Both the position numbers and the translations under genes were made by a program. The notes under the pieces were generated by a model, which saw nothing but the letters and a program-made list of their open reading frames with translations, did not search any database and was not told where the DNA came from. Shown piece by piece: positions 1 through 64,000 of a stretch of 64,000 nt of DNA (within the stretch, counting starts at the first letter, position 1; the number at the start of each line of letters is the position of its first letter). The stretch is from Pseudovirgaria hyperparasitica. Taxonomy: Eukaryota. Where the stretch lies: assembly GCA_010093815.1 (NCBI GenBank), contig ML996576.1. One strand, 5' to 3'.

Positions 1-860
1 ACTATTGATCAGATGGGTGTCACCCAGGGCAAAGCTGCTGAGGGCATAAGCTGCACCATGGTCTACGGCCGCCCTCACCCAGTCTACGAGGTAGCTAGCC
101 GCTTATTACGAACCCCCTCCCCCCTCATTGCTAACGAAGTCACAGCCGACCGTCCTTCTTAAGCTATCTCTCAATGGTTCCACGGAGGCCGCAATGGCCG
201 CCTTTGCTCCTCTCTACGCGCTTGCCGACACGTACACACCCAACATCAACACAGGCGAACTTATGCCCGCTGACGAGATCAATGAAGCGAAAGACTCACT
301 CTGCAGCGAGGGCGGTAATCTCCCACGTGCGTACCGCCCTGTGCACTCTGCATCTCTCGAGGCTGTAGACCCTGAGATCATGGGTGCCCTGTACGAGCGC
401 TGGGAGAACTTCACAGCTCAGAACGAGGGAGCCAAACAAACTGTCGTGCGCGTCAACTTCTACGACTACCGGCGTGTGCGGGAAATTCCAGTTGAGGACT
501 CCGCGTTTGCGTGGAGGAAGAATCCTATCAACGTGCTTCAGGTAAGATGCACCCTGTATCTAGACTGCCTTTGACTCACGCTGTTTGTAGTATTGGGCAT
601 ACACCGACGAAAGCATGGAACAGGAGATTCAATCTCTCGGGCAGGAGTTTCGCAATGCTTTGAATGGAGCCCAGTCTCCCAACGTGTGGGTAACTTCATT
701 CCATATTAAAATTGCATAGTCTAACTCCCACAGCGTTATGAGCTTCGCTACCGGCGACGAGAACCCATCGTACGTCTATGGTAAAGGCCTCGACAGGATC
801 CGTGAGGTGAAGAACAAGTGGGACCCACAGGGCGTTTTCTCATACTACAATTCTTGCTAG
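1..860 (+). CDS. FAD-linked oxidoreductase with C-terminal berberine-bridge-enzyme (BBE)-like domain, 3' part only (multi-exon)
   Basis: ORF 128..574 plus downstream exons; last exon reads VMSFATGDENPSYVYGKGLDRIREVKNKWDPQGVFSYYNSC* (BBE-type YG..L.RL..VK.KWDP.GVF signature), TAG at 858-860; GT..AG intron at ~542-590. Confidence 0.75.
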
Positions 861-1425
861 GCCTTTCCAGGCAGTATATATGAGATGTGCATCGAAGACA
901 CATGACTCATGTACTTAAGCCATATGACATCGTCCAATATAGGCTCAAATAACGTAAAATATGACAACTCAACCCAGCTGTGTGCCAAATGGTGATGGAT
1001 CAATCCGTCTTGACATTGATCAAGTCGAAGTTGATCCAGTGAAGTTCACGAATAGACAGTCTTTATCCCACAGTGGTCTGGGTAGCTCGGCAAATGCAGA
1101 GGGCGTGCCCTTCGTGGTTTCAACCTAGTCCCTGTTCACTTTGCTATCTTGGCCGGTATAGCTTGGCAGTCGTTCTCATTGACGTTGTTATCGACGTTTT
1201 TATTGCTTGCGATATCATAATACTAAAGGGTTACCAGCATGTCAATCAATAAGTGTTGCTAGTAAGCCTGATCATTGATATGAGAAAACGCATAGAATGA
1301 CAATGCTCATAAATTGTGATAAGTGATGTTATTCGCGTTGCTTTGACCCTTCTCACGAAGATACTATCATCAATGACATACGTAAGGTCCATAGCATTGT
1401 CAATTTAAAGCACTCGAACCAGCCG

Positions 1426-3365
1426 TCATGTCTTTCGTTGCCGAGTACGCAATAACTGATCCCACTCCTCCACCTCCACCTCCTCAGCGTCATCCCTGTC
1501 GCCCACACGATGAACCTCATGTTGAGTCGAAACAACGTCAATCGGCACTACTGGAATCCCAGCTTCCGGACCGTCACTGATCTTTCTGGGTGGGTACACT
1601 GATATACGCATGTTCGCAAAATGTACCTCCCTTCGCCCAGCAGACCATTCGTGTGCTAGAACATCAGAACCAGACACGTTTTGAATGTTGAAGTGCTTTT
1701 GTTGTCTCACGGCCACTATTTTAGCCCAGCTGAAACCACGGAGCGTGATGTCAAGTGTATCGCCGTCCTGGTGTGATATCGTAATCTTTGTCAAGGGTTC
1801 AGTATCTTCTGAAAGCTTGCTATTCCTGCCTATAATCCGGTTCTGCTTGTTCCAATACACACCGGGGTCGACATATGTAATTGACGAGTTCGGCGGTAGC
1901 CTTCTGAAAAGTATATACTCACTTGAGCGAACCAAGAAACTGGGGCCTGAGGAGATATTGTAATGAGCCAGCGATACATGAAACTTTTGCTGGGTGTATT
2001 CAGACGCTATTTCATCCCGGGTGGTGAGATAGAGATATTCTGATGAGCGTTGAAATATACCAGGACGCGGAGACCAGATGCCAATTGCAAGAAGTGACAA
2101 GTAATTGCTAGAGGCGCGGCAAGGGAGGACCACTCGACTTGAATCTCCACTTGCTCGGTGCTTAGACAGACCTACTGCTCGAGGGAGGGCCAAGTGGAGC
2201 ACCTGTTTGGTCTGGACATACGGCTCGCTTTTTTCACCAAGCTCATCAGTGATGAGTTCTTGGCAGCCTTGGAAGAACTCTGGAATCGAAGCCAATAAGC
2301 CATTGTGTTCTCCGAAGTTCGGTCTGCTCATGCCATGAAAACTCGGTACACTTGTTCTTGGGACCACGATGCCCCAGGCGAAGATCGTAAAGTCATTGGA
2401 AGTCTTCATGATTTCTTCTTGGAGTCTCTGAAACGCCTTTTCGCCCTCTCCGTAAAGGAGTGGCATGTTAACATCAAAAATCCCAAGGAGACAATACGCT
2501 GTGTCTTCAATCCTCGTGGTCTTCCTAGTAGAGGCCCAAGACATGCGTTTCGCAATACTTGCGTCAGACACTTTCCACTCGCTTGTGATGAATTCCTCGT
2601 CAATCCCAGCGAGATGAGAAACCTGATCAACCAACTTGTTGTTGACCAGATTGTCATCTGGCTGGTGTTCAACTCGCTGGTTACCGCCTGACTCATTCTC
2701 GTCTGAATTGTCGTCTTTCAACCTTGTGCCGTCTATCTTGTCGTTGCGTGGCTCGTCAATTTCTGACTCTGCACTTTCTGACGGGACTTCACCGATCAAT
2801 TCATCGTCATCGGACTCATCATCAGCTAGCTCGTCATGGTGCTTTAATGTCCCAAGAGACGCCCAATCTTTGTTGTAAAAGACCAGACGACGAGGTGCCA
2901 GTAGTTCCTGAAGCGTCCATCCTCGCATGAACCAGCGGCTTCGAGGTAAAGGATCCCCTTCCTTCACAGAGACATCTGATAGGTACGCGTAGCATATTTC
3001 TGCCCTTTCATACCATTTGAACATGCTATTGATAGCTTCTGCAAGCTCGGAGCTGCTGGTTTTGTCGATGCTAGAATTTCCATCAGACTCAAGGCTCTCT
3101 CCAATGCACGTTATCACATTGAGACGGGATCTGACCAACAGGTATCGACCCAAGCGTATCCAATGCCATGGTCCCGTGCGATTTCACACGTTCGGTGAAC
3201 TTTTCCAAATCCAAGGAAGCTAGCTTTATGCAAAGGATCTGGGTTTTGCATGTCTTTGAAGGTAAGCTCGCCATCTTCCCATGTGTGTGACAAGATAGCA
3301 TATGCTGGTATTCTGTCATCAAGAAAAGTTTCGAGCTGTAGAGTATCTGTGTTGATAAGCCACAT
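1426..3365 (-). CDS. HET-domain protein (heterokaryon incompatibility, HET-E N-terminal-like), 2 exons
   Basis: Exon 1 MWLINTDTLQLETF...YAILSHTW...YAWVDTC joins over an intron to IDKTSSSELAEAINSMFKWYERAEICYAYLSDV...SRWFMRGWTLQELLAP...RMSWASTRKTTRIEDTAYCLLGIFDVNMPLLYGEGEKAFQRLQEEI, all typical HET motifs. Confidence 0.9.
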
Positions 3366-3663
3366 TGCTACGAGATGTGGAGATATGCAACCAGATAGAA
3401 AGAGCCGAACTGGATCTTGGAAAGGCCCCACAGGGAATGGCTTGCTGGCAAATTTCAGAAGTTTCGAACCATACTTGTAGGCTATATCGCACCAATGATG
3501 TGTGCTCGACTTGGTGGATATGACAGTAACAGAAATTATGATGCCTGCAGGTGCCCCGCAGACACATGACTCCGTAGGATTTTAGAGCCATTCATAGCCT
3601 AATCGAGCATCTAGCCAAGTCGTGTCTTTCTGTAGTCCAATGGCGAAGTCAAGTGACCCATTT

Positions 3664-5275
3664 CTACTCTATCCGAGTCAAAGTCTCTTCCTCCAGTTTC
3701 ATCATGACAATCAATCCAATCGCAAGGGCATAAAATCCTGCTGAGACGAAATATGGTAAACCTAGTGCGATGCCGCCGGTTTCAATGCCATGAACCCACA
3801 AAACAGCCATTAAAGGTGCACCAATAAGGGATCCAGCCGTTTTCGATAGCATCGCCAAGGAGAAAAGCTGTGTCGGAGTGTGTGCATCGGAAGAGCGACT
3901 TGAAGAAGACACGATGCCAGACACACAAGACGCGCGAAGGAGTGAAAACTTGAAAACCGGAAGCGCGGACCCCATGGCATAGATTATAAGGCTGGTTAGA
4001 AGTTGCCAGAAGGCAAAAGAAAGGCCGATGCCAAACGCGCCTATGACCGATATGATGAGGCTTAGGATTGCAGCAACTGAGTTCAGTCCCACTGGCCTAA
4101 AAACATGCGAAGCGAGGTACATGAGAGAAGGAACGAGAGTCGTAAGGAGAAAGAGGTTGAAGATGGACTTAACGGATAGAAGGAAGCCTGCGGCCGTGAA
4201 GGTCCAGCCATATCGAAGGGAAATATATTGGACGAGTAGATACGTGTTGGAACCAGCCACTGCCGTGAGGACGAAGCTACTGAGTAGTAGCCGTATGTTG
4301 ATATGCAAAGGATGGAAGATTAGTTTAAAGATCTCATGAAATTCATGCAATATTGCAAGATGCATAGGCAAGTCCTCGTCCCGTTTCAACGAGGATTGCG
4401 TGGTCTCGGTAGATAGTGCTGGAATCAAGGGATTTGATTCTGATCCTCTGATCGGATGAAGTTGATGAACATAGTCTGGGATATGTTTGATCGTCATAGA
4501 TGCGGAGGCAAGAAGCAGAAGACCTATCCCAAGAGGTAGCCAGACGACAAGTTTCATTGTAGCTGCCGAGGTAGCTGGACCGAGAAGATTGACAACGTAA
4601 CTGATTGAACTGATCCATGCAAGATGTGTTGCTCTAAATTACAGTCAGCGAGTGATCGCAGACCTAGGAGGGTATCCATGCCTCTGGGTATTGTCATCGG
4701 ACATGTTCGCTGTAAGTGTATATATGATCGTTTCAAAAACGCATGCTCCACCAAACACTGACAAGAACGGAGCAGCGATGATTGATGTCGTCGGGACGAC
4801 TCTGTCAAAGTAATTGAACAAGGCTGGCCAAAGAAGAAGGCAAGCGCGCGGTATCAGATTGATATATAGCACCAATTTTGCGCCGTAGCGAGCAGCCACG
4901 AAGCTCATCGGGATCGTTACTAAAAAGTCTAACAACACGTTACTTCCGGCTAAAGATAAGAGAGCCCGGATATATCTCACCTCCAATAGTCCAAGTAGTC
5001 TCCATTATACCCTGTAAAGTTGCTAGTCTCGACTGTATCTGGCTGATTTTACACATAGATTCATCAATTGTGCCGTCTGCCTGAACGTGACTTGGATCGT
5101 ACTCCTGGTAGTATTCGCGACATAATCTTTGCTCGATGATCTTATTGAGTGGTAGCGTGTAGAGGCCTTGTGCGAAATTAACAAAGAGCAGGAGAACTAG
5201 TAGAGCTTTCAGTGGTCGTTGCGCGTTGCCCTTCCTTTCTCGGACTGTACCCATTCCGGGTGCACTGGAAGACAT
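3664..5275 (-). CDS. MFS transporter, UstT/SLC46-like efflux pump, 3 exons
   Basis: ORFs 4940..5275, 4645..4986 and 3664..4557 splice into one hydrophobic multi-TM protein (introns 4929-4980 and 4634-4681); luminal loop LCREYY..DPS...DGTIDESMCK...IQSRLA is typical of this family. Confidence 0.8.
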
Positions 5276-5906
5276 AGCTCCTTAGCTCCATCAAACGCAG
5301 ATTGGCTTCTGTATACGTGTTTAGAGAGAGTATATCTTGCTTTCATTCATCATGGTGTAGGATTCACTGGCGGTCGGATGAAAGATGTCTTTTCAAAGCC
5401 GGAGTCTGACGTGCAAGATATCCTGAGATCGGGTATGCATTACTGCCTCAGGCATCATGACTGATACAGTAGATCGCAACCTCGGACGCAGTGGGTACTA
5501 TTACCATGTCAGCAACCAACGAGTGCCCTTAGTACATCGAAAGTCAGACATTATGACGTATTGATACAAAATGACTACGAATACAGCTGGCTCTGAGAAC
5601 GTCGATCCTGGTGCTGTGCTGAATATCTATTCAACGTGGATCATAATTTATGTGTGAAACAAACAAATCAGTGTATAGAGTTCATAATCGTGTTGAATAT
5701 TCATAATAGCTTGAGTTAAATGACATGATTCGTTATGTCGTAGCATCGCAAAATGCGGTGCATACATGTAGGATATCGTAGGAAAGGAAACGCAACACAA
5801 TGCTGAAAGACAAAAACACGTCAACAAACAACTGCAATCAAAGAAAGAAAACACATCTTAACAACATAGAAAACCTCTGTATCCCGTCCTTTTCTTGTAC
5901 AAGTTT

Positions 5907-7028
5907 TTACGCAGTAGTGGTTGGTGTCGCAACATCGGAGAGCGAAGTTTCCGCAGCAGACACCGCGCTGCTAGTAACCGAGACCGCAGCTGATTCACTA
6001 GTCGCAGCGACGCTGGTGGCATCAGAGGTTGCCAGGGGAGTTGATGTATCCGCAGTCAATGGCATAGACGCCGTAGTCAGAGCGTCTGATGCTAGCGAGC
6101 TGTCTGTGGCGACTGCAGACAAGGTCGATGTAAGCGCCGCGACAGTCGAAGTTGCATTGTCCTGGCGTCTGTAGAGATTACCAGTGCCAATGAAAGTAAG
6201 AGAAGCAGACGAAAGAGTCAGCCCAGAGATTGGGAGAGAAGTAAGACTCGTTAAAGTTGGTACGTCGACTTGACGTCTCATATCCAGTGCAGATGTCAGG
6301 TTGGTTGCAGGCGTCGGGAGGGGATCCAGAGTGGTGAGACTCAAAGATGGTAGAGACACTGTTGTCAAGATGCTTGTGGGCAGATCGACCTGTCTCTTGG
6401 CTTCAACACTGGTTACTGAATTGCTGGCTGGTAGGAGTGTTGTTGGTAAATCGCTAGGTAAGGATAGTGATGGTAGTATGCTTGTAGGAAGATCGACCTG
6501 TCTCTTGGCTCCTACGCCGGTTGCCGAGTCGCTGATTGCAAGTATTGTCGTTGGTAGGTCGCTGGGTAAGGACAGGGATGGTAATATGCTCGTAGGAAGA
6601 TCGACCTGTCTCTTGGCTCCAACACCGGTTACTGAGTTGCTGGCTGGGAGGAGTGTTGTTGGCAAGTCGCTGGGTAAGGATAGCGATGGTAATATGCTCG
6701 TAGGGAGATCGACCTGTCTCTTTGCTCCCACATTGGATGCCGACTCGCTCAGTGGAAGAAGAGTTGGGACGTTGCTGGGCAAGGACAAACTCGGCAGAAC
6801 AATAGTAAGCTGGCGCTTACCAAAGACCTCGTCGTTCGTCCGACGGGGAAGTGGGAACGCAGTTGGAGAACCAGAGAATTGTGTTCCCGTCAGATCAGAG
6901 GGAAAGCTTGACAAGACTGAAGATGGAATGTCGCCCTGACGCTTTCCGTGTACATGCCCATGCAGGTGATGAGGAATTGCTGTAGCAATTCCAGAGCACA
7001 GAGTGATGAACAAGATTGATGAATGCAT
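5907..7028 (-). CDS. Secreted Kex2-processed repeat protein (KEP), Ser/Thr/Pro/Leu-rich
   Basis: Signal peptide MHSSILFITLCSGIATA; 6x KR-Q and 2x RR-Q sites; 36-aa repeats QVDLPTSILPSLSLPSDLPTTLLPASNSVTGVGAKR; single 373-aa ORF. Confidence 0.85.
   Translation of the reverse strand: MHSSILFITLCSGIATAIPHHLHGHVHGKRQGDIPSSVLSSFPSDLTGTQFSGSPTAFPLPRRTNDEVFGKRQLTIVLPSLSLPSNVPTLLPLSESASNVGAKRQVDLPTSILPSLSLPSDLPTTLLPASNSVTGVGAKRQVDLPTSILPSLSLPSDLPTTILAISDSATGVGAKRQVDLPTSILPSLSLPSDLPTTLLPASNSVTSVEAKRQVDLPTSILTTVSLPSLSLTTLDPLPTPATNLTSALDMRRQVDVPTLTSLTSLPISGLTLSSASLTFIGTGNLYRRQDNATSTVAALTSTLSAVATDSSLASDALTTASMPLTADTSTPLATSDATSVAATSESAAVSVTSSAVSAAETSLSDVATPTTTA
6393..6716 (-). repeat. 108-bp coding tandem repeat (3 full copies plus degenerate flanking copies)
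   Basis: gatcgacctgtctc recurs at 108-nt spacing (6383, 6491, 6599, 6707) with synonymous variation between copies. Confidence 0.9.
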
Positions 7029-8519
7029 CCTGGAGAAGTGCTTCTTTGTCAGGCTTAGAGGATTGCGAGAAATATGATTGTAAGATGAGGTTGTCAGATG
7101 TGCTTGTAAGGTTCAGAAGTTGATACCTATCATTGTTTGGTGGCATGCCCTTCTTATATCTGGTAGATGTTTACATGACTTACTCGCGATCATCACGATG
7201 GCAACAACAATAGTATCAAGCGTGGTGGTCAAAATGCACAATGATGTCGACGTACATGAAGAGGTTGGGGAGTCCGTCTTCAGAATATACTCTCCTTGGG
7301 CCGATTCCCCAGGTTGTGCTTCGTTTGTGTGTACAGCCATTTCTCAAATGACCATAGTATACACGTGGGTTATGGGAATTTGGGGTTGCATCTTGGATGT
7401 AGAATACTGCGTGGCTGACGTGTTGTGGCGGAGAATATGCAAGTAACATGTGAATCGAAGATGATTGCCGGTATCTGTAGCGCACGTAGGAATACAAAAC
7501 GTTCCGACAGACGAGGCGAAAATGGTGGAAGTTGTGGTGGCTGGTATCATAACAGCTCTAGTCGGATAAATCGTTCGGGGAGTTCACAATCTCCCATCGC
7601 GATGTATTTTCCAGCCACCGTTTTTTAGTTGACAGACAGACTGTCTTGAGAATACCCAGTTTCAAGTCGAAACTCACTGCGGACTCATCTTGAGGTCTGT
7701 TGATGACTTTTGAACCAGTTCCTAGCACCATAAACCACGTCGGGGCGAGCTCGTGTCAGGTTATGTTGCAATGATATTCTGAGCTGCTGATACGCGGGAT
7801 TCTTTGGGCATTGAAGTGATGGTTACCGTACTTTCACCTCACATCTCTCACCCTGTTCGATATCTCTTCAAGTATCAACGATCTCGGAACTAGACGTTCT
7901 CGTTCAAGCACGACAGCGCAACCTTTATTTCAAATCCAGAAGTACTTCTTCGAGTTTATCGGTGCCTATCTGGACAAAGAGACGCAATGCCATCAGCTAC
8001 AACGGCTATCGTTCAGAGCCATTGAACGCGTAACCTTTCCTATATGAATTCCTCTGTGTTTTATATAGCATAGCACTTGTCCATGCACAAAGACGAATAC
8101 AGTCTCTTAGCTTCAAAGAGGCTCTCATCGATGGGAACCTGCGGCTCCGTGACTCCGCTGCTCTGAGTGGCACGCAGACACGGTCGGCTGGGACACGGCG
8201 CGGGTGCTCGACGCAACCTTGGAGTGATCGGTTTAAGACGACAGATTCATCACGAAGCATAATGATATCAAGAGGTCTCTCAATTGAGGCGCTGGTCCCG
8301 GGTCAGAGATGATATAACACTACGCTCACATGTTTGATGCCATCACTATCTTGAACGTCGCTCGGAGGTGATGCGGCGAGGACTAATTAGTCCTAGCGCA
8401 CTGACCACTTGAGGTTTCAACCTCATCCATCACGGTATTGTATAAATCTCAATTACCTACCATCTCCAACCAACAAACCACCCATAGAGCTTCCATCTCC
8501 GTGGACACAACCCATCATC

Positions 8520-8827
8520 ATGTTGTCCATTCGCACCTCGCTCTTTCGTACGCTCACGCGCCAGACGCCTTTCCTCCCAATGTTCCGTGCGCAAACCGCC
8601 CAGCCGCTCCTCTCCTCCTCCACGCTACTCTCAAACACACAAGTACGAGGCATGAAAGTTCGCACATCAGTCAAGAAATTCTGCGATGGATGCAGGAGTG
8701 TGAGGAGAAAGGGCGGCCGATATGTGTACATCATCTGCAGTAAGAACCCGAAGCATAAGCAAAGGTATGACTATGTCAAGAATGAGCCACGCGGACTGGA
8801 GCTGATATGTGTGACAGGCAAGGATAG
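8520..8827 (+). CDS. RTC6: Mitochondrial ribosomal protein bL36m
   Basis: Arg/Ser/Leu-rich presequence then [42 protein letters not shown]; intron 8765-8817 restores the canonical KHKQRQG end. Confidence 0.92.
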
Positions 8828-9290
8828 ACGATGGTAGCGAAGTGACGTGTTGATCAGATATCCGATCGTTGCAAGCAGAGACTGCATTTGGCTGCTGAGG
8901 AAGAGCATCAGTATGGGCGCTGCAACCTATGTAGACGGTGTCCTCGGAATTGCACTGAAGCCCGAGGACGACTTCACAATCCTCGAGATTTACAATATGT
9001 GACCAGAGGTCTCTCTTCTCACGTTCATTAGCGCATCATATAGAGGATTCAATGTAACATTACTACTGGAATTTGTTGGTCGTGTGAACTCCTCTCGAAC
9101 TCACAGCACAGCGAACCTTTGAAGCAATGCAAGGCATCAGTGAGTTGTTCTAGTCAGTACTCCAACACAAACCAATCTAGCGACGCATATTTGCCCGGTA
9201 GTAGAGTACAATCATATGTATTGATTCCTATTCAAAAGTGCTTGAGGGTAGATCGATTCCCAAAAGGCACAAATGAGACATGGTATATCT

Positions 9291-12200
9291 CTACTTTTTT
9301 CTCTCCGACAACATCTCCTTGATCAGATCCTTCTCACCACTCTCCTCTACCATGCTAGCAAAGGCGCCTTTGCCTCCATCTTTTTGCATTAGCACTTCTG
9401 GTCTATCATACTCTAGAATCTTGCCATCTCCCAGGACACAGACGCGGTCAAAATCAGCTATGGTTGATAGTCGATGAGCAATCACGAGCAGAGTGCTATC
9501 GCTAAATTGCTCGCGGACACTCTGTTGAATGAGCGTGTCAGTCGCTTTATCAACGGCAGACGTCGCCTCATCCAAGATAAGGATCTTCGGTCTATGTAAG
9601 ATAGCTCGGGCGAGACACAGGAGTTGTCGTTGGCCCTGGGAGAGATTCGAGCCTGACTCTGCAATCGTGGTGGAGAGTGATGCGAAGGGATTCGTGTTAG
9701 CTGTTGAGACTGTCGGCTCAGTTGGTCCAGACGTCGTCGGCGGTGTACTGGACCCAGAGTCATTTCCTTTGATGAGATGGACCCGTTCGAGTGCTTCTCG
9801 CAAGGCATCGTCACTATGCTCGCTGAACGGATCCAAGTTCGAGCGGACAGTTCCAGAGAATAACACCGGGTCCTGTGGTATGATGGCTAGCCGGCTTCGG
9901 AGATCCTTCAGTCGCATAGTCGCAATGTCAATACCGTCAATGACAATGCGGCCCTCTCGTGCAGCCAGAAAACGGAAAAGGGCAAGCGCCATAGATGACT
10001 TGCCAGCACCAGTCCTTCCGACGATGGCGCATCTTTCGTTAGGCTCTATTCCCAGCGTAATACCGCGCAGAACAGGTGGTAGATCTTCCGCGTATCCAAC
10101 TACAAGATTGTCAATTTCAAGCCGCCCTTTGCTAGGCCAAGCAGCCGGAGCTGGCTTTCCACCCTGGTCTTCGATCTCAGTCTCAGTGTATTCCTGTATC
10201 CGCTCGACGGAGTTCATGGCCATCTCCGTGATACCAAATTGTCGCAACAGCCAGTAAATCGCGTCGGTGTACTGCAGGGCAAAGCTGAGGGCAAATCCTG
10301 CTAATGAAGGATCGAAATCCTTTATGCTAGTCACAATGACAGCTATGATTACGGCAAATATGGCGCCGATCAAACCCAACCTTATCGAGAGCCACCTATT
10401 CATCCCAGCTATGTAGTAGCTCGTAGCACCATAGACATCAATCTTAGCAAACATGTTTGTCTTATAGATATCCTGCTTCTTGAATGCTCGAATGGTTCCG
10501 AGTCCAGTTAGTGTCGTACCAAGGATCTCGAAAATGGGGCTCTTTGCAATACTCTCAAGTCGTTTCATCTCGCGGGTACCGTCCAAGTAGTAGAGAGAGT
10601 ATCTCAAGGAAATAGCAATGAGAAGGAACGAAAACACCACAACGTATGGCGAAACAAGAATGCTAGAGATGATGTTAGGATAGCCGACGAGTTTGAAATC
10701 TATAGCTTACCCGGCCACAATGATCCCCAAGATGACAAGTGTTTGATCAAAGACGGTACACATTGTCCAGCAGAGCTCACTGTCGACGATGGTAAAGTCT
10801 GATGTAAAGCGGTTCAAGATTCTGCCCAGAGGCATTGTGTCCCACCATCTCAACTTGGCGCGTAGAACTCGGTAAGTGAGATCCTCGTATAGCTTTTGAC
10901 TGGCACGAATTGATCCAGTGAACATGAAAATTGACCTTCCAATTCCAGCGATCAAGAGCAGACATGCAAAGCCAAAGTAAATGCCAAGGTAGTACTTAAG
11001 GTTTGCGTCAACTTCTCGTATACGCATCGTCTGATTCGAAGTTCCCGCGATCATGAGCTGTTGTTGATGAGAAATATGGTATGCTTTTGGTACTTGCTCT
11101 GTCTCGTAACTCTGAGTCCAGAGTTTGACCCACCACGACTACATGAAATGTTAGCAAGTCAACCCTTTGAAGCTTCATTCGGTATAATCTGACCTGACCG
11201 AGTCTTAAAACTTCCAGGGCTATCAGAACACCAGCATAGCCCGCCCAGAACCAGAGGTAACCACTTGCTTTCCAATAGCGCACATATATGTTGAAGGCAA
11301 TGCGCCCAATCTGCCTTGATTCGTCTTCAACAAATTTTTTCGGTACTTGTGTTGTTTTGCCGCTGTTATCCTCGTCCATGAGTCCGTTGGGCCGGATGGA
11401 GTTGGAGGATTTCCGCGCCGATGATCGACGACGATTCACAGTGTGGTTGTGCGAGGTATTAATTGACTGATACCCAGCTTCTCTATGCATGATCCCTGTC
11501 CCTTCGTTGTCGCCCTCGGCGACGACTATCGGTACGATCTCTTCGGCTTCTTCCACTGCTTCCTCGTGCACCTTGTCTTCTTCCAAGAGAATCGATTGTA
11601 GCGCGCCTGTTCGTTTAAGATGTTCAATGCTGCCAGAATACTCAACTTGGCCATTACTTAGATGCACGGCGTACTTTGCTGAGCCAACGACAAGAGAGAC
11701 GTGATGCGTGGCCAGTATTCTAGTTCTTCCAGCACCGATCTTGCCACACAATGCATTCGCAAATATGTGACGGCCAACGTGAGCATCAACGGCGCTGAAG
11801 ATGTCGTCCATGATCAGAACACCTGCTCTTGAGTACAACGCTCTTGCCAGTGTGATTCGCCATTTCTGTCCGCCAGAGACATTCACTCCATTGGCACCAA
11901 TCTCTGTCTCATCCCCATCACTCAGTATCTTGCGATCCTGAGTCAACGCACACGCATCGACAACGCTTTCGTATCTTTCTTTGTCAAAAGGCAGTCTGAA
12001 GAGGATGTTCTCCTTGAAGGTCCCGTTCTCAATCCATGGCTGTTGACTAACGAATGCAAGTGTTCCAGGCTGTATCCAGTTTGTCTGATTCAGTATTTCA
12101 TTGTCGTTACAGTCCCCTGGTGTACCCTTAGGAACAGTGATGGCTCCCGAGATTAGGTCCGCTTCACCAAGTATCGCAGCCAACATTAAGCTCTTTCCAC

Positions 12201-14073
12201 TTCCTGTGCCTCCCGCGATGATGCTGAGCTCATTGTTTGGAAACGACAAGTTAGCTTTTCGAATTATGAACTCTCTGTTCGCGTCTTGATCGTCGACAGG
12301 CCAAGCAAAGTCAGCATCCTGAAACTCAATCGATTCGCCTGGAGTTGTAACTTCTGGGATCTCTGGAGCGTGTAGATACTTCTCCACTCGTTTCAGGCTT
12401 ACCCAGGCATCGATTGCGTTGGTTGCAAGTTCTGGAATCAGAGCAAGCGTGACCTGAATACTATTGAGCACACCCATTGTTGTGAACGCGACGCTGGGTA
12501 ACAGCTCGCCATACACGAGTGCATGAACTGCCAATGCAACGGCAGACAGCATTATAGGCCCAAACAGCCAACAAAACATAAGACCAATGTCAGCCCTGAA
12601 CGACCTCCACTGCTGGCTCAGTTCTTCGTCTCGTACTTCTTTAATTTGACTTTGAACTCTGTCCTCGTGGGCTGCAAACTTGACATGCCGAATCCCCTTC
12701 AATATTTCGGTTACAACAGCAAGTTTTCGATCGCGAACTTTCATGACATCATTCTGTGCTTTTGCGTATTTTTTCGAGAAGAAAGTGTTGAGAGGCATAC
12801 TCAGAATTTGGACAGTTAGCCCTGCGAGCAATGCTTGCCATCCCACGAGGTATCCAAGGAGGCTAAAAGATATCAAGATTTTGCAGAATGCGCCGAAGAA
12901 CCAGTTGTTCACTAGGGCAAAGTATGATACCCTGAAAACGTCGACTCCGACTAAATTGACCGTTCCTTGTTGTGTCTTGTTCTCGGCATCCTCGCTCTCA
13001 AGCCCTGACACATCGGCCACCCCCTTGACATCTTTACGTCGCAAAGCTTTGGCATAGACAAGAGCTGACAAGTGGGTACGAAAGGGAACTTGGATGTAGG
13101 AGTATGAGATGTACCAACCGACGCTCTCAACGAATTGTGTTAGGAAGAGAAAAACGCCGAGCAGGACAACCCACAACGCGATCGGTGCACTCTGGTCTCC
13201 GCTTGCATGTCGGCTCTCTAATGTTCGCAACAACATGAGCATGGCAACAGAAGGCGCTTGGACTGTAATCGCATCCATGAATGTCATGAAATACTGTGCG
13301 GCTAGCGCCCCACGATGGCAGCGAAGTAGCAGACGAAACAAGGTCTGGTCAGGCTGGAGCTCAGGGTGTGTATTGAGAAGCCAGCTGGATCTGCTTTGGT
13401 ATCCCAATATGGGTACATCGTCCATTGTCAGCCAGCTCTTGGCACGCACCAAATCCACGAGCTCAGCCATCCAGGTGAAAGTCAGCCTGTTCAACAAGGA
13501 AACTGTCCGTTCCCCATCCACATTTTTGCCTCCCAGAAACACTTTAGGACGTCTTGGAACTAGCATACCAGAGACAAATGCAGCAATCGAGCAAAGCACA
13601 TCAACGAGAAGCAATGCCTTTACTGTCCGTCCGTTCCATTGGGTGTAAAGCAAGCTCGCGGTAATGGCCACAATAGCATGACTGAGAGCGGTGTATGCAG
13701 AGCTGTTGAAGCGTCGAATCGGATTTCGTTCTAGAGCAACGTTGATGCCCTGTATCAGAATTGCAAAGTGTTCGCCTGCATGGAGCCATGCTGGCAGAAG
13801 TATATTGTTACCATGTTTCGCAGGGGTCGAAGAGACTGCAAGTGCGAACGATGATGACAGGGCGAGGACTGAAACCACGAGCAGAGATATGATAGGACCT
13901 TTGGCAGAAAATTGTTTCTGACTTTGTTCTGTTGCGACTCCGTCCACATCTTCGTAAAAGCCACTCCCTTTTTCAGATTTCCTACGCCGGGCAATGTTGA
14001 TGGCAGCAAGAAGACTAGGAAGGCCGATCAGCGCGAAGCTTACAACTACTAGGATTGTCGTAAGCGGAAGCAT
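9291..14073 (-). CDS. ABCC/MRP-family ABC transporter (YBT1/bile-acid transporter-like), multi-exon
   Basis: Two TMD-NBD halves: Walker A GGTGSGKS with signature VSGGQKWRITLARA, and GRTGAGKS with LSQGQRQLLCLARA plus ILDEATSAVD; ORFs 11008..14142, 10707..11054, 9291..10640. Confidence 0.93.
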
Positions 14074-14723
14074 TGCACTGCTGTTGGTCAAAATCAAGGC
14101 AGCTCCATGGCAACTCTGGTGAGATGGAAGATATATGGGCAAGCGTATGAGTCAGGATGAAATGATGATGGCCAGAGTTTGCGCGACAACAATGGATCAG
14201 TGCAGATGGGGGCGGATTGATGAATGATGGTAAATCTGATCAGACGCGGTGTCCGTTTGCGTCGATCTCTAACGTGAGGGGGCCGGAGAACCGCACGGTG
14301 CACCACTGGACGGGACTACAGAGACTAAAGACCCATCCATCAATTCATTTTATTTACCTAGGATGTTTACACTACATTCATAGTGAAGAATACCATGATT
14401 CATCCATCATCTGACTTGCTTTCGCCTTTCCGGACAAGAGTAGAATGTGTCACTGCGTAGTTGTCGTAGTTACACCACCGTGGCGCATATTAGGCAACAA
14501 CGCTAGCGCTAATTAGTTTCATGGATCGGACCCGAATCTATTCCAGAAGTCGAATTCGGAACTTCATTATCGATACCGACCACTGGACACTCCCTAGACA
14601 GATCTCCCGGTTTGCACTGTCAGATACCGATTGTTTTGGCAGTGGTGTTACTCATTAGCTATTGTGGTGTTATACATGACAATCATCAAACTCCTCTCCA
14701 TGTGAAAGTGGCTCTTGCCTGGG

Positions 14724-16190
14724 TTACTCCGAGCTGGCATTGCTTGCCTTCGCCCATTCTTCGCTTTCATCAAGACCCAGATCATGTTTCCGGTAGGAAA
14801 CATCAGACTCTTCTGCTTCGGAATCTGCGCCTTCGCTCGTTGCACTGCGTTGAACAACGTCAGGCTTCGATCCCTGCAAGTCACTTCTTTCCTCGCTGTC
14901 TGCATCGAAATGTTCGGATGCAAAGCCTACTGTCTTCCCGTTCGAAGTTGGACGGGGTACTTCTTCCAAGACATCGCCAGCCCATGGTCTACACTCTTTG
15001 ACCATATCACCACAGCGTAAACAAGTCCAACCTTGCCCTTCCTCGCCCTCTATTCTCTGAACCAAGCAGACATAACAATACACATGACCGCATGGTATTG
15101 TTTCGTAGGGGTTCGTTATGTCTGTAGCGGCTGAACCAATCACGCCACCAGCACCGGACGACTGGGCCATAATTTCGGTCTCAGATGTGCCAGACGATGG
15201 ATTTTGATCTTGGTAGCAGATCGCACAAGTCCGCTCCGGCAGGTAACCATATTCTCCAAGGCTAGTATCTTCTTCAGTTGAGTCCGGGGTGCGGCCCAGA
15301 ATGCTCTTTGTAACGAAGGTTCTGATTTTTCGCCACGTCCTAGACAGTATCCGACGCCAACGCGAGATTCCCACGAGAGGCAATAAGAATAAGAGAAACT
15401 CAGTGAATGCATGCCATACAAGCTGACGATTCAAGTATTCGAAAGAGACTTCTCGAGAGGTTGCATGCGAGGTAGGTGTAAGTCGTAGTCGAAGTACTCG
15501 ATCAAGGAGGGTTCGGTACCGCCCATTCGTCAGAAACACGAGGAAGGAGGACATCGCCGCCAAGGAGTGAATGTTGCTCAGAGTCGTAGTCAGACGGGAT
15601 AGTTGCTGCATTATTGGTGATTCCATAGCATCTGGATCATCCGGGCGAGATAGCAGATAATCTTCCCACTTAGTCCAGCCATATCTACATCCAACCGTCA
15701 GCAGTCCATATAGTCCTTTCTGCCACGACTTAGGCGGAGGCCTGGCTAGACTGTTGTCGCGAGCATCTGTGTATCGCAAGCCCTGTAGGGATGCCCCGTA
15801 TGATGCATTGTGGTCCCAGATCGTGAGTTTAAACAGAATTGCGCGCAATGCCAAGAGTATCTCTGCTGAGTATTCATCCCTCAAATGAGATCCATAGTAT
15901 TTAAGACCTTCCCCAACCTGGCCTTTCAGTAAGTCGAGAAGTTCCTCGTCAAGTAGTTCTGCATCGATCTGTCCTACGCGGAACGCAGGATGTGTGCCCT
16001 CTCTTCCCTTGACACCATCCCAGAGACTGTTTCCAAGGCTGCCTAGCCGGCTGAGTGGTCTGGGGAGGCTTGACAGTGTCACGGCCTGCGCTGCGCGATG
16101 CGCGTCTTCGCGAGCTCGATTCTCTGCAACGCGCTGTCGACGTCGGTTGGCTAGGCGCTGCTGCGCGGCGGCGAAGTCGGCTGTTGGCAT
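14724..16190 (-). CDS. PEX2: Peroxin-2, peroxisomal RING ubiquitin ligase
   Basis: RVGQIDAELLDEEL, SYGASLQGLRY, GRYRTLLDRVL, SREVSFEYLNRQLVWHAFTEFLLFLLP and split RING CAIC...PCGHVYCYVC...CLRC. Confidence 0.95.
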   Translation of the reverse strand: MPTADFAAAQQRLANRRRQRVAENRAREDAHRAAQAVTLSSLPRPLSRLGSLGNSLWDGVKGREGTHPAFRVGQIDAELLDEELLDLLKGQVGEGLKYYGSHLRDEYSAEILLALRAILFKLTIWDHNASYGASLQGLRYTDARDNSLARPPPKSWQKGLYGLLTVGCRYGWTKWEDYLLSRPDDPDAMESPIMQQLSRLTTTLSNIHSLAAMSSFLVFLTNGRYRTLLDRVLRLRLTPTSHATSREVSFEYLNRQLVWHAFTEFLLFLLPLVGISRWRRILSRTWRKIRTFVTKSILGRTPDSTEEDTSLGEYGYLPERTCAICYQDQNPSSGTSETEIMAQSSGAGGVIGSAATDITNPYETIPCGHVYCYVCLVQRIEGEEGQGWTCLRCGDMVKECRPWAGDVLEEVPRPTSNGKTVGFASEHFDADSEERSDLQGSKPDVVQRSATSEGADSEAEESDVSYRKHDLGLDESEEWAKASNASSE

Positions 16191-16596
16191 GTCATCTGGG
16201 GAGCAAGATCATTGCCCTCGTTGCTATCCCGAGGATAAGACGAGATCAGGGTGACCTTTGGAGGAAGCAAAGCTTCGGCGATGACAATGGAGAATGTTCG
16301 AGTGCGTATTGCAAGCCGAGGCAAACTGTCCAGTGCTACCAAGCCTGGCTAGCTCCGCAAAATATCGGCGCGTCTCCCTAAAATGCGCGTTGGTGGTGCG
16401 CGCTAATAGTGGTACACTCTCAGGACTCTGGGCAAGGCTGATCCTACCAGTGATGCCCCACCAAAGCTACCGAACTGTTGACTGAAGCTATTCATAGCTT
16501 AGAAAAGACAACAAAATGGTTTGAACCTATAGTGCGACCTCGATCAAGCACAATTTAACCTTGTGAACAACCGAATCTGCAAAAGTATCTCCCACG

Positions 16597-19500
16597 ATGG
16601 ATGTGGAAGGTCCTATTGAGGTTCCTGGAGAGGCAAACCCTCTTACGGAGGGGATCCTCTTCAACGTGCTTCGCTCAGCATCCTCGAGTGATCCACAACA
16701 GATTCAAAGCGGCACTAAACAACTACAGAAATGGGAAACATCAGAGGGCTTTTATCCTCTACTACAAGTAAGCATATTCGGGCGTGTCTATCAAACATTG
16801 GGGCTCATGACTTTTCAGACCGTGTTCATTGACCAGCGAGTCCCTCGAGATGTCCGATACCTAGCCATAATAAAGCTCAAGAATGGCATCGACAAATATT
16901 GGAGGAAAACTGCCACTAAGTACGTCTTTGAGGTATCGCACACGTATCCATACATTGACCGACACTGTCTAGTGCGGTTAGCAAGGAGGACAAAGCAAAG
17001 ATACGCGCGAGACTGCTCGAGAGTGGCATAAATGAAGCCGACGCACCGCTTGCTCTTCAGAATGCTATTGCGGTGGCAAAGATTGCAAGATTTGAATATC
17101 CGAATGATTGGTACCATGCTGTCATGACCTAGGAAGAGGACGGTTATGCAACTGACATTTCCCAGGCCGGATGCGATACAACAGCTTCTAAACATCCTGC
17201 GTCAATCCATACTGCCAGGAGCTTATCGTCTACACCTTCCACGCGCACTGCTCATACTTCTGCACCTCATAAAAGACCTATCTGCAGGCCGTCTGTTACG
17301 GACAAAACAGAATCTTCAGGCCATCGCCCCTGAAATACTGCATGTGCTGGGAAAAATATATTTAGAGAAGGTCCAGATTTGGGAAACCTTTCTTCGTCAA
17401 GGTGGAGATGACGAAGGAGGAGCACTCGATGACATTGAGACTAGCTTAATGGCCATCAAGGCCTTACGTCGTCTTTTGATTACGGGTTATGAATTTCCGC
17501 ACAGAGATGCCGACGTTCAGCAATTCTGGGCCATTACCCTGCAAAAGCTTACTGAATTCAAAGAATTTCTTCCCAAAGACAGTCCTCTGTCTATAGAAGT
17601 GCAAAGACGGATCGCCAGGCATCTCACGCAATTGAACAAATTGCATGTGGATATGGCGAGGACACATCCCTCCGCTTTCGTTCTGCTACCTCAATTCTCC
17701 AACATCATACAAAGCTATTGGGACACTATCATGCAAGTGGGAGAGACCTTTGGAATACGGTCAGTCGATGACATTGGGGGTTATGTTGGCAGTGATGGTG
17801 ATGCCGGCGATGAATACGAAGACGTCACCTCGATTCTCGAAAGATCTTGCCAACGTGGCCTTCTCATTTTCCGAGCTTGTATCAAAATGGTATTCAATCC
17901 AGCACAAACCTTCAAGTATCGCCAGGAGAAGGAAAAGGAAGAAAGGACTCAAGCGCAGCAAATTGTCAAGGAGCAGATTCTCACCGAAGGCTTTGTCAGA
18001 ACCATTCTCGAGTTGGTCATCACCAAATTCTTTGTGTATCGTCAGAGTGACCTCCGGCAATGGGAGGAAGAACCGGAAGAATGGGAGAAACGTGAAGATG
18101 CGGAGGGCGAGGACTTTGAGTTCTCTATTCGTTCGGCTTCTGAAAAGTTGTTTCTCGATTTGGCAATCAATTTCAAGAATATTGTGATAGAGCCTTTAAT
18201 CAATGTCTTCTGCTCAGTCTCCAGTAAGTCTGTCCGAGCTCCAAGTCTTCCGTTGTTCTGACCTTAGGAGCTCCAAATGAAACTGCCATATTATCCAAAG
18301 ACTCGATATATACAGCCATTGGTCTGGCAGCACCAGTCCTATCTCAGCACCTCGACTTCGATGCTTTCATAAATAACACGCTTTTGCAGGAGGTGCGCCA
18401 GACATTCCCAGGTTGCAGTCTTCTACGTCGACGGATTGCCATCCTGCTCGGCCAATGGATAACAGTCAAGGTCTCCAATGACTCAAAACGCCCGGTATAC
18501 CATATATTTGAACAGCTCCTTGATAGGAATGACATCTCGAATGATCAAGTCGTACGTATCACAGCAGCCAGACATTTCAAGCATGCAGCAGACGAATGGG
18601 AATTCAAGCCGGAGAACTTTCTGCCTTATGCACCTACTGTTCTCACCCGCATAATGGAGTTAATAGAAGAAGTGGAATTGTCGGAGACGAAAATGGCTTT
18701 ACTCAACACCGTTAGTGTCATTGTCGAGGGACTGGAGCAGCATGTACGTGCAAGCCAATGTGTGGCAGTGGCCTGTACTAACTCACGATAGATAAGTCCC
18801 TACGCAGATCGAATTGTCAAACTCCTGTCACCTCTGTGGGACCAGTCCGGACAGGAACATCTCATGAAGCAAGCAATACTTGTGATCTTGGCTCGTCTCA
18901 TCAACGCCATGCGAGCTGAGTCTCAAGTATATCACAGTCTTGTTTTGCCAATCATTAAAGGCGCTGTTGAGCCCGAATCAGTAATTTCATGTCGTTCTTT
19001 TCGTCTTCTGCAGGAGCTGACTCACTCATTCAGGAAACTCGGCTATATTTACTGGAAGATGCCCTAGACCTGTGGGGTGCCATTCTTGCGCAGTCGCCTG
19101 CACCAGCCTCTGCAGACCTGATCGCACTAGCACCATACCTGCTCGATGTCTTGGAGACTGGATCAGACGCATTACGAATATCGTTGGATTTGACACAGTT
19201 ATACGTGCTACTTGCACCATCAGACATTCTCTCGGACCAATTTCGTGGTCCTCTGATTCAGCGATTAGCCAGTCTCATGGGCACGCTGACGCCAGACGCA
19301 AACGGCACTGTGACTAGTCTTACTGAGATCATTATCCGAGCAGCTCATCAGTTTGGCGGGGAGCAAGCTATACAGGTCCTTGTAGGAGACATGGTCAGCA
19401 CAGGCTTCCTTCCCAGGCTAATCAAGGGCCTGAAGGGCGCATGGGCAGCACATCAACGCACTGGTCCTAAGGCTCCTGCTTCCTCGGTAGATGGTATCGT

Positions 19501-20111
19501 TGAAACCGACTATTTCGCCGTTCTAGCGCGCATCGGCACCGCGAGTCCACAAGTCTTGCTTGAGGCCATCAATATGTCTCTACCAGATGAGAATCCAGAA
19601 GAAACCATGAAGTGGCTTCTGGAAGAATGGTTCAGCCACTTTGAGAATATCGCAGACCCGCCCCGCAGGAAGCTGATGGCGTTGCTGTTCGCACGGCTTA
19701 TGGAAACCAATGCAGATTGGATCCTGGCCAAGCTTCAGGATCTCATGACGGTATGGACAGATGTCATCATTGAATTGACCGATGGCACAAATGATCAATC
19801 GACCGAGTACGTAACTATGTTTCCCTTCAAAAACACTATTAATGCTAACACGATGCTGTAGCTGCCTTGTATGGGCCCCACCTGATCCCAACACTGTCGA
19901 CCTAAGCGCTCAGACCCCCGAGGATGCTCGCATGTCCGTACTCGTATATGCCGATGTGGTACATACTGTAAACATAGTCGCGCTTGTCCGTGAGCGCATC
20001 CAAGCAAGCATCACCCTCTGCGGAGGCCAAGAGAGGTTCCACGAACTTTGGCTCGTCAACGTGGACAAGGAGGTCATCGCTGCATTCAGCAAACTGGAGG
20101 GTGTCATGTGA
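16597..20111 (+). CDS. KAP120: Importin-11 / karyopherin Kap120-like (multi-exon)
   Basis: Importin-beta N-terminus (QLQKWE..GFY, RYLAIIKLKNGIDKYWRK), WEEEPEEW, LLRRRIAILLGQW, YLLEDALDLW motifs across ORFs 16597-20111. Confidence 0.88.
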
Positions 20112-20387
20112 GCGTTTTATGGGACATGGGAAACACTACGATGCGCACGTAGATTTGCCCGCAATGGTTTGTTTCTTGTGGTTATGGTGCATAGCGATAT
20201 ATACCCTCCCTGATGCATTCGTTCCTGATAGATATGAGTTGATGTGGTACCTGGCACAGGCTCGTGTTGACATAGCAGGTAATTCGGCATTCAAAAAATA
20301 ATTCGCTCTAATACTCTTCTACGAAGGTGTTATCCGCTCGCAGCTAATAGCGCACAGCGCATATCAGTCGTCGACTGCGATGGAAGC

Positions 20388-21143
20388 TCAGCAATCTATG
20401 TCGACATTATCCATACAATGCCCACACCATCCGCATTCTTTATCACAGAGCCCGAATTCAGTTCCCTTGCTACCATGGTCATACCCATACTCATACTCAT
20501 AAAACGACTGTGACCCGTGATATAACCCTCCTCCTCCACCTCTTCTCCATCCTCCTCCCCCACTTTCACTCCCGTTCTCCCCCCTCTCCAACCCCAGCCT
20601 TGTCCTAGTCCTTGTTTTCTTCCCACCGGCAACCATCACCTTCTTCTCTTTCTTCTCCTTCTCCTTCTTCCCTCCAACAGGCACATTCCCACCCCTCCTC
20701 GCCGCCCCCGAACCAGACACAAATCCACCCGACCGATGATACCCAAGTCCCGCATTTACCAGCCCATCAAAGGAGTGCGCATACCCACTATACACTCGAT
20801 CTTCGGGATACATATCCGCGTCAATTCCCGCCTCATCCAGTATCAGCGCGCTCATGCGTTCGAAGAGGTCTGTGTCTATGGCCTCGCGCGCCTGTGATGT
20901 TGGTGTGGGTACTGGGGGGTTGGTAGAGGCGGGCAGTGCGGGGACCAAAGGAAAGTCAGCGTGAATATGCACAGTATCCTGATGAAGACGCATGGCATCT
21001 ACGCTGCAGAACGGAGCTTGACAGGATGGGCAGTGGAATTGTGATGGAGGGGGTATGGATGTGCCGCCGAGGTGTTGGGTGAGTGCGAGTTGGCGTTTGA
21101 ATGGTTTGCGGCAGAGGGTGCATTGTAGTGGTTTTGAGAGCAT
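20388..21143 (-). CDS. C2H2 zinc-finger protein with C-terminal Cys cluster
   Basis: CTLCRKPFKRQLALTQH and CPSCQAPFCSVDAMRLHQDTVH fingers; basic/Gly-rich tract; ends GLCDKECGWCGHCMDNVDIDC*. Start placed at aaaatcATG (21143). Confidence 0.7.
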   Translation of the reverse strand: MLSKPLQCTLCRKPFKRQLALTQHLGGTSIPPPSQFHCPSCQAPFCSVDAMRLHQDTVHIHADFPLVPALPASTNPPVPTPTSQAREAIDTDLFERMSALILDEAGIDADMYPEDRVYSGYAHSFDGLVNAGLGYHRSGGFVSGSGAARRGGNVPVGGKKEKEKKEKKVMVAGGKKTRTRTRLGLERGENGSESGGGGWRRGGGGGLYHGSQSFYEYEYGYDHGSKGTEFGLCDKECGWCGHCMDNVDIDC

Positions 21144-21864
21144 GATTTTGGGTGGGTTTGGTGGTGGTGGGTAGATGTGGTTGGGAGGTTGAGGTCTGAA
21201 TGTAAAGGGACGATTGGGGATAGATGATGGAGTTGTGAGGCGGGTTTGTTCATATGGATGGATGGATAGATCCATGTGTGTGCGGGGCATCTGTGGTATC
21301 CCTGTTCTGTCTCTCACTCGTGCTCGCTAGGGAGTGTGGATTGTAAGGTGCAGAATGTGTTTCTTACGATGGGATAACGGCTGAATGGCTTCGTGTCATT
21401 GCATGAGATTATGATGACCTGTAAGTGGTCATCGACTGTGGGATCTACGGTGATCACGTCGGATTTATTTGGTTTCTGTGTAACACTGACCTATGGCTAC
21501 TGATACCAAGCACGAGTTTTATTCATCCTAAAGATACATAGGAGTAAGTGGATGATATACAATTCTACTAGGCTGTGCCGTTGTGGCTTGCAGATTCACG
21601 TTCTGGGATCTGCCATTAGAGCTTTATGACTTCGCTGATATTAAGATCCAAACCGCTAGATATCTGACTGTTTGTTTTGAAGTAGACTTTAACGCTGTGG
21701 GTGGCATGGCACTGACTGCGCAAAGCATGAGGAGGCCTGGGAAGTAACAGATCGGAAGACTAAACCAACGAAAATTACCATTCAAACCCGATCGAAAGTT
21801 TCTGGCCATTATGACAACAACAGCTATTTGTCATATTACCACGAGGAGCAAGATGAACAGCTTA

Positions 21865-23843
21865 TCATGCACTCCCAACACCCCTAAATGATGGTCTCAG
21901 GGTATGATGAAGTGGCTTGATATCCCTTGCCTCCGACTTGTGCTCATCATGTCCCGGTCTAACTGTTTTCTTTAGACTATGTTGAAGTGGCACAATGACT
22001 TTTCCTTCCTCGAGACTTTTGACGACGCGCTCATTGCGTCTATACCAAGCATAGGCTGAAATGTTGACGATACTAGTGAGTATAACTGTCACGACCCAAT
22101 AGATCCAATGGTTCCCTGAAACCACTGACTCTCCCGGTCCAGCCCTCAAATTCCAGAAGGAAGTACTAAAGTATGTCTATAAAGCTGAATAAGCATTGAC
22201 CCATAAGGTAATACGATCCGAACGACGGCTCTACATACCGCGGTAAACGTGGCAGGGAGAAACACCATGGTGACTACAGATATCGCTTTCATTGCTTTAG
22301 CGTCCCGGAGTGAAGTCGTAGCAATTTTGCGAGAACTGTCGGCCAACTGCGCCATGAGCTTATTATCTTGCCGCGCTCCCCTGGCAAGTACAGCTGATTC
22401 TTGAGCTATAGCCTGGGAATAGTAGTTGTCTCTCTGCGCCATGAGACTGCTGATCTGTTCCATGCATCAGTCGAGTAACCAAAGTCTAGATGGCTTTAAG
22501 TGACTGTACAAGATCTCGGACCCTTCCTAGACGGGCAAGCTGATGATCCACGGCTCTCCAGCAACCATCGTTGTACGCTTTGAGCGAGATTATTTTCGAA
22601 CCCATCCACTTGATCGCGACATCGTCGTCTGCTTTGCTGACATCATTGACGATTTGAGAATGCATAGCGCTGAGACAATGCAGCGCGTTATTTACTTCCT
22701 TGCATATACAGTCGTTTCCCCCGAGGCCCCTGTAACGTATTCAATCAGACAAGACCAAATAATGCTACAGGACTAGGGCATCGGTGGAGAGGCTGGTAGA
22801 GGTGTGGCCTCACAGATACCACATCACTGTGTCGGTTGTTACTTACTCGTTTAGTGCATTAATTTGGACGATAAGCCCCTCAAGATCGACTTGTTCTCAG
22901 TACTTATCACCGCTGTCTATCAGATAGATCGCAAGGGTGTCCGCATCTTTTTGCCTGAAGCCAATGCTATCATTGAGATCAGTGATGCATTTGCCGATGT
23001 TCAATGATTTCTGCCTAACACGAGCAATGGTCATTTCGATCACGAGGAGACACGCCGATGTTGGATGGATCGCTTTCTCCCGAAGATGGGTCAATTGGCG
23101 AGTCATCACTGTTATTTCACGATCCTCTAGACCATGTACAAAACAACATATAGAGCCGTCTGCGGGATCGCGTGTGGCTCCGATCGTAACACGCATACTT
23201 CTCCATGCCAGGGGACCCTGTTACATCTTGTCACAAGTACCTCTGTAAAGTATCCCTGGTGGTCCCATGCATTAGTTGGTATTGACTCATAAAGTAGAGA
23301 AGTAACCGGAGTATGGCAGCCAACATACCCTCAAAGCTCGACTCAAACAATCCGGAATCCGTACCATAGACAAGTGTGGGCCCAATTGCAGCCAGAATTA
23401 GGAGCCTTTGCGGTAAATGGAATGCTTCCAGGATGCGATCCACAGAGCTTCGAGTCGCTTGAAAACAATGCTTCCCATTTTCGCGCAGGATTGGATCCGT
23501 TGGCATTGCTCTAATAGGACATGGCTCAGCTCGCATTCACAGGACTTACGATAACTCACATCAGCCGAAAGCTTCTAGGCTTTCTCATGGATTCACTTTT
23601 TTCTAGCCAGGCCGATAGGTCATTTTCCGTGATAGTCTGCCGGCGTAGAGTGTCCACTGATGTAGCTTCTAGGCCCTTGAAAGAAATTAACACGCTTTAA
23701 GGTGAGTGTAATTATGTTGGAAGACTCGTTCGCACATCTTGAGCGCAGAAGTAAAGGCACTCCAGCTTTGTTTGACCGGGAATCGGGAAGAAGAGGTCTT
23801 TGATCTCGGGGTTGATGAACCTTTGATATTCATAGTCGTCCAT
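21865..23843 (-). CDS. Fungal CorA-like membrane protein (multi-exon)
   Basis: C-terminal ...RDAKAMKAISVVTMVFLPATFTA...NHWIYWVVTVILT two-TM signature; upstream exons back to MDDYEYQRFINPEIKDLFFPIPGQTKLECLYFCAQD; exon boundaries approximate. Confidence 0.7.
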
Positions 23844-24684
23844 GATTATCTACTAACAAATTAGTAACACAAAAGGGACATGGCATCGACAGACTCTTGG
23901 AGGAGGTCAATGCGAGTTGGATTATGCTCTATATCGTCGTCGACGAGGCTGAGAAACTTGACATCATCGTGCATAGAAGTGTTCTCGATCGGCACTCATG
24001 ATACCCAGCCCCACCACGACCTTGATCATCAGTAAGTCGTACAGAGACGCCTTGAGAGCTTACAGAAGTGACGCCGAAAGCTTGATGATGACGAAATCTG
24101 CAGACCAACTACCAATAAAGCCTCGACTACCATCTACGCCACCGAGCGTGCATGAAACCTCGTACAGTCGTATCAAAAAGACAGAGGGTATCTAACCACT
24201 CATGACTAATTTTAACATTGTCTCCTTCAAGGCATCTTGGAACACCATGAGATTTCTAGAGGTCGTAGACTTTGTTGTGAAAGACGAGAAGAATCAATTT
24301 TCGACTGATAGCACCCGCAAGGCCTTCCTTGTACTAAATGGATCCCACTCGTGGAATATCGTCGATGGATGTTGGAGCTACGGTGATATGCTCTCTTTCA
24401 ACGGGTTTAGGGACTGACATAGCCAGTAGTTAAAGATATAAGGGTCGAATGCTGGTTGTGAAAGACATATGATGGGTCCCTTCCCAAAGCGGGTGGTCTG
24501 GCATGTGAATCAGGGTTCCACAACATCATATTGCACATTACATAGCTGTGACCAGATTAAGATTTTGTATTAATTACTTCATTAATTGCGTCCGATCGAA
24601 TCCAATGAAACTTGCAACACCAAAATATTAGTGCGCCCAACAAACTATTAAGATTTGATAATGGTATCATATGGTATAATTCAA

Positions 24685-25955
24685 CTATGCCGCGATTTCG
24701 CGATCCTGCTCACGTCCACGGTGCTCGGGCACCACGGAGGACTGGTCATCGTTGTGAAATTCGGAGCCCTCCCCGTCGACTAAATCAACACCATAAGTTT
24801 CTTGCTGCTTTGGAGCACGGCGCTGAGACGAGGCACGAGTGCGTTGGGATAGATTAGATGTAATCACAGCTTCATCAGAGACCCAATTGACGAGCGCTTC
24901 CTCGCAATCTTGTATGATGCTATTGGACATATTAGTCTTTGCTTGTCCGTAGGCATGGGGTGAAACTTACGCCTTGCTAGTCTCATAGCCATCATAGGCC
25001 TGACGAGTCTCGCCTGGTGTGACGGGGGTGTCGTCGACGAGCTCGAGAAGATGCTTTCCGTAGCCAGCGATAATTGCAAGCTTCTCGCAGTGTTCACGGA
25101 GAGCGTCAAACTGGTATGTGAATGCAGCCTTGAGCTTCTCGCGAGTAATGTTTGACAGCTGGGCCTCGGCAACGAGCGATTCAGCCTCCGCGCGAACAAG
25201 CTCCTGCTCGAGAACAACAATTTTTGGAGAGTTAGGTTCCTTATACTTTAGCTGGGCGATCTGGTCGGTAATCTTCTGCTTGCCTAGGTGACTTTAGAAT
25301 TGGATAATGCGTGGGATCAAAAATACTTACGGTCACGGCTTGGCTGTACAGAAGCTTCAATATTGCGAATGCTCTTGATCGTTACGCGGTATTGGTCGTA
25401 CTTGTCCACAAACTGGTCCTCAAGCTCACCGATCTCGTAAATCAAGACACCAAGCTTGTCGGTAACATCGGAGACGTCGTCATCACAAGCCTCACCCCAG
25501 ATTGAAAGTTGTTGCTGCGGCCAGATTAGCAGAGATTGCATTCGACTTTGGTTGTAGTGAACTTACAGCGACCTCCATGCGTTCACGGCTAACAAGTTCC
25601 ATGCTGCGCATAGTGTTCTTCTCCATCTTTACCAATTGCGAGAGCTTCTTCGCAAGATCTGGACCGAAAGCACCGCTAGCATTTTTGCGAACAGAGTGGG
25701 CTAGATAGTAGTGTTAGCCAATCGTTATCTGCATGAGGCTGCAGCAACGCCTCCAGTCTTCATTGTCGCCGGCTTCGTCTTGAACTCGTGAATATTGTTA
25801 TAAATTCTTTCGAGCGCTGCACGAGTGAGATGCTTACCGAAGTTGACCTTTCCAAACAGTCGGCCGGACTTGGTGGACGAGGTAGGTGGAGGAGGGTTGC
25901 GTAGCTGCTCCTGGGTTGGAGCGCGTGACGTGCGCATAGAGTATGTGCGATGCAT
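24685..25955 (-). CDS. PIL1: Eisosome core BAR-domain protein Pil1/Lsp1 (multi-exon)
   Basis: MHRTYSMRTSRAPT..., GAFGPDLAKKLSQLVKMEKN, WGEACDDDVSDVTDKLGVLIYEIGELEDQFVDKYDQYRVTIKSIRNIEASVQPSRDRK, LEQELVRAEAESLVAEAQLSNITRE, IIQDCEEALVNW. Confidence 0.93.
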
Positions 25956-27693
25956 CCTGATTAGAGGTTTTTGGAAGTGTGGATTGTGGAATAAGTGAGG
26001 GATATAGTGTGTACGAGAGCAAATATAAGCAGTTGAGAGGAGGAAGCAGAGGAGGTAATGGAGGGAACAGGGGTTTTGCGAGCGGCAGCGATGACGGTTT
26101 TGAGTGGGCGGAGGACACAGCACAACAGCCGATGACGTAAATTGACAGTTGGGGCGGGTATCCGTGCTTCACACAACGGATTGGCCCTGGCTGCTGTTCA
26201 TGGATAGGCCAGCGCCAGCATTCTTGATGATTTATTATTGCATCTTCTTCTTAGCCACTTGGCCAGAGACCCTGCAAGCCTAACTTAGGCCTGGGCCTCA
26301 CCAACCAGTCCACAAAAAGAGGCTGGAGCGTGCCTGGTCAGCCAGTAAATTCACAGTCCATCGTTGCGCATCGTTGACTATCTCCAGACTGCGACAATGA
26401 TCGCCGCTCAACTCTGGGATTCGATCGCTTCGGCTGCTGCTGGCCAGGAAACGACGCGGGATCCCCAGCAATCAGTCACGTGGCGTTCTTGGAGATCGGA
26501 AAGACGCACGACACGCGTTGCTTGACGATGTCTGGGGCGTGGTCGTCTCCTCCTTGCTGCGGGATTCATGCAACTATGCATACATACCTCGTCTTACCGC
26601 ACATCTGGCCAGCTCGTCGTCTTGTCCTTGCCTTGCCAGCTCTGGTCGCATCGCCTTGGGCGTTTGACGCAACGATGCGGTGGTGTGCCATCATTGGCGC
26701 TTTCATGAGGTGCATGACCTCATCAAGCAAAACTTAGTGCACATCAACCATCTCTAGCCGCGCACTTGGACAGCTCAGGCGTTCCGTTGCACACGACAAC
26801 CGCAACGTTGTTGCATTCAATAAAATGCTGAAGCGCTTTCTTTGGCGGTTACAAAGCCGTACCAGGGCATTTTGCGAGAAGATATAAGACGTATCGGAAT
26901 TACTGAACCAATTTCTATAGCTTCTGGGCACGAGTAAATAATTTGTCCTTCGGCGTTGGCGAAACGCTCCTACGGGAAACGGCGTGTCCCATCAACATTA
27001 TCCGGACTAATAGTTCAAGTTCGCGTTGACGCGTCGTGTAACAGAATGCTGGAGACACTGCGACAACTACCCTACTCCAGTCCTCAGACTTCAATGGTCT
27101 GGTCTGGTTCTTCAATGCGACATATACCAGTTTACAGGCTTAAATCAAAAGTCGATCGAAAAGTACAAGGTGTACGAGTCATCCGCGAATCGTCTGATTA
27201 CCAGATCAACGCACCAGTGACCACTTGTACAGATACAATCATGCCTGCTCTCAATATATGATGAATATGACGTGAATGTTTATCCGAGTTAAAATCGTAA
27301 CAAACTCATATGGGAGAAGATGTTCCTTATTTCATCGCAGAAGCTGTGGAGAGAATATATGCTGTTGGTCCGGTGTCTCAATGGATTAGTCCACGTGTAT
27401 GTGCGAAATAGATCTTCTCACTTCTCACTTTTTCACCTTTTCCGCGAATTATGGCACATCTCGGGATCAAATTTGGTAAGCTGATGAACAAGCACACTGG
27501 TTGCGAGCATACGCGGATTATTACCCCACAAGGCATGATCCCGCCGGGCCACGGGACTGGCTTGGCACACCCCGACTGAACGGAACGTGCACAGGGCAGA
27601 TGCGCCTTAGATCTAAATGCTGTGAATTTCCTTACCTTTGCTAGGTGAACGTCTGGCCTTCGCAACCACCAGAGTCGCAATAACATTGTCACC

Positions 27694-29416
27694 ATGCCGA
27701 AAGCAAGAGATGTCGTCTACTACCTCTTTCACGTCCAAGAGCTACGGAATATCATACAATGGTAAGAAGCTGTTCCCCCGGCACCACTTTTTCCGGAGAT
27801 GCGCCGTCTCCTGAGTTGACTGACATTGCGCTCAGGAAAGTATGGCACAACCCAGTTCACGAACGCGACGAGTCGAAAGAGACACCGTCGTTGAAGAGAT
27901 GTTTCCACTACTTGGACATGACCAGCCGAAGTTTCAGTGCCGTCATCAAGGAGCTCAACCCCGAACTCCTCGTCCCTGTGTGCCTCTTCTACCTCATTCT
28001 ACGCGGTCTCGACACAATTGAGGATGACATGACGATACCACTTGCCGAGAAAGAGCCTCTACTACGGAAGTTTGACCAGATCCTCGAAAAAGATGGATGG
28101 ACCTTTACTGGCAATGGCCCGAACGAGAAGGATCGCGATCTACTGGTCGAGTTCAATGTCGTGGTCGAAGAATTTAAGAAGGTCAAGCCAGCCTATAAAG
28201 ACATTATCCGGGATATCACAAAGAAAATGGGTGATGGTATGGCAGACTATGCAAACAATGCCGAACATAATGTCAATGGCGTGAACACTGTCAAAGACTA
28301 CGAGCTGTACTGTCATTACGTTGCTGGGCTTGTCGGAGAAGGCTTGACCCGACTGTTCGTGGAGGGCAAACTTGCAAATCCTGCCCTACTGGAACGACCG
28401 GAGCTTATGGAGTCTATGGGCCAGTTCCTACAACAGGTAAACATAATTCGCGACATCCGGGAAGATCTGGACGACGGTCGGAGATTTTGGCCCAAGGAGA
28501 TCTGGTCTAAGCACGTCGACAAGTTTGAGGACCTCTTCAAGCCCGAAAATGAAGAAAAGGCACTAAATTGCAGCGCCGAGATGGTGCTGACTGCGCTCAG
28601 ACGCGCAGATGAGTGCTTATTCTACCTAGCAGGCCTACGTGACCAGAGCGTGTTCAATTTCTGCGCCATCCCACAAGCCATGGCCATCGCGACGCTCGAG
28701 CTGTGCTTCCGCAACAAGACCATGTTTCAGCGGAATATCAAGATCACCAAGGGTCAAGCCTGCCGGCTGATGCTCGACTCGACGCAGAATCTGCAGGTGC
28801 TGTGCGGCGTCTTCAAAGACTATGCTCGACGGATTCACAAGCAGAACAACCCGCGGGACCCCAATTTCTTGGAGATCAGCATCGCCTGCGGAAAGGTATA
28901 TATATATTCACAGACGACACAGAAGTCTACACGCACACAAGAAACGAGCTAACATCGCCCGCTAGATCGAGCAATTCATCGAATCGATTTTCCCCTCGCA
29001 AACTCCGACCGAGCGTGTCGTCCCGGCCGACCAACAAGCAATGACGCCCGAGCAAAAAGCAAAGGCTAAAAAGGAAGCTGAAGAAGCAAAGTGGGACATC
29101 ATCTACATGGGTCTTGCTGTCCTCCTGGTCTTGGGCACTATCTCGGGATTCATGGTAAGCCTCAATTCTCATAGACGCGTAGCACGTCCCTGGGACCCCT
29201 GGCTGTGCCTGAGGCTAGATCCAGCCAGCAGATCGACCCACACCAGTCCCCCTTTCCCCGTCCGCGTAATCCTCGGCCCACGCTAACACAACCCAACAAC
29301 AGATTTTCGTCGCCTGGATGGCCGGCGCACGCTTCGACATTGCCTTTTCCAGCCTCACGAACAAAATCAGCGCAACGCTGCCATCGCCATCAGCAGCTGG
29401 GCATAACGAGCTCTGA
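27694..29416 (+). CDS. ERG9: Squalene synthase (farnesyl-diphosphate farnesyltransferase), 4 exons
   Basis: [57 protein letters not shown] motifs; C-terminal TM; last exon 29303-29416 ends GHNEL*. Confidence 0.96.
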
Positions 29417-30188
29417 GTGCGTTTCTATGACCTGGGCTTTTGAGCGGATCCACCATTTCTTAATTAACCCCATTCTACTTTCGTGATTTGTAAGTCGTCG
29501 CAAATATACTTTGCGCTGCATATGCATCAGGCGGAATATCCCAAGGGTTATCATTATTATTATGTGTACTTATACTATACTTAATTTTCATTAAGCACGA
29601 TGTGGTTCTGCGGGTCCGCTTTTCCTTCGCGGCATCGTCTGACTTCCTACCGAAATTTCATGTCTTCATTCTGCCTTGGAGGAAGAGTATCTGCCTAGCA
29701 CGGATGTCAAATTGCAATTCAGCCTCTCCATGGCTGTGGTTGTGCCGAAGAAGTGCTGATAATGAGTTCACTTAACCCGGCGACGGGACTTTTTGCCATG
29801 GATACGAATGCCATCGCGCTGTTACCATGATGCACTAGTGCTGTGTACATCCTGATGCCAACATGGCGTCCTAGAAGTTTGTTCAAAGTACAACACGATT
29901 CTATTGTATGTCAAATTATAGCTGGCACACAAGCCATAGAGCATAATGCGGTAAAGCCTCACTTGATAACCCATGATATCTCGAAGCCGTATCGCAGTGC
30001 CACATAATAACGCCGTGCTAATGCCACCCCTGTGAGGTCTCCAACATCTCCGTGAGCCGCCTACCGCAGCGGCATTTTGAGTTACAGTGCATGCATGCCT
30101 TATCCCGGGCACGCCAAGAATCCTGATCCTTTTGTTTAAACTGACATATGGTGTTGAAGGGGGTGTTGTGGAGTGGAATAGGAGGTAT

Positions 30189-31071
30189 TTAGACGGCGAA
30201 CTTCGCCTTTGCGCGAGTGCTGCCGGAATGCGCGCTTTCAGTGTGACCAGCGAACTCGACGCCCTCGTTGTCTTTCAGGCCAAGAGCATCCTTGAACCGC
30301 TTGCCAATCTTCAAGAGAATCTCTTTGCCCTGGTCAAGCGAGCGACCTTTGCCTCCGGCATTGTTGCCATCGCCACCTCCAGGCACAGGCCTTCCTGTGG
30401 TGCGCGTCCACAGACCAATTCTGTAGAAGCCCTTGCGGACGTTGACGACCACACCCATGACCTCGCCGTCATCCTCATCTTCAAGAGTCTCCCCAATAGC
30501 AGCAAGCATGACATGGAGCCAGAGACCATCGATATTAACCATCTTCTTTTCCTTAAACTGGAAGGCCCATTTGCCGCCGTGTTTGTTCTGAGCATCCTCC
30601 CACTCGGGGCGTACGCCTTTCTTGAATAGGTGGTAGTCGGACTTGAGCGCTAGCTCAGAAGTAGGCGTGATGTTGTTCTATTGGTTCGGGTGAGCCTACA
30701 GCATAAACACACTGCATGGTTTACATACGTAGATGCCCCAGAATTCTTCAACTGAATCGAAGCTGATGACCTCCTTGAGCAGGTCGTTCCAGTTGTCACC
30801 CTATTCGGTGAGCATAGTGTCGGCTTTGTCAAGAGCTTGATCATACCTTGCCGCTAGGTGGCTTCGTGAACCACAGAGTCCACTGGTTCATCAGCGGGTG
30901 CTTGACGTTGAAGTTGTCTGGATCATGGAAAACAGTCTTGATGGCACCAGTATCGGCTGAAGTAGAGTCGCTACTGCCTGTACCATTTGGAGTGGTTCCA
31001 TCAGAAGGGGAAATGGGAATGGTGTCTAGAGGAACAGGCGATTGTGGGTTAGCGGTTGCGGTGTCAGCCAT
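30189..31071 (-). CDS. TIF45: Translation initiation factor eIF4E (multi-exon)
   Basis: KHPLMNQWTLWF, SVEEFWGIY, DYHLFKKGVRPEWEDAQNKHGGKW, LAAIGETLE, GVVVNVRKGFYRIGLWT. Confidence 0.95.
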
Positions 31072-31370
31072 GGCGAATGACTGGGAGCTGATGAAGAAGA
31101 GGTTTAAGGAACAGAAGGATTGTCGTGATGATACAGAGGCGGTTGTGTGTATTCGGGAGAGTTAAGAGTCAAGAGGCAATCTGGCGAAAGTGAAGTCGCA
31201 ACTCAATGCATGCGTCGAACGTCGCTACTACAGAATAAGTTTGAGGTTCTGCGGGAAATCTTGGCCCGCCGCACCTTCACCTTTTGGGCACTAGCGTCCT
31301 TGCTTCCCAAAAAGTGAGTGAGCTATGCCTGAGCATGCGCCTAGAGGAGCTGTTTGCAGAAGATGGAGCG

Positions 31371-34300
31371 ATGCTGAAGCCGACTCGGGTTCTGTATGCG
31401 TCGCCATGGAGTCATACTCTCAAGATACCCAAGTCGTCCTTTCAACCTCGCCAGACGAATTTCGATACCTATCTCAAACGATGTACCGATGATCTATATG
31501 CATGGCAGGCCGCAGAGCGTGCGACTGCCCCGTCATTCGTCCTTCACGATGGGCCCCCATATGCCAATGGGAAACTTCACATTGGTCACGCGCTAAATAA
31601 GATACTGAAAGATATATTATGTCGTTTTGAGCTAAGTCAGGGAAAGAGAGTGCATTACGTGCCTGGGTGGGACTGCCATGGGCTTCCCATAGAGATGAAG
31701 GCTTTGCAATTGCGGAAGGATGCTGAGACGAGGTCTGGAGAGAATTCCAGTGACATCGCATCTGAATGTCAGTCGCGCCTGCAACCTCTACAGGTCAGAC
31801 GTGCTGCGAGGAAATTAGCCACAAAGACAGTCAAGGAACAGAAGAAGGGATTCAAGGAATGGGCCATCATGGCTGATTGGGACAATTCATACATCACAAT
31901 GTCAAAAGACTTTGAAATGAGGCAATTGCAAGTCTTCCGAGATATGGTTAAGAAGGGCCTTGTATATCGGCAATACAAGCCTGTCCACTGGTCGCCATCA
32001 TCCAGAACGGCATTAGCTGAAGCAGAGCTTGAATATGACGACAACCGCAAATCTAGTGCTGCATATATCAAGTTTCCTGTCACCAAATTTCCCGTTCAGC
32101 TCGATTCAGCAGGAATTTTGGAAGGGAAACTCCTCAGTGCAGTGATCTGGACGACTACACCTTGGACTCTTCCCGCGAATCAAGCAATCGCCGTACATAT
32201 GGGACTGGAGTACGTTGTCGTATCTCATCCAGATGATGCGATCGGTCTTCTCATCATAGCACAATGTCGTGTAGAAGAAATTGAGAGGACCTTGGGCGTG
32301 ACCTTGAAACATGTCCTCGGGCCCTTCAATGGTCGCGACATAGCCGGCAAGGCTTTCTATCAGAATCCCCTACAAGGCAGTCAGGCTGAAGATCAGTTGA
32401 TCATGAGTGCTGATTTCGTGAGTGGGACTTCGGGTACCGGTCTCGTACATCTAGCCCCTGGACATGGCATGGACGACTACAATGTATGCATTGCATTGGG
32501 AATTGCTCCCCTATCACCCGTCGATGATCATGGAAAGTATACCGCTGACGCTTTCCCTGATCAGCCAGAGCTGTTCCAGGGCCTGTCTGTCCAAACCCAA
32601 GGGACTGAAGCGATTCTGCGTCACCTCAAGACCGTCGAGTTTGGATCACACACTGGCTTCGTTTTGAACACACATGAGTATGAACATAAATATCCAATCG
32701 ACTGGAGGACTAAACAACCGATCATCGTACGTGCAACCGAACAGTGGTTTGCCAATGTCGACAACATTAAGTCTGACACTCTTCGAGCAATGAAAGACGT
32801 GCAATTCATTCCGCCCGCCGGGTCGAAGAGGCTGGAAAGTTTCATACGAAGCCGTAGCCAATGGTGCGTATCTCGACAAAGGTCATGGGGTGTTCCGATC
32901 CCAGCTTTATTCAGAACAGATGTTACTCCCCATCAAGCCATCATGAATGAACACACGATCTCTCACATCATGAATATCATCGATGAGCGTGGGGTAGATG
33001 CTTGGTGGGAGGACGGTGATGACGAAACATGCTGGATTCCTTCTAATCTGGAAGGGACGTATACTCGTGGTAAAGACACGATGGATGTGTGGTTCGACAG
33101 CGGCACAAGTTGGTCTATGCTACCCCAGCGTCCCGATAACACATTAGCGGATGTCTATCTCGAAGGAAGTGACCAGCATCGTGGATGGTTTCAATCTTCA
33201 ATACTCACGCACGTCGCAAGCCAACAAAATCAAGTGGCAACAGAGGATAGGCAGGTTCATGTACCAAGAGCTCCCTTCAAGAAGCTGATCACTCACGGCT
33301 TTACACTCGACCAGTACGGGAAAAAGATGAGCAAGTCAATAGGCAACGTCATTGATCCACATGATATCATCACTGGTGCGCTGATCCCCACCGTGCAAAA
33401 CAAGAAGAGCGGTAAGGGCAATTCGAGCGCATTAGGCCCAGATTCCCTCCGACTCTGGGTGGCCAGCAGTGACTACACCAAAGACGTCGTGATAGGTCCT
33501 CAGGTACTTCAGTCGATTAACAACGCGCTGTTGAAGTATCGTGTCACGTTTAAATGGCTTATTGGCGTGCTCTCGGGCGCTGAAGATGAGGTGTGGAACC
33601 GCACGGAAGAGTCTATACGAACACGCATCGATATTCTTGCTTTGGAGAAGCTTACGGCGGTGTCTAGAACTGTACATGACGAGTATACACAGTCGCGATT
33701 CAACGAGGCTGCTCGACACATCAACAATTATGTGGTCAAGGATCTTTCATCCTTCTATTTCGAAACACTGAAAGACAGATTATACACCGGCTCTCATGAA
33801 ACACGCGTCGAAGCTCAGTTGGCTCTGCGGGCTATATTCTTGGAGCTTTGTAGAATGCTCGGACCGATCACACCTGTGTTGATCGAGGAGGTCTGGGACT
33901 TTACACCTCAGAAGCTTCGTGACACCACTCCGCATCCTATACGATCAACTTGGGTCCCAAGAACTTCGAGCGTGCCCGCTCAGGATAGCTCCTTAAACTG
34001 TATCGCAGCTGATCTCGTCTCAGTGCTCAATGGTGCGGTCAAAACAGCTCAGGAGGAAGCTCGTATGTCAAAGAACATCGCGTCAGGTCTAGAGTGCGAC
34101 GCTTGGATCGTTCTGCCCAGTAAATGTGGCGAAGAGGCTGCCGAGCATGGCTTTGAAGAACTTTTGCGCAAGATATGGCCTCAGGACGTTGCAGAAGGAT
34201 TGGCTAACGCCCTTGTGTTATCGAAGGTTCATCTCCTGTTCGATGGACAAGTGGACGTTGATCACACGGCGTGGTCTTTCCAGAAGTGGTTCGACATACC

Positions 34301-34463
34301 AGAATCTATATCAAGCACACGCGGCACACCTTCGTTACGTGGCTGCGTTGTTATCACTCCGCCGTCGCAAAGCAAATGTCCTAGGTGCTGGCGTTATACA
34401 GCACCTATAGATAAGGAAGAAAGCCTTTGCCAGCGGTGCGAAGAGGTTGTACAAAATATGTAA
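31371..34463 (+). CDS. ISM1: Mitochondrial isoleucyl-tRNA synthetase
   Basis: [52 protein letters not shown] and C-terminal CPRCW...CQRC zinc finger (bacterial/mitochondrial type). Confidence 0.94.
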
Positions 34464-34848
34464 GATTTTGACGATTATGTGTATATTAACAATGTAGAAT
34501 ACCATTCGAATTGAGCACATGAGGCTCAAAAGTCTTATAGATAACGATATGCCTGCATCAATCAAACAGTATGTCAATGGCAATATGTGAGATACTCATC
34601 GAATGTGCTTTCCTCTGGTTAATTCGATAGTACTTACTACCAATCAGCAGGTAATCAATTCATGAATGCACTTTCCATTGAAGCTTACCATGCGCCTACG
34701 TCGGTGGCTACCTCTCCGGTAGCATGACACAACAACATGAAATTCTTCAGATGAGATTGAGCGCTTTCACGTACATACATTGCGCTTGACCTCAGTCTAC
34801 AAATTGACACCCTGTTATAGTTGATCTTCTCAGATCCTCACAGTCATT

Positions 34849-36614
34849 ATGGCATCAGATACACAGGATGATATTTCCGATAATCAACCCACGGCAGATT
34901 CTCACCCGATCATATCACCTACCACGACCGAGAAAGCGACTTTCAGCGCACAGTGCAAGCCGCACAAAGACGCTATAAAAACAGTATTCATTATGGTCGC
35001 TATCTGTCTTGCATCGTTCCCAGCGGCTCTTGATGCCACCATGATTCCTACGGCTCTCCCTACCATCACGGAAACCTTCCAGGCCTCAGATTCCTCTTTC
35101 GCCTGGATCGGATCTTCCTTTTTGATCGGAGCTGCCGCAGCCATGCCGCTCTGGAGCAAGACCAGTGATATCTTCGGCCGCAAGCCTATGTTGATGGGTG
35201 CGAGCCTGGCTTTCATCGCTGGGAGCATCTTATGTGCGTTGTCTCGGACGATTGGCATACTCATTCTTGGTCGAGCAGTCCAGGGCATGGGTGGCGGTGG
35301 CCTAATGGTACTGCCTAACATTATCATCAGCGATCTATTCAGCATGCGACAACGAGGCTTGTTTTTGGCTATCGTTGGCATGGTCTGGTCATTCGCAACA
35401 GCGATAGGACCAATTATTGGTGGATCATTCACTCAATATGTCAATTGGAGATGGGTTTTTTTGGATCAATGGTCAGTTGCATGTTTGAACGTTTATGTTA
35501 GCTTTTCACTAACACAGACACAGTACCCATAGAGGGCCTCTCTCTTGTTCTCATTTTCTTCTTGCTTGACATTCCAAAGCCTGACGTGCCTGTCATTGAA
35601 GGACTGAAGACCATTGACTGGATTGGTGGAATCGCGCTTGTCGGAGCCACGATCATGTTACTATTTGGACTTCAGCTCGGAAGTTCAACACACCTATGGA
35701 AGTCCGCTTCTGTCGTCTGCCTCATAATCTTTGAAGCGTTGATCTTCATTTTCGCTTTCGTTTACGAATGGAAATTCGCCTCATGTCCAATTGTTCCAAT
35801 CCGCATCCTGAAGAATCTATCGAACCTTGCGACCCTGATTGTCTGTGTCACACACGGCGTGGTGTACATTTCAGTCGCCTATTTCATGCCATTGTATTTC
35901 CAGATAGTGCTTGGTTACGAGCCTTTTCTGTCTGGGCTCTGGGGTCTTATCTTGACGTTCACGCTTGCCATTTCTACCGTTGTACCTGGGTTCTACATCT
36001 TCTCAACTGGAAAGTTTCGAGTGCCAATTTGGATAGCTGCCATTTTCCTGACTTGTGGTCTCGGTCTGTTCATCGACTGGAGGGCCTATCGTAGCGATAC
36101 GCGAATGGTTTTCTTCCAGGTCATCGCTGCATGCGGTATAGGTCCATTGTTCCAGGGCCCTCTTGTTGCCTTGCAGGCTCATTTAAAACCTGTGGACATC
36201 GCTACTGGTACTTCTGCTTTTGTGTATCTCCGTATGCTCAGCGCTGGTATCAGTATCATTGTCGGTCAGGTCATTTTCCAGAACGACATGCACAAGAAGC
36301 TTCAAATGTTTCGGGATATGGGTTTAGAGGATACTCTTTCTGGGATTCTCTCTACCGGGTTCGCAGTTTCGGCGTCTTCAGCTGTCGAGAGATTATCCGA
36401 AGGTTCACAAAAGGCTGTGAAAGAGGCTATTACAGACAGTCTTTGTAGGATGTGGACCTTTTATACTATTGTCGCTTTCCTCGGTGCTGTGGTTAGCATA
36501 TTCATCGCTGCCAAGGCTCCGAGCGCCAGACGTGACAAGGTGTTGGCTGATGAGAATCATGGAATCCACACTGGTACCATTGCAGATGATCATGGGGGAG
36601 TAGATACGGCCTGA
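34849..36614 (+). pseudogene. DHA2-type (14-TM) MFS drug/toxin efflux pump with a +1 frameshift (pseudogene or sequencing error)
   Basis: AALDATMIPTALPTI, SDIFGRK, GRAVQGMGGGG, GPIIGG motifs; T7 run at 35456-35462 breaks WRWVFWIN|VP; one fewer T restores frame across intron 35472-35523. Confidence 0.75.
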
Positions 36615-36850
36615 TCGTCACTTTATCGCTATTTTACCGAGCCGTTCCTTACTGTAAATGCTATTTTGGCGATAGAATTGGTACTATGACAAGGCTGTAG
36701 TGCTAGAAAACTGCTCATGAGCTAAAGCGCGCATGATATTTCCTTTGTCCTTGATATAAGGATTTCGTAGCTTCGCTCGTCTGGCCAGCAGTCCGCAATA
36801 TATCATCTAAGAGTCCTCCCTCGTAGCCCTAGACGCAACAAGTTGGCCTT

Positions 36851-38254
36851 TTATAGGGGCTGTTCGGGATGTTGCTCGACGGCAATTCTCAGAGATACGA
36901 GACAGGCATCAACGATTTCGTCAAGTTTCGCACGGCTAAGCTGACCAGGATCAGGCCAATCGCCTTTCATCGAGAGGAAAGAGTCAAAGGTGAATTTGGA
37001 CGTCTCCTCGCGAATCCTCTTCTCATCCATATGTTTCCCTGAAGCTTTCAATTCGCATTGCCCGGTGAATTCCTTCTCCCACACATGCCGCGCGGCAATA
37101 CCTGGGAAGTACTTGACAAAGGCCTCCTCAATCGTAAGACTATAGTCTACTGGCACGCGTTCATCGTCCCGTACGATACCTTGGAGGCCATAAAATCGGT
37201 CCCTTGCGTCGGCACACTGGAACGCATTACCTGCCACTATCTGTAGAGCTTTGTGGAATGACCATTTGTCCCAGGGTGTACGCTGTGAGCGTCTATTCTC
37301 CATGTACATCGTGGCAAGAGTCTCAAGGTGACAGCCTGACCTCCCTAGCTTGAAGCCATACGGACGGAGGTCCTCGTCAAGCAGTTGGACAAGACTGACC
37401 ATATCACATAGCATCGGCCATTTGGCACAATGGTCACCCCATAGAACTGTGATAAGAGAACCGGTAGGTGCTAGGAATATCTCTTGGATTATCCACAGGC
37501 GACTCCAGTAGGGTCTTTCAGATATATGTGTGAGTGATGAGAGGAACAGTGTGAGGGCTTGGTCCTCTGGCTTGGCGTGGACCAAAACACATGATAACCC
37601 GCATTCGCCTCCCGGATCATCTTTTGAAACTGTATGATGGTCTGAGAAATTGCTGTTCCCGGATGTAATTTCTTGCGTGACTTCTTGGACAAAGAGTTGA
37701 TCGGGAGAATCTTGCACAGTCATTTTTCTTATCGACGCTATAACACTGCTCAATTCATCATACCGGACATTCAGCACTCTCATGAATGTACGACAGGTAT
37801 TCCATTCTGGATGACAGCCGTGCACTGGCTTAGTTTCACTTTTGATTTCACCGAGCCAGATCAAGATTTCGCTGGCCTGGGAGTATATGTGCTCCATCAT
37901 CTCCACCTGCTGACTTCGCTCCGAGACGTTGCCCTGATCAATACAAAGCTGATCGATCCACAGGTATCCATAGTCCCTGTTCTCTGCCATCTGGAGGAAA
38001 TGGTAAAGATTTTCTCGCACGGTGGTCTTTCGGCCGTTTATGAGGATCTCATGGATGGGGTCTGGTGGGCCCCATGTATAAGATAGAGCACGGTACTCAA
38101 GCTTCCAGAAAAGATCCTTTGGTTTGTTGAACGTAAAGGGCTTGAGGATACATTGTATAGGAAGCACAGCAATGTCGCACGGCCGTCTGGGAATGATTCG
38201 GAGCAGCCTGATGTGATGCACAGAAGCCAAAGGAGTATATTTATACCCACTCAT
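36851..38254 (-). CDS. HET-domain protein (HET-6-like)
   Basis: YKYTPL...IRLLRI, YRALSYTWG, VRENLYHFL, LWIDQLCIDQGNVSERSQQVEMMEHIYSQA, RPYWSRLWIIQEI, CADARDRFYGLQG, VPVDY. Confidence 0.9.
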   Translation of the reverse strand: MSGYKYTPLASVHHIRLLRIIPRRPCDIAVLPIQCILKPFTFNKPKDLFWKLEYRALSYTWGPPDPIHEILINGRKTTVRENLYHFLQMAENRDYGYLWIDQLCIDQGNVSERSQQVEMMEHIYSQASEILIWLGEIKSETKPVHGCHPEWNTCRTFMRVLNVRYDELSSVIASIRKMTVQDSPDQLFVQEVTQEITSGNSNFSDHHTVSKDDPGGECGLSCVLVHAKPEDQALTLFLSSLTHISERPYWSRLWIIQEIFLAPTGSLITVLWGDHCAKWPMLCDMVSLVQLLDEDLRPYGFKLGRSGCHLETLATMYMENRRSQRTPWDKWSFHKALQIVAGNAFQCADARDRFYGLQGIVRDDERVPVDYSLTIEEAFVKYFPGIAARHVWEKEFTGQCELKASGKHMDEKRIREETSKFTFDSFLSMKGDWPDPGQLSRAKLDEIVDACLVSLRIAVEQHPEQPL

Positions 38255-39748
38255 CTTTGCACCGAGCAAACACAGAAGACTGGATAAACACATCGAAGAC
38301 TGGCTATTGTCACAGAATAATTCAGATGATGTTGTATGAGTATGCTGCAATGGTATACAAAACGAGGGGCAAGGAAGGATCTCGGCTGTACCTGCCGATT
38401 GCGAACAAACCAATCCATGGATGAGTTCGACAGGTTCTACAAAACCGAAGAGTTTTCATAGGATCTTAGGAAATGCTTGCCGGATTCGGCCTCGATTCGC
38501 GATTCAGCGCGGATTATTGGCTGGACCTGTATAAACACACTACGACATGCTCTTTGTCATCAATGGCGTGTCAAAATATAATGCGACGACTTACTCTGGA
38601 CAATAGGAAATAATAAGGAGCCTGATCTCTCATACGATGACGACGAGTATCATGCTCGCGTAGGCAGTTTTACGCATATCTCCTCATGCTTCGCAATAGA
38701 CCTATCGTGTTCACGTCCGTAGGGTTGTCGTAGATGCTAGTACTCGGCCATCGACTGTAGCCTTTCTCATGAAGGCGTTCGCGGCTCATAAGTCTTTCGC
38801 GAAGGAGGTCACACTCTCTGCTGCTACTCTGTTGTCGATCGTGGTAGAGGCAATGAGGGATAGCCCTTGCTGAATCTCCATGTCGGGGGCAGCCTGCGGG
38901 CTCCTGGGTTTCTTACACTTATAATGCATGCCCTTTACTCAATTCACCTCCTGGTATTAAATTCATGCCTGCTATGTATTCTATCATGCGTGAAAACCAC
39001 TCATCTGAGTCTTCAGAGTGTCTGCCTGGTGGTGACATTCAGAGGAACTAGTGACTGTGACGAATGCGAGTCGAGCGCCATCGAAATTGGTCTCTACATC
39101 GTCGGTGGGAGCCGTCTCGAAGGACATCGATGTATAGTAGCTTTCATAGTACTACAAATAGACTCATCTCCTAACAGCCAGGATGATCAGGCGCCCAGCT
39201 TCGGCATTCTTCAATTATAGTGAGACTAAGTCGGTAGAGTACACTTCCGGTATGCTATAGGTTTTAAGTATGAGCTGTACATAGCCAGGACCATAATGTC
39301 AATCTATCACCTATCTTCGGATGTAGTAGAGAGCGACAAGGTGAAAATTCTCGCGATCCCGAGAAGGTATGCCAGGCCAGTGGAAAAGGCTTAGATCTGG
39401 CTAGGTGGAGACTTTATGTTGAATCGGACAGCCGAGCTCTTCAAGACTGCAAGGTCAGCTTTTTTTGATTTGGCGAAAATCCTAACACCTAGCCACCCTG
39501 AAGTGACGGAGATCTGCACGATATGAAAACCAAAACAAACCAAACTTATCCTTGTGGGTGGAACTTGGCATTAATTAAGGGGGGAAAATCATCTAAGATG
39601 AAGCGTCGCGTCGGTCGACGTCATGCGCCTCAGCCACGCGGTGGCGCCGGGCAACAGCAGCGTCGTTAGGCTCGAACGCAAATAATTCCTTCGCGTTCAA
39701 CCCCGCCGCCAACAACAACGTCTTCGCCATTTTTCAATCTATACCACC

Positions 39749-41447
39749 ATGGTAGTCGATACAGCATACTATGATGCGCTCGGGGTTCAACCGACCGCAA
39801 CCGAGCTCGAGATCAAGAAAGCGTACCGCAAACTCGCGATCAAGCTCCATCCCGACAAGAACCCCGGCGACGAGACGGCCCACGTCAAGTTCCAGCAGAT
39901 CGGCGAGGCATATCAGGTCCTTAGCGATGACAACTTGAGGAAGCAATATGACAAGTTCGGGAAAGAAGGCGCGGTGCCTCATAGTGGGTTCGGTAAGTTT
40001 GTGGTCCGAGCATCAGGGTGCTGGATTGTATTGCTGATACAGGACTATAGAGGACCCGTCAGAGTTCTTCGGCATGATATTCGGAGGAGAGGCTTTTAAT
40101 GACTGGTATGGAGTGCCCGATGTGACTTGTTACAGTCTTTTTGACCCATCTGCCATAGGATTGGCGAGATCTCTCTCATGAAGGACCTCACAAAGACCAT
40201 GGAAATTCAGATGCGGGAGATGGAAGAAGCGGGAGAGGCGCCTGCTGGTGAAGTAAAGACCGCAGAAACCGGAGAGTCCAGTACTGGAGACTCTACTGCC
40301 ACACCCGCTGGGTCGACAACAGGATCGAGCGCTGCCCCTCCTCCACCATCCGTATCAGAGACGGAGCCCATCGTGCCTCCTACTGCCCCACAAACAGCTG
40401 GATCTACACCAAAAAGTGCTGGTCTAGCTCCAGAGCCACAGGCCGTACCCAGCAGATCTGGCGCGAGCACTCCCCAGCATGGCGCGTTGCCCATAAGGCC
40501 TGCGATTATGGATCGATCCGAGGAGGAGGCAAGACTTGATGCCGCCGGCATGACGGAGAAAGAGAAAGAGCTCCGCGCGAAGGAGCGAAAACGCGGTCTC
40601 ACCAAGGAGCAGCGCGAAGAGCTTATGGCATACGAGATGGAGCGCAAGCGCATCCGCGAGGAGCGTGTAGATGACCTGGCCAAGAAGCTCGTCGATCGAG
40701 TCAGCGTCTGGACTGAGACAGACAAGGGCAAGGATGTCACAAAAGCATTCACGGAGAAGACCCGCCTGGAGATTGAGAATCTGAAGATGGAAAGTTTCGG
40801 TATCGAGATTCTGCATGCGATCGGAACGACTTATACCTCGAAAGCGTCCGCATTCCTGAAGTCGCAAAAGTTCCTCGGGATTGGCGGATTCTTCAGCAGA
40901 TTAAAGGACAAGGGCACGCTTGTCAAGGAGACGTTTGGGACCATGTCTACGGCAATAGATGCATCGCTCGCGATCGAAGAGATGGCCAAGCTTGAAGAGG
41001 CTGGCGGCGCCGAATGGACAGATGAAAAGAAAGCCGAGCACGAGAAAAAAATCACAGGCCTCATCCTCACAGCGGCATGGAAAGGCAGCAAGATGGAGAT
41101 CCAGAGCGTGCTCCGCGACGTGTGCGACAAGGTGCTCAACGACAAGGCAGTCAAGCTCGAGAAGCGAGTCGAGCGCGCCGAGGCTCTCATGCTCATTGGG
41201 CCGATGTTCGCAAAGGTATGGTCTTCGCCTTCTTCACAAATCAAAACTAACAGCACTTTAACAGGCCGAGCGCGACCCCGAGGAGCAGGGAGACTTCATG
41301 GCGTTCGAGGAGCTCATGGCCGAGTCGGCGCGTAAAAAGGAGGCAAAGAAGGACAAGAAGGAGGACAAGAAGGACAAGAAGCACAACCCATTTGGTCACC
41401 ACGCTCACGCCGATGAGAAGGCTAATACTACACCGGCGGCAGCGTAG
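39749..41447 (+). CDS. DJP1: DnaJ protein with DnaJ-X domain (Djp1/Caj1 family), multi-exon
   Basis: [13 protein letters not shown]...[19 protein letters not shown]-domain; [15 protein letters not shown] and [15 protein letters not shown]-domain; stop TAG 41445-41447. Confidence 0.88.
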
Positions 41448-41857
41448 GCTTCGAGAAACAAGGCATAAAGGTACATATACATACACTCCTTTCCTCCCCC
41501 AAAGCTCCATTCAACCAACCCGTTTTTATATATAGATATCCCCACAACTACGCCCATGTTCGAGCATATACTTTCTACTGGGCTATGAAATCGCCATTGA
41601 ATTTTTTCTTCGAGGGAGGGGGCTCTCTTTCCTTGTCTTTCGCCTCCTTGTCTCCCTTGTTTTCATGTGAGTGCCATTGCTTGGAAATGAATAGAGCAAC
41701 AGCGTTATAGCGTGCGTAGTCAGTCGATCAGTCACAGATTTCAATCTAGATTTCTTATAAAGATGGGGACTATGTCTATCCATCAGTCAACCATTTTAAT
41801 TTTCAAAACAACCTTACGTCGCATGGCGCTATCCTTACACAAGCCTCCCCAATGAGC

Positions 41858-43349
41858 TTAATATCTCAACCCATATCCCCCTCCCAATGCAGTATTCAGA
41901 AAGTCCCCTGCATCCCCGAGCCCACCACTAGCGACACCCCCTCGTCTCCGCCCATTCTGGCGCTCAAAAATCAAATTATCCGTCCGCTGCTGCGCATGTC
42001 CAAATGCAAGATACGTCGTGCCTGCGACAACAGCCGCCAGGACACCCGCGGAGACGTGGAATATATTCTCGGCAAGCATGCTGTTACTTCCACGCGACGA
42101 ATCCGGGACCATATCCGCGTCCGCATGCACAATCTCTGTGCTGTTCAGGTACCTACCCGCAAACGGCAGCTGCGCAAGCACCTGTCCCGCGACGCTATAC
42201 ACGCCAGCGCCAAACGAGGCCGTGGGCGCAGGGACCCAGGGCAGCTGCAGCATCTTCCACGCGCGGGCACGGCGGACGTCGTCTGTATTCGGGGGAACGC
42301 CGTCATTAAGTGCGAGTACAGCGGCAACGTCGACATCACCGCCCAGTAGCGAGGCACGGAGACGGGTAGTATAGGCGGCTAAGCGTGGGTATTGTGTCTT
42401 CATGGTATCGGCGACGAAAGCTTGAGGGACGGGCGGAAAGAGGAGGAGGGAGAGGTATGCGAGGGCAAGACAGTCGAGGGATGTGGGAAGGGAGGTGGTG
42501 AGGAGGTATGGCTTTTCGGCGAGGACGTCGGAGAGGGGGTCGAGGAGCGATTTCGTGAGGGCGTCGAGCTTGAATTTGGAGGTGAGTAAGGCTTGGTTGA
42601 GGGTGGTGCGGTTGCGATTCCAGAAGGCGGGTTTGGGGGTTTGCTGGAGGGATGCGGTCGCGGCGCGCTTCTCGGCTTCGAAGCGGGCGGACGGCGTGGA
42701 GATGGTGGTGTGGCCTGTATCGAGGCTGTCGTGGGTTGTGTCGACGTCAAGGGAGCGGAGGCCGAGATGGGCGGTGCGTGAGCGGGCGGCGGAGCGGCGG
42801 GATGGGGGGATGGAGTAGTTGCTGTGCCATGGGAGGATGCGTGTGTATGCGGGACGGGTGGTGGAGGAGTAGTTCTCGTAGGATGTGTAGAGGGCTATGT
42901 CGATGAGGGGGAGGGCATGGCGCTCGAGGAGGGCAGAAAAGCTGAGTTGGTGTCAATGGATGTATGAAAATGCGTTACTGTGATGGATTGTCAGGACGTA
43001 CGCTATGGTGTCGGCTTCTTGCTGAGCATCAAGAGCCTCGTCAAGTCGCGATGACGGGCGCGGTTGCTTCCTGATATGCCGAACGATTGCGTGGTAGCCG
43101 CCTATCCATTGATCGCCATCCTTGAGCGCCGGAAAGCTTTCTGTACGACGATCAGTTTTGTGCGTGGCTATATGAAGTGTGTTCCTCGCGGCTCTTACTT
43201 GTCGGACTTGAAGCCGGATCGTGCGCGGCTGATATCGTCCAGTCTTCATCTGTCAGGGTACAATTCAAGAAAGCTGCGGTAGCTATGCACTCTGCGTCAA
43301 TTGAGGGGAGTCCGAAAGCTGGTCCCCAGACGTGTAGCTCGAGCACCAT
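41858..43349 (-). CDS. SAM37: Metaxin-like SAM complex subunit (Sam37/Tom37), 3 exons
   Basis: MVLELHVWGPAFGLPSIDAECIA N-terminus; LPLIDIALYTSYENYSSTTRPAYTRILPW; PTSLDCLALAYLSL GST-like region; C-terminal TM; frame continuous into ORF 41858..42403. Confidence 0.85.
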
Positions 43350-43701
43350 TATATCTGATAGGGGACGGCGGGATGGAGTGCGGAGGTTCGGAGGTGCTGC
43401 TCTGAGGTGAATCTTGCGAGCAGTCGCTTGGGCCGCAATGGAGTTGGGTTATCGTCGAAACTTCGTCTGAATCATATAATCTTGATCATAGAGACTGAGG
43501 AGTCAAATGAAACGGTAGGTCGGTGTTGGAGTAGTAAATGCAGCAGCCTCACACCTAAATTTCTCCCATGTCACTCATGACGAAGATCTTCCGGCGCCAG
43601 GGTCCAAGCTCCCGCCTCCCGCTCCGCTCCACCCCATAACATCATCGACATCACCATCACCCACTACCACTACCACAACACTACCACGCCAACAACCCTC
43701 A

Positions 43702-44803
43702 ATGGCCCCAATCCGGCGATACCTGCGCATCACAAAGTACTCCGTCCTCGAAGTGCGCATCTACCTCGACAATCCCGCCCACAGCGAATCCTGGCTCCTC
43801 AGCAACAACAACTCAGCTCTCGCACGCATCATCGCCGCTATCCAACCCCTCGTCCTGCCCAAACTGCGCGAGGAAAACGAGCGCCGTAGTGGCAGTGGTA
43901 CAAAGTCTGGAAAACCAAAGGGCAAAAAGGGCGGTGTCAAGGATGTTGTCTCGGGAGGTGCGAAACTTTTGCATTTCCGAACTCTTTATCTAAATATAAA
44001 TATCGGTATTCGAAATCATGAACCAGCAAAGACGCTAACCCATACACTCTAAAACTACAGAAGACTTCGAAGTATCCCTCTTCCTAACCGCGCCTTCGTC
44101 ATCAACGCGCCACACCCTCCTCACGACGCAGAAGACATACGCGTCGAACCCGCCGTCGCGTTTGACTAGTAATACTGGGAAGCTGACCGGTTGGTTGGCT
44201 GGCGCTGATGCAGATGCCGCGGGATCGAGGGATAGGCCGGTTGATCTTTCGGGTGCGGATGTGTCTGTGCCGGGGCTCAGGAGAGAGGAAGAAGACGAGG
44301 ATGAGGATGAAGGAGGGCTAGATGCGATACCCGATAATGATACTGCGGCGAGAGATGCAAACCGGAAGAGGAAGAGGAGGAGGACGCGCGACACGACAGA
44401 CGATGGCGATGCGCTTTTCGTCGTAGACTCCAGCGCCGAGGAAGACGAGGCTGTTGAAGGGGCGGCTTCTACATCGTCGAAGCAGAAGAGAAAAGACAAA
44501 TCAACAGGGGACAAGGACAACGACAATGCCGACGACGAAGACGACAAGAAAAAACTCGTCTCGGCAACGCGCTACGACGGCTTCAGCATCTACGGACGCA
44601 TCCTTTGCCTCGTCGTCAAGCGCAGCGGACCAGCTGGGAAGACAGGAGGAGGAGCAGCAGCAGCAACAGGAAGGACGGCGAGTGGTAGTGCTGGTAGTGC
44701 TGGTGCAAGTGTAGGGATAGCATCGAGTCAGCAGATGCTCGAAAATTGGGTGAGTACGCAGGCGGCGGCCAAGGATTTGGATGATGAGGATGAGGATGAC
44801 TGA
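43702..44803 (+). CDS. Conserved-looking fungal hypothetical protein (acidic/basic, probably nuclear), 2 exons
   Basis: MAPIRRYLRITKYSVLEVRIYLDNP...LVLPKLREE; DDKKKL...YDGFSIYGRILCLVVKR; MLENWVSTQ; strong C/G codon bias; intron ~43958-44060. Confidence 0.75.
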
Positions 44804-47800
44804 ATGGATGGATGATTGGATGATTGGATGATTGGATTATGGATTGTATGAAGCTGCTGCTGCTGCCGAGGTCTTTGCACTCTGCCATACTCTGCCCTAC
44901 ACTACACTATCCCACGCAGACATGGCAAAGCTCCATCACAAGAACACCACTCCCCCTCCCCTCCCCTCCCCTCCTCTCAGCCCAAGATCCAAGATCCAAG
45001 ATCTACAATCCAATCCAACAACCCCCCAATCTCGTCGGAACTACCCATCAACAACGCACTACAGCCACACCCAGCACCGAGATACGATACACACAAGGCA
45101 CCAGGCACAAGGCACAAGGCCAATCGCCAATCCGCATCCCAACAAACCTCACCTCCGCGGCATCGGAGCGGCAAACATCCGGTCCCGACCAACCAACCGA
45201 CCGGACAGACAGACAGACAAGCAGACAAACCTACCCACTCATTTTACCCACTCTACCAACAAATCTATCTACCTACCTCCCGAATCTAGTCTCTACCAAC
45301 AACGGCTTTTGTCCCGTTAGCCACAGCAGCCGCCACAGTGGCAGCCACTACCACAACAGCCACAACCACAACGGTCACAGCAGCCACAACGGCCAGAGCA
45401 GCGCTCCCAGCCCCCAGCCCCGAGGACCGCAAACCATGGTTCACAAGACGCGCGCGTAGACAAGATCGTACGATACTCGACAGGTGTGTAACTGTAGTCT
45501 GTCTAGTCTGGTCTACTACGACGACGCTCCGCGGACGGAGAGATTCATACAGTCGGTCCGTCGGTCGGACAGTCGGACATCTCCCCTTGGGATGGTGATT
45601 CTTGATTCGAGGGGGACGTTTATTTTCCTTGAATAATATAATTGTCATGGTCTTTTTTTTGTCTTTAGGGGAGTAGAGGGAAGGGGTCACATGTGTGGTG
45701 GGGCGACGGGTGTGGAAGAGGAAGACAAGGACCAGGACAAGGATGGAGGATAAGGTTAAGTGATGGATAAGGCTAAGGGATCGAGAGTGAGAAATGTGGA
45801 GGACCTGGACGCAAACGATGAATGGTTCAGGCCAGCAGGTCGGGTAACAGAGACAGAGATAGAGACAGATAGAGACATAGAGAGAGAGAGAAAGAGAGAG
45901 AGGCAGAGAGAGCCCAGCATAGGGGATCGATCTGGGGAAAAAAGCGGGTCTTTGTCGCAAATCTGGTACACTAGCAGCCTTGCACGCCTTACGCGATCGA
46001 TTGTGGATACAGTAGTAGTTAAGGCTGGCTCGCCGGGGGGCTATTGGTCACCTCACGATGATTTGGGGCGACGAATTGTCCCAGCCAGGGTCTTTCTGAA
46101 ACGATCCATGGGACGGATGTTAGAAGGGTGAAGTAGTAGCTCGGGAGTCGTACCTCATGGGGAATTTTGAAAGACTAATTAGTGCATAGTCGTGATTCGC
46201 ACCTGAGTGAATCATATTGGATATGGGAGAGAGGTGGTACCGAGGACACCTTCTGATGTCAGTCAGCCTCGCTTCGTGGGTGTGTGTGTGTCCTATGTCT
46301 CTTTTGGATATTGTAATCATCATCGACCGATCGATTGAAGAGATATACTTTGGTGGGCAGGTAGACGGGACGGGTGATCCCCGTGGCTAAGCTGGATACG
46401 GATAATGCAAATAGCAAGACGAAACGTAAATCGCGTATAGCATATAGCAAAAGCAGCAGAAGAGCGTGCGCGTGCCATCTCCTTGCCCTGACTGACTCTT
46501 TGGAATTGTCTATGGGTGGATGCGAAAAGGAGATGGAGGGTCGGGCGCGAGAAAAGGCCGACAGAGGAAAGTTGAGTATCGATGTTTACGCGCGTAGACA
46601 TTAATTGTTCATTCAAGATGCGACGCGCCTTGCATACAGTGTCAGAGGCTGCGTCCGTCTGATGCGCTGGGACGGGCTGGCGGTTCCGCAGAGCCTCCTG
46701 TTTTTACACGTAACGATACTGACTCTTGTCATGATCTCTGACGCTTCGCTTGTGCACTTGTCAGTGTCAGTGTCAGGCAGAGCCTCATCGGCCGAGCTGG
46801 GTATATGCTATCGTGGCCATCAACAGAAAGTTTGGAATGGGGATTGTTGGCCTGTCGGACATGAGTAATTCTCCGATCACCCACACACACGAACACGCGT
46901 ACCATCATCAGCCTCAAGTCGGATTTTCCCTGCCCTCGCTACCACTGGCATCTACTCACCTCCCCCCATCTGACTGTGGGACTTGATAAACCCCCTCCCA
47001 CTCCTTCTCTCCACTCTTTGATAAGCGAGCTCCACCAGCAGCAACGAGATACGATGACCTAGCCAACAAGGTTCCGGCCGCGGACAGGCAGATGGCGTTC
47101 CTGCATTCCCCGTATGGTGGTGCACATCACTCGTCTGGCATACTAGCTAGCTGGCTGGCTGGCTGGTGGGTCTTGTGCATAACACAACATGAAATATACG
47201 ATACCGGTCAACAGCCAGCCCTATTCAGCATGCATGCTGGAATCTCGCCTCGGCCAGTTTTGGGCTGGGCTGGGCTGGGTCCAGGCATGGCGTTGCGTGG
47301 CTTGAGTATTGGTGAGGGGGGAGAAGAGGAGGCAGAGGCAGACAGCCTGGCGGGCTCTGAGGAGTGGAGGCGAGCTGGAACGACCCGCTGACAAGGCTAC
47401 AAGCGCCACTGTGGATTATGTCTATCCGTATACTTGGGTTCTGCTTGCTTTTTGTTTGCTTGCTTTGTTTTGCTGTGTCTGACTGACTGATTATGTACGA
47501 GGGCTGAAAACGACGTGTGGGATGCGTGTGCGGGTTGGAGCTGCGAGCTGCGAGCTGTGAGTCTCGTCACGTCCGGTCAGCGGTCAGTAGTATCTCATGT
47601 CAGGCACCGTCCTGTCAAGTTTGTACGTGCGTAATGTGTGTATATGTCTGCTGCGTGAGTGAGTAAGTTGTGTGGAGTGGATCATGGATTAGACGGGCGA
47701 CGATCACTTAGCTACAGTGAACTGCATGCTGCATTGGAAGTGCGCGAACTGCAATGTTACATAAGCAGGCAGCTTGAGCCCAGGAGGTTAGCGTGCTGCA

Positions 47801-50800
47801 GGCTGCGGGTGTTCCTGCCGCTAATACTGTTTCTGTTCCTGGCCCGTTCCTGGTCATGAACTGATGATAGATTCATGATGGTGATGCGTTTGCGTGCATT
47901 TCCGGTGAGGTGTGCTTTACCCTGGCAGGACTGCAGACTTGACCGTGTCAATCATTGTCTGTACGATGACTACTATACATTTGCAGATATATATCCCGCT
48001 CGTTGCTGACGCTCTTCACCGACACTGATGCTCGCACGGCTGGTGGATGATGGCATGTCATTCTCTGCGTTGGGCCGGATGTGGCATGTGTTTTGGGGAG
48101 GGGGATTGGATGATGGATGATAGGTGATAGATAGTTGATAGATGGTCAGACAGGTACATGGACAGATAACAAGCACGGTCTGGTTCTGGCTGACCGGACC
48201 GACGCGAGTGTGGCCTGTCTATGCAAGACTGCAAGACCTGCAAGACCTGCAAGCCTGAGAGTTGCTATCTATCTGGTGAGCGGCAGTTCGTAAAAATGGC
48301 GCGGACAGTTCAAGGCTTCAAGCTCAGATCGCAAGACCGCGGACGCGCGACAGGGATTGCGGGGGATGGGGAAGGGGAAGGGGAGGGGAGGGGGAGGACT
48401 GGCAAAGGGGCATGATGTGTCCGATCAGATGCAAAAGCAAAAGCAAACGCGATATGGTGGCTGACGAGAAGATCATACGATAGCATCAGAGGGCGCTGGT
48501 CTGGAGCTGGAGCCGGAGCCAGAGCTGGGCCTTGAAAACAGGTGAGTCAAGATTCGGAGGGAAATGGTGGTGGTGTTGAGATCGAGATGTCGGAGGATTG
48601 GCACAGGCATATCCAAGCGGCCGTAGCTATAGCCTATCTACGTCTGCGTGTCCCCGCGAACATTGAGCGAACGATAGGCGGAGAAGAAGCAGACGCAGAC
48701 GCAGATGCAGGACGGATGACTGGGCGGTGCGTGACTGTGGCCGTGACTGTGGCCGGTGAGAGCATATGCAATGTTATGCAGATGTCATGCCATGCCATGC
48801 CATGCGGTGCAATGCCGAGTAGTGCAAAGCGCTCATTTCGCGCAACGGTATGCCAGTCTGCCCAACCTGGGGTCGACCAGCAGAAATCTCGATGGACTAG
48901 CCAGGGTGTTTTCTTTGTTCGCTATCTCGATAACAGGCGGTGGCGCGTCGTTCCGGGTTTGCGCTCCGACCAGATCACCAGAAAGGCAGATTGATACAGA
49001 TGGTGTTGCAGATAGATACATACATCCCGGGTGTGTCTGGTAGCTCGTGAATGGCCATGTAGGTGAAGGTGCATTTGTGCACGTATGTTGAGATCAACTG
49101 ATATTACAATTACAACAACAAGACCGCAGATCTGCGGAGAGTCGGCAGGGTCGAGAACTATAGTTCAGGTGTGAGGCCTAATAATGCCAGGTACGGAATC
49201 AGGTCAGGTACGGTGACTGCTGTAGAGAGAGGTAAGCTCGAGCAGAATCGGCCCTATTATTACAGTTGCTTGAACCACTAACCAGAGCTGGTACCGCTTT
49301 TATATAGATTATAGTGAGCAACTGCGTGATAATCCTGCGAGATATTCTGTACCCCGGACGGACCCTCAGCTCGACCGACGCCGAGTCTAACGTGCACTGT
49401 ATCTCTATGGTAGATAGTTGAATTGCTAGCCGGAATATGGAATTTACACGAGCGCTATGGCACTGTTTGTCCCCAATGGCAGAGCGCGGATATGATATCT
49501 GTCCTCTATCTGTCATCTATCTGCCCCCATAATCGGCCTACAACTCCACTCACTGAGACGATGCTGTTTGACGCGACTCACTGCTCAGTCGGAGAATATG
49601 TATAGCGATAGAGGCCAAGAAATGTGTGGTCATGAACCAGACCAGGGACTGCGTAGTAACAAGTATTTGTGATTGATGTTGCATGATCTGATCGACGAGC
49701 ACCAGGACCAGGAAGGGGACCAGGACCAGGGGGAAGAGAGGACATGCAAGCTGGTGGATCGGCTGAATACCCTCAGATGACGCGTGCAGCAGGTAGTCAG
49801 GTACGAATGCGAATGGCTGTACCTTGGTATCACAGCAGCGTGTGTGTATGGATAGGACGGGTGTGGATCTCTGGAGAGAACAGTTCGTGTACCCACGCCA
49901 GCTGAGGTGAGTAGTAGATCAGGTCATGCCATGTGGGATACCTAGGCGCGCATGATCATGATGAATGGCCGCAACTCACGACACGATGACGCAAGCTGAG
50001 CAGGATAGATGGATAGACATCAGCTTTGCTCTCTCTCGCCATCGCGACAATACGAAGCAAGCTTCGAGACAGACAGCCGGAGCAGCGGCAGGAAAACAGA
50101 CGTAGAAGACGACCGGGGGTGTGTGTATACTGTAATCCCTCAGCAGCCAATCACAAGCACATGGTACCTGTCTCCGAGGCTCTCTCTCTATCAAACTACC
50201 CTGTTTCGGCTAATATAGTTCAACGACATCAGACTAATCATCTCTGGACTCATTAGTTAATTAATTACTTGGAGAATGGATACCTATGCATCCAACCCCA
50301 AGCCAACAAAATCCAGCCAAGCAACAATGCAGCCTGCCCCTGGTCAGAAGATTTTTCCCACGTGTCCATCGAGCGCCACAGTTCACACCGCCACCCTGCA
50401 CTCCGCCATGTCATAATATAACTTTTTTTTTCTTTTTTTTCCCTTTCTTGTCTTGTGTTCTCGTCACGCGCGCGTGCTGACGAGCGACTGACAGGACTGA
50501 CAAATATCTAATTCGTGTTGATATCTGATCCTTTTGATTAGCTGGTGGTCCATGCCGTGGGATGATCGTGTCATTTTCCATCCCAGTCTGTCTACGCTGA
50601 GCCCCCTCGAATGTCGCCCGTTCATAGTAGTCTGTACGGTCTGCGCCAGATGCGCCAGAGATGCCAGTGAGCAGTCAGTGCCAGAAGCGTTGCGTTGGGC
50701 GACACTACATTACACTGTACAGAGTACGGTACCGACAACTTTATTAGTATTAATTAGCAAAGTCATCGCGTGGCTTGGCTTTCTCCCTCTCTCCCTCTAT

Positions 50801-53497
50801 CTCTAGGCGTGTCTCTCTTCATCAAATCTCCAGAGAAATGCACGCATGGGCAGCAAAGAGGCCGAGGCGCGTGTCCTTGCTTTGGGGTCCTAGCGTCGTC
50901 GACACGCACATGGCAATTTGACACCAGTCTCGCCCTGTTGGCTGGATGTATCTATGTATCTCATTGTGGGACTACTCCTCAATGATGCAAACCGATTTAT
51001 GACTCAGTAGGTAGACCCTTCTTTGCCAGGCCAGGCATCTCCCTTGCTTGTCGCGGCGGACACACCGATCGGGACATGGCGGTTATCATTTTGTCTATTA
51101 ATAATTGTTAATATTGCTATCTATCAATTGGAACTGGTACTGATATTGCTACTGTTTCGCCAGACGTCATGTCTCCTCGCGCTCCTTGTTTTGCATTATG
51201 TGTAGTAATCAGTCTCGTGATGCCATTGCATGGAGCGTGGCAAAAACGCCGTGTCCGTTGTCTGTGTGTCGGTCTACCTGCATCACGAGGTCTAACAGGC
51301 GAACTCCTGTTCGTGTCGCACGTTGCGTCGCAGCATGTCGTCTCGTCTCATCTCGTCTCCAAGTAACTAACCTCGTCTGGAATGCCGCTACGTTTGACCA
51401 GCGCGCACAAAAGGGGTCCCGCTCTGTCCTGATCTGTAACCAGCCGGGCGTGCGCGTCTCCGGAAGGGATGAATGGACGGATGGCTGGAATGAAATGGAA
51501 GCGCTTCTCGAACGGCGGCAGAAGACATGCCGGACGGACGGGGCGCGACTTGTTGATTAATTAATTAGACGATAGACAGCTAGAAAGTTTCAGGCTTGCT
51601 TCTCCCAACCTATTCCCGTTGGTCGGTGCCAAGGGGGACGTGTTGACTCTCTCTATCGCGCAGAAAGGAAAGGGGAAATTAGGTGCCCATTTGCCACACT
51701 CACACCGACGCACGCCGCAACACAAGAAAAAACGGTCATTAGGTTGCAGAACAGATCAAGCGCACGCTTTGGGCAATCTGATGCCCGAAAGGATGTTCTT
51801 GGGTGCTTCTTAGCCGCGCGCTCGCACACACACGCCCTATCCAGGGAGGACCAGGACAAAGATAGACTTTTTCCCTTATTCTTTTTCGGCGCTTGCTTGA
51901 CCGCAGTCCCACAGACAATTTTAGCATTTTTGTTGTTGTTGGGGACGGGGATGGGGATGGGGATTAGCAGGGGGAGGAGGAATCTTACCATTATGTTTTC
52001 CTTTCCTTTTTCCTTGTCTTTTTTTTTTCTTTTCATTCTGTGAATCATAATCATACCCATAATCATACTCATCATAATCGTATTGGGATTCCCAGCACAG
52101 GGATGGGCCATGTGCGACAGCGCTCGTTTCGCGAGCAAATGGGCCGATCATTTCTTGTTCCTGGCCCGTCCTTGACGACGCGTCAACGTACGCCCCAGAA
52201 ATGGAATGGGCGCTAGCCTTGCGGGTAAGTGCCTAGGTATTCTTAGCTAGGTTACAGTGTATCTCCAAATGAGTTAGCAGTAGTAGTAATTAGAGGTTAG
52301 TAGTCAGGAGGAGTAGTGGTAGTAAGTAGGTGTGGCGGACGCCGGCGTCAAAAAACAACAAGGAACGAAGCGTGCCTTGCGTGCCAGCGTGCCAGCAGTG
52401 CCAGCTTTGTGGTGTGTGTGTGTGTGTATGTGTCCCTCACCGCCACAGCCTGTCAAGTCTCATGTTTCTGGTTTCCTGTTCCTGCTGTGTTTTACCGCTG
52501 CGGTATATCGGATTTTTTTTGGCCGTCTGGCCTGGCTCTCCCATACTCTCACATGAGAATGGGGACTACTATCTGTCTGGATGTACGGAGAGTTATGAAC
52601 CACAGGACTGTTAATACCACCCAACCCCCCAACAGCAAGCCATAGCATCCACACCTGGATGTTCCGACCCAAGTACCGGCTCCTGGAGTCTGGAGAGATG
52701 GCCGATTGCGATGATCGGAGAGCGCTAGCATCATCATCATCATTCAAACACACATTTCAGTTCAGGTGGTCATGGTTATTTTTGACGCTGGAAAGCTAAG
52801 ACCCCGGCCAGAACAGAGCTGAGAGGAAACCAGGGGGGAGGGAGGGTGTGTATGCTCGGTGTTGTCGCAGGCCGCCCAAACAAATCAGCCGACCACCGCG
52901 GGCGGAGATGAAACGGGGGTGGGGGGTGAATGATGGAGGAATTATCAGGATGCGCACACACACATACACACACATACACACACACATATATGCTGGAACG
53001 GTGACGGCGACGGTGACGGTGACGGGCGATGGATGGGCGATGGGCGTTCGGCGCATGCACCGCCCAGGGACAAGCTGCCTCTGCTTCTCTCTGCCTCTGC
53101 CGCCAGCCTTGTCACATCCCTCCCTCCCTTGCGCTCCACCGGCAAGCCCCAAGCCATCAATCTCTCCTTTCTCCTTTTCCACGTCTGCCTTTTGCCTGCC
53201 TGCGTGTGTGTGCGTGTGTACGTATGTGCTTGTGCCTGTGCTTGTGCCTGTCTGTGCCTGTACCTGTGCGTCTGCGTCTGCGTACGTACTGTAACTCAAC
53301 GCCGCCCCGCTCTGTCTGCTCACTCACCTCACACCTCAACGCAGACCAGGGGGGGCCCCCCCTCCCCCTCTCCCCTGTCTGCACTTCTCACGATCCGAGC
53401 CTGGATGACTGTGTATGACATGTTCTGCAGTTCCACCAAGCCCTGGCTAACTAAACTATTTCCTTTCTCAACTCACTTTCTTCTCCGAATCTCCCTA

Positions 53498-53505
53498 CAT
53501 AAATA
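53498..53505 (+). promoter_or_regulatory. TATA-like box CATAAATA upstream of the micro-ORF
   Basis: Lies in a CT-rich block (53460-53530) about 150 nt before ATG 53653, the usual filamentous-fungal core promoter layout. Confidence 0.45.
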
Positions 53506-53652
53506 CCCCCAAGCCGCTCCCCTCTGCTGACACGTATTCTGCTCGATATCCAACGACCAATTCGGCCACGACTCTATTACACAGTCCTCTTTGCTACTTA
53601 ACAGTACGACTCTCGACACACACTGTCAGTCAACCAGCTTCTTCACATAAAC

Positions 53653-53736
53653 ATGATGTCTACAATGTCCGTATCTCAACTGCCGCCTCCTCCAGGCCCT
53701 CCGCCAACAAGGCCTCTACCAGCAATCCCAAAGTAG
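53653..53736 (+). CDS. Candidate 27-aa proline-rich micropeptide MMSTMSVSQLPPPPGPPPTRPLPAIPK
   Basis: ATG in AAC-ATG context and in-frame ATG in ACA-ATG-TC context; ten Pro codons with mixed third positions (CCG/CCT/CCA); RPLPxxP SH3-ligand consensus; TAG 53734-53736. Confidence 0.6.
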   Translation: MMSTMSVSQLPPPPGPPPTRPLPAIPK

Positions 53737-55956
53737 GGCCTGGCATACAATACTACATACACACATACGCCAACCAAACCTGATCTACAACCACTACATC
53801 ATCTCCCTCTATCGGCCATCTCCAAGTCACTCCTACAGTTATACGACTACTTAGACCCGGATACACCAAAGTGGCCTCTACTCTTCATCAACCACCACGC
53901 CTTTTACCAAAGACAAACCAAAAAAGCAACATGAATCGATAAAAGCCTATTCTCACACCCATCCAATCCTCCAATCCGCGCAAAACAGCAGCATAACAGC
54001 AACAAAATCGTATCGAGATCCAAATCAAGCAACAAGCTTTCGAACCAAGCCACGCATATGGTAGTGCACGAATCAGCACTCACCCACGCCTCGCTCCCAG
54101 CATGCCTACCTATGCGACTCGAAAACAGACACCACATGGCAAAACTCTCATAGCGCGCCCGTCCATCAAACGTTCGAAAAGCTTAAAAACGTTCTAGCAG
54201 CCTTCCAATGCTCTACGACTCGCGAACGTCAGGTGCAGCAGTTGCGAGTAATGGGCTCTTTTCATCGTTCGCGCTGCCTCATCGGGTCTTCCGTGCGCGC
54301 GTTCAATCAAACTTAATGTAGCGCTATTTGCTATTACGGCGTGTGCACGTACCACGTTTGGCGGCCTGAGGCTACTTGCTTGCTTGCTGCGCTCTACCTC
54401 CCACACCTACCTATACCAACAGCAACGACACCTTTCATGACGACGACCACATTACCCTTCCGAAAGACCCGCAGGATCGGCCTCTCTCGCTGTATTCTCA
54501 TACACATACACATACACATACAAACAACATCAATACACATACACGCACACAACACACCCTTGTACAACAAACAACAAACCAACAACAAAACACCATTGTA
54601 ATATCCCAGCGCTTTTCCCACCCTCGTCCCCCTTACCGTTATGGACTCAAGAAGATCGCCAACACACAGTGTTCGGCATGTAATGCATTTTCACTGGCGC
54701 AACTCGGGTGATTGTTTTATTGAAATGGTTTTTCTATACCTAGGCTAGGGGACGATGACGATGAGCCTCAAGGGCACTCACGGGAGAGGTTGGTGGATCT
54801 GATGTTAGATTATATATATACCCTGAATTGATTTACCGATTTTCTTTACTTTTTTTTCACTTTTGCTTGGGTGCTGTGATCGAGGTTTATTGTGATAATA
54901 TGGCATGCTTGTATGCCATGCTTCTTTCTTTGCCTATCTACCATGCTCGTTCCCATGCAACCATCCACGCCCCCGTATCCCTACCTCATGCATTACACAT
55001 CCCCTGCACCCGTACACCACACAAACCCCCAGCAATCGTATACTGTACCATCCACGCACCACCACGCAGTCTCATGCTCGTCATGCAGCATGCTCATCAT
55101 CATAACCCCTCGCATTAGGGCGGCGCTTCTCTCCAACTGCCAAGACACTTTATCCCTGCCCTGTCCTGTCCTTTGGAAGAAGCATAGCCGCAGCCAACTG
55201 ATACAACCAAAGTAAACGAAAATAATGGCTGTGTTATGCTGGGATTGTGTTTGTTTCTGTAGCCGCTGCGTGGATATATATGGATGGACGGATCGTGGTT
55301 TCGGTCGAACTGTGCCGCAGCGATGCGTGAGTGGGGATTTTTGGCGGCTGCTATTTACTGTCTATGCACTTACTGCTATTTCAGTAGCTGGTTGCGCGGC
55401 TCTATTGCTGCTGCAAATGCACTTCGCCATCCATACATCCCTACATCCACACATCTATCCAGCTGCCAGTCATCATGCGTCCAGTACCTCATGTAATGCA
55501 ACATGCAAATGCAGTCATTGCCCTTTTGGCATTCGTAATTTCTGCTGCACCCTGCCAGGTACATCTGTACTCCACCCTCGCTGCACCCTCACTCCACCAT
55601 CCAGTCATCCATCTATTCCTCGTCCATCCCTCAGCCATACATAATCCCAGCTGCCCTGGTCGCTATTATATCATATTATATTATATTCTATCATGTTACC
55701 CCGCGCTGCTCTGCTCACGCGTCTGCCCGGTTGCTATCTATGCTGAATCTCCATGTCTATAAATCTATATCAATGATTATCCGAATCCATGCTTATCTTC
55801 ATCCCTACAGGCTCACCCACGCCCGCATTACGAACACGTCCACGTCCACATCCACGTCTACATTACGACCACCTTCAAGAACACACCCACGCACGCCATT
55901 GCGTTTGGTCGTCGTCAGCTGTATGTTTTATACTGTGCGTTGTATATTATATATTA

Positions 55957-56116
55957 TATACTGTCTGCTCTATACTGTCTGCTCTATACTGTCTGCTCTA
56001 TACTGTCTGCTCTATACTGTCTGCTATATACTATCTGCTATATACTATCTGCTATATACTATCTGCTATATACTATCTGCTATATACTATCTGCTATATA
56101 CTATCTGCTGTATACT
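55957..56116. repeat. 14-bp minisatellite, 11 copies (TATACTRTCTGCTV)
   Basis: 4x tatactgtctgctc, 1x tatactgtctgcta, 5x tatactatctgcta, 1x tatactatctgctg, plus partial tatact. Confidence 0.95.
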
Positions 56117-58338
56117 TCTACGGTACCCTTAATGCTGTACAGAGTATACTCCATACTGTACACCGCATCCTCTGTCCCCCGTCCCCTAGTCAGTATCCTC
56201 CATCCTGCACACAGTATACCTTATACCAACCCAAAACGGGTATATGCGCGCATCCGCCTCCGCCGCTGCCGATTCTGGACTTACCAGCCAAATGAATGAA
56301 TTGGATGGATGCATTGGACAAGCCACCGCCACCGCCACCGCCACTGCCACTGTCAATGCCATGGACACGGGCACGGGCACGGGTATTGGCATGAGCATGG
56401 GCATGGGTACTGACCCATCTCGTGTCATCTTCTCCTCTTGGCCTCGTGTCATCTTTTCGTGCTCGTGTTCTTGTCTTGTTTTTGTTCTTGTATTGTCCTT
56501 GTTTTGTCGAGGTACGCGGGCATACATGCACGTATTGCGGGGATGGAGGGGCCGGGGACACGTAAGGATTGAGGGGCAGCAGGATTGAGAATTGTAAGGA
56601 TGTGAGCATGTGAGCATGTGAATCCAGCATGATGTTTTGGTGGATTGTGGGGAGGGGCCACGCATGGATATACCAGGCTTCGTGATGTGATGTGATGTGA
56701 TGGTGGGGGTGCTTTGTTGATTTGGATGCGAGGGGCTGGCATGGGCAGCATGGGTGAGGGGAGGTAGGATAAGATAGGATAAGGCAAGGGGAGGTAGGAT
56801 AAGGTAGCATAAGGCAAGGCAAGGACAGCCTTGTGGATGGCCATGTCTATGACGCTGTCTTACCACTCACTGAATATGGGCTGAGCATTGGGTACTTAAG
56901 TAGGTAGGTACAGTGTCGTGTTGTTGGTGGTTTGATTGAGTAAGTGGTTGTGTTGTTGGCGATTCAATCAAGTGAGTCGTTGCGCGGTAAGTATGTTTTT
57001 GTGTTGTTTGTGATTCTTTCATGGATTGAGTGATGTATAAGACATGCCTTGCGCTTTGTGATTTGCTATATACAACACCAAGACGCTTAAATTTACTACT
57101 GTCCTTGTATGTATGTATTCGTGATTTGTTGCTAGCCTGTCCATCCTCCAGCCTTTCTTACTTACTTGCTTGCCTCTTCTTCGTCTTAATAATCCGCTCT
57201 CTTCCGTTGCCTTCATTCTACACCACTACCAGCAATAATTCCAAAACACCGCCGCATGTACGAGCGAAGGCAGGGACTAGGGGATTCTTATCTTTAACTG
57301 CCCTGTCAATAACCTGCACATATATATGGTTCCATGGTATTGTAAGACACGGCAACGTGCTGTCCTCATGGCATCGCATGGTATGGTGGCTCGTGGCGGG
57401 ATGCTGTGTATAGACAGGGGTGCATGTCCTTGACCTGGACTTTGACCCTGCCCTTGCATGTGCAGACAGATAGATAGACAGACAGGCAGGCAGGTAGGCA
57501 GGTGTGTCGGATGCAGTCTACACGCTTTTCGCGCCGCTACCGCTGCCGTCCAGTTACCACGAGGCTGGGTGAACATCCGTTTCGGATATCGAATGATATC
57601 ACGTACTTACTTGCGCGCCCAGCCGGCAAGAAAAGAAGAAAGCAAGGAAGTACGGATGTCGAGAACGGCACTGCTTTGGAGTACAACATGCTAGGCCGCT
57701 GATACGAATCGAGTGTTGTTATGGCTTAGAAGCTTAGAGGTTTAGAATCTTGGAGACTTGGAGACATGGGGTGAGATAGATGGAATCTCATCAGTAGTGA
57801 ATTACTGCGGGATACTGCGAGTAGTGGGCTGGATATGGGTCCTTGTGACTTTATGTACAGTATGGTATTGAAAGACCTTTCGTCCATTCGGATCTATGCT
57901 GACATCTGCAGGAGTATCTGCATTCTACATTCCTCGCCAATTCATGATGCTATATTCGTAAAGCACGAATGGAGACATAAACTAGCCGACGAACCGAAAG
58001 GGTAAACACACGAGCTTCATATCCGGAGTGATGTTGCTGGTGTTGTTCTCGTCGAGGAAAGGTTCGATCTGATGCGATTCACATGTGCGACGTATGATGG
58101 AGGAGAGGAAGTTACGATGTTCAGACAGCTACAGCTACAGCAGCAGGGATCGCGAGATGTTCCACCTATCAAAACATAATACAGTGAAGGGTTCCCCGCG
58201 TTCTTCGTCAGCTCTCAGTGTACTTTATTGTGATCTATCTGAGGTCGTGAATGCTGCGCGGTCGGTCGTCAGCGATTGTCGTTATACGCTGACTGACTTC
58301 AGCTCCGGCCAATCGTGCCAGTCCACCATTCCTCGACA

Positions 58339-59990
58339 ATGGCCTCCTCGGAACCATTCTCGTTTGACTCACCTCGCGAATCCGCCGTAAAAGGGGCTCT
58401 GCGCTCCGACTTCTTCTACGGATACGCAACTGCGGCCTCCCAAGTCGAAGGCGCTTGGAACGTTGATGGCAAGGGAGAATCCATCTGGGACACATTCGCG
58501 CACGCCTCACCGTCTCGAGTCAAGGATGAATCTACTCCAGACGATGCAGTCCGCTCATACCATCTCTACAAGGACGACGTCAAGCTCTTGAAGAGCTATG
58601 GCGTGAACGCATACCGCTTCAGCCTTTCATGGAGCCGCATCATCCCCCTTGGCGGCGCCAACGATCCCGTCAACGAAAAAGGCATCGAATACTACAACAA
58701 CCTGATCGACGAGCTCCTTGCGAATGGCATCACGCCCTTTGTCACGCTCTTCCACTGGGATATGCCCCAAGCCCTCGAAGACCGCTATTGCGGCATGCTC
58801 AACCAAGCCGCCTACACGCCAGACTTCCTCCGCTACGCCGCCCTCTGCTTCACCCGCTTCGGCGACCGCGTCACGCACTGGATCACCTACAACGAGCCAG
58901 GCGTCTACGCCCTCGCCGGCTACGCTGCCGGCGTCCACGCGCCCTCCCGCTCCTCCTTCCGCGACCGCAACCCAGCCGGCGACTCCTCCACCGAGCCCTT
59001 CATCGTCGCCCACACTCAGCTCGTCACCCATGCCCGCGCTGCCCTACTCTACAATTCCACCTTCGCCCCGGTCCAGCACGGCTCCATCGCCATCACCCTC
59101 CACGGAGACTACTCCGCCCCCTGGGACCCGTCCTGCCCGCTCGACACCGCCGCCGCCCAGCGCGCACTCGAGTTCGAAATCGCCTGGTTTGCCGACCCGC
59201 TGTACGGCTCCGGCCCCGTCGCATATCCGCCTTCCATGCGCGCCCAGCTCGGCGCCCGGTTGCCGGACTTCACCCCCGAGGAGCGCCAGCTCGTGCGCGG
59301 CAGCTCCGCCTTTTACGGCATGAACACGTACACAACCTTCTATGTGCGGCATCGCGTCGAGCCACCTGACATCACAGATCATAGCGGGAATATTGAAAAG
59401 TGTGACCAGAACAGAGCGGGTGAGAGTCGGGGTCTGGAGACTGATACGGCGTGGCTGCGCGCGTGTCCGTGGGGCTTCCGCGCGCTGTTGAGGTGGATAT
59501 GGGCGCGGTACAAGGTGCCCATCTATATGACCGAGAACGGTACGACGGCGCAGGGCGAATGTAGTGATGGTAGTGGAGCGCCGGAGACGAGCGTGCTGGA
59601 CGATAGCTTCCGCGTGCAGTTTTTCAGGGACTATCTGACGGAGCTTGCCGAGGCGGTACGCGACGATGGCGTCGACGTGCGCAGCTACTTTGCGTGGACG
59701 TTTACGGATAATTGGGGTGAGTGCATTCAATCTCCTTGCCGCCAAAATCGGGGGGAAGGCAAGATATAAAGTGGAAATGTTGTGCTGACCTGATGCCAGA
59801 ATGGGCGGCCGGCTTCACGGATCGGTTCGGGGTCACGTTTGTCGACTTTGAGAGCGCGGAGAAGACACGGTATCCGAAACGCTCGGCGTACTTTTTGCGC
59901 GACTATTTCGGTCATTTGATCCGGGAGGCGCGGGACGAGGGAGTGGGGGAGGAGGAGGGTGATAGGAAGGGAGACATGAGTATTGAATGA
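58339..59990 (+). CDS. Glycoside hydrolase family 1 beta-glucosidase, intracellular, 2 exons
   Basis: FFYGYATAASQVEGAW, AYRFSLSWSRI, TLFHWD, catalytic TYNEP and MTENG, SYFAWTFTDNW|EWAAGFTDRFG (intron 59717-59799); no signal peptide. Confidence 0.96.
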
Positions 59991-60820
59991 CCTTCGGAGC
60001 AATTTTGGTTCAAACCTCAGGTACGTAGGGAAGCAAACCGTGAAAAAAGGGGATGTATGGCGTTCCAAATCGTCTTTCTCGTCCTCTGCACACTGACACC
60101 GTCATCGCGGCAATAGACATGTGAAATCAAAACTCCAAAAGCCTGCCTTGCCTCAAAATCTCGACAATGCACCCTGCCCACCTGCTGGACCGTTAGAACC
60201 CATTTAGCCTGAAGGACCTTGTAAGGAGAATCATCAGATTAAGACCTGACTACCCATGGGCGTATAGGGAACCCGTAACCCAAATCTTCCAGAACCAAGT
60301 CCCTTCAACGATAACGTATAACACGCGGATATATCGCGCGCGCCCGCGCATATCGGATGCACTACATCTCAAGCAGAACAGACTGTTCAGATAGCGTATG
60401 GACGGGAAAATCTCAACCCCGCAAATGATCCCTGTGCCGAGCATCGCGGTCGTGTAACACCGTGCTGCTAGTCTGGTTGTACATGCCGGGGCTTGCGGAA
60501 GATTCTGTATGACCTGCCTGCGAGAAGGGGTATATGTGATGTGGTCTTTTAGGGTTGACGGATGCGGAGACGCGGAGTTTTGTTTGCTACAATAGTGGAC
60601 TGGCGCTTAGTTTTAGAGAGCGGCCATTGCTTTCTGCTCAGTACGTTGGACGTGTGTTGGATTTTCATCTTGTATGAGTGGTGATTTTGGAATTGCATCC
60701 CGCGTTCTTTTGTGTCTAGAAGAGCAAGTTGAGACAGGTAGGTAATTTGACCACACTCAATGCGTCGAAGCAACGACTTCGCTAACATAATCCCAGACAC
60801 CCAGATAACTCAATCCCAAG

Positions 60821-62464
60821 ATGCGAGAAATCAGGCAAGCCATGGACCGCGGCGTCTCGGCGGCGGAGGAGAAGTTCAGCGCAGTCCACGTCGAAGAAGT
60901 CGTAGTACAGCGCATCACAGAGGAAGACCTCATGAACCTGTCCCGCCAGTCCATGAACATGCGCTCCCTAACCGGCCTGCGTATCTGCGGCGTCATGCTC
61001 GTGCAAGGCTGCAACCAAGCCGGCTACGGGGTCGACTGGGCGGTCATCGGCGGGATCAACGCATTTCAGCTCTGGCACGACTACTTCGGCTTCGGGACGA
61101 GCGGGGGCACGTTTGGGACGATCAATGCGCTGATGAGGATTGGGACGGTGTGCGGCGCGCCGTTTCTGGCGCTCTCTGATGTGATCGGGCGGCGCGGGGT
61201 GAGTTTTTTGGGGAATTTTATTGTGTTGGCTGCGGCGCTTATGCAAGGACTGGCGACGAATATGCCGACGTTTATGGCTGGGAGGTTTTTTCTGGGGTTT
61301 GGGTCGGCGCTGATGTCGAGTCCGCAGTACATGGCTGAGGTTGCGCCGGTGCATCTGCGTGGACGGCTGGTTGGTATCTTTGGCGCGTGCTTCCAGGTTG
61401 GCAGTATGGCGATGAATGCTGCGTTGATTGGGTTCTCGACTATTGGCAGTCACTGGGCTTGGAGGATTCCATTGATCCTCGAAGGCTTGTTTCCGTTGAT
61501 CGTCTGCTCGCTCATATATCTCATTACTCCAGAGTCACCCCGATACTTGGTACAGCGAGGGAAACGCGAGGAGGCAAAGAAGGTTATCGCGAGATACCAG
61601 ACCACGTCTGGCTCGGTGGACGAGCCAATCGTCGCGCTGATTCTGGCGCAGATCGAAGAATCGCTCGAGACGACTCGGACAAGTTTCAAGGCGGCCTGGG
61701 ACTTTCGAGTCTTCGCGACTTCGATCGTACGCTACAGACTTCTTGTCCTCGTCCTATACTCCTGCTTCCAGTCCTGGAACGGGGGCTCGATCGTGTCGTA
61801 CTATTCTACGCCAGCTTTGGAAACGGTCGGAATTACAAAGAGCATCGACCAGCTAGGCATCAATCTGGGGCTTACAGCGACGTACTTCGTTTTCACGTCG
61901 ATAGGCGCATTCCTGGTTGACAAGTTCTGGCGACGCACTCTCATCTTTGCTGGCCTCGTATCCGTCATCACCATGCAGACGCTCGCGACTATAACTTCCT
62001 GGCAGTACTCTGTCACTGGATCCAAGGCCACGTCAGTACTGACCATCGTTTGGATGTTTATCTTCCAAGTCTGTTCTGCACTCTTCATCGCCACAATGCA
62101 CAATCTCTATCCCGTAGAAATCCTGTCGCTTCCGCTGCGCGCAAAAGGGATGGGCCTCTATGGTCTGATTCAAGGTGCGGCAGGCGCTATTGAAGCATAC
62201 GGCATCTCCATCGGGATAGCAAAGATTGGGTACAAGATCTGGACAGTATACATTGCGTACAATTTGTTTCAGCTCATAGCTGCATTCTTTGTGTTTCCGG
62301 AAACGAGCAATCTGAGTCTGGAGGAGATTGATGCTGTATTTGAGACTCCAGGCGTTCACCCGGTGAAGATGAGCATGTCCATCCAAAAGGGTAGAAAAGA
62401 GCGGATGAGGATGATGGAGTCTGTCCGTGGCGACGATGGCGAAGCTGCTACTGCTATACAGTAG
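60821..62464 (+). CDS. Sugar-porter family MFS permease (lactose/cellodextrin permease-like)
   Basis: SDVIGRR, GRFFLGFG, YMAEVAPVHLRG, WRIP, PESPRYL, YPVEIL...RAKG, FPETSNLSLEEID motifs; probable 5'UTR intron ending 60796. Confidence 0.92.
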   Translation: MREIRQAMDRGVSAAEEKFSAVHVEEVVVQRITEEDLMNLSRQSMNMRSLTGLRICGVMLVQGCNQAGYGVDWAVIGGINAFQLWHDYFGFGTSGGTFGTINALMRIGTVCGAPFLALSDVIGRRGVSFLGNFIVLAAALMQGLATNMPTFMAGRFFLGFGSALMSSPQYMAEVAPVHLRGRLVGIFGACFQVGSMAMNAALIGFSTIGSHWAWRIPLILEGLFPLIVCSLIYLITPESPRYLVQRGKREEAKKVIARYQTTSGSVDEPIVALILAQIEESLETTRTSFKAAWDFRVFATSIVRYRLLVLVLYSCFQSWNGGSIVSYYSTPALETVGITKSIDQLGINLGLTATYFVFTSIGAFLVDKFWRRTLIFAGLVSVITMQTLATITSWQYSVTGSKATSVLTIVWMFIFQVCSALFIATMHNLYPVEILSLPLRAKGMGLYGLIQGAAGAIEAYGISIGIAKIGYKIWTVYIAYNLFQLIAAFFVFPETSNLSLEEIDAVFETPGVHPVKMSMSIQKGRKERMRMMESVRGDDGEAATAIQ

Positions 62465-62638
62465 GTTTTAGCGGGATAGGCTATGTCAGACTTCTCGGGT
62501 GCGTTGTTTGCAGTCTGAGTATTGCGACTTGTATCGAAGTAGTGATATTGATCACATTCATTCGTTCTCGACCTTAGTCACGGCCCCTTATGTAGTTCTC
62601 CAAGCTATCGGAATAGGAGACTGCTAACTCCGTCCATC

Positions 62639-64000
62639 TCAGATGATTTTAATTGTGCAGGAATGTGTCCGTCTCCTCCCTCTCTCAAGCCACTCGGTCG
62701 TGTCGGACGTTTCCGCAAAGCCACGGCAGCTCTGCATGAAGGAAGCCATGCTGCGCTTCTGATCGTACCCTTTTATGGCAAGATCTGGACCAGGGTTGAT
62801 CCAAAAGACACCTAGCCTGCGGTATTCGCCTTTGGACAGCGTCCTCTGCAACATAAGCCCGGCTGTGATCCATCCGCCTGGATGTATGTATGCATCGCCG
62901 ACGAGAAAGAAGTACACGCCTGGAGACATTGTGTCGGTCGGACTGTCGAACTGACACGCGATTACAAACTCGCCATCGGAGTATCGGTCTGCTCTGCCGT
63001 TGAGGAAGTCGTTGCGTGGGTTCGGTAACGGGTTCACTTTCTGGTTTGTGAGCGCTCCGTCGAGGCATATGTGCCCTTTGGAAACTTGTCCGAAAGGATC
63101 GTCTGTGTCTTTTTGTGTGAAAACCTCGATGACTTCTGCCTTATACGACGGGAAGGGCGTGTCTTGCAATTCTACTACCATGTCGGGCCTGCTCTTGTTT
63201 GTGTCAGGAAAGTCCAACGTGGCGCTGATGGAAGCCCAGGACCAAGTAGGCGTCCCTGAAGCAAGTCTTCTTCTCGAGCCACCACCTCGCCATTGCAAAT
63301 ATGTTTTCCAGAGCAGTGATATAGGCAGGTCAGCCTTCCACATTCCGGCGAAATATTCCGATGCGCTACCAAACCTACGAGCTACGCCCGAGATTGCAAT
63401 CAACTTATCCTTCTCCTCGAAAGATAGAGCACATTCACTATATCGTGCCATGATCGTACGCCACGTTGAACCTGGCTCAAGCTCCGCCCGTTCCGATCTT
63501 CGATCAGCCTTGATATCACTCTGTAGCATCCAAGGGGTGTGTGACACGCTGGACACGGGAGCCTGCGGTATGAAGGTGATGTGCTCGCTGTGGGACAAGT
63601 CATGCTCAGGATACTGTTCACATGCTCTCGAAGAACGACATTGCCAGTAAAGCTGATCTTGATCGAAATACAAGATGCGAGGAGCCAGTGCGAGCTCCTG
63701 AACGACCCAGCCACGTCGAATTATCGGTCCTTCAGCTACTTTACGACTCCAGATGTCTGCTGTGATGCAGAAGAATGCCGACGTAACCCCTGAACTTTCC
63801 ATGACGTTGACATAACAAGGTTCGATGGCAAGTGTGTTTCGGGTGGTGAATAGACTGTGTTCATAGCTATCGCTGTTGTTTGCTGCAATATTACACAGCG
63901 CATTCCGGTAAAAGTCTCCCATATAGACCGATTCCGCTGCCCAGTCTGACGCGGAGTCTTGCATGATACAGAGACAATCTATCCATATGTACCTATAGCC
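62639..64000 (-). CDS. HET-domain protein, 5' end outside window
   Basis: GYRYIWIDCLCIMQDSASDWAAESVYMGDFYRNALCNIAA, RRGWVVQELALAPRIL, YSECALSFEEKDKLIAISGVA, YFAGMW, PTWSWAS. Confidence 0.9.
   Translation of the reverse strand, partial: GYRYIWIDCLCIMQDSASDWAAESVYMGDFYRNALCNIAANNSDSYEHSLFTTRNTLAIEPCYVNVMESSGVTSAFFCITADIWSRKVAEGPIIRRGWVVQELALAPRILYFDQDQLYWQCRSSRACEQYPEHDLSHSEHITFIPQAPVSSVSHTPWMLQSDIKADRRSERAELEPGSTWRTIMARYSECALSFEEKDKLIAISGVARRFGSASEYFAGMWKADLPISLLWKTYLQWRGGGSRRRLASGTPTWSWASISATLDFPDTNKSRPDMVVELQDTPFPSYKAEVIEVFTQKDTDDPFGQVSKGHICLDGALTNQKVNPLPNPRNDFLNGRADRYSDGEFVIACQFDSPTDTMSPGVYFFLVGDAYIHPGGWITAGLMLQRTLSKGEYRRLGVFWINPGPDLAIKGYDQKRSMASFMQSCRGFAETSDTTEWLERGRRRTHSCTIKII

Follow-up and report, generated by a model that had tools for sequence, protein, structure and literature searches.

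An unspliced transcript of about 1.3 kb carries a candidate proline-rich small ORF in Pseudovirgaria hyperparasitica

Can a reading frame of only 27 codons, whose predicted product is nearly all linear motif, constitute a gene of its own? This question is raised by a small ORF on the plus strand of a 64,000-nt stretch of Pseudovirgaria hyperparasitica DNA (hereafter, the window). The ORF is located in an ORF-poor stretch of approximately 46–58 kb that contains no long reading frame, and the initial annotation of the window had proposed here a stand-alone micropeptide gene with a 3′ UTR of ~1.1 kb. Its coordinates and reading were reproduced exactly: the ORF begins with the ATG at 53653 and closes with a TAG stop codon at 53734–53736, and the 27 codons between the two limits of the feature (53653–53736 with the stop) encode MMSTMSVSQLPPPPGPPPTRPLPAIPK.

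The small ORF contains three in-frame ATGs, at 53653, 53656 and 53665. As had been claimed for two of the three, the first (ataaacATG) and the third (tctacaATG) carry an A at position −3. After this cluster, the next ATG is found at 53931, 266 nt further on. The ten proline codons of the ORF are a mixture of CCT (four), CCA (four) and CCG (two), with no CCC, and Tandem Repeats Finder (score ≥30) called no repeat over 53680–53733. The proline stretch is therefore not a simple repeat, which bears out the earlier argument from the varying proline codons.

Two motifs make up most of the predicted peptide. A polyproline core, LPPPPGPPPT (53680–53709), includes the sequence PPPPGPPP, and is followed directly by RPLPAIP (53710–53730; residues R20–P26 of the 27-aa peptide). 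Class I SH3 ligands are typified by the Src-type consensus RPLPPLP, and in yeast a motif of this kind in Pbs2 binds Sho1. RPLPAIP fits the class I pattern [RK]xxPxxP residue for residue, so that the SH3-ligand motif claimed for the peptide is present as a sequence pattern. The six reading frames of the window together contain 127,996 codons, in which RPLPxxP occurs once, as the RPLPAIP of the small ORF; the looser [RK]xxPxxP pattern occurs 84 times, by composition alone. The motif match makes the 27-aa peptide a candidate class I SH3 ligand, and a motif match is not in itself binding. Known class I SH3 ligands are embedded in larger proteins and have a defined partner; in the 27-aa peptide, by contrast, little is left besides the motif. 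A search of PDB chain sequences with the 27-aa peptide returned no matches.

Evidence of transcription came from the contigs of two public sequencing runs, designated X1 and X2, which belong to one sample of one study and for which the kind of nucleic acid is unrecorded; our run search found none with a recorded RNA kind that carried this stretch. The contigs were aligned to positions 46000–63000 of the window, and the long pieces differed from it by no more than one letter. Nine joints were present in the aligned contigs, eight of which were intron-sized skips of 47–96 bases. Four of these had GT..AG ends and fell in genes for a GH1 beta-glucosidase and an MFS transporter; the other four, with CT..AC ends, fell at 46–56 kb. 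Because the contigs splice out intron-type skips at neighbouring genes, we consider that X1 and X2 stem from RNA of this organism, and that this RNA was spliced. Parts with low or no cover, such as 52804–53370 in X2, were left out as evidence.

Over the small ORF, the X1 contig (1287 nt) was colinear with positions 53558–54839 with a single differing letter, and the X2 contig (1230 nt) was colinear with 53610–54839 with none; neither contained a gap. The small ORF and its stop codon were intact in both contigs, and none of the nine joints fell within 53558–54839. An unspliced RNA of about 1.3 kb, colinear with the genome, thus carries the small ORF, and 53558–54839 is its minimum covered extent. 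This is nearly the same span as the transcript that had been predicted at ~53550–54900. Amongst the outcomes that would overturn it, the initial annotation had also named the case in which the ORF is only one exon of a longer spliced CDS. Since the contigs are colinear with the genome, the dominant form is unspliced and is not such an exon; contigs lose rare variants, and minor spliced forms could escape detection in this material.

The word depth of the contig carrying the small ORF was 1818 in X1 and 675 in X2, compared with 194 and 97 for the GH1 contig, and 4–56 for three other RNA contigs at 46–53 kb, far below the small-ORF contig. Contig depth cannot rank genes, and X1 and X2 were selected by matching this very stretch, so we take the high depth as a hint of transcript abundance and not as a measurement.

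The sequence on either side of the transcript was consistent with a transcription unit on the plus strand. A CT-rich block, a feature of strong fungal promoters, lies upstream of the transcript at 53460–53496, and is followed by the TATA-like element CATAAATA at 53498–53505, ~53–60 nt upstream of the contig start at 53558. Together, the two elements occupy the region 53–100 nt upstream of the low-coordinate contig end, and are ~155 nt upstream of the ATG, close to the ~150 nt given previously. At the high-coordinate end, TATATATATA (54811–54820) is situated 19–28 nt before the shared contig end at 54839, and resembles a yeast-type 3′-end efficiency element. A T-rich run at 54840–54868, visible in the sequence and in the Tandem Repeats Finder output, lies directly beyond the contig ends. 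TATATA followed by a T-rich run is the layout of yeast-type 3′-end signals, and the two elements lie in the 3′-end-like T/TA zone that had been described at ~54800–54900.

Given the CT block and TATA-like box at the low-coordinate end of the contigs, and the TATATA and T-rich sequences at the high-coordinate end, the transcript is very probably on the plus strand, a reading taken from these sequence signals. The X1 and X2 contigs both end at 54839 without a loose end. As both runs come from one sample, the shared end points only weakly to a true 3′ end.

On the plus strand, the covered stretch begins with an AUG-free leader of at least 95 nt (53558–53652), and no ATG is present over 53423–53652. 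The predicted fold of the leader and 5′ part was no more stable than that of shuffled sequences (z −0.74). The first AUG ORF of the transcript is that of 27 codons, which starts 95 nt into the covered stretch. The stop codon is followed by a body of 1.1 kb (53737–54839), which is A/C-rich and G-poor and includes a CATACA microsatellite at 54499–54556, detected by Tandem Repeats Finder. Downstream frames reach at most 54 aa from an ATG and at most 113 aa from stop to stop. The longest other ATG ORFs in the transcript are of 54 aa on the plus strand and 77 aa on the minus strand (53904–54137). C makes up 31.7% of the transcript, A 29.3%, T 22.5% and G 16.5%.

Pfam returned no match for the peptide, for the 65-aa read-through frame or for the 54-aa ORF, and gave a chance-level match for the 77-aa minus-strand ORF (E 0.22). 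The only Rfam match over the transcript at E≤10 was a chance match to SNORD97 (E 6.3) at its 3′ edge, and no repeat or transposon copy touched the transcript. The RNA is therefore >200 nt in length, contains no ORF of ≥100 aa and matches no known protein or structured RNA, the properties by which lncRNAs are operationally recognized. It also carries an intact ORF that scanning ribosomes could reach, which is the property expected of a micropeptide gene, provided that the strand has been correctly assigned.

The small ORF is embedded in a stretch with further transcripts. RNA contigs at 46742–47321, 49084–50037 and 51116–52569 are spliced on the minus strand, with CT..AC introns at 46851–46901, 49499–49553 and 51896–51988, and the longest minus-strand ATG ORFs of these three contigs are 38, 61 and 121 aa in length, respectively. 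A fourth CT..AC intron is located at 55310–55373. The stretch from 46 to 56 kb looks like a cluster of non-coding-type transcripts. A minisatellite at 55905–56128 consists of ~16 copies of a 14-base unit (CTGTCTGCTCTATA / CTATCTGCTATATA). At 55461 and 57641, contigs of both runs leave the window sequence and continue with unlike letters; these loose ends could reflect distant splice partners or strain differences. The ninth of the joints, in an X1 contig, connects 47166 to 55835; it skips 8668 bases, its ends are TG..AA and one of its sides is only 23 bases long, so that this contig is probably a chimera formed at low-complexity sequence.

The genes of the window, as identified by Pfam, encode HET-domain proteins, the GH1 beta-glucosidase, MFS sugar transporters, a Pex2/Pex12 RING protein, isoleucyl-tRNA synthetase and ABC transporters. 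The two HET-domain (heterokaryon incompatibility) ORFs are both on the minus strand, at 36851–38455 and 62639–64000. The transcript studied here lies between a Sam37/DnaJ-X side at about 40–43 kb and the GH1/MFS side at 58–62 kb. A scan of 30 larger ORFs across the window revealed no SH3-domain gene. The RNA contig of the GH1 gene starts ~1.9 kb upstream of the ATG at 58339 (56415–58338, with an intron at 57864–57910), and for this 5′ extension there are two readings, a very long leader and a merger of two transcripts. In the RNA contigs, an 83-base GT..AG intron (59716–59798) is also removed towards the 3′ end of the GH1 gene. The C-terminus of the corresponding GH1 protein record (P0001, 476 aa) is therefore probably wrong, as the record follows the unspliced frame.

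We next consider whether the small ORF exceeds what chance would produce. When the transcript was shuffled 5000 times by mononucleotides, 1691 of the shuffles had a first-AUG ORF of at least 27 aa. The [RK]xxPxxP pattern was found in the first-AUG ORF of 116 of the 5000, and ten or more prolines in 15, by a procedure that ignores the local C-rich patches of real fungal DNA. Such frames are commoner in the actual sequence of the window than in the shuffles. Four proline-dense 9-mers (at least seven prolines in nine residues) occur in the six frames of the window, at 1458 (plus), 53680 (plus; the small ORF), 56317 (plus) and 59958 (minus), and all four are in short non-coding frames. Amongst the 101 ATG ORFs of 20–60 aa in 46000–58300, with the small ORF counted, three contained the motif and two had ten or more prolines.

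At 56296–56391, in non-coding DNA, a further short ATG ORF also contains a run of prolines (MNWMDALDKPPPPPPPLPLS...), and this example indicates that proline-run frames arise by composition in this genome. It should also be noted that the small ORF was picked after reading 64 kb, and for this reason the ORF alone is not significant. We conclude that it exceeds chance only in part: by length it does not, and by content it does partly. The codon-usage log-ratio, in which the usage of the window was compared with the trinucleotides of the 3′ body, was −6.6 bits in the frame of the ORF. The small ORF has no intrinsic coding signal, and the codon bias of the organism is weak anyway.

Searches for relatives used as protein query the 44-aa stop-to-stop frame at 53602–53733, which encloses the 27-aa peptide. 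The homologue search amongst proteins of 24–77 aa gave no candidate, and the search amongst longer proteins gave 32 candidates, none at E≤10. HMMER comparison of the 44-aa frame with 1.84 billion representative sequences gave no matches at E≤0.001. A degenerate DNA pattern for PPGPPPxRPLPxxPK matched three loci in metagenome contigs, all of which were chance matches without related flanks; the contigs were of 59–69% GC, and one of the matches had a stop inside the motif.

The neighbouring GH1 gene (58339–59715) provides a measure of how far such searches could reach. Its best non-self relative was 74% identical, and the named relatives, at 69–72%, were from Pleosporales, Leotiomycetes, Orbiliomycetes and Eurotiales. 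Because the best GH1 relative is only 74% identical, the organism has no close relative in the protein collection, and it seems to belong to a sparsely sequenced lineage. The blank peptide searches carry little weight: a short, low-complexity query was used, close relatives were out of reach, and ORFs of 27 aa are rarely called as genes.

The explanation that we favour, with roughly even confidence, is that the locus gives rise to an lncRNA-type or proto-gene transcript, and that its small ORF is translated at some level into a young or unselected peptide. The locus would be a transcription unit of its own, producing an unspliced, mRNA-like Pol II RNA of ~1.28 kb without a conventional coding frame. 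The CT block and TATA-like box are upstream of it, its leader is AUG-free for at least 95 nt, and the TATATA and T-rich flank are found at the place where the contigs end. Ribosomes loading on this RNA would, by the scanning rule, start at the AUGs at 53653, 53656 or 53665, and the product would be a proline-rich peptide of 23–27 aa. This peptide is most likely a young or unselected by-product of C-rich sequence, in which case the function of the locus, if any, would reside in the RNA itself or in its transcription. The small ORF is probably scanned by ribosomes; the strand, the true ends of the RNA, translation and the lack of selection on the peptide are what we infer from the evidence above.

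The lack of a known Pfam or Rfam family and of a coding signal is consistent with an lncRNA-type or proto-gene transcript, as are the high C content of the RNA and the three other proline-dense non-coding frames of the window. The presence of at least three other transcripts without long ORFs in the surrounding 12 kb raises the prior for a non-coding RNA. Several observations point the other way. A first AUG ORF behind an AUG-free leader, with clustered in-frame ATGs, fits a true small-peptide gene, and the proline codons are mixed and non-repetitive, with a proline content that few of the shuffles equalled. The contig depth would be high for a typical lncRNA, although depth cannot rank genes, and a tiny ORF followed by a long 3′ UTR is already described for the a-type pheromone genes of this fungal group (PMC3068285).

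It is possible, but doubtful, that the locus is instead a true micropeptide gene, in which the 27-aa peptide is all that the mRNA encodes, with whatever function that peptide may have. The peptide would in this case be a free linear motif, offering RPLPAIP to SH3 domains and/or PPPPGPPP to profilin, GYF and WW domains, and would either compete with the proteins that these domains normally bind or act as a bridge between them. The 1.1 kb 3′ UTR would control stability or localization of the mRNA, as is proposed for a-type pheromone genes.

In favour of a micropeptide gene, the first AUG ORF follows an AUG-free leader, has A at −3 and three in-frame starts, and is intact with its stop codon in the RNA contigs. 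The proline codons are mixed without a tandem repeat, RPLPxxP recurs nowhere else in the six frames, and the high contig depth is a further hint. Against these points, the protein and metagenome searches yielded no relative (weak evidence with a short, low-complexity query), the ORF has no codon-level coding signal, and composition explains much of its proline content. The peptide also has no signal peptide, cysteine or processing site of the kind typical of known fungal peptide classes. The original proposal of a stand-alone micropeptide gene with a ~1.1 kb 3′ UTR has accordingly held in part: the RNA is unspliced and its first AUG ORF is the small ORF, with no longer one after it, but the codon statistics show no coding signal.

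Two described systems offer precedents for a micropeptide gene. Young human microproteins with proline-rich motifs were reported in 2023 to pull down SH3 proteins (PMC10032668). They resemble the peptide studied here in being very short, disordered and proline-rich products of non-canonical ORFs, in having an SH3-type motif as their sole recognizable feature, and, as far as the searches here could reach, in their lack of deep conservation. The human microproteins come from uORFs, and are described there with translation supported by Ribo-seq and SH3 pull-down by peptide array; the peptide studied here is known from sequence and RNA contigs. Unlike those microproteins, it belongs to a filamentous ascomycete, and its ORF is alone on its transcript. 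Fungal microproteins are acknowledged as under-studied in a review (PMC11413187), and our search of the literature on SH3-motif micropeptides and fungal small ORFs found no fungal stand-alone SH3-ligand micropeptide.

The second precedent is provided by the a-type (CaaX) pheromone genes of Pezizomycotina, in which a tiny ORF is described as being followed by an unexpectedly long 3′ UTR; the examples given include mfa-1 of N. crassa, mf2-1 of C. parasitica, MF1-1 of M. grisea and ppg2 of S. macrospora (PMC3068285). The transcript studied here shares with these genes, as they are described in that source, a 5′-proximal tiny ORF and a long 3′ UTR, and comes from the same fungal subphylum. Unlike the a-type precursors, the predicted peptide has no C-terminal CaaX box and no cysteine.

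A more specific version of the micropeptide gene, in which a strongly transcribed stand-alone gene supplies a competitor or adaptor for SH3 or polyproline-binding domains, is in our view unlikely. The same low probability applies to its proposed targets, which would be SH3, profilin and GYF modules that serve the actin cytoskeleton, endocytosis or signalling. As elongation through a PPPPGPPP-type sequence needs eIF5A, the output of the peptide could, on this version, also report the eIF5A or polyamine state of the cell.

One special case of the lncRNA-type reading, and an improbable one, is that the transcript is a regulatory ncRNA which acts in cis or in trans on nearby genes for sugar use. 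The GH1 gene (58339 onward) and an MFS gene (60821 onward), both assigned by Pfam, are on the same strand 3.5 kb downstream, spliced contigs over both genes were present in the same runs, and long ORFs are absent from the transcript. The RNA is connected to these genes only by its proximity to them and by their shared occurrence in one sample, however; the depth of contigs cannot show co-regulation, and the Rfam search revealed no sequence relation to a described RNA. The precedent is HAX1, an lncRNA described as promoting cellulase expression in Trichoderma reesei (PMC5865335, PMC6948969). Like HAX1 as it is described there, the RNA studied here is a Pol II transcript of a filamentous ascomycete without a conventional coding frame and near genes for sugar or cellulose use. 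A sequence relation to HAX1 is not expected, and any function here is putative; unlike HAX1, the RNA studied here has a well-placed first-AUG ORF.

There is also a slim chance that the RNA is transcribed from the minus strand, in which case the plus-strand ORF would be irrelevant. The contigs carry no strand information, all four introns mapped at 46–56 kb are CT..AC, i.e. on the minus strand, and the 77-aa ATG ORF at 53904–54137 is on that strand. Nevertheless, promoter-like signals are positioned upstream of the low-coordinate end, the TATATA and T-rich flank are at the other end, and no 3′-end-like signal is found near 53558–53610. In a minus-strand RNA, TATATA would sit inside the transcript at +20, and the sole AATAAA would be at position 119. 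The Pfam match of the 77-aa frame, as stated above, was no better than chance.

It is most improbable that the small ORF merely opens a longer CDS as its first exon. The sequence GTAGGG spans the stop codon at 53733–53738, with a GT after CCAAA at 53733–53734, and minor spliced forms are conceivable in contigs that drop rare variants. Both contigs are nevertheless unspliced through 53733–53738 with no joint inside the transcript, the downstream frames are short (≤54 aa from an ATG and ≤113 aa from stop to stop), and the protein searches described above found no longer protein sharing sequence.

Other candidate classes were rejected on their defining features. An a-type pheromone precursor is excluded by the absence of cysteine and by the C-terminus AIPK, which leaves no CaaX box. 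The 27 residues contain one copy of the motif, no KR site and no hydrophobic signal segment, contrary to an alpha-type or Kex2-processed precursor. A uORF of a protein-coding mRNA was dismissed, as no downstream ATG ORF exceeds 54 aa within 53737–54839; so was a metallothionein; and so was a fungal telomerase RNA, as the CCCTAA template is absent from either strand and there is no Rfam match beyond the chance one to SNORD97.

Small-ORF transcripts of lncRNA type and linear-motif microproteins are both known kinds, and the locus is a new candidate of these kinds with bounds given by RNA. It is neither a discovery nor an established gene. The RNA and the reading frame are real; production of the peptide, its conservation and its binding to SH3 domains are putative.

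Should the peptide be produced and bind SH3 domains or similar proline-recognition domains, the locus would be a rare fungal gene that encodes only a short linear motif, and would offer a simple handle on how short linear motifs compete inside cells. On the likelier reading, as an lncRNA-type or proto-gene transcript, it would be a clean, well-bounded, mRNA-like fungal transcript without a conventional coding frame. The locus represents a good test case for the translation of small ORFs and for escape from nonsense-mediated decay in fungi.
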